Part shown: one piece after another, positions 1-64,000 of the stretch | How the letters are laid out: every line of letters begins with the position of its first letter | How positions within the stretch are numbered: the stretch's first letter is position 1 | Assembly: GCA_963813815.1 (NCBI GenBank) | Contig: CAWFAD010000011.1 | Coordinates: 128,001 to 192,000 of the forward strand | Source: an uncultured bacterium | GTDB lineage: Bacteria; Krumholzibacteriota; Krumholzibacteriia; Krumholzibacteriales; Krumholzibacteriaceae | Length of the DNA: 64,000 bases | Direction of reading: 5' to 3' | Translations under genes and position numbers: made by a program | The notes under the pieces: generated by a model | The model's input: only the letters and a program-made list of their open reading frames with translations | What the model was told of the DNA's origin: nothing | Database searches by the model: none

Positions 1-1040
1 CGACTCGACATCTCGTTCCGGGACGCGGGATTCGCGAGGAGGGATCGCACGGCGCCGGCGAGACCGTCGATCGTTCCGCCGACGACGCCGAGACGGTTGC
101 GGACGATCGTGTCGTCGGGATCGATCTCGAGGCTCAGAACGGGAACGCCGTGCCGCCAAGCGTGGAGGAAGGTGTTCGGAAAACCCTCGAGCGAGGATGT
201 GTTGACGAGGGCGTAGGCGTCCCGGTAGTACGCGTCTATTTCATCCGGAGGAACGAAATCGATCTGGCGGACGTTCGGCGCCTCCCGCAGCCTTTCCATG
301 ATCGAACGGTAGTACGCTTCGTTTCCGACCTTGCCTCCGATGAGAATGAAACGCGCCTCGGGGACGCGGCGCGCGAGCTCGACGAAGATCTCCGCGCGCT
401 TCATCCAGCGAAGCCCGCCGACCCAGAGAAAGGCCGGCGGCGCCGCGGGGGGGGACGCCGGGCGGGCGGGAACGGATCCCTCGTCGGAAATAATGATGCC
501 GTTTCGAATGAGGACGATCTCCCGCTTGAACTGCTCGCGCATGATCCGCTGCTGTTTTTCCGTCTGCGCGATGACCGCGTCGGCGCGCGCGATGCCCCAG
601 CGATAGAGGGCCGCCATGGGAGGCGGAAGGTTGCCCTGACAGTCACGGTAGATGTTGTAGTCGCTTCCCACGGAAAAGGTGAAGGCGCGTCCCATGCAGC
701 GCGCGAACCATGCGATCTGTCCCGTGAAAAAGGCGGTGGAGCGCTGGTTGTACACGTCGGCGTCGGCGAGGATCATGGCGCGGCGTATGGAGAGCATGTC
801 GGGGAGAAAGCGCAGCTTGCGGTTTCCCTTGAAGGGGGTGAAGGATCTGATGAGCGTGATGCCCCCATCGTTCTCGATTTCGCGCTGTCCGTAATCGCCG
901 ACGATGAACGAGACGGAAACGCCCCGCGAGGCGAGGTGGCGGCCGACGAGAACCTGCTGCGTTTCGGCGCCGCCGGCCCACGTCGTCGCGTCGGGCCGGA
1001 AGTAGGCGTAGGCCGTCGGTGAAAAGAAGCAAACCTTCAT
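1..1040 (-). CDS. Glycosyltransferase family 4 (partial, 3' end runs off window)
   Basis: Not in ORF track. Read manually from ATG at 1040: MKVCFFSPTAYAYFRPDATTWAGGAETQQVLVGRHLASRG..., with the later GT4-type motif EGFPNTFLHAWRHGVPV. Confidence 0.88.
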   Translation of the reverse strand, partial: MKVCFFSPTAYAYFRPDATTWAGGAETQQVLVGRHLASRGVSVSFIVGDYGQREIENDGGITLIRSFTPFKGNRKLRFLPDMLSIRRAMILADADVYNQRSTAFFTGQIAWFARCMGRAFTFSVGSDYNIYRDCQGNLPPPMAALYRWGIARADAVIAQTEKQQRIMREQFKREIVLIRNGIIISDEGSVPARPASPPAAPPAFLWVGGLRWMKRAEIFVELARRVPEARFILIGGKVGNEAYYRSIMERLREAPNVRQIDFVPPDEIDAYYRDAYALVNTSSLEGFPNTFLHAWRHGVPVLSLEIDPDDTIVRNRLGVVGGTIDGLAGAVRSLLANPASRNEMSS

Positions 1041-1103
1041 GCGCCACCTCTCCTGCGCGGCCGATTGGCGGACGCGGCGGCGCGCCGCGTCCGGATGGAG
1101 GGG

Positions 1104-1132
1104 ATACTAGCGTTCGATCCGGGCCGTTGCAA
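1104..1132 (-). promoter_or_regulatory. sigma70-like promoter for GT4 gene
   Basis: Minus strand TTGCAA-17 bp-TAGTAT. Confidence 0.5.
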
Positions 1133-1142
1133 CTGCATTCCA

Positions 1143-1171
1143 TTGCATTTTCCGTTCCGCCCGCCTATACT
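1143..1171 (+). promoter_or_regulatory. sigma70-like promoter for rmlA
   Basis: TTGCAT-17 bp-TATACT upstream of the AAGGAG RBS. Confidence 0.6.
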
Positions 1172-1215
1172 CCCGTCAGGTCGTCGTTTTCCTGCCGAAC
1201 GAAGGAGAAAGCGGT

Positions 1216-1947
1216 ATGAAGGGTGTCATTCTCGCCGGCGGTCTCGGAACGAGGCTCTTTCCGCTCACCAAGGTGACGAACAAACACCTCCTGCCCGTGT
1301 ACGACAAGCCCATGATCTTTTACCCGATCCAGACCCTCATCAACGCGGGGATCAGGGACATACTCATCGTCACGGGAGGAGGGAACGCCGGCGATTTCCT
1401 GCGGCTCCTCGGGAACGGCGCCGACTTCGGGCTCGCGCACATCAACTACACCTATCAGCAGGGCGAGGGAGGGATCGCCGACGCTTTGAAGCTCGCCGAG
1501 TACTGGGCCGCCGGAGACCGGATCTGCGTCGTCCTCGGGGACAACATCATCGAGAAAAACATCGTTCGCGCCGTCGAATCGTACGGGCGTCAGAAGAGCG
1601 GCGCGAAGATCCTCCTCAAGGAGGTCCCCGACCCGGAGCGCTTCGGCGTGCCCGTGCTCGAGGGGAACCGGGTGGTCAAGATCGAGGAAAAGCCCTCGAA
1701 GCCCGCGTCCCGATACGCGGTGACGGGGATCTACCTCTTCGACGGCCGGGTGTTCGAGATCGCGCGGGATCTCCGTCCGTCGGCGAGGGGCGAGCTCGAG
1801 ATCACGGACGTGAACAACGCCTACATCGAGCGCGGAGAGCTCACGTGGGACGTTCTCGACGGGTGGTGGACGGACGCGGGGACGTTCGAGTCGCTCCGCC
1901 GGGCGACGAACCTCGTCGCCGAAACCGGCGCCAACAATCTCGATTGA
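1216..1947 (+). CDS. rmlA: Glucose-1-phosphate thymidylyltransferase (short RmlA/SpsI type)
   Basis: GVILAGGLGTRLFPLT..NKHLLPVYDKPMI, EEKP, SARGELEITD, WTDAGT. Confidence 0.92.
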   Translation: MKGVILAGGLGTRLFPLTKVTNKHLLPVYDKPMIFYPIQTLINAGIRDILIVTGGGNAGDFLRLLGNGADFGLAHINYTYQQGEGGIADALKLAEYWAAGDRICVVLGDNIIEKNIVRAVESYGRQKSGAKILLKEVPDPERFGVPVLEGNRVVKIEEKPSKPASRYAVTGIYLFDGRVFEIARDLRPSARGELEITDVNNAYIERGELTWDVLDGWWTDAGTFESLRRATNLVAETGANNLD

Positions 1948-1951
1948 AAAC

Positions 1952-2806
1952 TCAGCGGAAGGTCGCCCGCACGTACTCGTCGAGCGCCTCGCGCCAGCCG
2001 CGCATGGGGCAGAGCCCGAGCTGCTCGAAGCGCCAGTTGCGGAGGGCTTCCATCCGCGGGCGGGGTGCGGGCAGGGGAAAGGCGTCGGACGACACCGGAC
2101 GCAGGCGGCAACCCTTGATCCCGGCGGAGCGCACGATCTCCTCCGCCATGTCGAAACGGCTCACGCAGCCGACGTTCGCGCAATGATACGTTCCGTAACG
2201 CCCGCTCCCGATGAAGTCCCCGATCGCCCGGGCGAGGTCGATCGTGTAGGTCGGGGATCCGAACTTGTCGTTCACGATCGGGATCTCGCCCCCCCGGCGG
2301 GCCCGCTCGACGATCTTCGCGACGAATTTCTTGTCCTCCGCGCCGCCTCCGAAGAGCCAGCACGCGTAAAAAACGAAGTGCCGCGGCGCGATCTCGCGGA
2401 CGGCGAGCTCGCCGGCGTATTTCGAGCGTCCGTACTCGTTCGCCGGCGCGGGGGTGTCGGTTTCGATGTACGGCGTTTCCTTGCGGCCGTCGTAGACCAT
2501 TCCCGTCCCGATGTAGACCATGACGGCGCCGCAGTCGCGGGAGGCGAGGGCGACGTTGCGCGCGCCCTCCTCGTTCACGCTTCGCGCTGCGGCGGGATCG
2601 AGCTCGCAGGCGTCGACGTCCGTCATCGCCGCGAGGTGGAGCACATAGGCGGGCCGGGCGGCGCGGATCGCGCGCTCAATGAGGCCGGCGTCACGGATGT
2701 CGGGCTCGTCGAGGGATGCGGGGTGGATCTCGAAACGATCGCCGAGAACCTCGACCGCGGCTCGCCCCAGCATGCCGCGTACGCCGGTTATGAAGATGCG
2801 ATCCAC
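1952..2806 (-). CDS. rmlD: dTDP-4-dehydrorhamnose reductase
   Basis: GVRGMLG, AAMTDVDACE, YGRSK, GSPTY, PAPRP motifs. Confidence 0.92.
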   Translation of the reverse strand: MDRIFITGVRGMLGRAAVEVLGDRFEIHPASLDEPDIRDAGLIERAIRAARPAYVLHLAAMTDVDACELDPAAARSVNEEGARNVALASRDCGAVMVYIGTGMVYDGRKETPYIETDTPAPANEYGRSKYAGELAVREIAPRHFVFYACWLFGGGAEDKKFVAKIVERARRGGEIPIVNDKFGSPTYTIDLARAIGDFIGSGRYGTYHCANVGCVSRFDMAEEIVRSAGIKGCRLRPVSSDAFPLPAPRPRMEALRNWRFEQLGLCPMRGWREALDEYVRATFR

Positions 2807-2827
2807 GAGATGCGCTCCGAGCCGCTT

Positions 2828-3284
2828 TCAGCGGTCTTTCCGGCGCCAATCGTACGGGATACTCCCCCGAGTGGGGATCGATCCGGAACTCGTCCGGATC
2901 GTCGTAGCGATAGAGCTCCGTGGGCACGTTGACGACGAGCGCCTCGCTCTCAGAAACGCACATGAAGCCATGGCACACGCCGGGCGGAATATGCACCCGA
3001 ACGGGATTGTGGATGCCGGCGAAGATCTCGACGATCTCGCCGTGCGTGGATGAGCCCGCCCGCCGGTCGTAGAGAACGATCTTCATCATGCCGCCGACGA
3101 CGACCATGTTGTCCGATTGCTTCGCGTGGTAGTGCCAGCCCTTGACGACGCCGGGGTACGCGGTGGTGAGGTACACCTGGCCGAATCGCGTGAAATCGCT
3201 CTCGTCGCTGCGGAGCATTTCCATGAGCCGTCCGCGCTCGTCGGGGATCACCCTGAGCTTCGTGATCGTGACGCCGTCGATCAT
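2828..3284 (-). CDS. rmlC: dTDP-4-dehydrorhamnose 3,5-epimerase (cupin), with a 1-bp insertion near the 3' end
   Basis: DERGRLMEMLR, GVVKGWHYH, IPPGVCHGF. Removing one base at ~2861 restores the C-terminus GEIPYDWRRKDR* with TGA at 2828-2830 and removes the overlap with rmlD. Confidence 0.85.
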
Positions 3285-3362
3285 CCGTGATTCCTCCGTT
3301 GATAGTGAACGCCAGCACCGAAAGGCCGCGCGGGTCGAATGTACCCGAGCCCCAGCCGCCTG

Positions 3363-4853
3363 TCAACGCTTCTCGAGAAAGCTCTTGGCGGCCGTCCCGT
3401 CCGCTCCCGCCGCGCCGTCGCCGAGGACGTGAAGCACCGTGTCGGCGACCCCGAGCGGGGAGACGGCCTCGCGGCGGACGCGCCAGCCGTCGAGCGGTCC
3501 GACGAGGAGCACGCCTCCCGGGCGGTGTCCGCCGGAGATCTTTCGGTGGCGCGGGTTGAGCGTCACGAGCGGGCAATGAATCGACCAGCCCGTTCCGAAC
3601 TCCGGACGCATCTCGTAGAGAACGTCGGGGAAGCGGTCGAGGTGGGGACCGGCGTAGATCTCTTCGCGTCGCCGCGCCCAGAGAAATATTTCCTTTCCGG
3701 AGCGGTCGCGAACGCCGAGCAGGAGCGAGATGACCTCGTCGCGGAGCGTTTCGTACGAGCGCCCTTCCGCGGCGCACCGGTTCCTCGAGATCTCGACGCC
3801 TCCGAACGGATTGTTGCCGCCGAACTCCGAGGCGGTGGCGAGATTGTCGGCCCGCTCCGTCAAAAAATCCCCCTTCTTGAGCTTTCTCGTCCAGGGGAAA
3901 AGATGCGCCACGCGATAGGAGACGTCCTCGAGGTCGAGGCGGTGGAGCGTCTCGAGCGCGATTCTCTTGGCCCGGTCCACGTGATACCGGGGGCTCAGGA
4001 GGAGCGGACCCGAGACGCGGCTGCGTAGAAAGCCCGCGCGCATGAGGAGCTCGTTCACGTTGAAATGAAGTGTGGCGCGCCTCCCGTGGCCGTGATCGCT
4101 CAGCACGAGCGCGACGCAGCCGGGGCCCGCGGCGGCGACGAGCTCTCCGACGCAATCGTCGAGAACGCCGTGGAAGGCCCGGAGCGTATCGCCGTAGCGG
4201 CTCCGGCGCGGGTGCGTGGGATCGCCGGGATCCTGATAGCGCCAGAAGAAGTGGAACATCCGGTCGAGGGTCAGGAGCGTGACGAAGGCGAGATCCCACC
4301 GCTCGCTCCGCATGAGCCGCGCCGTATAATCGGTGACGCGGCGCGTCTCGGCGCCCGATTTCTCGGCGAACGCGGAGAGCTCGTGGCGCTCCGGGAAATC
4401 GACGATGCCGCCGAGGGGTGGGGTCTCGTGGCGATCCAGCGCGTCGGGAGGCTCGACGGCGGTGCGCCCGGAGATGAAAACGGGGCCGCTCGCCATGACG
4501 CCGCGGACGGGCCAGGGAGGATAGGCGAGGAGCGGATTCACGACGATGACCCGCTTGCCGGCGTCTCCGGCGCGATCCCAGAAGGTCTTTCCGCGAAAGG
4601 CAGCCGTGTCGACGGCGAATCGCTTCGCGTCCTTCTTGAAGTAGTCGATGCTTTCGAGAATGCCGTGCTCGCTCGGGTCGAGCCCCGTGAAGATGCTGAC
4701 CCACGAGGGAACGCTGTCGGGGGGGAAGATCGCCTCGAGCTCGCCGCCGTATCCCGACGAGGCGAGACGCGACAGGTGCGGGAGTCCGGGCAGAATGGGC
4801 TCGAGCACGCGCCAATCCATGCCGTCGATGCCGATGACGAGCATCCGGCTCAT
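3363..4853 (-). CDS. Alkaline phosphatase superfamily protein (type I phosphodiesterase/nucleotide pyrophosphatase-like)
   Basis: Start MSRMLVIGIDGMDW; PPDSVPSWVSIFTG nucleophile region, LDRMFH, LSDHGH, SGGHRPGG. Confidence 0.88.
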   Translation of the reverse strand: MSRMLVIGIDGMDWRVLEPILPGLPHLSRLASSGYGGELEAIFPPDSVPSWVSIFTGLDPSEHGILESIDYFKKDAKRFAVDTAAFRGKTFWDRAGDAGKRVIVVNPLLAYPPWPVRGVMASGPVFISGRTAVEPPDALDRHETPPLGGIVDFPERHELSAFAEKSGAETRRVTDYTARLMRSERWDLAFVTLLTLDRMFHFFWRYQDPGDPTHPRRSRYGDTLRAFHGVLDDCVGELVAAAGPGCVALVLSDHGHGRRATLHFNVNELLMRAGFLRSRVSGPLLLSPRYHVDRAKRIALETLHRLDLEDVSYRVAHLFPWTRKLKKGDFLTERADNLATASEFGGNNPFGGVEISRNRCAAEGRSYETLRDEVISLLLGVRDRSGKEIFLWARRREEIYAGPHLDRFPDVLYEMRPEFGTGWSIHCPLVTLNPRHRKISGGHRPGGVLLVGPLDGWRVRREAVSPLGVADTVLHVLGDGAAGADGTAAKSFLEKR

Positions 4854-5569
4854 CGGGCGGCCACCTCCCGCGCGCGCGCGGCCCGCCAGACGGACGTCCC
4901 GGCCCACACGGCTTCGAAGACCCGTTCCACCTGCGGCGTCCCGTCGATGAGCGGCGCCGCGAGGATACGGGCCATTTCCCGGTAGTACTCTCTGCGGTCG
5001 GCGAGATAGGCGGCGGGGGTGCCGTCGGACTTTCGCGCGGCGCCGATCTCCGGATCGATATCGATGAACATGACGAGCGACGGCTTGGGGAAAAGAGCGA
5101 GCAGGGGATGATCCATGAGCTCCGTGATGCTTCCCGGGGGAATCGAGAAATTGACGGCGACGTCGATGAGCGTATCGTACACGTAGCGGTCGCAGATGAC
5201 GGCTTTGCCGCGGCGGCGCGGCCCGGAGAGACGGCTGCGCACCTGCCACGCGTATTCTCCCCAGACGAGCATTTGCCAGAGGTCTCGCTTGAGCCCGCGG
5301 CGCATGGTGCGGCGCTTCGCGTCGCGAAACGCGGCGTAGTCGTCACCGCCGAGGCGCTCGGTCGAGCGCAGGTACGTTTTCGCGAGACGGATGGCCGGCG
5401 CACTGAGACGGGGCTCCCATCGGTTCCAGACGGCTTCGGCCGGGATGCCGGCGTCGCCGAGCCTTTCGGCGAGGAGGGCGGCCTGCGTCGATTTTCCCGA
5501 GCCGTCGAGCCCGCTGACGACGATGATGTCTCTGCCGGGTCGCGCGCCCGCCTTGAAGGGCCCTTTCAT
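4850..5569 (-). CDS. Thymidylate-kinase-like P-loop kinase
   Basis: VSGLDGSGKST Walker A and ICDRY motif; ATGA overlaps with both neighbours. Confidence 0.82.
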   Translation of the reverse strand: MKGPFKAGARPGRDIIVVSGLDGSGKSTQAALLAERLGDAGIPAEAVWNRWEPRLSAPAIRLAKTYLRSTERLGGDDYAAFRDAKRRTMRRGLKRDLWQMLVWGEYAWQVRSRLSGPRRRGKAVICDRYVYDTLIDVAVNFSIPPGSITELMDHPLLALFPKPSLVMFIDIDPEIGAARKSDGTPAAYLADRREYYREMARILAAPLIDGTPQVERVFEAVWAGTSVWRAARAREVAAR

Positions 5570-6624
5570 CGCGAGGCCTCCGTGGATCGCTCGCGGGCGA
5601 GCGTGCGCAGGTGCGGCACGAGGTGCTTGCGGAACACCCTCTGCCACGAGAAATCCCCGACCTTCGCCGCCGTTGCCGGCTGCTCGAGCCGGATGGAGGC
5701 GATGCGGTCCGAAACCTGCGAGACGTGATCGTAGTAGAGAAAGCCGTCCCCCTCGCGGAGCATCGCGGGCAGCATGCCGAAACGCGTCGCGACGACGGGG
5801 AGATTGCAGGCGCACGCCTCGATCACGGAAAGGGGAAACTCGACGGCTCCCATCGGATTGCCGACGGGGAAGAAATAGGCGTCCGCGGCCTGGTACAGCT
5901 CGTGAACGGCGTGGATGTATTCGTCGATCACGATGACCCCGGCCATGCGGAGCCGATCGGCCCACGAGGGGTCGATCTCCCCGGCCTTGATAACGGGCTG
6001 AACGTCGTTGCCCCAGTCACGGTAGCGCAGAAAGGCCTCGAGGTTGCGGCTTTCCCGGACGTGCCCGACGTGGAGGAGGATGAATCGATCGGAGGGCAGG
6101 TCGTACTTGGCGCGGAGCCGCGCTTTGGCGTCCGCCGCGACGGGTCTAAAAACGCGGTCGTCGTAGCCGGGCATGATGAAATCGGTGTCGACGCCGGCCT
6201 TCTCGAGCGCCTCCCGCACCGCGGCGACGGGGGAGAGAACGAGATCGGGCGCGGCGACGCGCGCGACGAGCCTGTGGAGGGCCCCGACGGAGCGATCCTG
6301 AAGTCCGATCACGATGACGGGCCGTTTCGCCGCGATCCGCAGGAGGGAGCCGCGGGCGAGACCGGCCGCCGTGAGGCCGGATTGCGGCACGTACACCACG
6401 ATGTCGAAGGGCTCGCGCCGGAGAAGGCGCACGAGGCGCCTCGCGAGCAGTATCTTCAGCGCGGCGACGCGGAGGGCTCGGACGTCGGAAGGGCTCTCTC
6501 CCGTCGCGTAAGCGATGGTGAGATCCCCCTCTCGCTGCAGAAAGCGCCCGAGGTGCATGAGGAAGACGAGCGTCCCCTCGTTCGGGCGAACCGATATTTC
6601 CTCGGTGACGAGCAGTATCTTCAT
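5566..6624 (-). CDS. Glycosyltransferase family 4
   Basis: LHVGHVRESRNL, EFPLSVIEACACNLPVV (EX7E). Confidence 0.88.
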   Translation of the reverse strand: MKILLVTEEISVRPNEGTLVFLMHLGRFLQREGDLTIAYATGESPSDVRALRVAALKILLARRLVRLLRREPFDIVVYVPQSGLTAAGLARGSLLRIAAKRPVIVIGLQDRSVGALHRLVARVAAPDLVLSPVAAVREALEKAGVDTDFIMPGYDDRVFRPVAADAKARLRAKYDLPSDRFILLHVGHVRESRNLEAFLRYRDWGNDVQPVIKAGEIDPSWADRLRMAGVIVIDEYIHAVHELYQAADAYFFPVGNPMGAVEFPLSVIEACACNLPVVATRFGMLPAMLREGDGFLYYDHVSQVSDRIASIRLEQPATAAKVGDFSWQRVFRKHLVPHLRTLARERSTEASR

Positions 6625-6794
6625 ACGACGCAAGCCGTGCCGGAAAGACCCTGAAAACGCGTATCCCTAAAGAATTGATTATGATACCTTTTCGGCCCGG
6701 CGACAACGAAAATCGCCGGGAGACGGCGCGGCAGGGCGGAACAGGTGGGAGAAGCGGCCCCCAGAAATATACGGTGGAATCGATTTCCTGAAAA

Positions 6795-6803
6795 TGGTAT
6801 AAT
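6795..6803 (+). promoter_or_regulatory. Extended -10 promoter element
   Basis: TGgTATAAT about 40 bp upstream of the DegT-family gene. Confidence 0.5.
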
Positions 6804-6842
6804 TGCTACACTTGGGCAAAGGGGTGATACAAGGTTGGCAAC

Positions 6843-7955
6843 ATGAGCAGCAAAATCCCGTTCATTGATCTTCAGCAAGGCACCAGAAAAATAAGGAAAG
6901 AGATCGACGAAGCGGTCACCCGCGTGATCGACAATACCGCTTTCGTCCTCGGGCCCGAGCTCGAGGGGTTCGAATCCGATTTCGCGGCCTACTGCGGCGC
7001 GGGGCACTGCGCGGGGATCAACTCCGGCACGGCGGCCCTTCATCTCGCGCTGCTTTGCTTCGGCGTCGGACGGGGGGACGAAGTCATAACGGTGCCCAAC
7101 ACCTTCATCGCGACGGCGGAGGCGATTGCCATGGCCGGAGCGAAGCCGGTGCTGGTGGACGTTCGGGAGGATACCGCTCTCATAGACGTCGAGAAGATCG
7201 AGAGCGCGATCACGCCTCGGACGAAGGCGATCATTCCCGTGCATCTTTTCGGGCAACCGTGCGATATGGACCCCATAATGGATCTCGCGAAGAAACACGG
7301 GCTTGCGGTCATCGAGGACGCCTGTCAGGCGCACGGCGCCGAATATAAGGGAATAAGGACGGGGGCGCTTGGACATGCCGCCGGATTCTCTTTTTACCCG
7401 AGCAAGAACCTCGGCGCCTGCGGCGAAGGCGGCGCCATCACCTCCCGCGACCGCGAGGTCGTAGACCGCGCGAAGGGGCTGCGGCATCACGCGCAGTTCG
7501 AGCGGAACGTTCACAGCGAGATCGGTTACAACTACCGCCTCGAATCGCTCCAGGCAGCGATTCTGCGCGTGAAGCTGCGCCATCTCAACGGGTGGAACGA
7601 CATGCGCCGGGCCGTGGCCGAGCGGTATATCGGCAACCTGCAAGGAACGAGCTACTGGCTGCCGCGGGAAGCGCCCGGCCTCCGTCACGTTTATCATCTG
7701 TTTCCGATAGTCGCCTCGCGCAAGGAGCGCGTCACGAAAGCGCTCGGCGAGGCGGGGATCGGGTGGGGAGAGCATTATCCGACGCCGGTTCACCTCCATC
7801 CCGCGTTCGCGCATCTCGGAAAAGGCAAGGGGAGCTACCCCGTTGCCGAGAAGCTCATGAGCGGCCTTGTATCACTGCCCATGTTCCCCGAGCTTCCGCT
7901 CCGGGACGTCGATCGCGTATCGGAGGTTCTCAAGGAGGTCGACCGGACTTCATAA
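6843..7955 (+). CDS. DegT/DnrJ/EryC1/StrS family PLP aminotransferase
   Basis: NSGTAALHLAL, PVHLFGQ, EDACQAHGA, SFYPSKNLGACGEGG, GYNYRL. Confidence 0.95.
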   Translation: MSSKIPFIDLQQGTRKIRKEIDEAVTRVIDNTAFVLGPELEGFESDFAAYCGAGHCAGINSGTAALHLALLCFGVGRGDEVITVPNTFIATAEAIAMAGAKPVLVDVREDTALIDVEKIESAITPRTKAIIPVHLFGQPCDMDPIMDLAKKHGLAVIEDACQAHGAEYKGIRTGALGHAAGFSFYPSKNLGACGEGGAITSRDREVVDRAKGLRHHAQFERNVHSEIGYNYRLESLQAAILRVKLRHLNGWNDMRRAVAERYIGNLQGTSYWLPREAPGLRHVYHLFPIVASRKERVTKALGEAGIGWGEHYPTPVHLHPAFAHLGKGKGSYPVAEKLMSGLVSLPMFPELPLRDVDRVSEVLKEVDRTS

Positions 7956-8043
7956 TTTAGTTTCAAAGGAGGGGATTATCGGCTAATAGATAAGGACATA
8001 GGCAAAAGGCCACAGGGCTGAACGCACACAGAGAAGGCAAACG

Positions 8044-8763
8044 ATGGCCCTTGAAAGCGCCGAAAAGGTCCAGCAGCTGACGGGACTTGCATACGGGGAC
8101 GATCTCCGAATCCGCGAGCGCATGTGGGCTGAGAGATTCGTCAAGCGTCTCCTCGACGTCATGGCGGCGTTGATCGTCATCGTCGTGGGTCTTCCATTTT
8201 TTCTCGCCATCGCGCTGCTGATAAAGCTGACCTCAAAGGGGCCCGTGTTCTTTTCCCAGGAACGCATCGGGAAGGATGGGGAGGAGTTTACCCTTTTCAA
8301 GTTCCGAACGATGCGGCTCAACTCCGACGACGGCATTCACCGCGAATTCACCCGCTGCTTCATCGAAGGGCGCCTCGCGAACTCCGCTGTTGACGAAAAA
8401 ACCTCCGCCGTTTATAAGCTCAAAGACGACCCGCGCGTCACGGCGGTCGGCTGCTTCCTGCGCAAGACGAGCCTCGACGAGTTTCCGCAGTTCCTGAACG
8501 TGCTCCGGGGCGAGATGACGATCGTGGGACCGCGCCCGCCGCTTTCGTATGAGATCGAGCACTATCAGGACTGGCACAAGCTCCGTCTCGCCGTGAAACC
8601 GGGTCTCACGGGGCTCTGGCAGGTGAGCGGCCGAAGCTCGGTTCCCTTCAACGAGATGGTGCTCCTTGATCTCTACTACATCGAGCACTGGTCGCTTCTC
8701 CTCGATTTCAAGATCATGCTGAGAACGATCCCCGTCATGTTCTTCGGTTCCGGCGGATTCTAA
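8044..8763 (+). CDS. Bacterial sugar transferase (polyprenyl-P glycosylphosphotransferase, WcaJ/WbaP catalytic domain)
   Basis: KRLLD, one TM helix, [35 protein letters not shown]. Confidence 0.93.
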
Positions 8764-8776
8764 GAACGGAGGCAGA

Positions 8777-9814
8777 GTGGTTAAGGTAGGCGTCGTCGGC
8801 TGCGGCTACTGGGGTCCAAACCTCATCCGGAATTTTTCGAATCTCAAGTCGTCGAAGGTCGTCGCGTGCGCGGACGTGAAGGAGGACCGGCTGAACCACA
8901 TGCGCCAGCTCTATCCGACGCTTCGCACGACGACCGATTTCCGCGAGATCCTCCGCGATCCCGGGATAGACGCCGTCATCATCGCGACTCCGGTCGCGCA
9001 GCATTTTCCGGTGGCCAAGGAGGCCCTCGAAGCCGGAAAGCACGTCTTCGTCGAGAAGCCGCTCGCGCAATCGGTCGAGGAGGGAAAGGCGCTCGTCGAG
9101 CTCGCCGCCCGCATGCGTCTGACGCTCATGGTCGGGCACACCTTCGTTTTCACGGCCGCGGTCAACAAGATCAAGGATCTCATCTGGTCCGGGGAGCTCG
9201 GCGACATTTACTACATCGCGTCGTCGCGCGTGAACCTCGGCATTTTTCAGGAGGACATCAACGTGGTGTGGGATCTCGCCCCGCACGACGTTTCGATCAT
9301 GAATTACGTTCTCGACTCGCGGCCCGTTTCCGTGTCGGCGGTGGGCCGCTCGTACATTCGGCCCGGCATCGAGGACGTCGCGTTCCTGACCCTCAAGTAT
9401 CCGCAGGCCGCGCTCGCCAACATCCACGTTTCGTGGCTCGATCCGAACAAGATCCGCAGCACCACGGTCGTCGGCAGCAAGAAGATGCTCGTCTACGACG
9501 ACATCTCGAGCCTCGAGAAGATACGGATCTACGACAAGGGCGTCACCGTGACGCCGCACTACGACACCTTCGGCGAGTTCCACCTCTCGTATCGCTACGG
9601 GGATATCATGATCCCGCGCCTCGACGACGCCGAGCCGCTCAAGCTCGAATGCCAGCATTTCGTCGACGTCATCGAGAAGGGCGTTCCGGCGCGCAGCGAC
9701 GGCCGGCACGGTCTCGAGGTGCTGCTCGTTCTCGAGACGGCGGGCCGTTCCATGCGGGAGCAGGGCATGGAGATCGCGATCGAATACCCGGCCCAGATGG
9801 AATCGGCGCGATGA
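8777..9814 (+). CDS. Gfo/Idh/MocA family oxidoreductase (WbpB-like sugar dehydrogenase)
   Basis: GCGYWG, HVFVEKP, WDLAPHD. Confidence 0.92.
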   Translation: MVKVGVVGCGYWGPNLIRNFSNLKSSKVVACADVKEDRLNHMRQLYPTLRTTTDFREILRDPGIDAVIIATPVAQHFPVAKEALEAGKHVFVEKPLAQSVEEGKALVELAARMRLTLMVGHTFVFTAAVNKIKDLIWSGELGDIYYIASSRVNLGIFQEDINVVWDLAPHDVSIMNYVLDSRPVSVSAVGRSYIRPGIEDVAFLTLKYPQAALANIHVSWLDPNKIRSTTVVGSKKMLVYDDISSLEKIRIYDKGVTVTPHYDTFGEFHLSYRYGDIMIPRLDDAEPLKLECQHFVDVIEKGVPARSDGRHGLEVLLVLETAGRSMREQGMEIAIEYPAQMESAR

Positions 9815-10449
9815 TGGACGCATTCGCGGCGCCGCCGCTCGGCATCGTCCGGTTGGGCGAGGGGTCCGTCGTGGACGAGGGCGCCGTCCTCGGCTACCGC
9901 TCCCCCCGCCGGGGCGTGAGCGACGTTCTCTCGATCGGCGCGGGGGCGAGGATCAGGAGCGGCTGCGTGATCTACGCCGGTTCCACGATCGGGGAGCATT
10001 TCGAAACCGGGCACAACACCGTCATTCGCGAGGAGAACGAGATCGGGGACCATTTCTCGATTTGGAACAACTCGGTTATCGATTACGGCTGCCGCATCGG
10101 TTCGCGGGTCAAGCTGCACTGCAACATCTATATCGCCCAATTCACCGTCATCGAGGACGACGTTTTCTGCGCGCCCGGGGTGACGATCGCGAACGACTAT
10201 CATCCAGGGTGCCCCGATTCGCGCGACTGCATGCGCGGCCCCGTGCTGAAGAAGGGCTGCCGCATCGGAGTGGGCGCGATCATTCTTCCGTACGTCACGA
10301 TCGGCGAGGGAACTCTCGTCGGGAGCGGTTCCGTGGTCACAAAGGATCTTCCGGCCGGGGTCGTCGCCTACGGCAATCCGGCCCGGGTCCATGCATCGCT
10401 CGACGAAATGCGATGCAAGACGGGACGCCGGGAGGCCCCGTACCGCTGA
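9811..10449 (+). CDS. Hexapeptide-repeat N-acetyltransferase (WbpD-like)
   Basis: LbH repeats, GSGSVVTKD..GNPAR; ATG at 9811 overlaps the upstream stop. Confidence 0.88.
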   Translation: MMDAFAAPPLGIVRLGEGSVVDEGAVLGYRSPRRGVSDVLSIGAGARIRSGCVIYAGSTIGEHFETGHNTVIREENEIGDHFSIWNNSVIDYGCRIGSRVKLHCNIYIAQFTVIEDDVFCAPGVTIANDYHPGCPDSRDCMRGPVLKKGCRIGVGAIILPYVTIGEGTLVGSGSVVTKDLPAGVVAYGNPARVHASLDEMRCKTGRREAPYR

Positions 10450-10460
10450 CGGTTCACGCG

Positions 10461-11606
10461 ATGGAGACGATCCGCGATCCCCGCGTAGCCTTTCTCGCTT
10501 CGACGCTGGCCACCGGCGGCGCCGAGCGAGTGGTCGAAAGCCTCGCCTGCGGGCTGCCGCGGCGGGGTATCGAAACGCGCGTGTTCTGCCTGCGACCCTC
10601 CGGAGAGATCGGAGACGCGATCGTGGCGGCGGGGGTTCGATTGACGCCGGGAATCGCCCGTTTCCGGCGCGATCCGCTCGCGGCCGCGAGGCTCGCGGCG
10701 CTTCTCAGGGGCTGGCGGCCGGACGTGCTCGTCTCCCTCGATCACCATGACGCGATTGTGGCGGGCGCCCTCGCCCGGGCGTTCGGCGGGTCGTTCCGTC
10801 TCGTGCTCATGGTGCATTCGACGGGCCTCTGGGGAAACCGCGCAACCTTCAGCTGGATCGACCGTCTCGCGCTTCCGTCGTTCGATCGCATCGTGGCGCT
10901 CGCGCGCTCCCATGAGCGCTATCTCGTGGAGCGGGAGGGAGTCGACCCGAAGCGGATCGCGATCGTCGCGAACGGCGTCGATACCGGGCGCTTCGTCCCG
11001 GCGGGCTCGCCCGCCGAGCGCATCGCGCTGCGCGGTTCTCTGGGCATCGGCGAAGGGGATTTCGCGGCGGCGATAGTAGCCGGGCTCCGGCCCGAGAAGA
11101 ACCACGCGATGTTTCTCCGGGCGGCCGCGCGGGTTCGCGGGGCCCATCCCCAGTCGACGTTTCTCATCGTCGGAGAGGGCGCGGAAGAGGGAAACCTGCG
11201 GGCGCTCGCCGCGGATCTCTTCCCCTCGGGCGGCGTGCGTTTCCTCGGGCGGCGCGAGGACGTTCCCTCGGTGCTCGCCGCCTGCGACGCCCTCGCGCTC
11301 GCATCGCACCCCGTGGTCGAGACCTTCCCCCTCGTCGTTCTCGAGGCGATGTCATGCGGGCTTCCCGTCGCCGTGACGGACGTGGGATCGGTGCGAGAGA
11401 TGCTCGTCGACGGGGAGGAGGGTTTTATCGTATCGTCGGGAGACGAGGCGGCTCTCGCCGAGAAGCTCCTCTTCCTCGCCTCGCGTCCCGATGAGGCGCG
11501 GCGCATGGGGGAGAGGGGACGCGAGCGCGTGAAACGCGATTTTACCGTGGGGGCAATGATCTCGGGGTACGAGACGCTCGTGAGGGGTCTCGCGCCGCGG
11601 GGATGA
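10461..11606 (+). CDS. Glycosyltransferase family 4
   Basis: GGAER, NGVD, LRPEKNH, ETFPLVVLEAM. Confidence 0.92.
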   Translation: METIRDPRVAFLASTLATGGAERVVESLACGLPRRGIETRVFCLRPSGEIGDAIVAAGVRLTPGIARFRRDPLAAARLAALLRGWRPDVLVSLDHHDAIVAGALARAFGGSFRLVLMVHSTGLWGNRATFSWIDRLALPSFDRIVALARSHERYLVEREGVDPKRIAIVANGVDTGRFVPAGSPAERIALRGSLGIGEGDFAAAIVAGLRPEKNHAMFLRAAARVRGAHPQSTFLIVGEGAEEGNLRALAADLFPSGGVRFLGRREDVPSVLAACDALALASHPVVETFPLVVLEAMSCGLPVAVTDVGSVREMLVDGEEGFIVSSGDEAALAEKLLFLASRPDEARRMGERGRERVKRDFTVGAMISGYETLVRGLAPRG

Positions 11607-12613
11607 GGGAGCGATACGCCATGGCTCTTCCCGTCGACGCCGTCATCGCGATCACCTACCGGTGCGATTCGCGCTGCAACATGTGCAACATCTGGCGTCT
11701 ACCCCCCGGCGAGGAGCTTTCGCCGGACGAGTACCGGCGGCTGCCGGCGACGCTTCGCGACGTGAATATATCGGGCGGGGAGCCTTTTCTCCGCGACGAC
11801 ATCGTGGAGATCGTCCGGACGGTGAACGAGCGCTGCGGCGGTCCGCGCATCGTCATCTCGACGAACGGATTTGAGCGGCGGCGGATCATGCACGCCGCGC
11901 CCGCGCTCATGAAGATCGGACGCCGCGTCGGCATCGCGGTGTCGCTCGACGGCATCGGCGAGATGCACGACGAGATACGGGGGGTCGCGGGAGGGTTCGA
12001 CCGGGTCGTCGAGACCCTGAAACAGCTCCGCACGATCGGATACCGGAACGTCCGGGTCGCGTTCACGGCCCAGCGGGCGAACGTCGAGCATCTCGGGGCC
12101 GTGTATGACCTTTCCCGGCAATTCGGATTTCAGTTCACCGCGTCCGTGGCGCAGAACTCCGAGCTCTATTTCTCCACCGACGACAATCAGAGGGTCGATC
12201 CCCTCGCGCTCGACGGGGAGCTGCGCTACGTGATGCGCAAAGAGCTTCTGAGCGCGAATCCCAAGCGGTGGCTGCGCGCCTATTTCTACGCGGGGGTGTT
12301 GCGATGGAACGCCGCCCGCGGGCGCATGCTCTCGTGCCGCGCGGGGAGCGATTCGTTTTTCATGGATCCCGCCGGAACGATCTATCCGTGTCTCACGCTC
12401 GGCCGGGCCATGGGGAATATCCGCGGGCGCGGCTTCGAGGAGATCTGGGAGAGCGCGGAAGCGGAGGCGGCGCGCGAGGCGGTGAGCCGTTGCGCGGAGC
12501 CATGCTGGATGATCTGCACGGTCCGCACGGCGATGCTGAGGCGGCCCCACGCGCCGGCCCGCTGGATACTGGCGAGCTGGCTCAGGCTCGCCGCGGGCAG
12601 GCGCGTCGACTGA
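11603..12613 (+). CDS. Radical SAM protein with SPASM/twitch domain
   Basis: CDSRCNMC (CX3CX2C), SGGEP, C-terminal CRAG..IYPC..C..C..C. Confidence 0.9.
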   Translation: MRERYAMALPVDAVIAITYRCDSRCNMCNIWRLPPGEELSPDEYRRLPATLRDVNISGGEPFLRDDIVEIVRTVNERCGGPRIVISTNGFERRRIMHAAPALMKIGRRVGIAVSLDGIGEMHDEIRGVAGGFDRVVETLKQLRTIGYRNVRVAFTAQRANVEHLGAVYDLSRQFGFQFTASVAQNSELYFSTDDNQRVDPLALDGELRYVMRKELLSANPKRWLRAYFYAGVLRWNAARGRMLSCRAGSDSFFMDPAGTIYPCLTLGRAMGNIRGRGFEEIWESAEAEAAREAVSRCAEPCWMICTVRTAMLRRPHAPARWILASWLRLAAGRRVD

Positions 12614-12642
12614 CGGGGGCGCCGCGGAGGGGAGCGGGACGG

Positions 12643-13797
12643 ATGCCTCGACCGGAACGTCTCAGGATCGCGATGATCGGCTCGCGGGGAGTGCCGTGCG
12701 TCTACGGCGGCATCGAACGCCACGTCTCTGAAATCGGGCTTCGGCTCGCCGCGCGGGGCCACCAGGTGACGGTGTTCGGACGGCGGCCGTTTTGCGCGGC
12801 GGGGGAGCATCTCGGCATGCGGGTGCGCGTGCTCCCTGCGATTCCGACGAAACATCTCGAATCCGCCTCGAACGCGCTCGCGGCGACGCTGGCCGTCCTC
12901 CCCGGTTCGTACGACATCGTCCATTTCCACGGCGTCGGTCCTTCGCTCTTCTGCTGGATGACGGCGCTTCGGCGCGTGGCCACCGTCTGCACCATCCACG
13001 CGCTCGATTACCGGCAGAGCAAATGGGGATCGTTCCCCCGCGCGCTCCTGCGGCGCGGCGAGCGGACGGCCATGGAGCGAGCGGACGCCGTCGTCGCGGT
13101 CTCGCGCCTCATGGCGGACGACCTGCGTTCGAGGTACGGTCGCCCCGTGGACTACATTCCAAACGGGGCGACGTTTCGGGACCCGCCGCCCTTCGAGGAG
13201 GCGGGCCGCCTCGGCCTCGAACCGGGGCGCTTCGTTCTCGCCGTCGGGCGGTTCATCGTCGAGCGCGGGTTCCATACGCTCCTCGAGGCATGGCGGTCCG
13301 TCGAGACGGAGCACCGGCTCGTCATAGCGGGGGACGCGCACTTCGAGGAGCGCTACGCGCGCCGTCTCGCGGCGAGGGCGGACGATCGCGTCATTATGCC
13401 CGGCTACGTTTCGGGACGGCTCCTCGACGAGCTGTACGCGCACTGCGCCTGCTACGTTCTGCCCTCCCTCGTCGAGGGGCTTCCCATATCGCTCATCGAA
13501 GCCATGGCGTTCGGCCGTCCCGCCCTCGTGAGCGACATCCCGGAGAATCTGGAGGCCGCCGGGGGCGCGGCGGAGACCTTCGCCCGAGGGGACTGCGCCG
13601 CTCTCGCCCGGGGCCTCGCCCGCATGCTCGAGATGAGCGAGGATGAGCGCGGGCGGCTCGGAAAGCTCGGGCGCGAGCGCGTGGCGAGGGAATACACGTG
13701 GGATCGGGTGACGGACGAGCTCGAGGGCCTCTACGAGCGTCTCGTTGCCTCTTCCCCGCGGCGCGGCGCGGCCGCGGCGGGGCACGGAGAGGTCTAA
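12643..13797 (+). CDS. Glycosyltransferase family 4
   Basis: IAMIGSRGVPCVYGGIERHV, EGLPISLIEAM. Confidence 0.92.
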   Translation: MPRPERLRIAMIGSRGVPCVYGGIERHVSEIGLRLAARGHQVTVFGRRPFCAAGEHLGMRVRVLPAIPTKHLESASNALAATLAVLPGSYDIVHFHGVGPSLFCWMTALRRVATVCTIHALDYRQSKWGSFPRALLRRGERTAMERADAVVAVSRLMADDLRSRYGRPVDYIPNGATFRDPPPFEEAGRLGLEPGRFVLAVGRFIVERGFHTLLEAWRSVETEHRLVIAGDAHFEERYARRLAARADDRVIMPGYVSGRLLDELYAHCACYVLPSLVEGLPISLIEAMAFGRPALVSDIPENLEAAGGAAETFARGDCAALARGLARMLEMSEDERGRLGKLGRERVAREYTWDRVTDELEGLYERLVASSPRRGAAAAGHGEV

Positions 13798-13879
13798 TTC
13801 TATTGACAGCGGGGGCGCATTTTGGTACGTACGGGCGGAATCGAGCGTCCCGCCCAACGGCGCGGCGAAAGGTATTGTC

Positions 13880-14431
13880 ATGATGCGATTGCGATTCCTC
13901 GACCTCCTCGTTTATGGTGCGATTCTTGCTGCCGTTTCGCTCGCTCTGAGGTGCGCGCCGCTCCAGACGGCCGGAGGCGCGCCGCGTCCGGCGGCTGAAA
14001 CCGCCCCGACGCGGTCTCCGGCGGTTCCGAGGGACACCGCCGCCGTCGAGGCGGGGGCGTACCGGTTCGAGGACGAGCTGCCCGAAGAGACCCCGACGCG
14101 CGCGGCGCAGCTCGTCGAGCGGATCGAGCCGCTCGAGGCGGACACCTTTGCCGTGCAGGACATGGCCGTCGAGGAACCGCAGCGTCAACTCTACGTCATC
14201 GGCTATCGCGTCCAGGTGCTCGCCTCGAGCGACCGCGCGGCGGCCGAGGAGATGAAGCAGCGGGTTGTTGCGCAGGCGCGAATGAACGCATACATTGAGT
14301 ACGAGGACGGGCTGTACAAGGTGCGAGCGGGGGATTTTAACGAGCGAAAGGACGCCCTCCAGGCGAAGCTCGCGCTCGAAAAGACTTTCCCCGGCTGCTG
14401 GGTCGTGCGGACGACCATCCGCGGCGATTGA
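13880..14431 (+). CDS. SPOR domain protein (possible lipoprotein)
   Basis: Hydrophobic N-terminus ending LALRC; C-terminal GYRVQVLA...YKVRAGDF...A. Confidence 0.8.
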   Translation: MMRLRFLDLLVYGAILAAVSLALRCAPLQTAGGAPRPAAETAPTRSPAVPRDTAAVEAGAYRFEDELPEETPTRAAQLVERIEPLEADTFAVQDMAVEEPQRQLYVIGYRVQVLASSDRAAAEEMKQRVVAQARMNAYIEYEDGLYKVRAGDFNERKDALQAKLALEKTFPGCWVVRTTIRGD

Positions 14432-14458
14432 CGATCACGAAAGGAGCCCCACAGCAAC

Positions 14459-15497
14459 ATGCCTGAGCTACGCAAGGACGTGATCACGGGACGATGGGTC
14501 ATCATCGCGACGGAACGAGGGAAGCGGCCGATCGATTTCAAGGTGGAGAAGTCGGCCCGTGCTCCACGGCGGCTTCTGCCCGTTCTGCGCCGGCAACGAG
14601 GACAAGACTCCACCCGAGATGCTCGCGGTACCGCGATCCGCGCTCGGCGCCGAACTCGCGCGGATGGAAGGTCCGCGTAGTGCCGAACAAATTTCCCGCG
14701 CTCCAGATCGAGGGCGATCTGACAGCGCCGGGGACGGGCATCTACGACGTCGTCGCGGCGTCGGCGCGCACGAGGTTCTCATCGAATCGCCGCAACACGA
14801 CACGCAGCTCGCCGATCTCCCGCGCGCGCACGTCGAGAGCATCGGTTCTGGGCGATCCAGATCCGCCGCATCGATCTCAATCGCGACTCACGCTTCAACT
14901 ACATTCTCGTGTTCAAGAATCACGGGGAGGAGGCCGGCGCTTCAGCTCGAGCATTCGCACATCCAGCTCATCGCCACGCCGATCATTCCGAAGCGCGGCG
15001 ATCGAGGAGCTCGAGGGCCCGGCGTCACTTACGAGCTCAAGGAACGCTGCATCTTCTGCGACATCATCGAGCAGGAGCTTCGACGGTCAGAAGCGCGTCA
15101 TCCTCGATGAACGGAGCTACTTCCTCGCCATCGCGCCTTTCGCGGCCCGGTTTCCCTTCGAAACGTGGGTCCTGCCCCGTCGCCACGAACCGCATTTCAT
15201 CGCGTGGGCGAAGACCAGCCCGCCTCGATCATGGCTCGCCGTCCTCAGCAGCTCGTGCTGCGCAAGCTGAACCTGGCCTTCGACCAGCCGGCCTACAACT
15301 ACGTCCTCCACACCGCGCCCATCAACACCGGTGCCGACTGGAATTTCCACTGGCATCTCGAGCTGATGCCGAAGCTGACCAAGGTCGCCGGCTTCGAGTG
15401 GGGCAGCGGCTTCTACATCAATCCGACGCCGCCCGAGGAGGCCGCTGAGGCGTTGAGAAACCACGGAGCGCATGCGGACAAGAACCCGAAAGCCTAA
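14459..15497 (+). pseudogene. galT: Galactose-1-phosphate uridylyltransferase, multiply frameshifted (pseudogene or assembly error)
   Basis: Motifs spread across three frames: [91 protein letters not shown]. Confidence 0.85.
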
Positions 15498-15512
15498 GGA
15501 ACGCATCGACCG

Positions 15513-17021
15513 ATGAAAACGAAGAACGACCTCTCGCTGGTTCTCGTGACGACCGAGATCGTGCCCTTTTCCAAGGTCGGCGGGCTCGCCGACGTCATGG
15601 GGGCGCTCCCCGACGAGATCGAGAAGCTCGGGGTGCGGGTAGCGATCTTCACCCCGCTCTATTCGTCGATCGACCGGGCGGCCTTCGGCATCGCGCCGGT
15701 CGATCGGTGCGGTCCGCTCGCCGTCCCCGTCGCCGGATCGCCGGAGCGGTTTCGACTCTTTTCGTGCCTCAAGCCGGGCACGGGGGTCAAAACGTACTTC
15801 ATCGAGAGCGACCGGTTCTACGCCCGGCAGGGCATCTACACCGTTCCCGAGACGGGAAGGGCCTTTCCCGACGAGGACGAGCGCACGATCTTCTTCAACC
15901 GGGCCGTCATCGAGGCGATGAAAGCGCTCGATCTGCGTCCCGGCGTCGTTCACTGCAACGATTTTCACGCGGGTCTCATTCCAGCCTATCTCGCCCTCGA
16001 GGAGGCGGACGACGAGCGCTTCTCGGGAACGGCGACCGTGTTCAGCATTCACAATCTCGCCTATCAAGGGCTCTTCGGCCCCGAGTTTCTCGACAAGGCC
16101 GGGCTCGACCGAGCGCTCTTCGCGCCGATGGGTCCCTTCGAGTTCTGGGGCCGCGTGAACGTGATGAAGGCGGCGATTCACTACGCGGGCGTCGTCAGCA
16201 CTGTGAGCAGGACGTACGCCGAGGAGATCACGCGGAGCGAGGAGTACGGTTACGGTCTCGAGGGGGTGCTGCGGTCGCGCGGCGCGGACCTCGTCGGAAT
16301 CCTCAACGGCATCGACATGGACGCGTGGGATCCCTCGAAGGACGAGCTCATCCCGCAGCGCTTCACCCCGGAACAGCTCGCGGGAAAGGGAAAGTGCCGG
16401 ACGGAGCTCCTTCGCGCGTACGGCCTCCCGGACCGCTCGACGGGCCCCGTGATCGGTATGGTCTCGCGCCTCGTCGATCAGAAGGGGTTCGACATCCTCG
16501 CCGAGGCCTTCGACGGGATTATGGCGCTCGGCGTGCGGCTCGTCATACTCGGCACGGGACAGGAGCGCTACCACGAGCTCTACTGGGGCCTCGCCAAGAA
16601 GCACTCGAAGCAGCTCGGCCTCAAGCTCGAGTTCAACAATCGGATCGCCCACCTCATCGAGGCGGGGAGCGATTTCTTTCTCATGCCCTCGCGTTACGAG
16701 CCGTGCGGGTTGAACCAGATGTACAGCCTGCGCTACGGAACGATTCCGATCGTGCGCGCGACGGGAGGGCTGCTCGACACCATTTCCGAGATCGGGGGCG
16801 GTGGGGCAGAGGGGAACGGCTTCACGTTCGCGGAGTATTCGGCCGCGGCGCTCCTCGACGCCATCCGCCGCGCCGCTGCCTTTTACGGCGACAAGGCGGC
16901 GCTTCGCTCCGTCCGCCGGCGCATCATGGTCGAGGATCATTCGTGGCGGCGCTCCGCGGAGGAGTACCTCGCGATGTACGAGCGGGTGCGCTCCCTCGCG
17001 GGAATGGGGTTGACAAGGTAG
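15513..17021 (+). CDS. glgA: Glycogen synthase
   Basis: KVGGLADV, HCNDFH, IHNLAYQG, PSRYEPCGLNQMY, TGGLLDT. Confidence 0.96.
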   Translation: MKTKNDLSLVLVTTEIVPFSKVGGLADVMGALPDEIEKLGVRVAIFTPLYSSIDRAAFGIAPVDRCGPLAVPVAGSPERFRLFSCLKPGTGVKTYFIESDRFYARQGIYTVPETGRAFPDEDERTIFFNRAVIEAMKALDLRPGVVHCNDFHAGLIPAYLALEEADDERFSGTATVFSIHNLAYQGLFGPEFLDKAGLDRALFAPMGPFEFWGRVNVMKAAIHYAGVVSTVSRTYAEEITRSEEYGYGLEGVLRSRGADLVGILNGIDMDAWDPSKDELIPQRFTPEQLAGKGKCRTELLRAYGLPDRSTGPVIGMVSRLVDQKGFDILAEAFDGIMALGVRLVILGTGQERYHELYWGLAKKHSKQLGLKLEFNNRIAHLIEAGSDFFLMPSRYEPCGLNQMYSLRYGTIPIVRATGGLLDTISEIGGGGAEGNGFTFAEYSAAALLDAIRRAAAFYGDKAALRSVRRRIMVEDHSWRRSAEEYLAMYERVRSLAGMGLTR

Positions 17022-17039
17022 CGAAGACCTTTTTATACT
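17010..17039 (+). promoter_or_regulatory. sigma70 promoter of the tRNA-Gly/Cys unit
   Basis: TTGACA-18 bp-TATACT. Confidence 0.7.
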
Positions 17040-17062
17040 AGGGGATTGAAAAGCTCATAGGG

Positions 17063-17138
<76 letters not shown>

Positions 17139-17148
17139 TTTTTTTTGA

Positions 17149-17223
17149 GGCGGCATAGCCAAGTGGTAAGGCGACGGTCTGCAAAACCGTTACTCACCGG
17201 TTCGAATCCGGTTGCCGCCTCCA
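17149..17223 (+). tRNA. tRNA-Cys(GCA)
   Basis: GGCGGCA acceptor stem, loop CTGCAAA, GGTTCGAATCC, encoded CCA. Confidence 0.97.
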
Positions 17224-17344
17224 ATCATTTCCGGCCGCGGCGTGCCTGCCGGCGCCGCCTCTCGTGATTTCCGGACAAAGCGGCCAGATGGGCGGGGCGG
17301 GACCCGGGGCGCCGAGCGAGGCGCCTGAGCGGGGGCTATTTGCC

Positions 17345-17373
17345 TTGCCGCGCCTTTCGATTGGTCTTAGAAT
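17345..17373 (+). promoter_or_regulatory. sigma70-like promoter for tRNA-Leu
   Basis: TTGCCG-17 bp-TAGAAT, ending 10 bp before the tRNA. Confidence 0.55.
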
Positions 17374-17382
17374 CGCCGACGT

Positions 17383-17468
17383 GCCGGGGTGGCGGAATTG
17401 GGAGACGCAGCGGACTTAAAATCCGCTGGAGCGCGAGCTCCATACCGGTTCGATTCCGGTCCCCGGCA
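17383..17468 (+). tRNA. tRNA-Leu(TAA), CCA not encoded
   Basis: GCCGGGG/CCCCGGC acceptor stem, loop CTTAAAA, long variable arm, GGTTCGATTCC. Confidence 0.95.
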
Positions 17469-17490
17469 TTCCTGAATGAAAGGAATCGCG

Positions 17491-18359
17491 ATGTCGCAGG
17501 GCTCGGCGGGCGGCGTGACGATCATCATACCCGCGTACAACGAGGAAAAGGGGTTCGGGGAGCCTTTCGGGGCGCTCATGGCCTCCGCGCGGGAGAGGGG
17601 TTGGGAGGTCATCGTCGTCGACGACGGCTCGACGGACGCGACCGCCGCCCTTGCGGGATCGGGGGGGCGCGCGTCCTGCGCCATCCCGAAAACAAGGGAT
17701 ACGGCGCGGCGATCAAGACGGGGATCAGGAATGCTTCGAACGATCTCATCGTCATGATGGACTCCGACGGCCAGCACGATTCGCCGCGCATCGACGAGAT
17801 TCTCTCTCATATGGACCGCTACGACATGGTGGTCGGAGCGAGGCGGCGCATGACGGGCATCCGGGCGCCGGGAAAGAGGCTCCTCTCGATCGTCGCGAAC
17901 TACCTCGCCGGCGTCGATATCCCGGATCTCAACTCGGGGCTCCGGGCTTTTAGAAGGAACACGATCAGAAGCTTTCTCCATTTCTGCCCGAACACCTTCT
18001 CCTTCACGACGACGATCACCCTCGCATATCTGCGGGAGGGGTACAGCGTCAAGTACGTGCCGATCGAGGTCGAGCGGCGCCTCGGTCGCGCGAGCAGCGT
18101 GAGTCTCTTCCGGGACGGTTACCGGACGTTCCTTCTCATCGTCCGCGTCATCGTGCTCTTCAACCCGCTCAAGGTCTTCGTGCCGGTCTCGCTCGGGCTC
18201 TTCGCGCTCGGACTGACATTCACGGTTTACGGCATCGTTACGTTCGGGCGCGCGCCGAACATGGGAGTGCTCACGATCCTCTCGAGCATCATTCTCTTTT
18301 TCATGGGGGTTCTCGCCGACCAGATCTCGTCGATCCGGCGCGAGCGGCGGTACGACTAA
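17491..18359 (+). CDS. Glycosyltransferase family 2 (DPM-synthase-like), frameshifted in a G7 run
   Basis: IIIPAYNEE, VDDGSTD in one frame; NKGYGAA, MDSDGQH, DLNSGLR and two C-terminal TM helices in another; shift at G-run 17661-17667. Confidence 0.85.
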
Positions 18360-18374
18360 GAGCCCCGGAGCGGC

Positions 18375-19364
18375 ATGTCCTTCCGTTCGCGATGGATGCG
18401 GACCCTTTTCCAGGCGCTCGGCGTCGCGCTTTTCGTCGTGATCCTCTCGCGCGTCGATCTCGGCGAGGTCGCGCGCGCCTACCGGAGGATCCGCCCGGTT
18501 CCCGCGGCGGCGGGGATCGCGCTGCTCTTCGTTCTCACGCTCCTCAAGGCGCAGCGCTGGCGAACGATCGTGGCGGGGCAGGGTGTGGCGATGGGGCTCG
18601 GGCGGGCGTTCCGCATTTATGCCGCATCTCTCTACCTGGGGGTCGTGACGCCGGGGCACGTCGGGGACTTCGCGAAGAGCCTCTACCTCACGAACCGCGG
18701 CCTCTCGCCGGGAAGGGCGATCATGAGCTCGGTCGCGGACAGGCTATTCGATATCATACTGCTCTTCGTGATATCGTTTCTGAGCCTCATGCTCTTTCCG
18801 GGAATCGTGCGGAATCAGATGGTTCTCGGCGCTCTCTTTCTGGCCGCTGCGGGCGCGGCGGTCGCCGCGTTCTTTTTCCGCCGCGACATCCTCGCACGCC
18901 TCATGAAACGATTCGTGGCCGCGCTGCCGGGGGAAAGGATGCGGGGCGGTCTCGACCGGGCGATCACGGAAGGGCTCGACGAGTTTCCCGCGGCCGCCGG
19001 GAAAAGGCTGCCGGCGATCGCCGCGCTCACACTCGCGGCGTGGACGGCGCACTACGCCTACTTCGTCATCTTCGCGGCGGCTCTCGGCGTCGGCGCGTCC
19101 GTATCGGTCATCATGGTCTGCGTTTCGGCGGCGATCATCGCTTCCCTCGTTCCCGTGTCGATATCGGGCCTCGGCACGCGCGATCTCGTTCTCATTCTCA
19201 TCTTCGCCCGCTCGGGACTCGGGCGGGAGGCGGCGGTGACGTTTTCGTTCAGCTTTATCCTTTCGTATCTCGTGCTGGGAACGACGGGCTTCATCTGCTG
19301 GCTCACGGCTCCCTTCGACGCTCCGCGGGCGATGAGCGCCGAGCCGGAGGAGGGGAAAGGGTGA
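18375..19364 (+). CDS. Lysylphosphatidylglycerol synthase TM domain / flippase-like membrane protein
   Basis: Multiple TM helices; RW, TPGHVGDFAK, ADRLFD, PVSISGLGTRD. Confidence 0.85.
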   Translation: MSFRSRWMRTLFQALGVALFVVILSRVDLGEVARAYRRIRPVPAAAGIALLFVLTLLKAQRWRTIVAGQGVAMGLGRAFRIYAASLYLGVVTPGHVGDFAKSLYLTNRGLSPGRAIMSSVADRLFDIILLFVISFLSLMLFPGIVRNQMVLGALFLAAAGAAVAAFFFRRDILARLMKRFVAALPGERMRGGLDRAITEGLDEFPAAAGKRLPAIAALTLAAWTAHYAYFVIFAAALGVGASVSVIMVCVSAAIIASLVPVSISGLGTRDLVLILIFARSGLGREAAVTFSFSFILSYLVLGTTGFICWLTAPFDAPRAMSAEPEEGKG

Positions 19365-19368
19365 CGGC

Positions 19369-19854
19369 GTGAGGGAACGCCATCACAACTCGTTCACGGG
19401 ATTCTGGAAGAGCGCGATCGGCCTCTTGGCGTATCACGCCGATTGGCCCCGGACGCTCGCCTCGACGCTCCACAAGATGCGCGGCGTGAGAATCGCCCAT
19501 CCGGGGCGCGTGCGGATCGCGGGAAACGTGCTGATCGACGCGCTCTATCCGGAGCTCGTCGAGATCGAGGACGACGTGTATATCGCGGCGGGCTCGGCGA
19601 TCGTGGCTCACATGACGCCGACTCCATACCTTCGCCGCTACATTCCGGAAGTGACGTTCGCGGCGGTGCGCATACGGCGCGGCGCCTACATCGGGGTTCA
19701 CTCGATCATCCTGCCCGGCGTCACAATCGGCGAGGGCGCGGTCGTCGGAGCCGGATCGGTCGTCACGAAGGACGTTCCCCCGCTCGCGGTGGCCGCGGGC
19801 AACCCGGCCCGCGTTCTGAGGAAGCTCGACGAGGGGAAGGAAAGCGGCGAATGA
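19369..19854 (+). CDS. Hexapeptide-repeat acyltransferase
   Basis: ILPGVTIGEGAVVGAGSVVTKDVP..GNPAR. Confidence 0.85.
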   Translation: MRERHHNSFTGFWKSAIGLLAYHADWPRTLASTLHKMRGVRIAHPGRVRIAGNVLIDALYPELVEIEDDVYIAAGSAIVAHMTPTPYLRRYIPEVTFAAVRIRRGAYIGVHSIILPGVTIGEGAVVGAGSVVTKDVPPLAVAAGNPARVLRKLDEGKESGE

Positions 19855-20573
19855 AACCGCGCGCGAATCGCTTCACGATGGAGGAGGTGCGCCGCTTCTG
19901 GGACGGCGTCGCAGGGGAATACGAGCGCGAGAACGAGATCGCCGGCTGGGTGCACGCGCAGCGGTTTCGCGAGGGAGTTCGCCGTCTTCGCCTGGGACCC
20001 GGCGCGCGGCTCCTGAACGTCTGGTGCCGCGCGGGGGGAGCCGTGCCGTTTCTTCGATCTGCCGCGCCCGGCGTGCGTCTCGTGAACGCGGAGCTCTCAT
20101 TCGGTCTCCTGCGGCGGGCTCGCGGAAAGTATCCCGGCGAGGGCTTCGTTCAGGTCTCGCTGCATGAGCTCCCCTTCGCGGACGGTTCTTTCGACGCGGT
20201 CCTTTCGCTCGAGACGCTCGAGCACGTTCCCGATCCGATCCGCTTCCTCTCCGAGCTTCGCCGGATCTTGCGCGGGGGAGGATCGCTCGTCATGAGCCTT
20301 CCTCCGTCCTCGGCGGAATGGACGAGCGATTTGGGGGATCTTCTGAAATTGCATCACGGCGAGGGACCGCATCGTTTCCTCGCTCCCCGCGAGGTAAAGC
20401 GGATGCTTGCCGAGTCGGGGCTCGAGCTGCTCGAGCACAGGGGGACGCTCTTCGTTCCGCTGCGAGGCGGTTTCTGCGAAAGGCTCGACGGACGTCTCTC
20501 GGCGCTTCTCGGCTCGGGGCCGTTCGCCCGGTTCGGGCTGAGGCAGTTCTATGTCGGCAGAGCGTCCGGTTGA
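19851..20573 (+). CDS. Class I SAM-dependent methyltransferase (degenerate motif I)
   Basis: LPFADGSFDAVLSLETLEHVPDP..ELRRILR; motif I reads LLNVWCRAG. Confidence 0.8.
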   Translation: MKPRANRFTMEEVRRFWDGVAGEYERENEIAGWVHAQRFREGVRRLRLGPGARLLNVWCRAGGAVPFLRSAAPGVRLVNAELSFGLLRRARGKYPGEGFVQVSLHELPFADGSFDAVLSLETLEHVPDPIRFLSELRRILRGGGSLVMSLPPSSAEWTSDLGDLLKLHHGEGPHRFLAPREVKRMLAESGLELLEHRGTLFVPLRGGFCERLDGRLSALLGSGPFARFGLRQFYVGRASG

Positions 20574-21867
20574 CGTTCTCCTGCGAACGGTCGTCGAGGC
20601 GGGTTTGTGCACGCGGTGCGGAACCTGCGCGGGCGCCTGTCCCGAACGCGTCATTTCATTCCCCGATCCCATCGGAGAGTGTCTTCCGGCGGCGGGCGAG
20701 GGGTGCGCTTCCTGCGGGCTCTGCCTCGCGGCTTGCCCCGGGCCGGAGCTCGCCTTCGCGCCGCTGGAGCGCGAGCTATTCGGGGAAACGCCAACGCGCG
20801 AGCTCGTCGGAGTCGTGCGGGGTGCGTGGATCGCCCATGCGACCGATCCGGGGATACGCCGCCGCGGCGCGAGCGGCGGCGTCGTGACCGCTCTTCTGCT
20901 CGATTCCCTGCGTAGGGGCGAAACGAGAGGCGCGGCGCTCTTCGCGCCGCACGCGAGCGAGCCGTGGCGCGGATGGGGAAGGATCGCCCGGACGCAGGAC
21001 GAGATCCGCGCCTCCGCCGAGAGCCGCTATCACCTGAGTCCCCTCAACGCCGTTTTGGGGGATGTCGCCCGATCCGACGGGCCGCTCGCCTACGTGGGGC
21101 TTCCGTGCCAGATCCATGGACTCCGGCGACTCGAGCGGGCGGGATGGGTGGGGCGGTCGCGCCTCGGCCCGGTGATAGGCCTCTATTGCGGGAACAATCT
21201 ATATTTCAAGGGAACGGCTGCCGTGATGCGAAAGCTCGGGATGAAGCGCATCGACGATGTGGAAAAGCTCGCGTACCGCGAGGGAACATGGCCCGGCTCG
21301 TTCTCCGTGAAAACGCGCGACGGCCGCGTTCGCTCGGTTCAGAAGCTCCATTTCAACCAGGCGATTCCGTTCTACGTCAACCGCCGGTGCCTCTTTTGCG
21401 TCGATCTCGCGGCCGAGCTCGCGGATATCTCGGTCGGGGACGGTTGGATGAGGGAAAAGCGCGATGAGGAAGGCTGGTCCGTCGTGCTCGTGCGGAGCGA
21501 GCGGGGGGAAGGCGCGTTTCGCGAGGCGCTCGCCTCCGGCGCCGTCGCGGCAAGGGAAATCTCTCTCGAAGAGGTATTCCGCATGCATGCCCACGCCTTC
21601 GATCTCAAGAAGCGCGGCGCATTCATCAGGCTCGGTCTCTGGCGGAGATTCGGATGCGCCGTGCCGCGCTACGATCGCCCGGTCCCTCGCGCGTCATTCG
21701 CGCGGCGACTCGCGGAGGTTGTCGTTTCGGCCCAGTTCGCGTTGGCCTCATCGAGGCCCGGACGGATTCTTTTCGCCGCGATGCCGCTCGGGGCGACGGG
21801 CGGGATATTCGCGCGGGCGCGAACGGTCTGGATGCGATCGGCCTCGCGATGGACGAGGGGCGCTTGA
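20551..21867 (+). CDS. FrhB/FdhB (F420 hydrogenase/dehydrogenase beta) family Fe-S flavoprotein
   Basis: CTRCGTCAGACP and CASCGLCLAACP ferredoxin motifs, ASGGVVT, VGLPCQI, IGLYC, RCLFCVD..ADISVGD. Confidence 0.87.
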   Translation: MSAERPVDVLLRTVVEAGLCTRCGTCAGACPERVISFPDPIGECLPAAGEGCASCGLCLAACPGPELAFAPLERELFGETPTRELVGVVRGAWIAHATDPGIRRRGASGGVVTALLLDSLRRGETRGAALFAPHASEPWRGWGRIARTQDEIRASAESRYHLSPLNAVLGDVARSDGPLAYVGLPCQIHGLRRLERAGWVGRSRLGPVIGLYCGNNLYFKGTAAVMRKLGMKRIDDVEKLAYREGTWPGSFSVKTRDGRVRSVQKLHFNQAIPFYVNRRCLFCVDLAAELADISVGDGWMREKRDEEGWSVVLVRSERGEGAFREALASGAVAAREISLEEVFRMHAHAFDLKKRGAFIRLGLWRRFGCAVPRYDRPVPRASFARRLAEVVVSAQFALASSRPGRILFAAMPLGATGGIFARARTVWMRSASRWTRGA

Positions 21868-21901
21868 CCGGGAGGCCGCGCTTCGATAGAGTGGGGGCCG
21901 T

Positions 21902-23272
21902 ATGGATGGCGACGGGGAAATGACACTGCGCCGCGCCCTGCGCGACTGGGAGCGGGAGCTGCTCGAGGCGGGCGATCTCTACCTCGTGGGGGGAACCGTT
22001 CGCGACATGATCCGGGGCGCGGCGGTCGACTCGATCGACGAGGATTACGTCGTTTCCGGGATCGCGCTCGAGGATCTCACGCGGATTCTCGAGCGGTTCG
22101 GTTCGCTGAGCCTCGTGGGACGCTCCTTCGGCGTGATCAAGTTCTCCGCTGGATCCGAGAGGACGGTCGACATATCCCTTCCCCGCACGGAGTTCTCGAC
22201 GGGGCCGGGGCACCGGGATTTCAACGTCCGTTTCGACCCGTCTCTTCCGATCGAAAAGGATCTCGAGCGCCGGGATTTCACGATCAACTCGATGGCATTT
22301 CAGCTCGGCGAGGAAATCCTCGTCGATCCGCTCGGGGGGCGCGGCGATCTCGACCGCGCCCTGCTGCGCGTGAACCGTGACGACTCGTTCCGCGAGGATC
22401 CGCTGAGGATTCTCCGCGGGGCGCAGTTCATGGCGCGTTTCGGCCTCTCCGTCGAGGAAGGCACGCGCGAGTGCATGCGGCGGGACCGGGGCCTCGTGGC
22501 GACGATCTCCTCCGAGCGGGTGCGGGACGAGCTCACGAAGCTGCTGCTCCTCTCGCCGAGGCCCTCGACCGGTTTTCTCTTCATGCGCGAGGTGGGAGTG
22601 CTCGAGATCGTTCTTCCGGAGCTCGACCGAACGTGGGGGGAGAGCCAGAACGAGTACCACCCGGATGACGTCTTCATGCACAGCCTGCGAAGCTGCGACC
22701 TCGCGCGGGCAAATCTCACGCTGCGTTGGAGCGCCCTGCTGCACGACCTCGGCAAGAAGGACAGAAAGCAGGTCGTCGAGGGGAGAACCGTTTTCTATCG
22801 CCACGAGCAGGATGGGGCCCGCATGGCCGAGGAGATTCTCGACCGCCTGAGATACCCGCGCGAGCTTTCCTCAAGGGTCGTCGACCTCGTGAAGCACCAC
22901 ATGTTCCACATCACCGACGAATGGTCGGACGGCGCGGTGAGGAGATTCATATCGCGCGTGGGCAGGGGGAACGTCGACGGGCTTCTCGAGCTCCGCGAAG
23001 CGGACGGTCGGGCGCGCGGCGACGGGGCGGTAGAGGCGGAGAACCGGCGGATACGGGATCGCATACGGAGCATTACGGAGTCGGATGCGGCCTTCAAGAT
23101 TCAGGATCTCGCTATCGGGGGGCGTGAGGTTATGGATGCGCTCGGGCTCGGGCCCGGGCCCGAAGTCGGGGATGCGCTTCGGCGATTGCTCGACATCGTG
23201 CTCGAGGATCCCTCGCGGAACACGCGAGAGGAGCTGCTCGCCATTATCGGGGGGAGGGGGGAAAAAATATGA
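21902..23272 (+). CDS. cca: CCA tRNA nucleotidyltransferase with HD domain
   Basis: VGGTVRD, DEDY, DLERRDFTINSM, EDPLRILR, LLHDLGK; alternative start at 21920. Confidence 0.88.
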   Translation: MDGDGEMTLRRALRDWERELLEAGDLYLVGGTVRDMIRGAAVDSIDEDYVVSGIALEDLTRILERFGSLSLVGRSFGVIKFSAGSERTVDISLPRTEFSTGPGHRDFNVRFDPSLPIEKDLERRDFTINSMAFQLGEEILVDPLGGRGDLDRALLRVNRDDSFREDPLRILRGAQFMARFGLSVEEGTRECMRRDRGLVATISSERVRDELTKLLLLSPRPSTGFLFMREVGVLEIVLPELDRTWGESQNEYHPDDVFMHSLRSCDLARANLTLRWSALLHDLGKKDRKQVVEGRTVFYRHEQDGARMAEEILDRLRYPRELSSRVVDLVKHHMFHITDEWSDGAVRRFISRVGRGNVDGLLELREADGRARGDGAVEAENRRIRDRIRSITESDAAFKIQDLAIGGREVMDALGLGPGPEVGDALRRLLDIVLEDPSRNTREELLAIIGGRGEKI

Positions 23273-23387
23273 GAGTTTCCGCAACGGGTGTCAGGGTGCA
23301 AGCCAGAGTGGGTTCGAGGGAAGGCCCCCGATGTCCAGCATGCTAAGCAACTTCGGTCTGGGCAAAGAGTTAATTGCGGAAACTCTC
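23262..23387 (-). ncRNA. Candidate novel structured small RNA (~120 nt)
   Basis: Perfect 14-bp terminal inverted repeat (23271-23284 / 23374-23387), internal helices, upstream TTGACA-18-TATATT promoter and downstream ATATTTTTT on the minus strand. Confidence 0.65.
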
Positions 23388-23394
23388 GTTGATA

Positions 23395-23424
23395 AATATA
23401 GGTAATGGAACCTATCCTTGTCAA
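23395..23424 (-). promoter_or_regulatory. sigma70 promoter of the candidate ncRNA
   Basis: TTGACA (23424-23419), 18 bp, TATATT (23400-23395); predicted +1 at ~23388/23387. Confidence 0.65.
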
Positions 23425-23472
23425 ATGGAAAAGTTCGGAAGTTGAAATTACTATGTGAGAGGCGAAACGCCG

Positions 23473-23787
23473 ATGATTGAAATGAGGCGAATCGAGAGGC
23501 TGGTCGCGGAAATAAAGAGGCAGCTTTTCCCATACAGCCATGCGAGCGACGTGGAGCGCAGCTGCGAAAGATGGGACGTGGACATTCGAGATTGCATGAC
23601 CTCATGGATGGTGGAGCAGATCAAGAACTGCCGGAAGAAAAACGGCTGCGACGGCCGTGAGCGCTGCTCGTACTACAGTCACGGAGACCTCGCGAAGAGG
23701 AATTACGAAATCTGCCGGGAGATGAGCATCCTGATGGAAAGCGGAGAGATTTCGTGCGTTCCTTCCGATAATGAATTGAAAGAATAG
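23473..23787 (+). CDS. Hypothetical Cys-rich protein (104 aa, 7 Cys)
   Basis: ORF with a GAGAGG RBS-like site, filling the gap before dnaK; no recognised family. Confidence 0.6.
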   Translation: MIEMRRIERLVAEIKRQLFPYSHASDVERSCERWDVDIRDCMTSWMVEQIKNCRKKNGCDGRERCSYYSHGDLAKRNYEICREMSILMESGEISCVPSDNELKE

Positions 23788-23790
23788 CCC

Positions 23791-23823
23791 TGCCAAATAT
23801 TGCCAATGTGGCATTGTATGGCA
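23791..23823 (+). promoter_or_regulatory. Nested palindrome TGCCA-N5-TGCCA-N3-TGGCA-N5-TGGCA (candidate activator site)
   Basis: Directly visible; ~105-135 bp upstream of a sigma54-like element. Confidence 0.5.
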
Positions 23824-23927
23824 GAGTAAGCAGCCAGCATAGTTAGCAGCTCTTGCGCCAGCCCTTCAGTCGTTCGTCTATCTTGTTATATTACAACATA
23901 ATATAGTGCTGGCGTCGAGAGCCGACG

Positions 23928-23942
23928 TGGCATGATATTTGT
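23928..23942 (+). promoter_or_regulatory. sigma54-like -24/-12 element upstream of dnaK
   Basis: TGGCATGATATTTGT versus consensus TGGCACGNNNNTTGC (GT instead of GC at -12). Confidence 0.45.
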
Positions 23943-23983
23943 TGTTGACTCAAGCGTGTTTTCTAAAAGCGAGGTGCAATACA

Positions 23984-25900
23984 ATGTCGAAGATTATTGG
24001 GATCGATCTCGGAACGACGAACTCATGCGTGGCGGTAATCGAGGGGAATGAGCCGTCCATCATACCGAATCCCGAGGGAGGGCGCACGACGCCTTCCGTG
24101 GTAGGGTTCAAGGATCATCAGCGTCTCGTCGGAGTGCTGGCTAAACGGCAAGCCGTCACGAATCCAAAAAACACGGTCTACTCGATCAAGCGCTTCATGG
24201 GCAGAAAGTTCGCCGAGGTGGCGAACGAGCGCTCCGAGGCGCCGTATGAGGTGTTTCAGGGACCGAACGGGGACGCGCGCGTGCGTCTCGACGGCAAGGA
24301 GTACACGCCGCCCGAGATCTCGGCGTTCGTGCTCCAGTATCTCAAGGAAGCGGCCGAGAAATACCTCGGCGAGAAGGTGACGCGCGCCGTCATCACCGTC
24401 CCGGCCTATTTCAACGACAGCCAGCGTCAGGCCACGAAGGACGCCGGGCGGATCGCTGGGCTCGAGGTCGAACGCATCATCAACGAGCCGACCGCCGCCG
24501 CGCTCGCCTACGGGCTCGACAAGCAGGGGGAGAAGACGATCGCCGTGTTCGATCTCGGCGGGGGAACGTTCGACATTTCCATACTCGAGATCGGAGACAG
24601 CGTTTTCGAGGTCAAAGCCACGAACGGCGACACGCATCTCGGCGGAGACGACTTCGATCAGCGCGTGATGGATTGGATCATCGCCGAGTTCAAGCGCGAG
24701 CAGGGCATCGACCTCTCGAACGACGCGATGGCCGTGCAGCGGCTGCGCGAGGCCGCCGAGAAGGCGAAGTGCGAGCTTTCGACCGTTCCGCAGGCGGAGA
24801 TCAATCTGCCCTTTATCACCGCGGACGCGAACGGCCCGAAGCATCTCGGGATGAAGCTCACCCGGGCGAAGCTCGAGTCCCTGACGGCCGATCTCATCGA
24901 ACGCACGGTGGGTCCCTGCCGGGCCTGCCTCCGCGACGCGGGATTCAAGCCCGAAGATCTCGGCGAGGTGATCCTCGTCGGCGGCGCCACCCGCATGCCC
25001 GCCGTTCAGGAGAAGGTGAAGGAGCTTTTCGGCAAGGAGCCGCACCGGGGCGTGAATCCGGACGAGGTCGTCGCTCTCGGGGCCGCGATTCAGGGAGGGG
25101 TTCTCGCCGGCGACGTGCACGACGTGCTGCTGCTCGACGTGACCCCGCTGTCACTCGGCATCGAAACGCTCGGCGGCGTCATGACGAAACTCATCAACCG
25201 CAACACGACCATTCCCACGCGCAAGAGCGAGGTCTTCTCCACCGCGGCGGACAACCAGACGACCGTGGAGATTCACGTGCTGCAGGGAGAGCGGGAGATG
25301 GCTCCCAACAACAAGTCGATCGGCCGGTTCCAGCTCGCCGGCATTCCGCCCGCGGGGCGCGGGATCCCGCAGATCGAGGTTACGTTCGATATCGACGCGA
25401 ACGGCATCCTGAACGTTTCGGCGAAGGACAAGGCGACCGGCCGGGAGCAGAAGATCATCATTCAGCCGTCGAGCGGGCTCAGCGAGAATGAGATCAAGAA
25501 AATGGTGAGCGAAGCCGAAGCGAACGCCGCCGAGGATCACGCGAAGCGCGAGGCGATCGATCTGCGAAATCAGGCGGATCAGCTCGCCTACCAGACGGAG
25601 AAGCAGCTTCTGGAGTACAAGGACAAGATTCCGGCCGAGGACGAGGCCGAGCTGCGGAGGGTCCTCGAGGAGCTCAAGGAAGCCGCGAAATCGGAGAGCG
25701 CGGAACGCATTCGCGCCGCGATCGACCGGCACAACGCGGTCTGGCAGCGCGCCTCGCAGAAAATGTATCAGGCCGCGGGGGCGGCTCAGGGCGCGGGACC
25801 GCAGGGGCCTGCCCCGGAGCCCGAGGCGCCCGCCGGAAACGCGCAGGAAGGAAAGGCGGTCGACGCGGACTACGAGATCCTCGACGACGACAAGAAATGA
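23984..25900 (+). CDS. dnaK: Chaperone DnaK (Hsp70)
   Basis: [58 protein letters not shown]. Confidence 0.98.
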
Positions 25901-25970
25901 TCGTGGGCAGCGGGGGCGAGGCCGCGCCGGGAGCGGGGCCCTCGCCCGGGGCCGCCGCGAGAGATTTTCA

Positions 25971-26000
25971 TTGCCCGCCCTGCGTATTTTTATATAGTAT
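25971..26000 (+). promoter_or_regulatory. sigma70-like promoter for tRNA-Val/thrS
   Basis: TTGCCC followed 16-18 bp later by TATAGT/TAGTAT. Confidence 0.5.
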
Positions 26001-26020
26001 AGATGCTTCAGTGAGCGAAT

Positions 26021-26097
26021 GGGCGATTAGCTCAGATGGTTAGAGTACCTGCTTGACATGCAGGGGGTCACTGGTTCAATTCCAGTATCGCCCACCA
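26021..26097 (+). tRNA. tRNA-Val(GAC)
   Basis: GGGCGAT/ATCGCCC acceptor stem, loop TTGACAT, encoded CCA. Confidence 0.96.
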
Positions 26098-26121
26098 TTT
26101 TTTTCATACGGAGATGATCCC

Positions 26122-28050
26122 ATGCCGGATCTCGTGCTGAAGGACGGTACGCGGCGGGCGTTCGCCGAGGGAACGCCTTTCGAGACGGTGAGCGAGGCCC
26201 TTTCGGGCAAGTCGCGCCGCGAGCTCGTCGCGTTCAAGGTCGACGGAGCGCTCTACGACGTGCGCCAGCGCGTGCCGGCGGCCGCCGAAATCCATCCCGT
26301 CACCGTAAAGGACGACGAGGCGCTGGAGGTGCTCCGCCACAGCGCGTCGCATCTCATGGCGCTCGCCGTGCAGACGCTCTTTCCTCAGGCCCGGTTCGGG
26401 ATCGGGCCGTCGATCGACGACGGGTTCTATTACGACGTTTTGCTCGACCGGAGCCTCGCGCCCGAGGATCTCGAGCGCATCGAGGCGGGCATGACCGCCG
26501 CCCTGGCGGACGGGCCGCTCGCCTTTACCCGGGAGGAGCTGCCGAGCGCCGAGGCGGTCGCGCTCTTCGAGGGGCTCGGCCAACCGTTCAAGGTCGAGCT
26601 CATCCGGGACCTCGGCGTCGAAACGGTGTCGGTGTACCGCCTCGGTTCGTTCGTCGATCTCTGCGCCGGCCCGCACCTGCCCGATATTGGGATGGTCAAG
26701 GCGTTCAAGCTCCTCTCGATCGCCGGGGCTTACTGGCGGGGGGACGAGCGCAACCAGATGATGCAGCGGATATACGCCACCGCCTTTTTCAGCGACGGCG
26801 ATCTCAAGAAGGAGCTCGTGCGGCGCGAGGAGGCGAAGCGGCGCGATCATCGCCGGCTCGGACCGCAGCTCGAGCTTTTCGACATCAAGGAAGAGGCGGG
26901 GGGCGGCCTCGTGTTCTGGTATCCGAAGGGGTACCGGCTGCGGGAAACGATCGAGAACTTCTGGAAGGAAGAGCATCGCCGGCGCGGCTACGAGATCATC
27001 ATGACGCCCCACATCGCGCGGAGCAGCCTCTGGCGCACCTCGGGGCACTACGATTACTACCGCGAGAACATGTTCATCGTTCCGTCCGAGGATCAGGAGT
27101 TCGTGCTCAAACCGATGAACTGTCCGGGGCATATTCTCGTGTACCAGACCAAGCTCCACAGCTACCGCGATCTTCCGCTGCGGCTCGCGGAGCTCGGAAC
27201 CGTATACCGCAACGAGCGATCGGGCACGCTCCACGGCCTGCTGCGGGTCCGGGGCTTCACCCAGGACGACGCGCACATCTTCTGCACGCCGTCGCAGCTC
27301 CGCGACGAGGTGGACGCGTGCTTCGAGTTCGCGCACGAGCTCCTCTCCGCCTTCGGCTTCGTCGACTACCGGGTCGAGCTCAGCGTGCACGATCCGGCGA
27401 ACATGGGAAAGTACGCGGGGACCGAGGAGGAGTGGGAGCGCGCCGAGGCGAGCCTGCTCGCGGCGATCGAAAAGCGCGGCATTCCGTACCACCGGATGAC
27501 GGGCGAGGCCGTGTTCTACGGACCGAAGATCGACCTCAAGCTCATCGACGCCATCGGGCGCGGCTGGCAGGCGACGACGATCCAGTTCGACTTCAACCTG
27601 CCGCGGCGCTTCGAGGTTCAGTACGTGAACGCCGAGGGGCAGCGCGAGTACGTCTACATGATCCATCGGGCTCTCTTCGGCTCGATCGAGCGCTTCATCG
27701 GGACGCTCACCGAGCACTACGCGGGGGAGTTTCCGCTCTGGCTCGCGCCCGAGCAGGTGCGCGTGTTTCCGATCGGGCCCGGGCAGCACGACTACGTTCG
27801 TTCCGTCGTCCGCCGCCTCGTCGACGGCGGGCTTCTGGCGGAGGCGGACATGCGCGAGGAGAAGATCGGCTACCGCATCCGCGACGCGGAGCTCCACAAG
27901 ATTCCGTACATGGCCGTCGCCGGGGAGCGCGAGATGTGCGACGGCACGCTCGATATCAGGTCCAAACGAAAGGGCAGAATCGGCGTAAAGAGCGTGGACG
28001 AATTCCTGGCGGAAAGCATTGACGAGATACGCCGGAAGACGTATCTTTAA
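26122..28050 (+). CDS. thrS: Threonine--tRNA ligase
   Basis: RHSASHLMA, DLCAGPH, KPMNCPGH, RVRGFTQDDAHIFC, HRALFGSIERF. Confidence 0.98.
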   Translation: MPDLVLKDGTRRAFAEGTPFETVSEALSGKSRRELVAFKVDGALYDVRQRVPAAAEIHPVTVKDDEALEVLRHSASHLMALAVQTLFPQARFGIGPSIDDGFYYDVLLDRSLAPEDLERIEAGMTAALADGPLAFTREELPSAEAVALFEGLGQPFKVELIRDLGVETVSVYRLGSFVDLCAGPHLPDIGMVKAFKLLSIAGAYWRGDERNQMMQRIYATAFFSDGDLKKELVRREEAKRRDHRRLGPQLELFDIKEEAGGGLVFWYPKGYRLRETIENFWKEEHRRRGYEIIMTPHIARSSLWRTSGHYDYYRENMFIVPSEDQEFVLKPMNCPGHILVYQTKLHSYRDLPLRLAELGTVYRNERSGTLHGLLRVRGFTQDDAHIFCTPSQLRDEVDACFEFAHELLSAFGFVDYRVELSVHDPANMGKYAGTEEEWERAEASLLAAIEKRGIPYHRMTGEAVFYGPKIDLKLIDAIGRGWQATTIQFDFNLPRRFEVQYVNAEGQREYVYMIHRALFGSIERFIGTLTEHYAGEFPLWLAPEQVRVFPIGPGQHDYVRSVVRRLVDGGLLAEADMREEKIGYRIRDAELHKIPYMAVAGEREMCDGTLDIRSKRKGRIGVKSVDEFLAESIDEIRRKTYL

Positions 28051-28069
28051 AGTCGGAAAAAGACAGGGC

Positions 28070-28178
28070 AAGCGGGGGCGCCGGACGCCCTCCACCTTAC
28101 GATCTTTATTGTATCCGTAGGGTTTCATCGGCGACCGTTGCGAACGGGCGGGTGGAACGTCTACCCGCCCGTTTCATT
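28070..28178 (+). ncRNA. L20-leader-like cis-regulatory RNA with terminator hairpin
   Basis: AAGC-hairpin-CACCTT...AGGGTT layout recalling the Firmicutes L20 leader, then a 15-bp hairpin (28142-28174) just before infC. Confidence 0.55.
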
Positions 28179-28199
28179 GTCGAGGCAGGAGGTGGCAAC

Positions 28200-28739
28200 A
28201 TTAAGGAACGGGAACGAGAGAAGCGGGTTCGAGTGAACGAGCAGATCCGGATTCCCGAGATCCGCGTCATCGACCCCGAGGGAAAGCAGCTCGGAGTGCT
28301 TCCCACGCCGGAGGCGCTCCGTATGGCGGAAGAGTTGGAGCTCGATCTCGTCGAGATCTCTCCGACCTCGCGCCCGCCCGTCTGCAAGATCATGGACTTC
28401 GGCAAGTTCAAATACGAGCAGAGCAAAAAGGCGCGGGATTCGAAACGCAAGCAGCACACGGCCCATCTGAAGGAGATAAAGATCCGGCCAAAGATCGAAG
28501 AGCACGATCTGCAGTTCAAGATGCGCAACGCCGAGAGGTTCTTGCTCGAGAAGGACAAGGTCAAGATCACCGTTGTGTTCCGCGGCCGAGAGATGGAGCA
28601 CCTCGATCTGGGGCGCAAGCTCCTCGATCGCGTCGTGAACACGTTCACCGACATCGCCATCATCGAAAAGGACGCGGTGCAGGTCGGGCGCATGCTGTCG
28701 CTCATCCTGGGCCCGCGGTCCGAGAGGAAAGGGAGCTGA
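28200..28739 (+). CDS. infC: Translation initiation factor IF-3 (ATT start)
   Basis: AGGAGG then in-frame ATT at 28200; [29 protein letters not shown]. Confidence 0.95.
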
Positions 28740-28747
28740 AGAGAGGC

Positions 28748-28942
28748 ATGCCGAAACTGAAGACCAATCGCGCGGCCCGGAAACGCTTCCGCGTCACCGG
28801 GACCGGCAAGATAAAGCGGACGAAAGCGTACGCGAGCCACATTCTCACGAAGAAGACGAGCAAGCGCAAGCGGGGCCTGCGTCGTGGAACGACGGTGGCG
28901 GCGAGCGACGCTCGGCGCGTCAAACGAATGCTCGGGATGTAG
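28748..28942 (+). CDS. rpmI: 50S ribosomal protein L35
   Basis: [22 protein letters not shown]. Confidence 0.97.
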
Positions 28943-29002
28943 GACACTGGGACAAGGATTCATGAAGACGCGGCCGTGCGCGGCCGCAGGAGGAAGCGAC
29001 AG

Positions 29003-29359
29003 ATGCCGAGAACCAAGCACGGGGTGCCTTCCCACGGACGTACCAAGAAGATACTGAAGAAGGCAAAGGGCTACTTCGGTAGCCGCAGCAAGTTGCATCG
29101 CATCGCCCGCGAAGCCGTCAATCGGGCGCTCATCTATTCGTACCGCGACCGACGCGTGCGCAAGCGGGACTTCCGCAAGCTCTGGATCACGCGAATCAAC
29201 GCCGCGGCGCGCCTGAACGGTTTGAGCTACAGCCGCTTCATCGAAGGGCTGCGCAAGTCGAACATCGAGATCGATCGCAAGCTCCTCGCCGAGCTCGCCG
29301 TGAACGACGCGGCCGGTTTCGCGAAGCTCGCCGAGATCGCGAAGGAAAAGCGCTCATGA
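29003..29359 (+). CDS. rplT: 50S ribosomal protein L20
   Basis: [28 protein letters not shown]. Confidence 0.97.
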
Positions 29360-30414
29360 GCCCACGGGCCGATCGCGACGCGGTGCGCGAGGTCGCTGAA
29401 CGCGCGGCGTGCGCATTCGCGGAGGCTCGGGATCTCGAGAAGCTCGAGGAGGCGCGGGTGCGCTTCATCGGGCGCAAAGGAGAGATCACGACGCTCCTGC
29501 GTTCGATCGGCGAACTGCCGGCCGGCGATCGGCCGGCCTTCGGGGAGCTCATCAACGAGCTCAAGACGGAAATCGAAACGCTCTTCGAGAACCGGCGAAA
29601 CGCGCTCGGAGGCGACGCGGCGGAGGAGGACCATTTCGCGGGGGACGCGACTCTCCCCGGCAGGCGGCCGCTCGCCGGCGGGACGCACGTGCTGCATCGC
29701 GTCGTGAGCGAGATGAAGGCGATCTTCGCCGGCATGGGATACTCGATCGCCGAGGGTCCCGATGTGGAGCTCGATTACTACAACTTCGAGGCGCTCAATT
29801 TTCCCGTCGACCATCCGTCGCGGGATCTCCAGGACACCTTTTACGTGAACCGCGACATACTGCTGCGCACGCAGACGTCGCCGGTGCAGGTGCGCTACAT
29901 GGAAAAGCATCGGCCTCCGATCCGCATCATCGTCCCGGGCCGCGTGTACCGCAACGAAACGCCCGACCCGTCGCACGCGGCGGAGTTTCTCCAGATGGAG
30001 GGGCTCTACGTCGACCGGAACGTATCGCTCGCCGATCTGCGCAGCGACATCACCTTCTTCGCGCGCTCCTTCTTCGGCGCCGGGGCGAAAGTCCGGTTCC
30101 GCCCGCATTTCTTTCCCTTCACGGAGCCGAGCGCGGAGGTCGATATGTCCTGCTTCGCGTGCGGGGGCGCGGGGTGCGCGATCTGCGGCAAGACGGGTTG
30201 GATCGAGATCATGGGCGCGGGGATGGTGCACCCGCACGTATTTCGATACGCGGGGTACGATCCCGACGCCTACACCGGATTCGCCTTCGGCATCGGCATC
30301 GAGCGCACGGCCATGCTGAAGTACGGCATCGACGACATCAGGAGATTGCTCGCGAACGATCTCCGGTTCCTCTCCCAGTTTTGGGGCGAGGCGGCGCCGG
30401 AGGTGCAGCGATGA
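29356..30414 (+). CDS. pheS: Phenylalanine--tRNA ligase alpha subunit
   Basis: [33 protein letters not shown]. Confidence 0.97.
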
Positions 30415-32804
30415 ACGTCAGCCTGAGCTGGCTCAAGCGGTACGTCGACATCACGGAGAGCCCGGAGACCCTCGCGCATGACCTCACGATGTTCGGTCTG
30501 AACGTCGAGGGAGTCAAGGCGCTCGCGCCCTCGTATTCGGGTGTGGTATTCGGCAAGGTGCTCGAATGCGGTAAGCATCCCGGCGCGGATCGTTTGAGCC
30601 TCTGCACGGTGGAGGCCGGGGGGCAACGCCCTCTCTCGATCGTCTGCGGGGCGCCGAACGTGAGAGCCGGTCAGCGGGTGGCGGTCGCCGTCGAGGGAGC
30701 CACGCTCGCCGGCGGATTGCGCATCAAGCGATCGAAGATCCGCGGCCAGGTGTCCGAGGGGATGATCTGCTCGGTATCCGAGCTCGGCATCGGCGAGGAT
30801 CATTCGGGAATACTCGAGCTCGACTTCGACGACACGCCGGGGGCGAGCCTCGACGGCAGGCTCGGCCAGACGGATTACGTGTTCGAGATCGAAGTGACCC
30901 CCAATCGCCCCGACCTTCTTTGCCACTTCGGCGTGGCCCGCGAGATCGCGGCGCTGTACCGCCGCGAGCTGCGGGCGCCTGAGCTCGCGCCCCTCGAGGG
31001 GGACGAGGAGTTCCGGCTCGAGATCGAGAGCGGCTCGGACTGCCCGCGCTACACGGCGGCCTTCATAGAGGATATCGCCGTCGGACCGTCCCCGGCGTGG
31101 CTGCAGAGGTTGCTGCGCTCCGTCGGGCAAAGCCCCATCAACAATATCGTCGACGCCACGAACTTCGTTCTCATGGAGCTCGGGCAACCTCTCCACGCCT
31201 TCGACCGCGACACGCTCGGAGGCGACGCGATCGTCGTGCGCCGGGCCCGTAAGGGAGAGCGGATCGTCACGCTCGACGGGGTCGAGCGCGAGCTCGATAC
31301 GGGAATCCTCGTCATCGCCGACGCCGACCGGGCCGTCGGGGTGGCCGGAGTCATGGGGGGGAAGGAGACCGAGGTGCGTCCGGAGACGAAGCGCCTCGTC
31401 GTCGAGAGCGCGTGCTTCGAACCTCGCCTCATACGGCGCGCCCGGCAGCGCCTGCGCCTCGACACGGAAGCGAGCTACCGGTTCGAGCGCGGGGGAGACG
31501 TCGGCGTCACGCGCGACGCGGCGGCGAGGCTCTGCCGCCTCGTGGCCGAGATGAGCGTCGGCAAACCCTCTTTACGGACCGCAGAGCGCCTGAGCGATGC
31601 GGCGGCGCTCGACCGGGGCCCCGTCGCCCTGCGCGTCGCGCAGACGAACCGCGTCATGGGGACGCATCTCGCCTCCGACGACATCGCCGCTCTCCTCGAG
31701 CGCCTGGCCCTGCCGTCGCGGATCTCCGGGGATACCGTTCGCGTCTCCGTGCCCACTTTCCGGAGGGATCTCGTCGAGGAGATCGATCTCGTCGAGGAGG
31801 CGGCACGGGTGTACGGATACGACAACATCGGACGCGACGAATCGGTCCGCTGCGGGATATTTTCCGTGCCGGCTCCCGAGGAGCGGCGCGGCGAGCTCAT
31901 CGCCCAGCATCTCGTCTCTCGGGGTTTCGCCGAGGTGATAACGAGCTCCTTCATGGATCCGGCGTCGCCCGCCCGCATGCGCTGGGACGCCTCGGACGAA
32001 CGCCTGCGCTGCGTGCGCATCGCCAACCCCCTGACCGAGGCGCAGTCGGCGATGCGAACGAGCCTCCTGCCGGGGCTCCTCGACGTGCTGAAGCGAAACA
32101 CCCCCGCCGAGACCGAGGAAATCCGGATGTTCGAAACGGGGAAAGTGTTCATACCCTCTCCGGACGGCGAAGGGTTGCCTCGCGAGGATGTTCGCTGCAC
32201 GGCGCTCCTCGCCCGGCAGGCGGTGCCGCTCCAATGGATGGAACGACAGCGGCAATGCGAGTTCTCGGACGCGAAGGGGGAGATCGAAACGCTCTTCGAG
32301 AGATTCGGCCTCGGCGGGAGCGTTTCCGGAATGGAGATCGGGGGGGCGTGGGGACGCGGCATCCGCTGGCTCCGCGGGGGAAAGCCGTTCGCGGAGGCAT
32401 TCGCCCTCGCGAAGGGGGTTCTCGACGCATTCGACGTCGACGGCCCCGTGTTCTGCTTCGATCTGCTCGTCGGAGGGCTTCCGGCGCTCGCGCAATGGCC
32501 TCTCATGCGGCCCGTGAGCCCCTATCCGGCGGTCAAGCGAGATCTGTGCATCGTCGTCGATGATCGCGTCCGCTTCGCGGAAGTGCGGGATATCATGACG
32601 TCCGAGGCGCATTTCCTTGATTCGTTGCGCCTGTTCGATTACTATCGGGGCGGCCACCTCGGCGAGGGGAAACGGAGCTTCACCTTCAGGGTCAGCTTCC
32701 GCTCGCAGGAGGAAACGCTCGACAGTCTGGCGGTCGACCGCGAGGTGCAGCGAATCCTGGCGGCGCTCCAGCGGGAGCTCGGGGCGACACTGAGAACGGA
32801 ATAG
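30411..32804 (+). CDS. pheT: Phenylalanine--tRNA ligase beta subunit
   Basis: [42 protein letters not shown] tail. Confidence 0.97.
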   Translation: MNVSLSWLKRYVDITESPETLAHDLTMFGLNVEGVKALAPSYSGVVFGKVLECGKHPGADRLSLCTVEAGGQRPLSIVCGAPNVRAGQRVAVAVEGATLAGGLRIKRSKIRGQVSEGMICSVSELGIGEDHSGILELDFDDTPGASLDGRLGQTDYVFEIEVTPNRPDLLCHFGVAREIAALYRRELRAPELAPLEGDEEFRLEIESGSDCPRYTAAFIEDIAVGPSPAWLQRLLRSVGQSPINNIVDATNFVLMELGQPLHAFDRDTLGGDAIVVRRARKGERIVTLDGVERELDTGILVIADADRAVGVAGVMGGKETEVRPETKRLVVESACFEPRLIRRARQRLRLDTEASYRFERGGDVGVTRDAAARLCRLVAEMSVGKPSLRTAERLSDAAALDRGPVALRVAQTNRVMGTHLASDDIAALLERLALPSRISGDTVRVSVPTFRRDLVEEIDLVEEAARVYGYDNIGRDESVRCGIFSVPAPEERRGELIAQHLVSRGFAEVITSSFMDPASPARMRWDASDERLRCVRIANPLTEAQSAMRTSLLPGLLDVLKRNTPAETEEIRMFETGKVFIPSPDGEGLPREDVRCTALLARQAVPLQWMERQRQCEFSDAKGEIETLFERFGLGGSVSGMEIGGAWGRGIRWLRGGKPFAEAFALAKGVLDAFDVDGPVFCFDLLVGGLPALAQWPLMRPVSPYPAVKRDLCIVVDDRVRFAEVRDIMTSEAHFLDSLRLFDYYRGGHLGEGKRSFTFRVSFRSQEETLDSLAVDREVQRILAALQRELGATLRTE

Positions 32805-32818
32805 CGGAGGAGGCGCGC

Positions 32819-33103
32819 ATGGCTACCAGCGGCATCATCAACCTGGACGCCCTCGAGGAGAAAATCAACAAGGCGGCCGAAAGTATCGCCCGGCTGAGGG
32901 CCGAGAAATCGGAGCTCGAACGCAGCAATAAGGAGTTGAAAGAAAAATTCGATTCGTTGTATATTAGAAACGAGCAGTTGTTGACGGAAATCGAACATGT
33001 GCGGGCCGAAGGGCAGCGCACCGGAGATTTCGAGAAAACGAGAGAGGAGATTAAAGGTAAGGTTGAGGAGATGCTGGCGAAGCTGGATCAGCTCGACGTC
33101 TGA
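32819..33103 (+). CDS. ZapB-like coiled-coil cell division protein
   Basis: LEEKINKAAESIARLRAEK heptads; position between pheT and zapA. Confidence 0.7.
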   Translation: MATSGIINLDALEEKINKAAESIARLRAEKSELERSNKELKEKFDSLYIRNEQLLTEIEHVRAEGQRTGDFEKTREEIKGKVEEMLAKLDQLDV

Positions 33104-33178
33104 TCGCGCCGGCAGCGGAGGCTGATAGAGGGGCGGGGAGAGTGAATCCGTTGTGCGTCGATCCGGGAAGGTTGCCGA

Positions 33179-33475
33179 ATGACCGAAAGAAACACTGAAA
33201 AAGTGGAAATTTTTGGTCAGGAGTATAAGATCAAGGGTGTTGGCAACCCCCAGTATATACAGCAGATAGCTGGGTATGTCGACAAGAAAATGAGGGAAAT
33301 AGCCCATTCGAGCGGCATTATGTCGCAATCGCGCATAGCCATATTGGCTGCTCTCAATATCACGGACGAGCTCTACCAGGAGCGCGACGAACGCGAGCGC
33401 GCCAAGGCTGAGTTCGAAGGAAAGGCCGCACGGCTGGGCGAGCTTCTCGACAGCGAGATCGACGTAGAGCGCTGA
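33179..33475 (+). CDS. zapA: Cell division protein ZapA
   Basis: VEIFGQEYKI, YVDKKMREI, AILAALNITDEL. Confidence 0.93.
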   Translation: MTERNTEKVEIFGQEYKIKGVGNPQYIQQIAGYVDKKMREIAHSSGIMSQSRIAILAALNITDELYQERDERERAKAEFEGKAARLGELLDSEIDVER

Positions 33476-33549
33476 TTTCTCCCCGCGAACGGGTGTTGGC
33501 AGCGCAGCATGCGGGGAACAGCGGTATGAGCGTTGAACGGACACAGTGT

Positions 33550-33735
33550 TATTCCCTACCGTGTTCGTGATGGAGAAGCGGATTATTGAGCCAACACCTT
33601 TAGCCCGGAAGTCTTATATTCGGCCGCCGATGCCATGCCCGGCCTCGCCGGGACCGCAGAATCGGTCGTGCGGACATCCACCTTGCAGAAAGGGCTTCAA
33701 AAGGTGCTTCGCCACACGGCATAGCGTGGGGAATT
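33550..33735 (+). ncRNA. ssrS: 6S RNA
   Basis: ATTCCC/GGGAAT terminal pairing, CCGTGTTCG..TTGAGCC and GGCTTCAA..CACGG, ~185 nt, canonical zapA-ssrS-rny context. Confidence 0.85.
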
Positions 33736-33872
33736 TTATTTAGCCCTCTACCCCGCGGCATCTCCCGCCCCGGAAGCATTTTCGAGCATTTTTCAACGCG
33801 TAACCATGCGGCGCGCGGCCATGCCGTGCAGGCGCGGAGGTGAGGAGCCCGGCGTCGATCCGGGCGGAGACC

Positions 33873-35444
33873 ATGGCACAGGCAGAACTTTTCGTCATCA
33901 TTCCGGTCGGGATCATCATCCTCATCGTGGGAAGCATCCTCGGCTGGTTCATGAACAAGAAGGTTTCGGAGACGCATCTCAAGCACACGCGAAAGCTCGC
34001 CGAGAACATCATCGCGGAGGCTCAGAGGGAAGCGGAGACGCAGAAGAAGGCGGCGATCCTCGAGGCGAAGGACGAGTGGTACCAGGCGAAGCTTCGCTTC
34101 GAGAAGGAGACGCAGGAGGGCCGCCAGGAGATCAAGAAACAGGAGCGCCGCATAGAGGAAAAGGAGCAGAACGTCAACCGCAAGGTCGATTTTCTCGACA
34201 AGCGCGAGCAGGAGCTCGGCGACCGGCAGCGGTCGCTCGACGAGAAGCTTCGAGGTGTGGCCGAGCGCAACGAGGAGCTTTCCCGGACGCTGCAGCTCCA
34301 GAACGAAAAGCTCGAGAGGATCGCCGGCATGAGCCGCGACGACGCCAAGAAGCTCCTCATCACGAATCTCGAGAACGAGGCCCGGCACGAGGCGGCGAAG
34401 CGGGTCCGCGACATTCGCGACGAGGCCGAACGCAACGCCGTCAAGGAGAGCCGCGAGATTCTCACGCTGGCGATCGAACGGTGCGCGGCCGATCACGTCG
34501 TCGAATCGACCGTGTCGGTCGTGGACCTGCCGAGCGAAGAGATGAAGGGCCGCATCATCGGCCGCGAGGGTCGGAACATCCGCGCCTTCGAGAACGCCAC
34601 GGGAATCGACGTGATCATCGACGATACGCCCGAGGCGGTCATTCTTTCCGGGTTCGATCCGGTCCGGCGCGAGGTCGCGCGGCTCAGTCTCGAAAAGCTC
34701 GTCAAGGACGGCAGGATCCATCCGGGCCGCATCGAGGAAATCGTCGAAAAGACGCGTAAGGAGCTTCTCGACGAGATTCGCGAGATCGGCGAGCAGACCT
34801 GCCTCGAGCTCAACATTCACGGCCTCCACGCGGAGCTCGTGAAGCTGCTCGGCAGGCTGAAGTACCGCACCTCGTACGGTCAGAACGTGCTGCAGCACTC
34901 GAAGGAAGTCGCGTTTCTCTCGAGCCTGCTCGCCGGGGAGCTCGGGGCCGATCCGGCTCTGGCGCGGCGCGCCGGCCTCCTCCACGACATCGGAAAGGCG
35001 ACCGATCACGAGATGGAAGGGCCGCACGCGCTCATCGGCGGCGAGCTCGCGAAGCGGTACGGGGAGGGAGAAAAGATCGTGAACGCGATCGCGGCGCACC
35101 ACGAGGACGTCGAATCGACGTCGATGATGACGCACCTCGTTTCGGCGGCGGACGCCATTTCCGGGGCCCGTCCGGGCGCGCGACGGGAGACCCTCGAGAA
35201 CTACATCCGGCGGCTCGAGAAGCTCGAGAAGATCGCCGACGCCTTCGACGCCGTCGAGAAGTCGTACGCGATCCAGGCGGGCCGCGAAATCCGGATCCTC
35301 GTCAACTTCAAGAAGGTGGACGACGCGCAGGCCGCGGATCTCTGCTCCGAGATCGCCCGAAAGATCGAAGGGGGCATGGAGTATCCCGGCCAGATCAAGG
35401 TCATCGTCATTCGGGAAACGCGGGCGGTCGATTACGCGCGCTGA
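33873..35444 (+). CDS. rny: Ribonuclease Y
   Basis: N-terminal TM, coiled coil, KH domain ([14 protein letters not shown]), HD domain (LLHDIGK). Confidence 0.97.
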
Positions 35445-35478
35445 CGGAGGCGCGGCGGTCGGGAGTTGAAACGCGGCG

Positions 35479-36276
35479 ATGCGCGTGCTGTTTCTCGGCG
35501 ATATCATAGCGAAAACGGGACGACGGGCCCTGCAGTCGACCCTCCCCGGGCTGCGCCGGCGCCTCGGCGTCGATCTCTGCGTGGCGAACGTGGAGAACGC
35601 GGCGGGGATCTTCGGCGTCACCGAACGCGTCGTGATCGATATCGTCGCCTCGGGCGTCGATGTCATGACGAGCGGGAACCACGTCTGGGACAAGCGCGAA
35701 GGGGTCGAACTTCTCGACTCGAGAACCGATCTCCTCCGTCCGGCCAACTATCCGCCCGGCGTCGCGGGCAGGGGAATCGTCGTGCGGGAAACTCCGCTCG
35801 GCCACGTCGCAGTCATGAATCTCCAGGGGCGCACCTTCATGGGCGCGATCGATTGTCCGTTCCGCGCCGCCGACGGGCTGCTGGCGGAGATTCCGTCATC
35901 GGTGCGGGTGATCTTGGTCGATTTTCACGCCGAGGCGACGAGCGAGAAGCAGGCCCTCGGGCGATACCTCGACGGACGGGTGAGCGCGGTTATCGGAACG
36001 CATACGCACGTGCAGACGGCCGACGAGCGCATCCTGCCCCGCGGCACGGCGTTCATCACCGACGCCGGCATGGTCGGTCCGATCGACTCGATCATCGGCG
36101 TGCGCAAGGAGCAGGTGATCGAGAAGTTTCTCAAGGGCATCCCCGTGAGATTCGAGGTGGCCGGGGGCACGTCGAACGTCGACGGCTGTCTCGTCGACGT
36201 CGACGAGCAGACCGGACGCGCGCGCTCCATAGAGCGCGTGCGGGAGCGCGTTGAGTCGACCGAGGGGGAATCATGA
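35479..36276 (+). CDS. ymdB: YmdB family (TIGR00282) metallophosphoesterase
   Basis: GDI, NVENAAG, SGNHVWD, DFHAEATSEK, GTHTHV. Confidence 0.94.
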   Translation: MRVLFLGDIIAKTGRRALQSTLPGLRRRLGVDLCVANVENAAGIFGVTERVVIDIVASGVDVMTSGNHVWDKREGVELLDSRTDLLRPANYPPGVAGRGIVVRETPLGHVAVMNLQGRTFMGAIDCPFRAADGLLAEIPSSVRVILVDFHAEATSEKQALGRYLDGRVSAVIGTHTHVQTADERILPRGTAFITDAGMVGPIDSIIGVRKEQVIEKFLKGIPVRFEVAGGTSNVDGCLVDVDEQTGRARSIERVRERVESTEGES

Positions 36277-37190
36277 GCGAGGAGCGGGGCGTCCTCATCG
36301 ACGGCAAGGCCGTCGCGCAGCGGATACTCGCCGAGGTGGCGGCCGCCGTGGCGCGATTCAGCGCCGGCCGGCGCGGGCCGCATCTCGCCGTCGTCATCGT
36401 CGGCGAGAACCCGGCCTCGCAGTCGTACGTGAAGGGCAAGGTGGGGGCCGCCGCCCGGTGCGGGATCGAAGCGAGCCTCATAGAGATGGCCGCGAGCGCG
36501 AGCGAGGAGGCGCTTCTCGCCCGGATCGATCGGCTGAACGCGGACGACCGCGTCGACGGCATACTCGTGCAGCTTCCCCTTCCCGATCATATCGATCAGC
36601 AACTCGTCATCGAGCGTATTTCGCCCTCGAAGGATGTCGACGGGTTTCACCCCTACAACCTTGGGCGCCTCGCCGCGGATCGCCCCCGCTTCGTCGCCTG
36701 CACGCCCCTCGGAATCGTCGAGCTGCTCGATCGGTGCGGCGTGAGAACGGAGGGCGCGCGGGCCGTCGTCATCGGCAGAAGCGTCATCGTGGGCAAGCCG
36801 CTCGCGTTGCTGCTCTCGAGGAAACACGCGGGAGGAAACGCGACCGTGACGCTCTGTCATTCGCAATCGACCGGTCTCGCCTCGATCTGCCGCGAGGCCG
36901 ACATCCTCGTCGCGGCCGTGGGAAGAGCGGGAGCGGTCACCGTGGACATGGTCAAGGACGGCGCCGTCGTCATCGACGTCGGCGTCAACCGGGTAGCCGA
37001 CCCCGGCTCCCCGAAAGGGTACCGGCTCCGCGGCGACGTCGATTTCGAGGCGGTGCGGCCGCGCGCTTCGCTCATCACGCCCGTTCCCGGCGGCGTGGGC
37101 CCCATGACCGTCACGATGCTCATGCGCAACACCCTCCAGGCCGCCGAGTGGGCGCGCGGAGCGCAGCATGAAGGAAACTCCGGAGCATGA
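36273..37190 (+). CDS. folD: Methylenetetrahydrofolate dehydrogenase/cyclohydrolase
   Basis: GILVQLPLP, KDVDGFHP, GRSVIVGKP, TPVPGGVGPMT. Confidence 0.97.
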   Translation: MSEERGVLIDGKAVAQRILAEVAAAVARFSAGRRGPHLAVVIVGENPASQSYVKGKVGAAARCGIEASLIEMAASASEEALLARIDRLNADDRVDGILVQLPLPDHIDQQLVIERISPSKDVDGFHPYNLGRLAADRPRFVACTPLGIVELLDRCGVRTEGARAVVIGRSVIVGKPLALLLSRKHAGGNATVTLCHSQSTGLASICREADILVAAVGRAGAVTVDMVKDGAVVIDVGVNRVADPGSPKGYRLRGDVDFEAVRPRASLITPVPGGVGPMTVTMLMRNTLQAAEWARGAQHEGNSGA

Positions 37191-38625
37191 CGCGCCGGCG
37201 CCGTCCGCGCGCGGTTGCTACACGGTAACAGAGGTCGCCGAGGCCATCCGGCAGCACCTCGAGACCGAATTCCCCGACATCAGCGTGCTCGGCGAAGTGG
37301 CGAACTGCAAGGTTCACCAGTCCGGCCACGTGTATTTCACCCTACGCGACGGCGAGAGCATGCTGGCCGCCGCTCTCTTCCGGCGCGCGGCCTCGCGCGT
37401 CGCGGTCCAGCCCGAGAACGGAATGTCAGTGGTCGCCACGGGGCGTCTCTCGCATTTCGGGGGCGCCGGCCGCACGCAGATCATCGTGAGGGAGATCGCG
37501 GCCGCCGGAAGGGGAGGGATGGAGATGGCCTTCCGGGAGCTCCTCGAGCGGCTTCGGGCCGAGGGGCTCACGGCGGAAGAGCGGAAGCGCGAACTGCCGG
37601 CGTATCCGCGCTCGATAGCCGTCATCACGTCGCCGACGGGGGCCGTTATCAGGGACGTCCTCGACACGTTGCGCCGCCGCTGGCCGGTCGCGGAGATCGT
37701 GCACGTTCCCGTTGAGGTGCAGGGACCGTCCGCCGCGCGTTTGATCGTGCGCGCCTTCCGGCTCTGCGACGGGATGGAGCGCCTCGATGCCGTTATACTC
37801 GCGCGCGGGGGAGGTTCGGCGGAGGATCTCTGGACCTTCAACCTCGAAAGCGTGGCGCGGGCCGTCGCCGCCTCGCGGCATCCCGTCGTCACGGGGATCG
37901 GACACGAGATCGACACGACGATCTGCGATTACGTTTCCGACCTGCGCGCGGCGACGCCGACAGCCGCGGCCGAGCTCGTCGCGCCGCGTATCGAGGACGT
38001 GCGGCGCGGGCTCGAGGAGGCCCTTCGCGGGATCGCGCGACGGGCGGACGAAGGCTTGGAGAACAGGGGGCGGCTCGTCGAGTACCTCTTGAGAAGCGGC
38101 GCCCTCGCCGCGATCGCGCACCGCATGGAGCGGGCCGAGGCGGCCGTCGACGAGAGCGCCGAGCGGATCGCGGATCTGTGGCGCGAGCTCGTCGCCGGCC
38201 GCCGCGCGGAAGCGGTCTCGGTGGAAGGGGGGCTGGCCCTCGCGCTGGAGCGCGCCGTCGCGCGGGCCGGATCCCGGCGTCTCGAGGCCGCGCTCGCGCT
38301 CGCGGCGTGCAACCCGCGGATGCGGCTCGAGAGCGCGGGAAATTCACTCCACCAGATCGAACGGCTCCTGCGGTCGCGCGTGCAATCGCGGATATCGGAA
38401 GGTCGAGCCCGCTCGAGCGGGCTCGTGGGGACGCTCGGCGGTCTCGATCCGAGGAGCGTCCTCAAACGCGGCTACGCGTACTGCACGACGCCGGATGGGA
38501 GCCGTGTCGTCGCCCGGGCCGCGCGCCTGTCCAGCGGAGATGATCTGCTCGTGCAATTCATCGACGGGGGAGCCCGATGCCGGGTCGAGGAGAAGCGGAA
38601 AGGAAGGCCATGGCGAAAAAAATGA
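37168..38625 (+). CDS. xseA: Exodeoxyribonuclease VII large subunit
   Basis: SGHVYFTLRD, ITSPTGAVIRD, ARGGGSAEDLWTFN, GIGHEID, TPTAAAE. Confidence 0.95.
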   Translation: MKETPEHDAPAPSARGCYTVTEVAEAIRQHLETEFPDISVLGEVANCKVHQSGHVYFTLRDGESMLAAALFRRAASRVAVQPENGMSVVATGRLSHFGGAGRTQIIVREIAAAGRGGMEMAFRELLERLRAEGLTAEERKRELPAYPRSIAVITSPTGAVIRDVLDTLRRRWPVAEIVHVPVEVQGPSAARLIVRAFRLCDGMERLDAVILARGGGSAEDLWTFNLESVARAVAASRHPVVTGIGHEIDTTICDYVSDLRAATPTAAAELVAPRIEDVRRGLEEALRGIARRADEGLENRGRLVEYLLRSGALAAIAHRMERAEAAVDESAERIADLWRELVAGRRAEAVSVEGGLALALERAVARAGSRRLEAALALAACNPRMRLESAGNSLHQIERLLRSRVQSRISEGRARSSGLVGTLGGLDPRSVLKRGYAYCTTPDGSRVVARAARLSSGDDLLVQFIDGGARCRVEEKRKGRPWRKK

Positions 38626-38834
38626 TGTTCGAGGACGCGATGCGGCGCCTGAACGAGATCGTGAAACGGCTCGAGGAGGGGGACGTCCCGCTCGAGGAGA
38701 GCATGACGCTCTACGAGGAGGGGATGCGGCTCGGCGCAGCGTGCCGCGGCATCCTCAAAAACGCGGAGCAGCGGATAACGCGCCTCACGAGGGAGATGGA
38801 GTCGGCGGACGCGGAGGAGGAGGGCTCGCGGTGA
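38610..38834 (+). CDS. xseB: Exodeoxyribonuclease VII small subunit
   Basis: FEDAMRRLNEIVKRLEEGDVPLEESMTLYEEG. Confidence 0.94.
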   Translation: MAKKMMFEDAMRRLNEIVKRLEEGDVPLEESMTLYEEGMRLGAACRGILKNAEQRITRLTREMESADAEEEGSR

Positions 38835-39718
38835 GCGGGAACGATTGGCCGCGGCTCCTCGAAGCCGATCGAAATCTCGTCGTCGCGCGGCTCGAAGAGC
38901 TTCTGCCTCCGGCGGCCGAGCGGCCGGAGAGCCTGCACGGCGCGATGCGCCACGCCGTGCTCGGAGGCGGAAAACGCCTTCGGGCGGTGCTTTGTCTCGC
39001 CGCCCATCGCATGTGGGGGGATCCCTTTCCGCGCTCCGCGCTCGACGCGGGCTGCGCGATCGAATGCCTCCACGCCTACACCCTCGTCCACGACGACCTG
39101 CCGGCCCTCGACGACGACGATCTGCGCCGAGGCCGGCCGACGTGCCACCGGGCGTTCGGCGAAGCGACCGCCATTCTCGCGGGCGATGCGCTGCAGGCCC
39201 GCTCCTTCGAAATTCTCGCGCGCTGCGGGGCGCCCGAGGATCGGATCGCGGAGGCTGTGGGGACGCTCGCGCGCGCGGCCGGGTCCCTGTTCCTCGTCGG
39301 GGGACAAACGGCCGACCTCGAGGGGGAGGGATCGGAGCCGACGGAGGAGCTCGTCGAGTTCATTCATCTCCGCAAAACCGCCGAGCTCATCGCCGCATCC
39401 CTTTCGATCGGGGCGGCCCTCGCCGGAGCCGGCGGGGAGGAGCGCCGGAGAATCCACGAAACCGGAAGGCTCGCCGGCCTCGCGTTCCAGATTGCCGACG
39501 ACGTGCTCGACGTCGTCGGGGAGGAAGGGATCGTGGGAAAAGGCTTGCGGAAGGATGCCGGAAGGAAGAAAATAACACATTCGGCCATTCATGGCGTGGA
39601 GCGCTCCCGCGCCGAGGCTCGGCGGCTCGCGGCGGATGCGGCGGCGCGGGCCGCGGCTCTCGGGGATCGCGGCTACGTCGGTTTTCTGTTTTCGTCTATG
39701 GCCGAGCGGAAATCGTGA
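38831..39718 (+). CDS. ispA: Farnesyl/geranylgeranyl diphosphate synthase
   Basis: GGKRLR, LVHDDLPALDDDDLRRG, GGQ, KTA, FQIADD; GTG start. Confidence 0.93.
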   Translation: MSGNDWPRLLEADRNLVVARLEELLPPAAERPESLHGAMRHAVLGGGKRLRAVLCLAAHRMWGDPFPRSALDAGCAIECLHAYTLVHDDLPALDDDDLRRGRPTCHRAFGEATAILAGDALQARSFEILARCGAPEDRIAEAVGTLARAAGSLFLVGGQTADLEGEGSEPTEELVEFIHLRKTAELIAASLSIGAALAGAGGEERRRIHETGRLAGLAFQIADDVLDVVGEEGIVGKGLRKDAGRKKITHSAIHGVERSRAEARRLAADAAARAAALGDRGYVGFLFSSMAERKS

Positions 39719-39719
39719 C

Positions 39720-40157
39720 ATGCTGAAACAATACCTGTTTCGCCATATCGTGCTGGTCCCGGTGATTTGCGGTTTCTTAATCCAATGTCTAAAGGTATTG
39801 CTATATTCGATTGTATACAAAAGGGTTGCAATTTATAAATTCGTGCATCCGGACGGTTTGCCGAACCTGCATTCAGCTGTCTTCGCCGCGCTTTCGGTGA
39901 GCTTGGGCCTGAAATACGGCTTCTCATCGATCCTTTTTTCGTTCGTCGGCGTCATCAGCGTGATCGTCATTCACGATACGCTGAGGCTCAAGGGCGAAAA
40001 GGTGAAGCAGGCGAGCATACTGAAGAGAATCATAACGAGCGACGCGAGCTACCGCGACATCGCGGAGGGGGGCGGACGGCGGGCGTTGCGATTCACGCCG
40101 CTCGACGTGTTGTCGGGGGCCTTTCTCGGAGTGGCGGGAGCGTACGCGCTGCTTTAG
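39720..40157 (+). CDS. Divergent PAP2 family (DUF212) membrane protein, degenerate motif
   Basis: IQCLK, GLPNLHSA (cf. GGMPSSHSA), TPLDV..GA.LG; ispA-DUF212-dxs context. Confidence 0.75.
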   Translation: MLKQYLFRHIVLVPVICGFLIQCLKVLLYSIVYKRVAIYKFVHPDGLPNLHSAVFAALSVSLGLKYGFSSILFSFVGVISVIVIHDTLRLKGEKVKQASILKRIITSDASYRDIAEGGGRRALRFTPLDVLSGAFLGVAGAYALL

Positions 40158-40166
40158 CGCGAAACC

Positions 40167-42071
40167 ATGAGCCTGCTCGAGCGCATATCGTCCCCGGCGG
40201 ATCTCAAGAAGCTCTCGATAGAAGAGCTCGGGGATCTCGCCTGCGAGGTGCGGCAGTACATCATCGAGGTCGTTTCGATGCGCGGGGGGCACCTCGCCTC
40301 GAGCCTCGGCGCCGTCGAGATCGCGCTCGCGGTGCACTACGTCTTCGATTCGCCGCGGGATCGGATCCTTTGGGACGTCGGGCATCAGAGCTACGCGCAC
40401 AAGATCCTCACGGGGCGCCGCGAGGCGTTCCGGAACCTGCGGACGCAGGGCGGGATCAGCGGCTTTCCGAGCCCGGGCGAGAGCGACTACGACGCCTACG
40501 GCGTGGGCCACGCGAGCACGGCGATTTCGGCGGCCCTCGGCATCGCGGCCTCGCGCGACCTGCGCGGCGAGGATTTCTTTCTCGTGAGCGTCGTCGGCGA
40601 CGGGGCGCTCACGGGCGGGCTTTCCTTCGAGGGGATCAATCAGGCCGGCCATCTCAAAAAGAACCGGTTCATCATCATCCTGAACGACAACGAAATGTCC
40701 ATTTCGCGGAACGTCGGCGCCCTCGCCCGCTACCTCACGAAGATAACGACGAAAAAGGTCTACCTGCAGTTCGAGGCCGACGTGTGGGAGCTCTTGGGCC
40801 GCATTCCGAACGTGGGGGGCAAGGCGCGGCGCGTCGCGCGGCGCATGAAGGAGAGCATCAAGAACCTCGTCGTGCCGACGATTCTCTTTGAGGAGCTCGG
40901 TTTCCGCTATTTCGGGCCGCTCGACGGCCACGACGTCGGCCATCTCGTCGGAGCGCTCTCCCAGATACGGGAGGTGCCGGGCCCCGTTCTGCTGCACGTG
41001 ATGACGAAGAAGGGCAAGGGGTACTGCTTCGCCGAGGAGAACGCCGAGAAATTTCATGGCGTCGGAAGCTTCCATACGGGGACGGGTGGCGCCCGGGGAG
41101 GATCGGCGAGGCCGACCTACAGCGACGTGTTCGGCGACTCGCTCGTCGAACTCGCTCGGCGCGACGAACGCGTCGTGGCGATCACGGCCGCGATGACGGA
41201 GGGAACCGGCCTTGCCCCCTTCGCGCGCGCGTTCCCCGATCGATTCTTCGACGTCGGCATCGCGGAGCAGCATGCCGTGACCTTCGCCGCCGGGCTCGCG
41301 CGCGAGGGGTTCCGGCCCTTCGTCGCCATCTATTCGACGTTTCTCCAGCGCGCGTTCGACCAGCTCGTTCACGACGTCGCCCTCCAGCGCCTGCCGGTCC
41401 GCTTCGTGCTCGACCGCGCCGGCATCGTCGGCGAGGACGGACCCACGCACCACGGAGCCTTCGATCTCTCGTATCTCCGCTGCGTGCCGAATATGATCAT
41501 CATGGCGCCGCGGGACGGCGAGGATCTGCGGGCGATGATCGCGGTCGCCCGCGAGTACGACGAAGGCCCCGTCGCGATCCGCTTTCCGCGCGGGGCGATT
41601 CCCGCCATCGACGCGGGGGAGCCGCGCGCTTCCGTGACGATCGGCAGGGGCGAGCTTCTTCGGTCCGGAGGCGACGCGGTGATCGTCGCCCTCGGGTCGA
41701 TGGTGTATCCTTCGCTCGAGGCGGCCCGCTCGATCGCGCGCGAGGGGATCGAGGCCTCCGTGATCGACGCGCGATTCGCCAAGCCCCTCGACGCCGATCT
41801 CATCGCGGAAGCGACGGCCAGCGGCGCACCCGTCGTGATCGTCGAGGAGAACGCCTTGCCCGGCGGATTCGGGGAGAGCGTGATTGAAATGCTCGCCGCG
41901 CGCGGGCTCGGCAATCGGGTCGTTCCGGTTGGATTGCCCGATCGATTCGTGCCGCACGGCAAGCGCGACGAGCTCCTCGACCAGCTCGGCCTTTCGGCCG
42001 GCGGGCTCGCCGCGCGGATCGTCGGGCTCGTCGGCTCGCTCCCGCGGGGGACAACAGGAGGAGATCGATGA
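40167..42071 (+). CDS. dxs: 1-deoxy-D-xylulose-5-phosphate synthase
   Basis: GGHLASSLG, DVGHQSY, GDGALTGG, NDNEMSI, GIAEQHA, GEDGPTHHG. Confidence 0.98.
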   Translation: MSLLERISSPADLKKLSIEELGDLACEVRQYIIEVVSMRGGHLASSLGAVEIALAVHYVFDSPRDRILWDVGHQSYAHKILTGRREAFRNLRTQGGISGFPSPGESDYDAYGVGHASTAISAALGIAASRDLRGEDFFLVSVVGDGALTGGLSFEGINQAGHLKKNRFIIILNDNEMSISRNVGALARYLTKITTKKVYLQFEADVWELLGRIPNVGGKARRVARRMKESIKNLVVPTILFEELGFRYFGPLDGHDVGHLVGALSQIREVPGPVLLHVMTKKGKGYCFAEENAEKFHGVGSFHTGTGGARGGSARPTYSDVFGDSLVELARRDERVVAITAAMTEGTGLAPFARAFPDRFFDVGIAEQHAVTFAAGLAREGFRPFVAIYSTFLQRAFDQLVHDVALQRLPVRFVLDRAGIVGEDGPTHHGAFDLSYLRCVPNMIIMAPRDGEDLRAMIAVAREYDEGPVAIRFPRGAIPAIDAGEPRASVTIGRGELLRSGGDAVIVALGSMVYPSLEAARSIAREGIEASVIDARFAKPLDADLIAEATASGAPVVIVEENALPGGFGESVIEMLAARGLGNRVVPVGLPDRFVPHGKRDELLDQLGLSAGGLAARIVGLVGSLPRGTTGGDR

Positions 42072-42931
42072 AGATCGCTGCGCTCGGGCTCGTCGTGAAC
42101 GTTCGGAAGCGGGAGATGAGGGAAGTCGTCGCGGCGGTGCTCGACGCCGTTCCGCGGGGAGTCGCCGTCCGGGCATTCGAGGAGGGCGCCGATCTCGCGG
42201 CCCCGGGGCGCGTGGAGCGCGTCTCGTCGCTCGGCGGATGCGACGCCGTTCTCGCGCTCGGGGGCGACGGGACGCTGCTCGTCGCGGCGCGCCTCGTCGC
42301 CGCGGAGGGCATTCCGGTCCTCGGCATCAAGGTCAGAAGTCTCGGTTTTCTCACCGAGGACGATCCGAAACGCGCCCTCGCGGAGCTCTTCGCCGGCCGG
42401 TACCGGATACAGGAGCGTATCCGCCTCGAGACGGTCGTCGAGCGCGAAGGCCGCGCCGCCGAGCGCTGGAGCGCCCTCAATGACGCCGTGGTGCACGGAG
42501 TCGGCGTTTCGCGGGTCGTCCAGCTGCGGACGACGATCGACGAGACGCTGCTCGGCGAGTATCTCGCCGACGGAGTCATCGTATCGACGCCCACGGGATC
42601 CACCGCCTATTCGCTGGCGGCCGGCGGGCCGATCGTCAACCCGACGACGCTCGAGGCATTCGTCATCACGCCGCTCTGTCCGCATTCGCTTTCGGTGCGG
42701 CCCGTGGTGGCGAGCGTGGCCGAGCGGATCTCGATAGAGATCGTGGAGGCGAGCCACGAAGCGCTGCTCACGATCGACGGGCAGCAATCGTGTCCGGTGC
42801 GAACAGGGGAGCGGATTGTCTGCCGCCGCGACGAGCATCCGACGAAGCTCATCGTGACGGAGGGCTACCGGTTCTACGACCTGGTTCGCCGCAAGCTGAA
42901 GTGGGGAGGGGTCCTGCGACAGGACCATTGA
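42068..42931 (+). CDS. nadK: NAD kinase
   Basis: LGGDGT, LGFL, ALND, DGVIVSTPTGSTAYSLAAGGP. Confidence 0.95.
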   Translation: MKIAALGLVVNVRKREMREVVAAVLDAVPRGVAVRAFEEGADLAAPGRVERVSSLGGCDAVLALGGDGTLLVAARLVAAEGIPVLGIKVRSLGFLTEDDPKRALAELFAGRYRIQERIRLETVVEREGRAAERWSALNDAVVHGVGVSRVVQLRTTIDETLLGEYLADGVIVSTPTGSTAYSLAAGGPIVNPTTLEAFVITPLCPHSLSVRPVVASVAERISIEIVEASHEALLTIDGQQSCPVRTGERIVCRRDEHPTKLIVTEGYRFYDLVRRKLKWGGVLRQDH

Positions 42932-42948
42932 GCGGGGGAGGTGCGGGG

Positions 42949-44640
42949 ATGTTGATCGAGCTGCGCATTCGCAATCTCGCCGTCGTCGAGGACGCCGTCA
43001 TACGGTTCGGTCCGGGTCTCAACGCCATGACGGGATCCACGGGGGCGGGCAAATCGATCATTCTCTCGGCGGTCGAGCTGCTTTCGGGAGGACGCGCCCG
43101 GCGATCGCTCATCCGCAAGGGGGCCGCCTCGCTCGAGGTCGAGGGAGTGTTCGAGATACCGCCGGGAGAGGCGATTCGCGAATCCCTCGGCATGTCCCCG
43201 GGAGAGCGGGAGATTTCGATCCGGCGGGAGGTCGCCTCGGACGGCAGGAACCGGCTCTGGATCAACGGCATGAACGCCACGGTGGCGGCGGCGCAGGAAA
43301 CATCCGCCGCCCTCCTCGAGCTTCACGGGCAGCACCGTCAGCAGGAGTTTCTCGATCAAGAAACGCACATCGTCTATCTCGACTCGCGCGGAGACTACGG
43401 CGGTCTCCTCGACGCCTGCATGCGGGAGATCGAACGCTACGTCGGGCTTTCGCGCCGCCTCGCGGCGCTCGAGGAGGGGCGCGAGGAGCACCGGCGCCAG
43501 GAGGAGTTCCTGCGTTTTCAGCTGCGGGAGCTCGAGGCTCTTCGGCTCGAAGCGGGGCTCGATCGCGATCTCGAGGGGCGGATTCAGCGCCTCACCCACC
43601 GGCAGAGCTACGTCGGGGCGCTCGATGAGGCGCTCGAGCTCCTCGAGGGCGAGGGATCCTCGGCGATCGACCGCCTCGCGCGCGCCGCGCGCTGCCTCGA
43701 AACGCTCGCGGGGATCGATCCGGCGTGGCGGGAGAGCGCTTCCGAGCTCGCCGCCGCGCGTGTTTCGCTTCAAGAGGTCGGGCGCAAAATGGCGAGAGAG
43801 AGAAGCGGAGCGGAAGACTCGGGGGAGGATCTCGAGAGCCTGCAGGAGCGTCTCGCCGGCATCCAGCGGGCTTCGCGCAAGCACGGACTCCCGCTCGACG
43901 GGCTCATCGCGCGTCGCGAGGAGATCCGGGGCATCCTCGCCACTCTCGACGGCGGCTCGGCCGAGATCGAGGAAGCCCGTGCGGAGCGCGAGGGATCGAG
44001 ACGCAAGCTCGAGCCCCTCGTCCTCGATCTCCGTCGAAAGCGAATCGCCGCCGCGGCGTCCCTCGACCGTCTCGTGACGGCGGAGCTCGCGAAGCTCGGC
44101 ATGTCGGGGGCGCTTTTCGAGACGCGCGTCTCGCCGCTCGAAAATAGTGCTTTCCAAGACCCGTCACTTGAAATACATTTGTCTCCGAGAGGCGGCGACC
44201 GGGTCGAATTCATGATCCGAACGAACGTCGGCGAGGAGATGCATCAGCTCGCGGACGTCGTATCGGGAGGAGAACTCTCCCGGATCTCGCTCGTTCTCAA
44301 AAAACTGCAAGCCGAAGGTCGGAACATACCGACCCTCATATTCGACGAGATAGACGCCGGCCTCGGCGCGGATCTCGGTGGAGTCGTCGCGGAGCGGCTC
44401 GCGGAGCTCGCCCGGAAGTACCAGATCGTCTGCATCACGCATCTCCCGCAGGCGGCGGCACGGGCGGCGACGCACATCCGGGTCAGCAAGCGGGTGAGTG
44501 GCGGCAGGACGGTCGCGTCCGCCGCGCAGCTCTCGGGACCGGATCGGATCGCGGAGATCGCGCGCATGCTCGGCGGAGACGGGGACCTCCGAAGGGAGCT
44601 CGCCCAGGAGTTGCTCGGAAAGAAATCAGCGCGCCCGTAG
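42949..44640 (+). CDS. recN: DNA repair protein RecN
   Basis: TGSTGAGKS, HGQH, SGGELSR, LIFDEIDAG, ITHLPQ; stop codon lies inside tRNA-Arg. Confidence 0.95.
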   Translation: MLIELRIRNLAVVEDAVIRFGPGLNAMTGSTGAGKSIILSAVELLSGGRARRSLIRKGAASLEVEGVFEIPPGEAIRESLGMSPGEREISIRREVASDGRNRLWINGMNATVAAAQETSAALLELHGQHRQQEFLDQETHIVYLDSRGDYGGLLDACMREIERYVGLSRRLAALEEGREEHRRQEEFLRFQLRELEALRLEAGLDRDLEGRIQRLTHRQSYVGALDEALELLEGEGSSAIDRLARAARCLETLAGIDPAWRESASELAAARVSLQEVGRKMARERSGAEDSGEDLESLQERLAGIQRASRKHGLPLDGLIARREEIRGILATLDGGSAEIEEARAEREGSRRKLEPLVLDLRRKRIAAAASLDRLVTAELAKLGMSGALFETRVSPLENSAFQDPSLEIHLSPRGGDRVEFMIRTNVGEEMHQLADVVSGGELSRISLVLKKLQAEGRNIPTLIFDEIDAGLGADLGGVVAERLAELARKYQIVCITHLPQAAARAATHIRVSKRVSGGRTVASAAQLSGPDRIAEIARMLGGDGDLRRELAQELLGKKSARP

Positions 44641-44706
44641 CTCAGCGGATAGAGCACCAGCCTCCGGAGCTGGGTGCCAGAGGTTCAAATCCTCTCGGGC
44701 GCGCCA
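44631..44706 (+). tRNA. tRNA-Arg(CCG)
   Basis: GCGCCCG/CGGGCGC acceptor stem, loop CTCCGGA, GGTTCAAATCC, encoded CCA. Confidence 0.95.
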
Positions 44707-44742
44707 ATTTTAAAACCTCCGCCCACGGCGGCGAAACGTTCC

Positions 44743-46401
44743 ATGAGACGCCTCTGCTGTTTTCTCCTGCTCGCGTTCCTGCAGGTCCCGTTCGGGCGGG
44801 TTCGCGGCGGCGATTCCGACGGAGCGGTCGCCGACCGCGACTCGATCGAATCGGTCGTGCGGTGGCTCACGACGGATCCCTCGTCGGGCGAGCTTCGCAC
44901 GCGGTTCGTCCTGCGGGAAGAGCCGCTCGCCATGGTCGCCGACTCGCTCGCCTCGCGCCTTTCGCGCGCCACGGGAAATCCGGCGCGCATCATGGAGTTC
45001 TCCTTCGACAGGCAGTACGACGCGCCCGACAGCACCTACCGGGCCGAGAACATCGTGGCGCTGCTCCCCGGAACGGGAGAAGTCTCGGGCGCCTTCGTCG
45101 TATCGGCGCACTTCGACGCCATCGCGTCGAGGACGGTCGGCTGGACCGAGAATTGGGAGTCGTGGCCGGCGCCCGGCGCGGACGACGACGCCACGGGAGT
45201 GGCGGCGGTGCTGGAGGTGGCGCGCGAGTTCGGCGAGAGAGCTGAAGCGCTCCCGTTCGATCTCCTCTTTGTGCTCTTTTCCGGCGAGGAGTTCGATCGC
45301 CTCGGCAGCATCGATTTCGTCGCGCGCCTGCCGGAGGCCTACGGGGAGCGCGTCATCGGCGCGATCAACTTCGACATGCTCGGGTACCGGCCCGGCGCTT
45401 CTCCGGCCGCGAGCCTGCTCTCCAATCCGGCGTCGGGATGGCTTTCGGACTGCATCGTGGATCACGCCCGTTTCGCGCCCGAGGGGCTGCCGCTCGAGGT
45501 GTCCGTGCTCGGTCCGACGGTTTCGGATCACCAGTCCTTTTGGGAGGCCGGCATACCGGCGGTGACGATCATGGAGCCGCTTCTCGACGGTCGCGTGGCG
45601 TATCCGTACTACCATTCGGTCCTCGATACCCTCGGCCGCGTCGATATCGAGCAGACCGGCCGCATCGTCGACCTCGCCGTGGGCTTCCTCGATAGCCTCG
45701 GGGCGGCTCCCGCGGAGATCGCGATGCTTCCGTCCGACCTCCTTTTGTATTTCCGGGGATATCCGACGACTCGCAGGGTTTTCACGGCGGGGGACACGCT
45801 CGAAGTGGTCGTGCGCGCGAGAAACGTCGGATCGGCCGCGCCTCCCCCGGGGAGCACGGCGCGGGTCGCTCTTTCCCTGCAAACGAGCGCGGGTTCGAGC
45901 CTGCTGCATGAGAGCGCGACGGCGGCCCCCGGGGCCCTCGAGAGCGCGGATGTCGTCGTGACGCTCGCTCTCGGCCCCGAACACGCGGGGGCGAACGTGC
46001 TGCGCTCGTCGATCGGCGTTCTCGGCATGGAGAACGACGAGCTGAACGACGCGACCTCGCTCCAGTTCGCCGTGGAGAGCGCCGGCCAGGCCGTCCTCAT
46101 GCATTCGATGCAGCCGAATCCGATGCAGGGACCGTTCGCCGCGGGCTCGTTTTGTATGAATCTCGCTCGGGCCGTCGACGCCCATCTCGAGATCTTCACG
46201 CTGGAAGGGGAGCGGCTCGAGGCGGCCTACCTCGGGGAGAGGTGGGGAACGCCGCTCTCGGCCGGGCTCGTTTGCGTGCCGCTCGGAGGCCTATTCCCGG
46301 GCGTCGACGAGCTCGCCTCGGGAATCTATCTCTACCGCCTCGTCGTTTTCGACGGAGCCGCTCAAACGATGCTCAACGGCCGCTTCGCGATCGAGCGTTG
46401 A
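44743..46401 (+). CDS. Secreted M28 family metallopeptidase with Ig-like domain and T9SS/FlgD-like C-terminal domain
   Basis: Signal peptide; SAHFD, GADDDATG, SGEE, NFDM, SDH, YYHS; C-terminal PNP...IFTLEGE...LASGIYLYRL. Confidence 0.85.
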   Translation: MRRLCCFLLLAFLQVPFGRVRGGDSDGAVADRDSIESVVRWLTTDPSSGELRTRFVLREEPLAMVADSLASRLSRATGNPARIMEFSFDRQYDAPDSTYRAENIVALLPGTGEVSGAFVVSAHFDAIASRTVGWTENWESWPAPGADDDATGVAAVLEVAREFGERAEALPFDLLFVLFSGEEFDRLGSIDFVARLPEAYGERVIGAINFDMLGYRPGASPAASLLSNPASGWLSDCIVDHARFAPEGLPLEVSVLGPTVSDHQSFWEAGIPAVTIMEPLLDGRVAYPYYHSVLDTLGRVDIEQTGRIVDLAVGFLDSLGAAPAEIAMLPSDLLLYFRGYPTTRRVFTAGDTLEVVVRARNVGSAAPPPGSTARVALSLQTSAGSSLLHESATAAPGALESADVVVTLALGPEHAGANVLRSSIGVLGMENDELNDATSLQFAVESAGQAVLMHSMQPNPMQGPFAAGSFCMNLARAVDAHLEIFTLEGERLEAAYLGERWGTPLSAGLVCVPLGGLFPGVDELASGIYLYRLVVFDGAAQTMLNGRFAIER

Positions 46402-46416
46402 GAGAGGGGAGCGCCG

Positions 46417-46734
46417 GTGATACGGATCATGGGTCAGGCGCCTCGACCGCGGCGAAGGGGTTTCTCCCCCGGGAAACGGCCGCCGGGCGAGAAGGAGTAT
46501 TATTACTCGCTCGGCGCCATTATCCTGGTGAAAATCGTCCTCTTCGTTTTTCTCTGGGTCCTTTTTGCCTCTTCGATCCGTGTCATGCGGACGAGCTTCC
46601 GGGGGATCTCGCAGACGTGGCGGTTCGCGTTCCCGGTATTCATCGGCGCCGTCGCCCTCTATATTGGTTATCATATCGTAAAGAGTATCAAAGAGATAAT
46701 GCGGCGCCCGAAAGGCCCTTCGCTGAAGCCCTGA
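46417..46734 (+). CDS. Hypothetical membrane protein (2 TM)
   Basis: GAGGGGAG RBS before GTG; two hydrophobic helices. Confidence 0.65.
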   Translation: MIRIMGQAPRPRRRGFSPGKRPPGEKEYYYSLGAIILVKIVLFVFLWVLFASSIRVMRTSFRGISQTWRFAFPVFIGAVALYIGYHIVKSIKEIMRRPKGPSLKP

Positions 46735-46803
46735 CGCCGCGCCCGCCAGACCCCGCAACCAGCGCTCCCTATCGCGCAATTTCAATAAAATAAATGTGTT
46801 TCG

Positions 46804-46819
46804 TGGCATGCCTCTTGCA
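46804..46819 (+). promoter_or_regulatory. sigma54 (-24/-12) promoter
   Basis: TGGCATGCCTCTTGCA, near-consensus, preceded by the AT-rich IHF-like tract TTTCAATAAAATAAA. Confidence 0.75.
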
Positions 46820-46851
46820 ATTTTGCCACTATTTTGGGAGGACCTGGATCT

Positions 46852-47904
46852 ATGCCGAGGACCTTGGACGAAAGAGACGTTCTCTTCAAGACCTTCACCG
46901 AGATCGCGAGCCTCATCAGCTCGGGGAAGGACAACCGGATCATTTTCCAAAAAATCCTCGACAATGCGCTCGCGATCCTTCCCTCGCGAAAGGTATACCT
47001 CATTCTGCTCGATAACCACCGCATCGTGAAGTACACCGGCCAGACGCAGGAGCGCGGGAAGAAGGTGACGGTCGAGGATCTGCCGGAATCGGCCGGAATC
47101 GTCAACTGGCTGCAGCGCGAATACGAAGAATCCAAAACGGCCGAGAAGATATTTTCCCTCGATCTCTCCATTCTCGCCAATGAGTTTCTGCGCGACGACG
47201 ACGCATCGAGCACGGTCATCTCGGCGCCCCTCATGGCGAAAAACTCGCTCTTCGGCATCATCCTCGCGCTGAACGATCCGTCGCAGAGGCGATTCAACGA
47301 CGAGGATATTCACCTCCTGACCGTTATGGCGAACCACGCCGCCATCGCGTTCGAGAACTACCTGCTCTACAAGAAGCTCGAGATGGAGTCGATCACCGAC
47401 GGGCTCACGGGGATATACAACTACCGTTTTCTCATCCGTTCCCTGCATCTCGAGATCAAGCGGGCGCGCCGGTTCCACTATCAGTTTTCGTACCTCATGA
47501 TCGACGTCGACAATCTCAAGGAGTACAACGACCGCAACGGACATCTTTCGGGGAGCCGCGCCCTGCGGGAGATCGCCGGAGTCATCACGCAGAGCTGCCG
47601 CGAAATCGATCTCGTCGCGAAATACGGCGGCGACGAGTTCGCCCTGCTGCTGCCGCAAACGGGGCTCGACGGGGCGATTCGCCTCGGCGACCGCATCCTG
47701 AGGGCGGTCCGGAGGTTCCGCTTCGACGGAAAGCGGGCGGGGCTCCTGACGTGCAGCGTGGGGATCGCGGTCTATCCCGACGACGCGAGAACCGTCGAGA
47801 CCATCATCGAACGGGCCGACGCCGCCCTGTACGCCGCCAAATCCCGCGGAAAGAACGGAATCGCGAGCTGCAGCGAGCTCGACAGCGCCACCCCGCCCTC
47901 CTGA
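46852..47904 (+). CDS. GAF-GGDEF diguanylate cyclase
   Basis: GAF domain, TDGLTGIYN, IDVDNLK..ND..GH, REID I-site, KYGGDEF. Confidence 0.93.
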   Translation: MPRTLDERDVLFKTFTEIASLISSGKDNRIIFQKILDNALAILPSRKVYLILLDNHRIVKYTGQTQERGKKVTVEDLPESAGIVNWLQREYEESKTAEKIFSLDLSILANEFLRDDDASSTVISAPLMAKNSLFGIILALNDPSQRRFNDEDIHLLTVMANHAAIAFENYLLYKKLEMESITDGLTGIYNYRFLIRSLHLEIKRARRFHYQFSYLMIDVDNLKEYNDRNGHLSGSRALREIAGVITQSCREIDLVAKYGGDEFALLLPQTGLDGAIRLGDRILRAVRRFRFDGKRAGLLTCSVGIAVYPDDARTVETIIERADAALYAAKSRGKNGIASCSELDSATPPS

Positions 47905-47909
47905 TTCTC

Positions 47910-47938
47910 TTGCGAAGCGGGGCCCCGCGCTATAGTAT
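47910..47938 (+). promoter_or_regulatory. sigma70-like promoter for the epimerase/export genes
   Basis: TTGCGA-17 bp-TAGTAT. Confidence 0.45.
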
Positions 47939-48024
47939 TACACAGTCATCGTCAGCGAAAGCAATCGGGATGCCGCACCGGCCGCGTCCCGAACGTTCAT
48001 CGAAGCAGAACGCGAGGAGTGTGC

Positions 48025-48957
48025 ATGGCGCGGTATCTCGTGACCGGCGGCGCCGGATTCATCGGGTCGAATATCGCCGAGGAGCTCGTGAATCGTGGGG
48101 AGGAGGTCGTCATCCTGGACGATCTCTCCACGGGCTCGGAAAGGAATATCGCCTCCTTCCGCGACCGCGTCACGTTCATCCGCGGCGACGTTCGAGACGC
48201 CGCGACGGTGAGAGGCGCCCTCGCAGGAGTGGACTACGTGCTCCATCAGGCGGCGCTCGCCTCGGTCCCGCGAAGCATCGAGGAGCCGCTGCTCGTCACC
48301 GACGTCAATACGCGCGGGACCCTCGTCGTGCTCGACGAAGCGCGTCTGGCGGGAGTGAAGCGCGTTGTGTACGCCGCTTCGAGCTCCGCCTACGGAGACT
48401 CCGAGAGCCTTCCCAAGATCGAAACGATGCCCGCTCTTCCGCTGTCTCCGTACGCGGCGAGCAAGCTCATGGGCGAGTACTACTGCTCGGTCTACGCCCG
48501 CGTGTACGGCCTTTCGACGGTGTCGCTGAGATACTTCAATATTTTCGGGCCGCGCCAGGATCCCCGGAGCCAGTACTCCGCCGTTATTCCCATATTCGCC
48601 ACGCACCTCATCGCCGGCACGCCGCCGACGATCTTCGGGGACGGCGAGCAGAGCAGGGACTTCACCTACATCGAGAACGTGGTCGACGCCAACATACGCG
48701 CCTCCCGGTGCGAAGAAGCCCGGGGACAGGTCGTCAACGTCGCCTGCGGAGAGCGGTACACGTTGAACGAGCTCTTCCGGGTCATGTCCGGCATCATCGG
48801 CGGTTCGGTGAAGCCGCGCTATGCGCCGCCGCGCGCGGGGGACGTAAAGCACTCGCAGGCGGACATTGCGGCCGCCGGGCGCCTTTTCGGATACGGAGTC
48901 CGGGTGCCTTTCGGCGAGGGAATCGAGCGTACGCTCGCGTGGTACCAGAGGGCGTAG
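48025..48957 (+). CDS. NAD-dependent UDP-sugar 4-epimerase (WbpP/TviC-like)
   Basis: TGGAGFIGS, HQAALASVPRS, SSSAYG, YAASK, YFNIFGPRQDP. Confidence 0.92.
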   Translation: MARYLVTGGAGFIGSNIAEELVNRGEEVVILDDLSTGSERNIASFRDRVTFIRGDVRDAATVRGALAGVDYVLHQAALASVPRSIEEPLLVTDVNTRGTLVVLDEARLAGVKRVVYAASSSAYGDSESLPKIETMPALPLSPYAASKLMGEYYCSVYARVYGLSTVSLRYFNIFGPRQDPRSQYSAVIPIFATHLIAGTPPTIFGDGEQSRDFTYIENVVDANIRASRCEEARGQVVNVACGERYTLNELFRVMSGIIGGSVKPRYAPPRAGDVKHSQADIAAAGRLFGYGVRVPFGEGIERTLAWYQRA

Positions 48958-49034
48958 CGGGGGCCTTTTTGCTTTACAGGCTGAGCTTCGACCGGGTACG
49001 ATACGGCCGGGCACGGTGAAAGGCGGAATCCTCC

Positions 49035-49982
49035 GTGAATCAATCGAAGATCATCGTTTGGCTGGCGATCGTCGCCTCCACGCTCCTCGCCTCGGGATGG
49101 GGAGCCGCGCAAGATATCCGGCTGCGTCCGGGCGACACCGTTCGCCTCGAGGTTCCGCAGCGCGAAGACCTCACGAGACTCCTCGACCTCGACGCGCGGG
49201 GCATGGTGAACCTGCCGATCGTGGGCCAGATCGCCCTCGGGGGCCTCACGATCGAGGAGGCGCGCGGCCTGCTGCTGCGCTCGCTCCAGGAGCTCTACCC
49301 GAGCGTCAGGTCGGTCGGGCTTTCGCTCATCGGCGGAGAGGCGCGCACGTTCATCTACGTTCAGGGCCAAGTCGCCCGCCCGGACAAGTACGACCTCTCG
49401 CTCGCTTCCAACCTTTGGGACGCCATCCGGGAGGCGGGCGGGACGACGGCGGCCGCGTCCCTCGATGCCGTGCGCCTCATACGCGTGGAGCGGGACAGCA
49501 CGACGACGACGGTCGTGGACGTTCAGCGGGCCCTCGACGCGGGAGATCTCTCATCGCTCCCGCCCCTGCGGCCCGGGGATACCGTCATCGTGCCGGAGCG
49601 CGGCGTCGCGGCGCAGGCGGCCTCCGGATCGGTGCTCGTCGTCGGGGCCGTCGCGGCGCCGGCGCCGTACCGTCTCGGCGAGGGGAAACGGGTCGTCGAC
49701 GCGATACTCGCGGCGGGAGGATGGACGGAAAACGCCTCACTCGGAAAGGTCACGATCATCCGGCCGCTCGCGCGGGGGGGATCGCGGACCACGAAGGTCG
49801 ACGTCGGGAAATACCTCAAGACGGGGGACGCGCGGCACAACCCGGTCGTGCTCGCGGGCGATACGGTGAGCGTGCCGCGGAAGAGCTCGCTCATCGGGTT
49901 TTTCTTGAATCCCGCGTTCATCATCGGCCTCATCACGACGAGCGCCACCTTGATCACCATCATCATCACTACTCAAGAATAG
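49035..49982 (+). CDS. Polysaccharide export protein (OPX/Wza-like, poly_export plus SLBB domains)
   Basis: LRPGDTV..LPIVGQI..GLT, GQVARP, AGG repeats, C-terminal hydrophobic helix. Confidence 0.85.
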   Translation: MNQSKIIVWLAIVASTLLASGWGAAQDIRLRPGDTVRLEVPQREDLTRLLDLDARGMVNLPIVGQIALGGLTIEEARGLLLRSLQELYPSVRSVGLSLIGGEARTFIYVQGQVARPDKYDLSLASNLWDAIREAGGTTAAASLDAVRLIRVERDSTTTTVVDVQRALDAGDLSSLPPLRPGDTVIVPERGVAAQAASGSVLVVGAVAAPAPYRLGEGKRVVDAILAAGGWTENASLGKVTIIRPLARGGSRTTKVDVGKYLKTGDARHNPVVLAGDTVSVPRKSSLIGFFLNPAFIIGLITTSATLITIIITTQE

Positions 49983-49991
49983 GAAGAAGCC

Positions 49992-51677
49992 GTGGAGCAG
50001 GTCAGAAAAGTGGTTCCCGAGGTCGAACCGGGCCGCGCCAACCTGCGATCCTACTGGAAGGTATTTTGGCGGAAAAAATTCTATCTCGTCGTGCCGCTCG
50101 TCCTCTCGTCGGCGATCGCCGTGGCGGGCGTACGGCGCCTGACCCCGATTTACGAATCCCGCACGATGATCGCCATTGAGGACAAGAACATTCTCGCCCC
50201 CACGATGGAGCGCTTCGTTCAGCCTTCGACCGACAACCGCGACCAGCTCCGAACGCAGCGGTACCGGGCGATGATCGAGACGAGGGTCAAGAGCAGCGAT
50301 TTCCTTCGCCTCATCGTCGAGGATCTCGGCATCGATCGCTCGCCCGAGGTGCGGCGCCGCGTCTCATCGGCCATGGGCCAGGAGATGCAGGGCATCCCGC
50401 TCGACGATCTCGTGATGCGATACCTCGTCGGCGTACTCAAGAAAAAGATCGACGTGCAAAACCCCATGGGGGATTTTTTCACCGTCGGCGTGAACGACAG
50501 CGATCCGGCGACCGCGTTCGTTCTCGCCGGCAAGATCGCCGAAAAGTTCATCGAGGTCACGCGGCAGGACCAGATTCAGGGCGTTCGTCAGGCGGGAGCC
50601 TTCAGCGACGAGCAGCTCGCCATTTACAAAGACAAGCTCGACGCATCCGAGAAAGAGCTGTCCCGCGTGAAACGCGAGATGGCCTCGGCCGAGGTCGAGA
50701 GCAATCCGGTGGACGCCGCGAATATCCATTACGCGCAGGCGCTCAAGCAGACGGCGAAGGCGGAGGCGGATCGGAGCGTCATTGCCTATCGCCGCGTGCG
50801 CGAGAGGCTCCTCGGCCTCACGAGCCTCGTGCCGACCTCCGATCGCATCACGCAGGACGAGACGATCCGAACCCTCGAGAGCAATCTCGCCGGCTACGGA
50901 GAGGAGAAGCTGCTGCGCGATCTCACGGGCGGCGAGCAGACGGAGATGCCGGTGGACCGGTACGAGAGCGCGGCCGCGGCGCTGCGCGCCCGCATCGCGC
51001 AACTCGTCGGAATCGAGTACGCCTCGGCCTCCGCGGAGCTGCATCCGCTCATCATCGAGTACTATTACCAGCGCGCGCTGAGCGAGTATTTCGCCTCCGT
51101 CGACCGGAAGCTCCAAAGCTATCTCGATCAGTATGCGAACAGCTACGCGCGCCGGCCCGCTCTCGAGCGGGAGTACAACCGGCTCGCGCAGGAGGTCGAG
51201 ACGAGCCGCGCCATATACAAGGTGTTTCTCGACTCGAAGACTTCGGCTCGGGTCACCGAGGCCGTCCAATCGACCAATCTCGGTCTCAGCATGACGATCA
51301 TCGAGCGCGCCGAGAAGCCGCTCCAACCCGTGCGGCCCGAACCGCTCAAGATCATCCTGATATCGGTGATCTTCGGAGTCGCCTGCGGCATCGGCGCGAT
51401 TCTCATCACCGAGTATCTCGACGATTCCTTCCGATCGGTCGACGAGGTGGAGCGGGAGCTCAAGGTATCTGTTCTCGGCACGGTTCCGAAGATGGTGGAG
51501 GGCTTTTCGTGGGAGCGGAGGAGGAGGGGCATCGTCATCCTGTCGTGGCTCGTCGGGATCGTCCTCTTCGCCGCGATCATGTCGGCGTCTCTCTTTTTCT
51601 ACGCCAACTCTCTGAAATCGAGCGGCCTCGGTGTCGAGCTCGTCGATGAACGTGCGCAAACGGAGGACCTGCGATGA
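49992..51677 (+). CDS. Polysaccharide co-polymerase (Wzc N-terminal/GumC family)
   Basis: N-terminal TM, PIYES, coiled coil, P..P.RP TM, EYLDDSFRSVDEVE..VLGTVP, extra C-terminal TM. Confidence 0.88.
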   Translation: MEQVRKVVPEVEPGRANLRSYWKVFWRKKFYLVVPLVLSSAIAVAGVRRLTPIYESRTMIAIEDKNILAPTMERFVQPSTDNRDQLRTQRYRAMIETRVKSSDFLRLIVEDLGIDRSPEVRRRVSSAMGQEMQGIPLDDLVMRYLVGVLKKKIDVQNPMGDFFTVGVNDSDPATAFVLAGKIAEKFIEVTRQDQIQGVRQAGAFSDEQLAIYKDKLDASEKELSRVKREMASAEVESNPVDAANIHYAQALKQTAKAEADRSVIAYRRVRERLLGLTSLVPTSDRITQDETIRTLESNLAGYGEEKLLRDLTGGEQTEMPVDRYESAAAALRARIAQLVGIEYASASAELHPLIIEYYYQRALSEYFASVDRKLQSYLDQYANSYARRPALEREYNRLAQEVETSRAIYKVFLDSKTSARVTEAVQSTNLGLSMTIIERAEKPLQPVRPEPLKIILISVIFGVACGIGAILITEYLDDSFRSVDEVERELKVSVLGTVPKMVEGFSWERRRRGIVILSWLVGIVLFAAIMSASLFFYANSLKSSGLGVELVDERAQTEDLR

Positions 51678-52435
51678 GCGAAGCCGGGAGCAGAAACATC
51701 TACGACGTGTTCGATCAGGAGAGCCCCATGGCGACGGAGATGCGCAGGCTCTACTCGAACATCCGCCATCGGCAGGGGCGGCCCGACATGAGGAGCTTCC
51801 TCATAACGAGCGCGCACCGGGGCGAGGGAAAGAGCACGATCGCCTCGCATCTCGCTCTGACCGTCGCGCGATTCAAGGGGAAGAAGTCGCTCATCGTGGA
51901 CGCGGATCTGCGCCGTCCGCGGCTGCACGACATCTTCTCGGTGCCGCGCGAGCCGGGTCTCATCGAGTGTCTCCAGGGCAAGATCGATCCGCTCGCGGCG
52001 GTCAAGGATACGGCGGTGGAAAATCTCAAGGTGATTCCGGCCGGCGCGGCCACGGAATCGCCGGCGCACCTCTTCGAGGGAGAAATACTATCGGAGATCT
52101 TCAAGAAGATCCGCTTCTACTACGACATCGTGATCGTCGACTGCGCGCCCGTCATTCCGGTGAGCGATCCGATGCTCATCGCGAGCGAGGTGGACGGGGT
52201 CATTCTCGTGCTGCTCGCCGGAAAGACCCCTCGGAACGTGGCGCTTCGCGCCTGCGATATCCTGCGGGACGCCGAAGCGAACATCCTCGGCGTCGTGGTC
52301 AACAACCTCGCGGAGGTTCTGCCGTACTACTACGATTACAAGTACTACGGATATCGCGAGCAGGAGGGCGGCAGGGGATATTCGCATTCCGGAGAGAGAT
52401 CTCCCGCGGACGGCGGACCGGGAGGTGCGCCGTGA
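51674..52435 (+). CDS. CpsD/CapB family BY-kinase
   Basis: GEGKST, IVDADLRRP, VIVDCAP, Tyr cluster YYYDYKYYGY. Confidence 0.92.
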   Translation: MSEAGSRNIYDVFDQESPMATEMRRLYSNIRHRQGRPDMRSFLITSAHRGEGKSTIASHLALTVARFKGKKSLIVDADLRRPRLHDIFSVPREPGLIECLQGKIDPLAAVKDTAVENLKVIPAGAATESPAHLFEGEILSEIFKKIRFYYDIVIVDCAPVIPVSDPMLIASEVDGVILVLLAGKTPRNVALRACDILRDAEANILGVVVNNLAEVLPYYYDYKYYGYREQEGGRGYSHSGERSPADGGPGGAP

Positions 52436-53526
52436 GAATCACGCGCTTCGGGGGCGCCGTCGTTCTGGCGTGCCTCGCCCTGTGGCCCGTCTCATGTCTC
52501 GCCGTCGGAGATTCGCTCTGCGTGCGCTTCACGGGGACCGGGACGGGCGAGACGATAACGCTCACGCGTGGCAGCGTGACGGCGGGGGAGCTCCCCGTCA
52601 CGCTGTGCGGGCTCGCCAGGAACGAAGTCTATCGCCTCGAGCTCGGCGGCCCCGGCTTCGAGCGCCGCGTCGGAAAGGCGCGCGTGGTCGAGGCGGGGGC
52701 GAGCATCGCGGGGATTCGGTTCGGGACGATCGCCCGGAACGCGGTTCTGCCCGGCCTCGGGTCGGCGTGGGCCGGGAGGCCGGGTGCCGCCGCCGCGGAC
52801 GGAGTATCCCTCGCGGCGTCCCTCGTCGCGCTCGCGCGCGAGCAGCGCGAGTACGAGCACCTCCGCAATCGCCTCGATATCCTGGAGTCGCTCGTGGCCT
52901 CGGCGGCCACGTACGAAGGGGCGGCGCTGGCGGAGGAGGCCGCCCACGAAACGTCGCGCATGGTGAACGTGCAGAACGCTCACCGCCGGCGTCTCGCGGC
53001 GCTCTGCGGCGCCCTCTACGGATGGCAGGCGATCGAGCCGATTCTCGCCGACGCGCCTCCGCGGTGGAAGAGAGGCGTGGAAAAATCCACGGTCAGCCTG
53101 ACCGGCGCCCGGGAATCCAGGGCGAAGGCGTTTTTCTACTCGCTCATCCGTCCCGGCCGCGGACAGCTCTATCAGGGAAAAACCGTTCGCGGGATTCTTT
53201 TTTCCACGGCGACGCTCGCCGCCGGTCTCGCGGCGCTCGATTTCCAGAACCGCTACGACGAGGCCCAGGCCGAGTACGATCTGTGCGTCGAACGATTCGA
53301 GGCCGCGGCGACCGTCGATGACAAGGTGGCGCTCGCAGCCGAGTGCGAGCTCCTGAGGGGTGACGCGGAGGATGACGGGCGGTGTCGAAACATCTCGCTC
53401 ATCGCGCTGGCCGCGATCTGGAGCTGGAACTGCGCCGACACATTCTTCGGCGGAAACGACGTCAGCGTGTCCCGCTACTCCCTCGCCGTCGATGCGCGCG
53501 GAGCGGCCGTTTCCGTTCGATTCTGA
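52432..53526 (+). CDS. Hypothetical exported protein with two DUF5683-like repeats
   Basis: Signal peptide; repeats NAVLPGLGSAWAGR and YSLIRPGRGQLYQGK; ends in ..AVSVRF. Confidence 0.65.
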   Translation: MRITRFGGAVVLACLALWPVSCLAVGDSLCVRFTGTGTGETITLTRGSVTAGELPVTLCGLARNEVYRLELGGPGFERRVGKARVVEAGASIAGIRFGTIARNAVLPGLGSAWAGRPGAAAADGVSLAASLVALAREQREYEHLRNRLDILESLVASAATYEGAALAEEAAHETSRMVNVQNAHRRRLAALCGALYGWQAIEPILADAPPRWKRGVEKSTVSLTGARESRAKAFFYSLIRPGRGQLYQGKTVRGILFSTATLAAGLAALDFQNRYDEAQAEYDLCVERFEAAATVDDKVALAAECELLRGDAEDDGRCRNISLIALAAIWSWNCADTFFGGNDVSVSRYSLAVDARGAAVSVRF

Positions 53527-53544
53527 GGTATGGAGGTTCACGCC

Positions 53545-55083
53545 ATGAAGCGGATATCGATGCTCGCCCTATCGCTCGCCATCGCGGCCTTTTCCGCCGG
53601 TTGCCTCGACGATATCGTCGAGGCTCCTCTCGAGATCCCTGACCGGAATCTCGCGGCGCCGGAGGCTCTCGCCGCCGAGGCGGGAAACGGATCCGTCACG
53701 CTTCGCTGGCATTCCGTCGTCGGCGCGGAGTCCTACCGGGTGTACCGCGCGACCGATAATGCAACGCCCGGCGATCTCATCGCCGAAACGACCGATACGG
53801 CATACGTCGACTCGAAGGTCCAAAACGGGATCGTCTATGCTTACCGCATCGCCGGGATCGGCGCGAGCGGGCTCGAGGGGCCGCTGAGCGACGCGGTCAT
53901 AGCGCGACCCGGCATCTACGCCGTCATCGTAAACGGCGGCGAGGCCTACACGGGGGCGAGCACGGTCACGCTGTCCCTGACCGCTCCGACGACGACGGAA
54001 AACATGATGATATCGCGAAGCTCGCTCTTCGAGGGCGCGGCGTGGGAGAGCTACGCCGCCTCCCGCGTTTTCGCGATCGACGGGCCGGACGGGACAATCA
54101 CGATATACGCCAAGTTCCGCGACGCCGGGGGGGCGCTCTCTCCCGTTGTCTCGGACGACATCGAAAAGGATACCTACGCTCGCGTCGTCTCGGTGGAGAT
54201 TCTCCCCGAGCAGCCTCTCTACGCGCCCGGAGAGACCGTGCGGTTCCGCATGCGCGTCGAGGGTGACGAAACGGGGGGGAGAGGTGCCGTCTCGTTCCCG
54301 GGCCTCGATCAGGTGGTGGAGCTCCGCGATGACGGACGGGGAGGCGACGAGACGGCTGATGACGGAATCTACGAGGCGGAGTACATCCTGCCCATTTCCC
54401 TTCGGGGAATCGACATTCCCCTCACCGCGTACTTCATCGACCGCGCTTCGAACGAGGCTCCCTCCCTCGCTTCGGGAACGATATCCTTCACGGATCCCCC
54501 GGAACCGGTTACGCTTATCGGAGCCGTCGATTCAACCGAGACGAGCATCACAATCAAGTGGGTCGCCTCGGACGAGCAGTATTTCGCGAGCTATCGGATC
54601 TATCGGGCGGAGGCGCCCGGCGTGGCGGAGACGCCCGTCAACCTGGTGCGCGAGCTTTTCAGCGCCGCGCAGACGAGCTACCCGGACGGCCAGCTCATCG
54701 AGGGGAGAAGCTACTACTACCGGATTTTCGTGGTGAACGATCTCGGGGAATCGGCGGGGAGCAACGAGATAGCGGCCAGCACGTACGACGCCTACCCGAC
54801 GGTCCCCGTTCTCGACGAGCCGACCTCCGTGGGGCCGACGAGAGCGACGCTCACGTGGTCGGCGATCCCGGATACTGATTTCAAGGAGTACCGGCTCTAT
54901 CGATCGACGGAGCCCGGGGTGACGGACGCGTCGCTTCTCGTGGCGACGATCACGGATCGCGAGATCACGTACTTCGACGACGCCGGGCTTGACACGAGCT
55001 CGAATATCTACTACTATCGAGTCTACGCGGTTGATCTGGGTGAAAAGTACTCACGAAGCAATGAGGTCGACACGGAGCTATAG
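53545..55083 (+). CDS. Fibronectin type III repeat lipoprotein
   Basis: GGAGG RBS; lipobox FSAGC; three FN3-like units (W..YRVYR..Y.YR); DDGRGGDETADDGIY Ca-binding-like motif. Confidence 0.8.
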   Translation: MKRISMLALSLAIAAFSAGCLDDIVEAPLEIPDRNLAAPEALAAEAGNGSVTLRWHSVVGAESYRVYRATDNATPGDLIAETTDTAYVDSKVQNGIVYAYRIAGIGASGLEGPLSDAVIARPGIYAVIVNGGEAYTGASTVTLSLTAPTTTENMMISRSSLFEGAAWESYAASRVFAIDGPDGTITIYAKFRDAGGALSPVVSDDIEKDTYARVVSVEILPEQPLYAPGETVRFRMRVEGDETGGRGAVSFPGLDQVVELRDDGRGGDETADDGIYEAEYILPISLRGIDIPLTAYFIDRASNEAPSLASGTISFTDPPEPVTLIGAVDSTETSITIKWVASDEQYFASYRIYRAEAPGVAETPVNLVRELFSAAQTSYPDGQLIEGRSYYYRIFVVNDLGESAGSNEIAASTYDAYPTVPVLDEPTSVGPTRATLTWSAIPDTDFKEYRLYRSTEPGVTDASLLVATITDREITYFDDAGLDTSSNIYYYRVYAVDLGEKYSRSNEVDTEL

Positions 55084-55303
55084 GGGCGATTTCGATCGGT
55101 TTCGTGTAGACGCGAGTGAGTAAATTTCACCAAGCGGCTCATTAAATAGGGAAAAATCGCGCTAATTTTTTCGTACTTGGGGCGAACGGAAGCTCCTTCG
55201 GCGGGGCTACGATTGTCTGTATAGCTCGCTATCATACTATACAGCAATAGGATAGAGGTCAACATGCAAGCCATTCCTAGCACGAAAAACAATTCTTAAT
55301 TTG

Positions 55304-55318
55304 AGGAATGGAACTTGC
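55304..55318 (+). promoter_or_regulatory. Possible sigma54 promoter
   Basis: AGGAATGGAACTTGC, with GG and GC at the correct 12-bp register in an AT-rich intergenic region. Confidence 0.4.
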
Positions 55319-55336
55319 GTTAGGGGGGGGTAACAA

Positions 55337-56188
55337 GTGCCAGTAGTGCGTCCGGGGAGACCGTCTCCAGAGAGCAAGCATATGTCGTTTTTCAATAGAA
55401 CTATGATTCAGCGAGAGCGCCAGTTCGAGACGTTCGAGGCGGGCGAGCCCGGCCGCATCGACGAGCTCCTCGGCCGCTCGGAGTCCCTGCGCGTTCTTGC
55501 GTCGCCTCGAACGGGCGCCTTCCCCGCCGTCAAGAGGGCATTCGACGTCGTTATCTCCTCCGCGGCGCTTCTCGCGCTCGCGCCGGTTCTCGCGCTCGCG
55601 GCGGCGGCGATAAAGATCGATTCCCCCGGGGCCGTTTTCTTCGTTCAGGAGAGGATCGGGCTCAACCGCCGGCGCGGCGAACGGCGCTCGCGCGTCGCGG
55701 GCGTCGGGAGCGAGAGCCGCTCGGGCGCCGACCGGAGAAAGAACGTGCATCCCGGCCGCCCGTTCAAAATATACAAGATGAGGACGATGGTGCAGGACGC
55801 CGAGCGGTTCGGGCCGGCGCTCGCCTACGAGAGCGATCCCCGCATCACGCGCGTGGGACGTTTCATGCGCAAGACGCGGATCGATGAGCTGCCGCAGTTC
55901 CTGAACGTGCTGCGCGGCGACATGAGCATCATCGGTCCCCGGCCGGAGCGCTCGTTCTTCATCAACCGCGTCCGCCACGAGGTGCCGCAGTTCACGATGC
56001 GCCTGCTCGTCAAGCCGGGCATCACGGGCCTCGCGCAAGTGGAAAACGGCTACACGTCGAGCATCGACGAGATGCGGAACAAGCTCTTCTACGACCTCAA
56101 GTACATCGCCGAATTCTCCCTCTGGCAGGAGATACGCATTCTCTTCAAAACGGTCTACGTGGTCGTGACGGGCAAGGGCGCCTGCTGA
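55337..56188 (+). CDS. Bacterial sugar transferase (priming glycosylphosphotransferase) with Arg-rich insert
   Basis: [44 protein letters not shown]; start may be ATG 55382. Confidence 0.9.
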
Positions 56189-56277
56189 CGGCGCCACCCC
56201 CGCGTGGCCTCCGACCGCCTCCCCGGGCGGGCGGATTGTCTTGACCTGCCGCGCTTCGCTCCGTAAACTCGCGTCCG

Positions 56278-58326
56278 ATGAATATCCTCAGGCGATATCG
56301 CGATCTCGTTCTCGTATGCGCCGGGTACAGCGTTCTCGTGGCGCTATCGACCGTCGTGCCGTGGTGGGTATGTCTCGCCGCCGGTCTCGTTCTCACCGCT
56401 CTCGCGATCGAGCGCCGGCGCCGCGCGCACCGGCGCAGGATCGAGGCGATCCAGCAGCGGCTCTCGAACCTGCGGAGCGAGGGGATCGTCATCGAGGAAA
56501 AGGAGAGGGGATCCGAGGACGACGTCCTGCAGCGCGTGATCATGACGCTGCTCGGCGATCTCGAGCGGACGCTCTTCAAGCTCGTCGAGAAGAACATCCA
56601 GCTTCTGAGCGTCAAGGAGATCGGGCGCACGATCATCAGCTCCCTCGATGAGCAGCGGCTCGTGGATTCCGTTTTCGAGTACCTGAACCGGGGGGTCGGG
56701 TACAAGGAAGCGGCGTTCATCATTCTCCGGAAAAAGAAGCGCACCTTTCAGGCGATCGTAACGATCGAGCAGCCCTCGCGGGTGGTGCGACGATCGCTCA
56801 CCGTCGATTATGCGGATCTCGCGAGCTCCGTGTCCCAGGCATGCCTCGCCGGCAAGTCGTTTCTCATCAAGGATGCGGCGATGCACCCTCTGTTTACGGC
56901 CGCGGGCGAGCCGCTCTTTCCGGACAGCACGATGACGTCCTACCTCTGCGTGCCCCTTCTGAAATCGGTCGAAACGGGCGTCTGCGGCGAGAGCGAGGAT
57001 TGCGTTCTCCGCAAAGGAGCCTCCCCGCCCGAGCCGGCGGCGCCGGTGTACCTGGGAAACGAGGAATGCCTCGGCTGCCCCCATATGCCGCTGCTCGGCG
57101 CGCTCGTCGTGACCGACGGATTTCGTGGCACGGCGCTCACGAACGTCGATCAGGTGACCCTCGAAACCGTGGCCTCTCTCGTGAGTTCCAACATGGAGAA
57201 CTGGTACCTCTACCAGGAGCTCCGGCAGGAGGAGCTGTTTCGCGAGCGAGTGATCGAGGGGATGCTGAACGGCGTCTTCGTCATCGATCGGGAGGGCAAC
57301 GTCACGCTTGCCAACAGAACCGCGCGGGATATGAGCCAATACAAGCAGCGGCAGGTGCGGACGCTGCGAATCGACGAGCTCTTCGTTGCGCAGGCCGGAG
57401 GGAAGGACGAGTCGTCCTCGCTTCTGCGCGTGTTCGAACGCGGATCGCCCCTCACGCACCGGGAGGCCTACCTGCGGCGGCGGGACGGGATGCACGTGCC
57501 GATCCGCATGAACGTCGCGCCGATGGCGGGCGAGGACGGGGAAGTGCAGGGGGCGATCATCGAGTTCATCGATTTGAGCGAGATGAGGCGCATGGAAGAG
57601 GAGATTCGCTACCTCGACCGGCTTGCCGTGCTCGGACGGTTCACGTCGGCGGTCGCGCACGAGATTCGGAACCCGCTGACGGGCATCGCCGCGGGCATCC
57701 AGTACATCAACCGCTCGCAGGCGCTTCCGGCCGATCAGCGGGAGAACATCGTGTTCATCCTGAACGAGGTGGATCGTCTCAATCGCATCGTGACCGATCT
57801 CTTCAAGGTCTCGAAGCCGCGCGATCTGCTCTGCCAGCCCATAGCGGTTGCGGAGCTCGTCGAACGAAGCCGCCGCTCGATCGGAAACCTTTTCGAGGGA
57901 AAGGGAATCACGCTCGCCGTGTCGATCGATGACGACGTGCCCCCCATCGATATCGATCCCGACCAGATCATTCAGGTGCTCATCAACCTTTTCAAGAACG
58001 CGATCGAGGCCTCGGCGGCCGAGAGCGAGATTCGGGTGCAGGGCCGGCGCTACGCGGGGGGCGACCCAGAAGTGGTGCGGGAACGGGATACGGAGCTCGT
58101 CTGCATCGAGGTTGCCGATAGCGGGCAGGGAATCAGCCGCGAGGACCTCGAAAAGATCTGGGAGCCGTTCTTCTCGCGGAAAAAGGGAGGAACCGGCCTC
58201 GGGCTCTTCGTCAGCCAGAGCATCGTGCTGCGCCATCAGGGCCGGCTCTCCGTGACCTCGGCGCCCGGAGAGGGCGCCACGTTCAGGGTGTATCTGCCGA
58301 TCACTCGGCCGCGAAAAGGAGGGTAG
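56278..58326 (+). CDS. Membrane sensor histidine kinase (GAF-PAS-HisKA-HATPase)
   Basis: 2 TM, GAF, PAS, AHEIRNPL, NLFKNA, DSGQGI, PFFS..GGTGLGL. Confidence 0.93.
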   Translation: MNILRRYRDLVLVCAGYSVLVALSTVVPWWVCLAAGLVLTALAIERRRRAHRRRIEAIQQRLSNLRSEGIVIEEKERGSEDDVLQRVIMTLLGDLERTLFKLVEKNIQLLSVKEIGRTIISSLDEQRLVDSVFEYLNRGVGYKEAAFIILRKKKRTFQAIVTIEQPSRVVRRSLTVDYADLASSVSQACLAGKSFLIKDAAMHPLFTAAGEPLFPDSTMTSYLCVPLLKSVETGVCGESEDCVLRKGASPPEPAAPVYLGNEECLGCPHMPLLGALVVTDGFRGTALTNVDQVTLETVASLVSSNMENWYLYQELRQEELFRERVIEGMLNGVFVIDREGNVTLANRTARDMSQYKQRQVRTLRIDELFVAQAGGKDESSSLLRVFERGSPLTHREAYLRRRDGMHVPIRMNVAPMAGEDGEVQGAIIEFIDLSEMRRMEEEIRYLDRLAVLGRFTSAVAHEIRNPLTGIAAGIQYINRSQALPADQRENIVFILNEVDRLNRIVTDLFKVSKPRDLLCQPIAVAELVERSRRSIGNLFEGKGITLAVSIDDDVPPIDIDPDQIIQVLINLFKNAIEASAAESEIRVQGRRYAGGDPEVVRERDTELVCIEVADSGQGISREDLEKIWEPFFSRKKGGTGLGLFVSQSIVLRHQGRLSVTSAPGEGATFRVYLPITRPRKGG

Positions 58327-58327
58327 G

Positions 58328-59742
<1,415 letters not shown>

Positions 59743-59746
<4 letters not shown>

Positions 59747-60252
59747 CGGGGCGCCGGATAGGGATCATGGCCTGCGCGGCCGCGGCCCTCTCGACGCTCG
59801 TCTCCTGCGGCTATTACAGCACGAAGGGGAGGAGCGCGGGGGACATCAAGCGGATCGCGGTTCCCTACCTCGCGAACGAGACCGCGGAGCCGGAGATCGA
59901 GATCGAGATCACGCGGAGCATCATCGACGGGCTCGTCAAGGACAACACCCTCAAAGTAGTGGAGGGCGCGGAGGCGGACGCGGTCCTCGAGGGAGCGGTG
60001 GAGAGATACCAGAACATCCCGTTCACGTTCGATACGAAGCTTCAGGCGCAGCAGTACCGCCTCGTGATCGCGATCGACGTCTCTCTCTTCGATCCCAAAA
60101 CGAACGCGTACATCTGGCGGGACAAAAAAATAGAGGCCCACGGCGATTACTACCTTGAAGCGGAGGGCCAGCGGACGTACGATGAGGCGCTTGCGGACGT
60201 ATACCGGTATCTCGTGGAAGGGATTCTGAACGCGACGGTGCAGGAGTGGTAG
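59743..60252 (+). CDS. lptE: LPS assembly lipoprotein LptE
   Basis: Lipobox LVSCGY, IAVPYLANET, C-terminal W; precedes holA. Confidence 0.8.
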
Positions 60253-60256
60253 CGGC

Positions 60257-61282
60257 ATGAAGTCGGGGATGACGCATTACAAGAGGATATTCGGGGATGT
60301 CGAGCGGCGCGACATCGCGAGCCTCTACCTGCTGCAGGGAACGGAGGGCCTCATCATGGAGGAGATGGCGCAGAAGATCGTCTCCTCGCTCGTGCCCGAG
60401 GATCTCCGTGCCTTCAACCTCACGACGGCCTACGGCAGCGAGATCGACATCGAGGCGTTCGTCGCCTCGGCGGCCTCGTTTCCGTTTCTTTCGGATCACC
60501 GGGTGCTCGTGCTCAAGGAGCTCGAAAAGCTGCGCGGGGGCTGGAAGGAGCTCGTGCGGTACTGCCGCAACCCCGTGCCCACGAGCGTCGTCGTCTTCCT
60601 CTACCGGAGCGTCGACGAGCGCGGGGCGAAGCTCCGGGATCCGCGCGATTTCTCGGCCCTCGCCGAGGCCGTGCGGGCGTCGGGAAGGGTTCTGACGTTC
60701 GATTCGCTTCCCGAGCCGGACATCCTCCAGTGGGTCAGACAGAAGGCTCGACAGCTCGGTTTCGAGATCTCCCCGGAGGCGGCCGAAGCGCTCAGGAGGA
60801 GCGTCGGGGGGGATCTCTTCGATCTGCGCAACGAGCTCTCGAAGCTCGCGCTCCGCTTCGAGGGGAAAACGGTCCGCGAGGAGGACCTGGCCGCGGTCAT
60901 AGGCGGATTCCGGCTGAACTCGGTCTACGAGCTCATCGACGCGATCGAGCCCGGGAGGGAGGGGACGGCGCTGGCGATCCTCGATCGCATCCTCGCGACG
61001 GGGGCAGAGCGGCCCTCGTCGATCCTGTACCATCTCACGCGCCATTTCCTCGCGATGCTGAGGATCCGGTCTGGAGCGGCCTCGCGGGGATACGTTTCCG
61101 AGCGCCAGCGGCGCAGGGCGCAGGCGTTCGACGTCCGCGCGCTCCTCGTTTGGCTCGAGAACATACGGTGCGCTGAGCTCGCGATCAAAACGAGCTCCTT
61201 CCCCGAGGAGGCGCTGCTCGCGGCGGCGTTCGCCCACGCTTTTCGGGGAAGATGCATGAATCATCAATTTTCGGCGGCGTAG
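60257..61282 (+). CDS. holA: DNA polymerase III delta subunit
   Basis: LYLLQGTE, FN, PFLSDHRVLVL, GGDLFDLRNELSKL, ELAIKT. Confidence 0.88.
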   Translation: MKSGMTHYKRIFGDVERRDIASLYLLQGTEGLIMEEMAQKIVSSLVPEDLRAFNLTTAYGSEIDIEAFVASAASFPFLSDHRVLVLKELEKLRGGWKELVRYCRNPVPTSVVVFLYRSVDERGAKLRDPRDFSALAEAVRASGRVLTFDSLPEPDILQWVRQKARQLGFEISPEAAEALRRSVGGDLFDLRNELSKLALRFEGKTVREEDLAAVIGGFRLNSVYELIDAIEPGREGTALAILDRILATGAERPSSILYHLTRHFLAMLRIRSGAASRGYVSERQRRRAQAFDVRALLVWLENIRCAELAIKTSSFPEEALLAAAFAHAFRGRCMNHQFSAA

Positions 61283-61323
61283 AATGCGCCCGCGCGGATC
61301 GCGGGCGGTGACAAAGGGGGGCT

Positions 61324-61659
61324 ATGTCGCAGGCAATCGTGAAGGTCAACGACGATGAGTTTCCGGCGGCGGTTCTCGGCGGCGGTCGCCCGAGCGTCGT
61401 GGACTTCTGGGCCACCTGGTGCGCGCCGTGCCGGCAGCTCGACGGCGTGCTCGAGGACATGGCGCGATCGTACGAGGGCAAGGTGGCCTTCTACAAGGTG
61501 GACGTGAACGAGAGCTCCAGCACCGCGTCGCGCTACGCGGTACGGAGCATTCCGACGCTGCTTTTTTTCGACGGAGGCGAGGTGGTCGATCAGGCGATCG
61601 GCGCCGTTTCGCGCGAGGACATCGAAAGCAAGGTGCGCCGGCTCATCGCCGGGGAATGA
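61324..61659 (+). CDS. trxA: Thioredoxin
   Basis: DFWATWCAPC, KVDVNE, VRSIPTL. Confidence 0.93.
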   Translation: MSQAIVKVNDDEFPAAVLGGGRPSVVDFWATWCAPCRQLDGVLEDMARSYEGKVAFYKVDVNESSSTASRYAVRSIPTLLFFDGGEVVDQAIGAVSREDIESKVRRLIAGE

Positions 61660-61686
61660 GGATCGGGACGCGGAGGAGCGAAACGC

Positions 61687-61937
61687 ATGAGCGGAACCAA
61701 CCATGACGAGGAGCGCATCACCGCGCGCGGACTCCGGTCGCCGGGACCGCTGCTGATCGTGAAAAAGCGGCTCCGCGAAACGGACGCGGGCCGTCTCCGG
61801 GTCATCGTGTCGAGCGCCGAAGCCGCAGAGGAAATCATTTCGTTCCTCGTCGCGCGGGGCGCCCGCGCGGAGGCCGACCGGGCGGGAGACGATTACCACG
61901 TGATCGCCGACCTCAGCGGCTACAAGGACGTGGGTTG

Positions 61938-61938
<1 letters not shown>
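61687..61938 (+). CDS. TusA/SirA-family protein lacking the catalytic Cys
   Basis: ARGLRSPGPLL..KKRL..LRVIV (cf. RGLxCPxP). Confidence 0.7.

Positions 61939-64000
<2,062 letters not shown>

What the first reader, a model, noticed from the sequence alone, without database searches (positions are those of the whole stretch)
23262..23424. Stand-alone structured small RNA gene hidden between cca and dnaK
Seen in sequence: on the minus strand, TTGACA-18 bp-TATATT places +1 at ~23388/23387, at the first base of a perfect 14-bp inverted repeat (GAGAGUUUCCGCAA ... UUGCGGAAACUCUC) enclosing 117 nt. The repeat is followed at once by AUAUUUUUU. Inside the closing stem are an asymmetric pyrimidine-rich bubble (UUAACUCUU / CCCUGACACCCG), a second helix (UGC-CCAGA / UCUGG-cuu-GCA) and an apical hairpin CGGGGG-ccuu-CCCUCG. 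The G-U pair in that hairpin works only on the minus strand. Promoter, fold and U-tract therefore agree on one strand. I do not recognise it as tRNA, SRP, tmRNA, RNase P or a riboswitch, and the normal 6S RNA is elsewhere (33550). Inference: the stem-bubble-stem shape could be a miniature promoter mimic (6S-like) or a Y-RNA-like scaffold. It is divergent from a Cys-rich orphan gene, and its 3' arm overlaps the cca stop codon.
Basis: partly seen in the sequence, partly recalled or inferred. Interest (0 to 1): 0.85.

Follow-up and report, generated by a model that had tools for sequence, protein, structure and literature searches.

The report
Undescribed small RNA resembling miniature 6S
A little-studied group of uncultured bacteria keeps a conserved small RNA gene beside its main heat-shock chaperone gene, and the RNA's shape suggests a stripped-down second decoy for the transcription enzyme, although binding is untested.

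Summary
The gene is real; its function is inferred. A minus-strand sigma-70 promoter, a closing stem and a U-tract frame a 117-nt RNA with no Rfam match. It is single-copy. A covariance model finds it in 65 of 78 other genomes of five Krumholzibacteria families and, at full length, in 0 of 72 genomes of four other families (many hits were training sequences). The closing stem covaries at 13 of 14 pairs, and a perfect TTGACA precedes 54 of 63 copies. What is conserved is a 13-17 bp stem, a C-rich bubble with a 3' CCCUGAC motif, and a variable apical arm. The best reading (about 45%) is a natural miniature 6S-like RNA polymerase decoy that coexists with canonical 6S. The bubble geometry fits, and the stem's 3' strand can re-pair with the bubble (53 of 62 copies, 10 expected). 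It is not a 6S family member by score or sequence. No expression or binding data exist here. This scan's notes held no earlier record of the RNA.

The parts
23419..23424 (-). -35 hexamer TTGACA of a sigma-70-type promoter
   Evidence: perfect TTGACA upstream of 54 of 63 homologues and 27 of 27 further metagenome copies
23395..23400 (-). -10 hexamer TATATT; +1 inferred at about 23389-23387
   Evidence: TAnnnT in 59 of 63 homologues; start site not measured
23262..23387 (-). small RNA gene body (117 nt plus U-tract)
23373..23387 (-). closing stem P1, 5' strand (the putative template for a short product RNA)
   Evidence: 13-17 bp in 59 of 63; 93% of cells paired, 13 of 14 pairs with changes on both sides, 0 of 500 shuffles
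23344..23372 (-). 5' strand of the bubble, with a conserved YUUUGCCC(C) block (23369-23360) and a degenerate UACUCGA block (23349-23343)
   Evidence: alignments; block variants
23298..23343 (-). apical arm: helix nt 45-54/81-90 and hairpin nt 57-63/68-74; variable in length across the clade
   Evidence: 14-71 nt and 4-23 bp across 62 copies
23286..23297 (-). 3' strand of the bubble carrying the CCCUGACAC motif (candidate -10-like element)
   Evidence: CUGAC in 62 of 63, the full 12-mer in 40 of 62; 5-8 nt from its G to P1 in 59 of 62. Detection partly depended on this motif.
23271..23285 (-). closing stem P1, 3' strand; purine-biased core that can re-pair with either bubble strand
23262..23270 (-). 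U-rich tract after the stem (likely 3' end)
   Evidence: at least 5 T in the next 10 nt in 58 of 63
21902..23272 (+). CCA-adding enzyme gene (PolyA_pol plus HD), convergent neighbour
   Evidence: adjacent in 45 of 45 loci examined, but about 10 kb away in G036
23482..23787 (+). Cys-rich orphan gene X (type A, about 101 aa), divergent neighbour, not a required partner
   Evidence: no Pfam match; type A in 22, unrelated type B in 22, none in 1 of 45 loci
23984..25900 (+). dnaK, the most constant neighbour
   Evidence: within the locus in 43 of 45, the other two ending at a contig end; stays with the RNA in G036

Best explanation
A stand-alone small RNA that works as a miniature 6S-like decoy and template for RNA polymerase, in addition to the canonical 6S RNA. 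Shown by comparison: it has its own sigma-70 promoter and U-tract, and folds into a 13-17 bp closing stem, an open C-rich bubble and a variable apical arm. Inferred: polymerase binds the bubble as an open promoter, with the closing stem as the downstream duplex and the 3' CCCUG strand as the -10-like strand. It then copies the 5' stem strand into a product RNA of about 15-19 nt. The freed 3' stem strand re-pairs with CCUG (a 3'-bubble hairpin) or with YUUUGCCC (a collapse helix), which releases the enzyme. The apical arm is too short in some lineages to reach a -35 contact, so affinity should be lower than for 6S, or the target may be another polymerase form. Whether it tunes transcription during proteotoxic stress, as its place beside dnaK might hint, is a guess.
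For: (1) Architecture: terminal stem, bubble and apical helix in all lineages. (2) The 3' bubble motif resembles the 3' central-bubble motif of the class's own 6S, consensus CCACc-Ttg. It lies 5-8 nt before the downstream stem in 59 of 62 copies; the same gap is 7 nt in this window's 6S, read. (3) CUG can pair with the closing stem's 3' strand over a 9-13 nt loop in 53 of 62 copies against 10.1 expected from shuffles, and over at least 4 bp in 35 against 2.6. This holds in every lineage and in a shifted register in f6. It also holds in 27 of 27 further metagenome copies, 4.4 expected. (4) With nt 1-18 blocked, the freed strand re-pairs with a bubble strand in 49 of 62. (5) Stem columns 130, 133 and 134 are purine in 62, 63 and 62 of 63, although the stem covaries, which points to a second constraint. 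(6) PMC8876501 (abstract, introduction and found passages): engineered 78-nt B. subtilis 6S-1 RNAs, with only the bubble and two short arms, still bind polymerase about 10-fold more weakly, template product RNAs and release. It also reports that a 3'-bubble hairpin or a collapse helix drives release.
Against: There is no binding or expression evidence. No Rfam 6S match at E up to 10 here or in 16 homologous loci. No HMM homology either way with 30 local 6S RNAs (best E 0.69 and 1.2). The 5' bubble strand is about 28 nt in most copies, roughly twice that of this window's 6S, and its UACUCGA block is unexplained. In most copies the first unpaired base lies 5-7 nt before the U, against 4 in the local 6S, so the -10-like register is off. 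The latent hairpin has no covariation support, because the bubble side does not vary (476 of 500 shuffles reach it). Kin are not independent, so the shuffle tests overstate. Only 13 of 30 local canonical 6S RNAs pass the same hairpin test (5.9 expected). In E. coli, loss of the distal apical stem abolishes binding, and mutation of residues 131-136 barely changes it (passages). A binding role therefore does not by itself explain an invariant CUGAC. A canonical 6S is already present in almost all of these genomes.
Confidence: 0.45

Rival explanations
1. A sponge or scaffold for a protein other than RNA polymerase, which reads the single-stranded CUGAC and the other bubble blocks.
For: The CUGAC core does not vary even by wobble-neutral changes. 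The motif is predicted to be mostly unpaired (mean unpaired probability 0.41-0.93 per position). The apical arm varies freely.
Against: No partner gene travels with it. The neighbouring orphan differs between clades, can be missing and can persist without the RNA. No TROVE match. This reading does not explain the complementarity between stem and bubble.
Confidence: 0.2
2. A trans-acting base-pairing small RNA whose C-rich bubble strands bind G-rich ribosome-binding regions of mRNAs.
For: Two or three conserved pyrimidine-rich single-stranded blocks. Many motif variants are C-to-U or A-to-G changes, which keep pairing with a fixed partner. C-rich seeds are common in bacterial small RNAs (own knowledge).
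Against: The 11-mer complement occurred 26 times in five genomes (two of them the RNA gene itself) against 24 for the reversed control. The only homology between hit loci of different genomes was the RNA gene itself. No complementary rRNA site stood out in all three genomes checked. The test covered near-perfect complements only.
Confidence: 0.17
3. An antisense RNA for tRNA. The two bubble strands on either side of the apical arm pair with tRNA positions 43-60 (variable loop and T arm), for example of unfolded tRNA or tRNA halves handled by the neighbouring CCA enzyme.
For: The two consensus blocks, joined, match elongator tRNA-Met at 16 of 18 positions. This is the only site within 3 mismatches in the 2.5-Mb genome, and the next-best tRNAs match in the same register. 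It beat 600 of 600 block shuffles.
Against: The join was chosen after the fact. An invariant U faces C49. tRNA-Met position 59 is A, G or U in genomes where the RNA block is unchanged. This window's own copy is degenerate in that block. The RNA is separated from cca in G036. Whole-sequence alignment to antisense tRNAs does not single out tRNA-Met or tRNA-Val.
Confidence: 0.07
4. A switchable terminator or attenuator that gates antisense transcription into cca. The alternative pairings would act as antiterminators.
For: Promoter, stem and U-tract point into the 3' end of cca in 45 of 45 loci. Alternative pairings of the stem's 3' strand exist.
Against: The full element persists in G036 about 10 kb away from cca. 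A 100-nt loop is unusual for an attenuator (own knowledge). No Rfam riboswitch match.
Confidence: 0.06

Closest known systems
6S RNA (Rfam RF00013), including the second paralogue 6S-2 of Bacillus subtilis
   Same: Rod with a terminal stem, a central bubble and an apical arm. A CC-Y-UG motif on the 3' bubble strand a few bases before the downstream duplex. Potential for a 3'-bubble hairpin or collapse helix. Coexists with another 6S.
   Different: About 100-130 nt with tail rather than about 200. No extended terminal stem, a long 5' bubble strand, and an apical arm as short as 4-9 bp in some copies. No score against RF00013 and no HMM homology to local 6S.
Engineered minimal 6S-1 variants 6S78 and 6S82cp (PMC8876501)
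   Same: A bubble flanked by two short helices with no -35 arm; a run-off product of about 17 nt would result (passages).
   Different: Those are laboratory constructs. This would be a natural, conserved gene with its own promoter.
Ms1 / scr3559 and CoRP RNAs of Actinobacteria (PMC9130861, PMC8539372, PMC11077062)
   Same: Lineage-restricted structured RNAs, distinct from 6S, that associate with RNA polymerase core or holoenzyme (search listings and abstracts only).
   Different: Different phylum, and no Rfam match of any family here. They are larger (recalled, not checked) and experimentally validated, whereas this RNA is not.
Bacterial Y RNAs (Yrn1, YrlA)
   Same: Small size, paired 5' and 3' ends, a pyrimidine-rich internal loop (family features recalled).
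   Different: No Ro60/TROVE match in the genome, no Rfam hit, and no tRNA-like module in the predicted folds.

Membership tests
6S RNA (RF00013) | Scores against the family covariance model | tested here: not met
   No match at E up to 10 in the window stretch or in 16 homologous loci; the canonical copy scores 83 bits elsewhere
6S RNA (RF00013) | Sequence homology to the lineage's own 6S | tested here: not met
   HMMs in both directions, 63 candidates against 30 local 6S RNAs: best E 1.2 and 0.69
6S RNA (RF00013) | Rod with closing stem, central bubble and apical stem | tested here: met
6S RNA (RF00013) | About 200 nt, with an apical arm long enough for a -35-like contact | tested here: not met
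   100-130 nt with tail; apical arm 14-71 nt, 4-23 bp
6S RNA (RF00013) | -10-like motif in the 3' bubble at open-promoter spacing | tested here: inconclusive
   Similar motif and 5-8 nt downstream gap, but the upstream spacing is usually 5-7 nt against 4
6S RNA (RF00013) | Product-RNA-induced refolding (3'-bubble hairpin or collapse helix) | tested here: inconclusive
   Potential in 53 of 62 and 27 of 27, but no covariation
6S RNA (RF00013) | Binds housekeeping RNA polymerase holoenzyme and templates product RNA | not testable with these tools
   needs experiment
Y RNA (Yrn1 / YrlA) | Ro60 (TROVE) partner in the genome | tested here: inconclusive
   No match in this genome, which is 91% complete; relatives not searched
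Y RNA (Yrn1 / YrlA) | Match to Rfam Y or Yrl models | tested here: not met
MITE or dispersed repeat | Many dispersed copies at varying sites | tested here: not met
   One copy here; one full-length copy per genome; same locus in 45 of 45
SRP RNA, tmRNA, RNase P RNA | Stands in for a missing housekeeping RNA | tested here: not met
   All three are present elsewhere, above the family cut-off

The most novel reading that the evidence does not exclude
A natural minimal promoter-mimic RNA, of separate origin from 6S, that lacks the -35 arm and therefore targets a different polymerase form (core enzyme or an alternative-sigma holoenzyme). It would give these bacteria a second RNA switch on transcription next to a sigma-54-type dnaK promoter, and would be a further class of polymerase-binding RNA beside 6S, Ms1 and CoRP.
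Probability: 0.2. Interest if true: 0.85.

Novelty: new variant of a known kind. Interest (0 to 1): 0.64.

Why it matters
Few kinds of RNA are known to bind bacterial RNA polymerase: 6S, Ms1 and recently CoRP (abstract of PMC11077062). A natural RNA of about 115 nt that keeps only the bubble and short arms would show that the laboratory-minimised 6S design exists in nature. It would make 'what is the least RNA a polymerase accepts as a promoter, and which sigma does it select' testable with a synthetic RNA and purified enzyme. Even if the decoy reading fails, this is a well-supported RNA family absent from Rfam 15, conserved across five families of an uncultured lineage, with a ready covariance model.

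Tried and rejected
Expression: no RNA holder was listed for 22400-24600, so no reads were laid; this says nothing for or against expression.

A GUUA/UGAC helix predicted within the genus never changes on both sides and is absent from the 63-sequence consensus.

Orphan gene X as partner: the two types are unrelated (hhalign probability 2%) and their predicted folds differ. Neither has a clear solved-structure match (best Z 6.0 and 3.9), and the Atlas search gave nothing above 0.78; these blanks do not show a new fold.

Origin from an antisense tRNA-Val fragment, suggested because tRNA-Val follows cca directly in two f5 genomes: not supported by whole-sequence alignment. A site in this genome's 16S rRNA complementary to all three blocks did not hold up in the two other genomes.

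Only a 34-nt match at E 0.5 in phages and nothing in plasmids. Those with an informative title are Krumholzibacteria, 'Latescibacteria' or UBP1; several are titled only 'bacterium'. The pattern was specific, so distant relatives in other phyla could be missed. The weak G149 hit is an ordinary terminator-like hairpin.

Literature: 'Krumholzibacteri' with 'noncoding RNA' gave 0 papers. The 'Latescibacter' search listed 10 of 91 papers, none containing that term. Searches listed no description of this RNA. The library lacks most subscription papers, and supplements of large motif surveys were not searched.

Full report
Observation. The minus strand carries TTGACA-18-TATATT at 23424-23395. Then come 117 nt closed by a 14-bp perfect inverted repeat with a 15th U-G pair (23387-23271) and a U-rich tract. 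The minus strand folds far better than its shuffles (z -4.82, 0 of 200) and better than the plus strand (z -2.39). In 17 of 21 homologues sampled (every third of 63) the same strand wins. Rfam 15 has no match over the element at the gathering score, at E up to 10, or in 16 homologous loci. SRP RNA, tmRNA, RNase P RNA and 6S are all present elsewhere. The element is single-copy.

Conservation. BLAST found it in 13 of 40 relatives. A model from those 14 sequences found one copy in 52 of 151 class genomes. A second model from 63 sequences gave full-length matches in 65 of 78 other genomes of families f1, f2, f3, f6 and f9, and none in 72 genomes of f4, f5, f7 and f8. I left out two 36-37 nt partial hits, G149 and G067, and many positives were training sequences. 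The phylum sample held the same families and gave the same pattern. Record titles place the lineage in Krumholzibacteria. All 45 loci examined lie convergent to cca, and 43 include dnaK; the other two end at a contig end. A perfect TTGACA precedes 54 of 63 copies, TAnnnT 59 of 63, and at least 5 T follow the stem in 58 of 63 (best site within 50 nt, no shuffle control). All 36 metagenome pattern hits matched the model, and the 27 non-duplicate ones all have TTGACA.

Independence from its neighbours. The divergent gene is a Cys-rich protein in 22 of 45 loci and an unrelated protein in 22. G036 keeps the RNA 296 nt from dnaK, with no match to either orphan type and with cca about 10 kb away. G020, G064 and G111 keep cca, the orphan and dnaK but have no RNA at the locus and no model match (89-95% complete). 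So the RNA is a separate, mostly retained but losable gene.

Structure. The closing stem is firmly supported: 93% of cells paired, 13 of 14 pairs with changes on both sides, 0 of 500 shuffles, all slid controls lower. It is 13-17 bp in 59 of 63. Across the clade the apical arm ranges from 4 to 23 bp. The sequence that is kept lies in the bubble: a 3' CCCUGACAC block (CUGAC in 62 of 63, partly by ascertainment) and, less strictly, 5' YUUUGCCC and UACUCGA blocks.

Mechanism. The best reading is a miniature 6S-like decoy. The class's own 6S has the 3' bubble consensus CCACc-Ttg. The candidate's CCCUG sits 5-8 nt before the downstream stem in 59 of 62, close to the 7 nt in this window's 6S (read). 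That the corresponding E. coli bases mimic promoter positions -11, -7 and -6 is recalled, not checked. The stem's 3' strand keeps a purine core that can pair with CUG over a 9-13 nt loop: 53 of 62 copies against 10.1 expected and 27 of 27 new copies against 4.4. With the 5' strand blocked, as a product RNA would block it, the freed strand re-pairs with a bubble strand in 49 of 62. PMC8876501 (abstract, introduction and found passages) describes these two release routes for 6S RNAs. It also shows that a 78-nt 6S-1 with only the bubble and short arms still binds, templates and releases.

Evidence against that reading. There is no family score and no HMM homology to local 6S. The 5' bubble strand is about twice as long as in 6S, and the upstream register is usually off by one or more bases. 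The latent hairpin shows no covariation, and only 13 of 30 local 6S RNAs pass the same test. Related genomes inflate the shuffle statistics. In E. coli the apical arm is required and the 3' bubble bases matter little for binding. Canonical 6S is found in 33 of 34, 1 of 1, 7 of 7, 22 of 23 and 13 of 13 genomes of the five families, so this RNA is an addition, not a replacement. I put the decoy at 0.45, and the claim that it is a real stand-alone RNA gene at about 0.93.

Rivals. A sponge for another protein (0.2) explains the invariant CUGAC but has no partner gene. An mRNA-pairing small RNA (0.17) fits the C-rich strands, but no shared target appeared in five genomes. Antisense pairing with the tRNA T arm (0.07) rests on a striking but after-the-fact 16 of 18 match to tRNA-Met. 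It is undercut by a fixed mismatch and by tRNA changes the RNA does not follow. A gate on antisense transcription into cca (0.06) is undercut by G036.

Novelty. It is not in Rfam 15. It was not found in the paper searches (a limited library, supplements of motif surveys not seen) or in this scan's notes. It works most like 6S but does not meet the membership tests, so I file it as a new variant of the polymerase-decoy kind, with the reservation that the function is unproven.

Noticed in passing
window 23928-23942 (+): Sigma-54-type motif (TGGCA...TTG) upstream of dnaK. A similar motif lies within 160 nt of the dnaK start in 39 of 43 homologous loci (loose pattern, no shuffle control), mostly with TTGA or TTGT instead of TTGC.
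   Followed up: partly
window 23482-23787 (+): Cys-rich orphan of about 100 aa with four invariant cysteines, a helical model at pLDDT 80, and no Pfam, Atlas or clear PDB match. It is conserved upstream of dnaK in f1, f2 and f3 and may bind a metal (inference).
   Followed up: partly
L031:1765-2070 and 21 other loci (f6, f9): A different orphan of about 100 aa occupies the same slot before dnaK, with an alpha-beta model and no clear PDB match.
   Followed up: partly
L178:2898-2974, L180:2910-2986 (f5); window 26021-26097: In two f5 genomes tRNA-Val(GAC) follows cca directly; here it follows dnaK. The RNA-orphan-dnaK block thus sits between cca and tRNA-Val.
   Followed up: partly
G034-G050 sample: Families without the RNA have a much more distant cca (E 1e-42 to 1e-57) than families with it (E 1e-112 or better). 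This is probably shared ancestry rather than co-evolution; no tree was built.
   Followed up: no
family f7: Rfam 6S was found in only 2 of 12 f7 genomes searched, most of them over 90% complete. Their 6S may be divergent or replaced.
   Followed up: no
L259:1-3351 (G036): About 10 kb of other genes, apparently a metal transport cluster by reading of the ORFs (not searched), separate cca from the RNA. The nearest gene starts 62 nt downstream of the RNA on the same strand.
   Followed up: no
L166:1384-1486 (G059): One copy has lost the CUGAC motif while keeping promoter, stems and 5' blocks: a natural variant useful as a control.
   Followed up: no
window 23795-23825 (+): Repeated TGCCA/TGGCA-type palindromic words between the orphan and dnaK, possibly activator sites for the dnaK promoter.
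   Followed up: no
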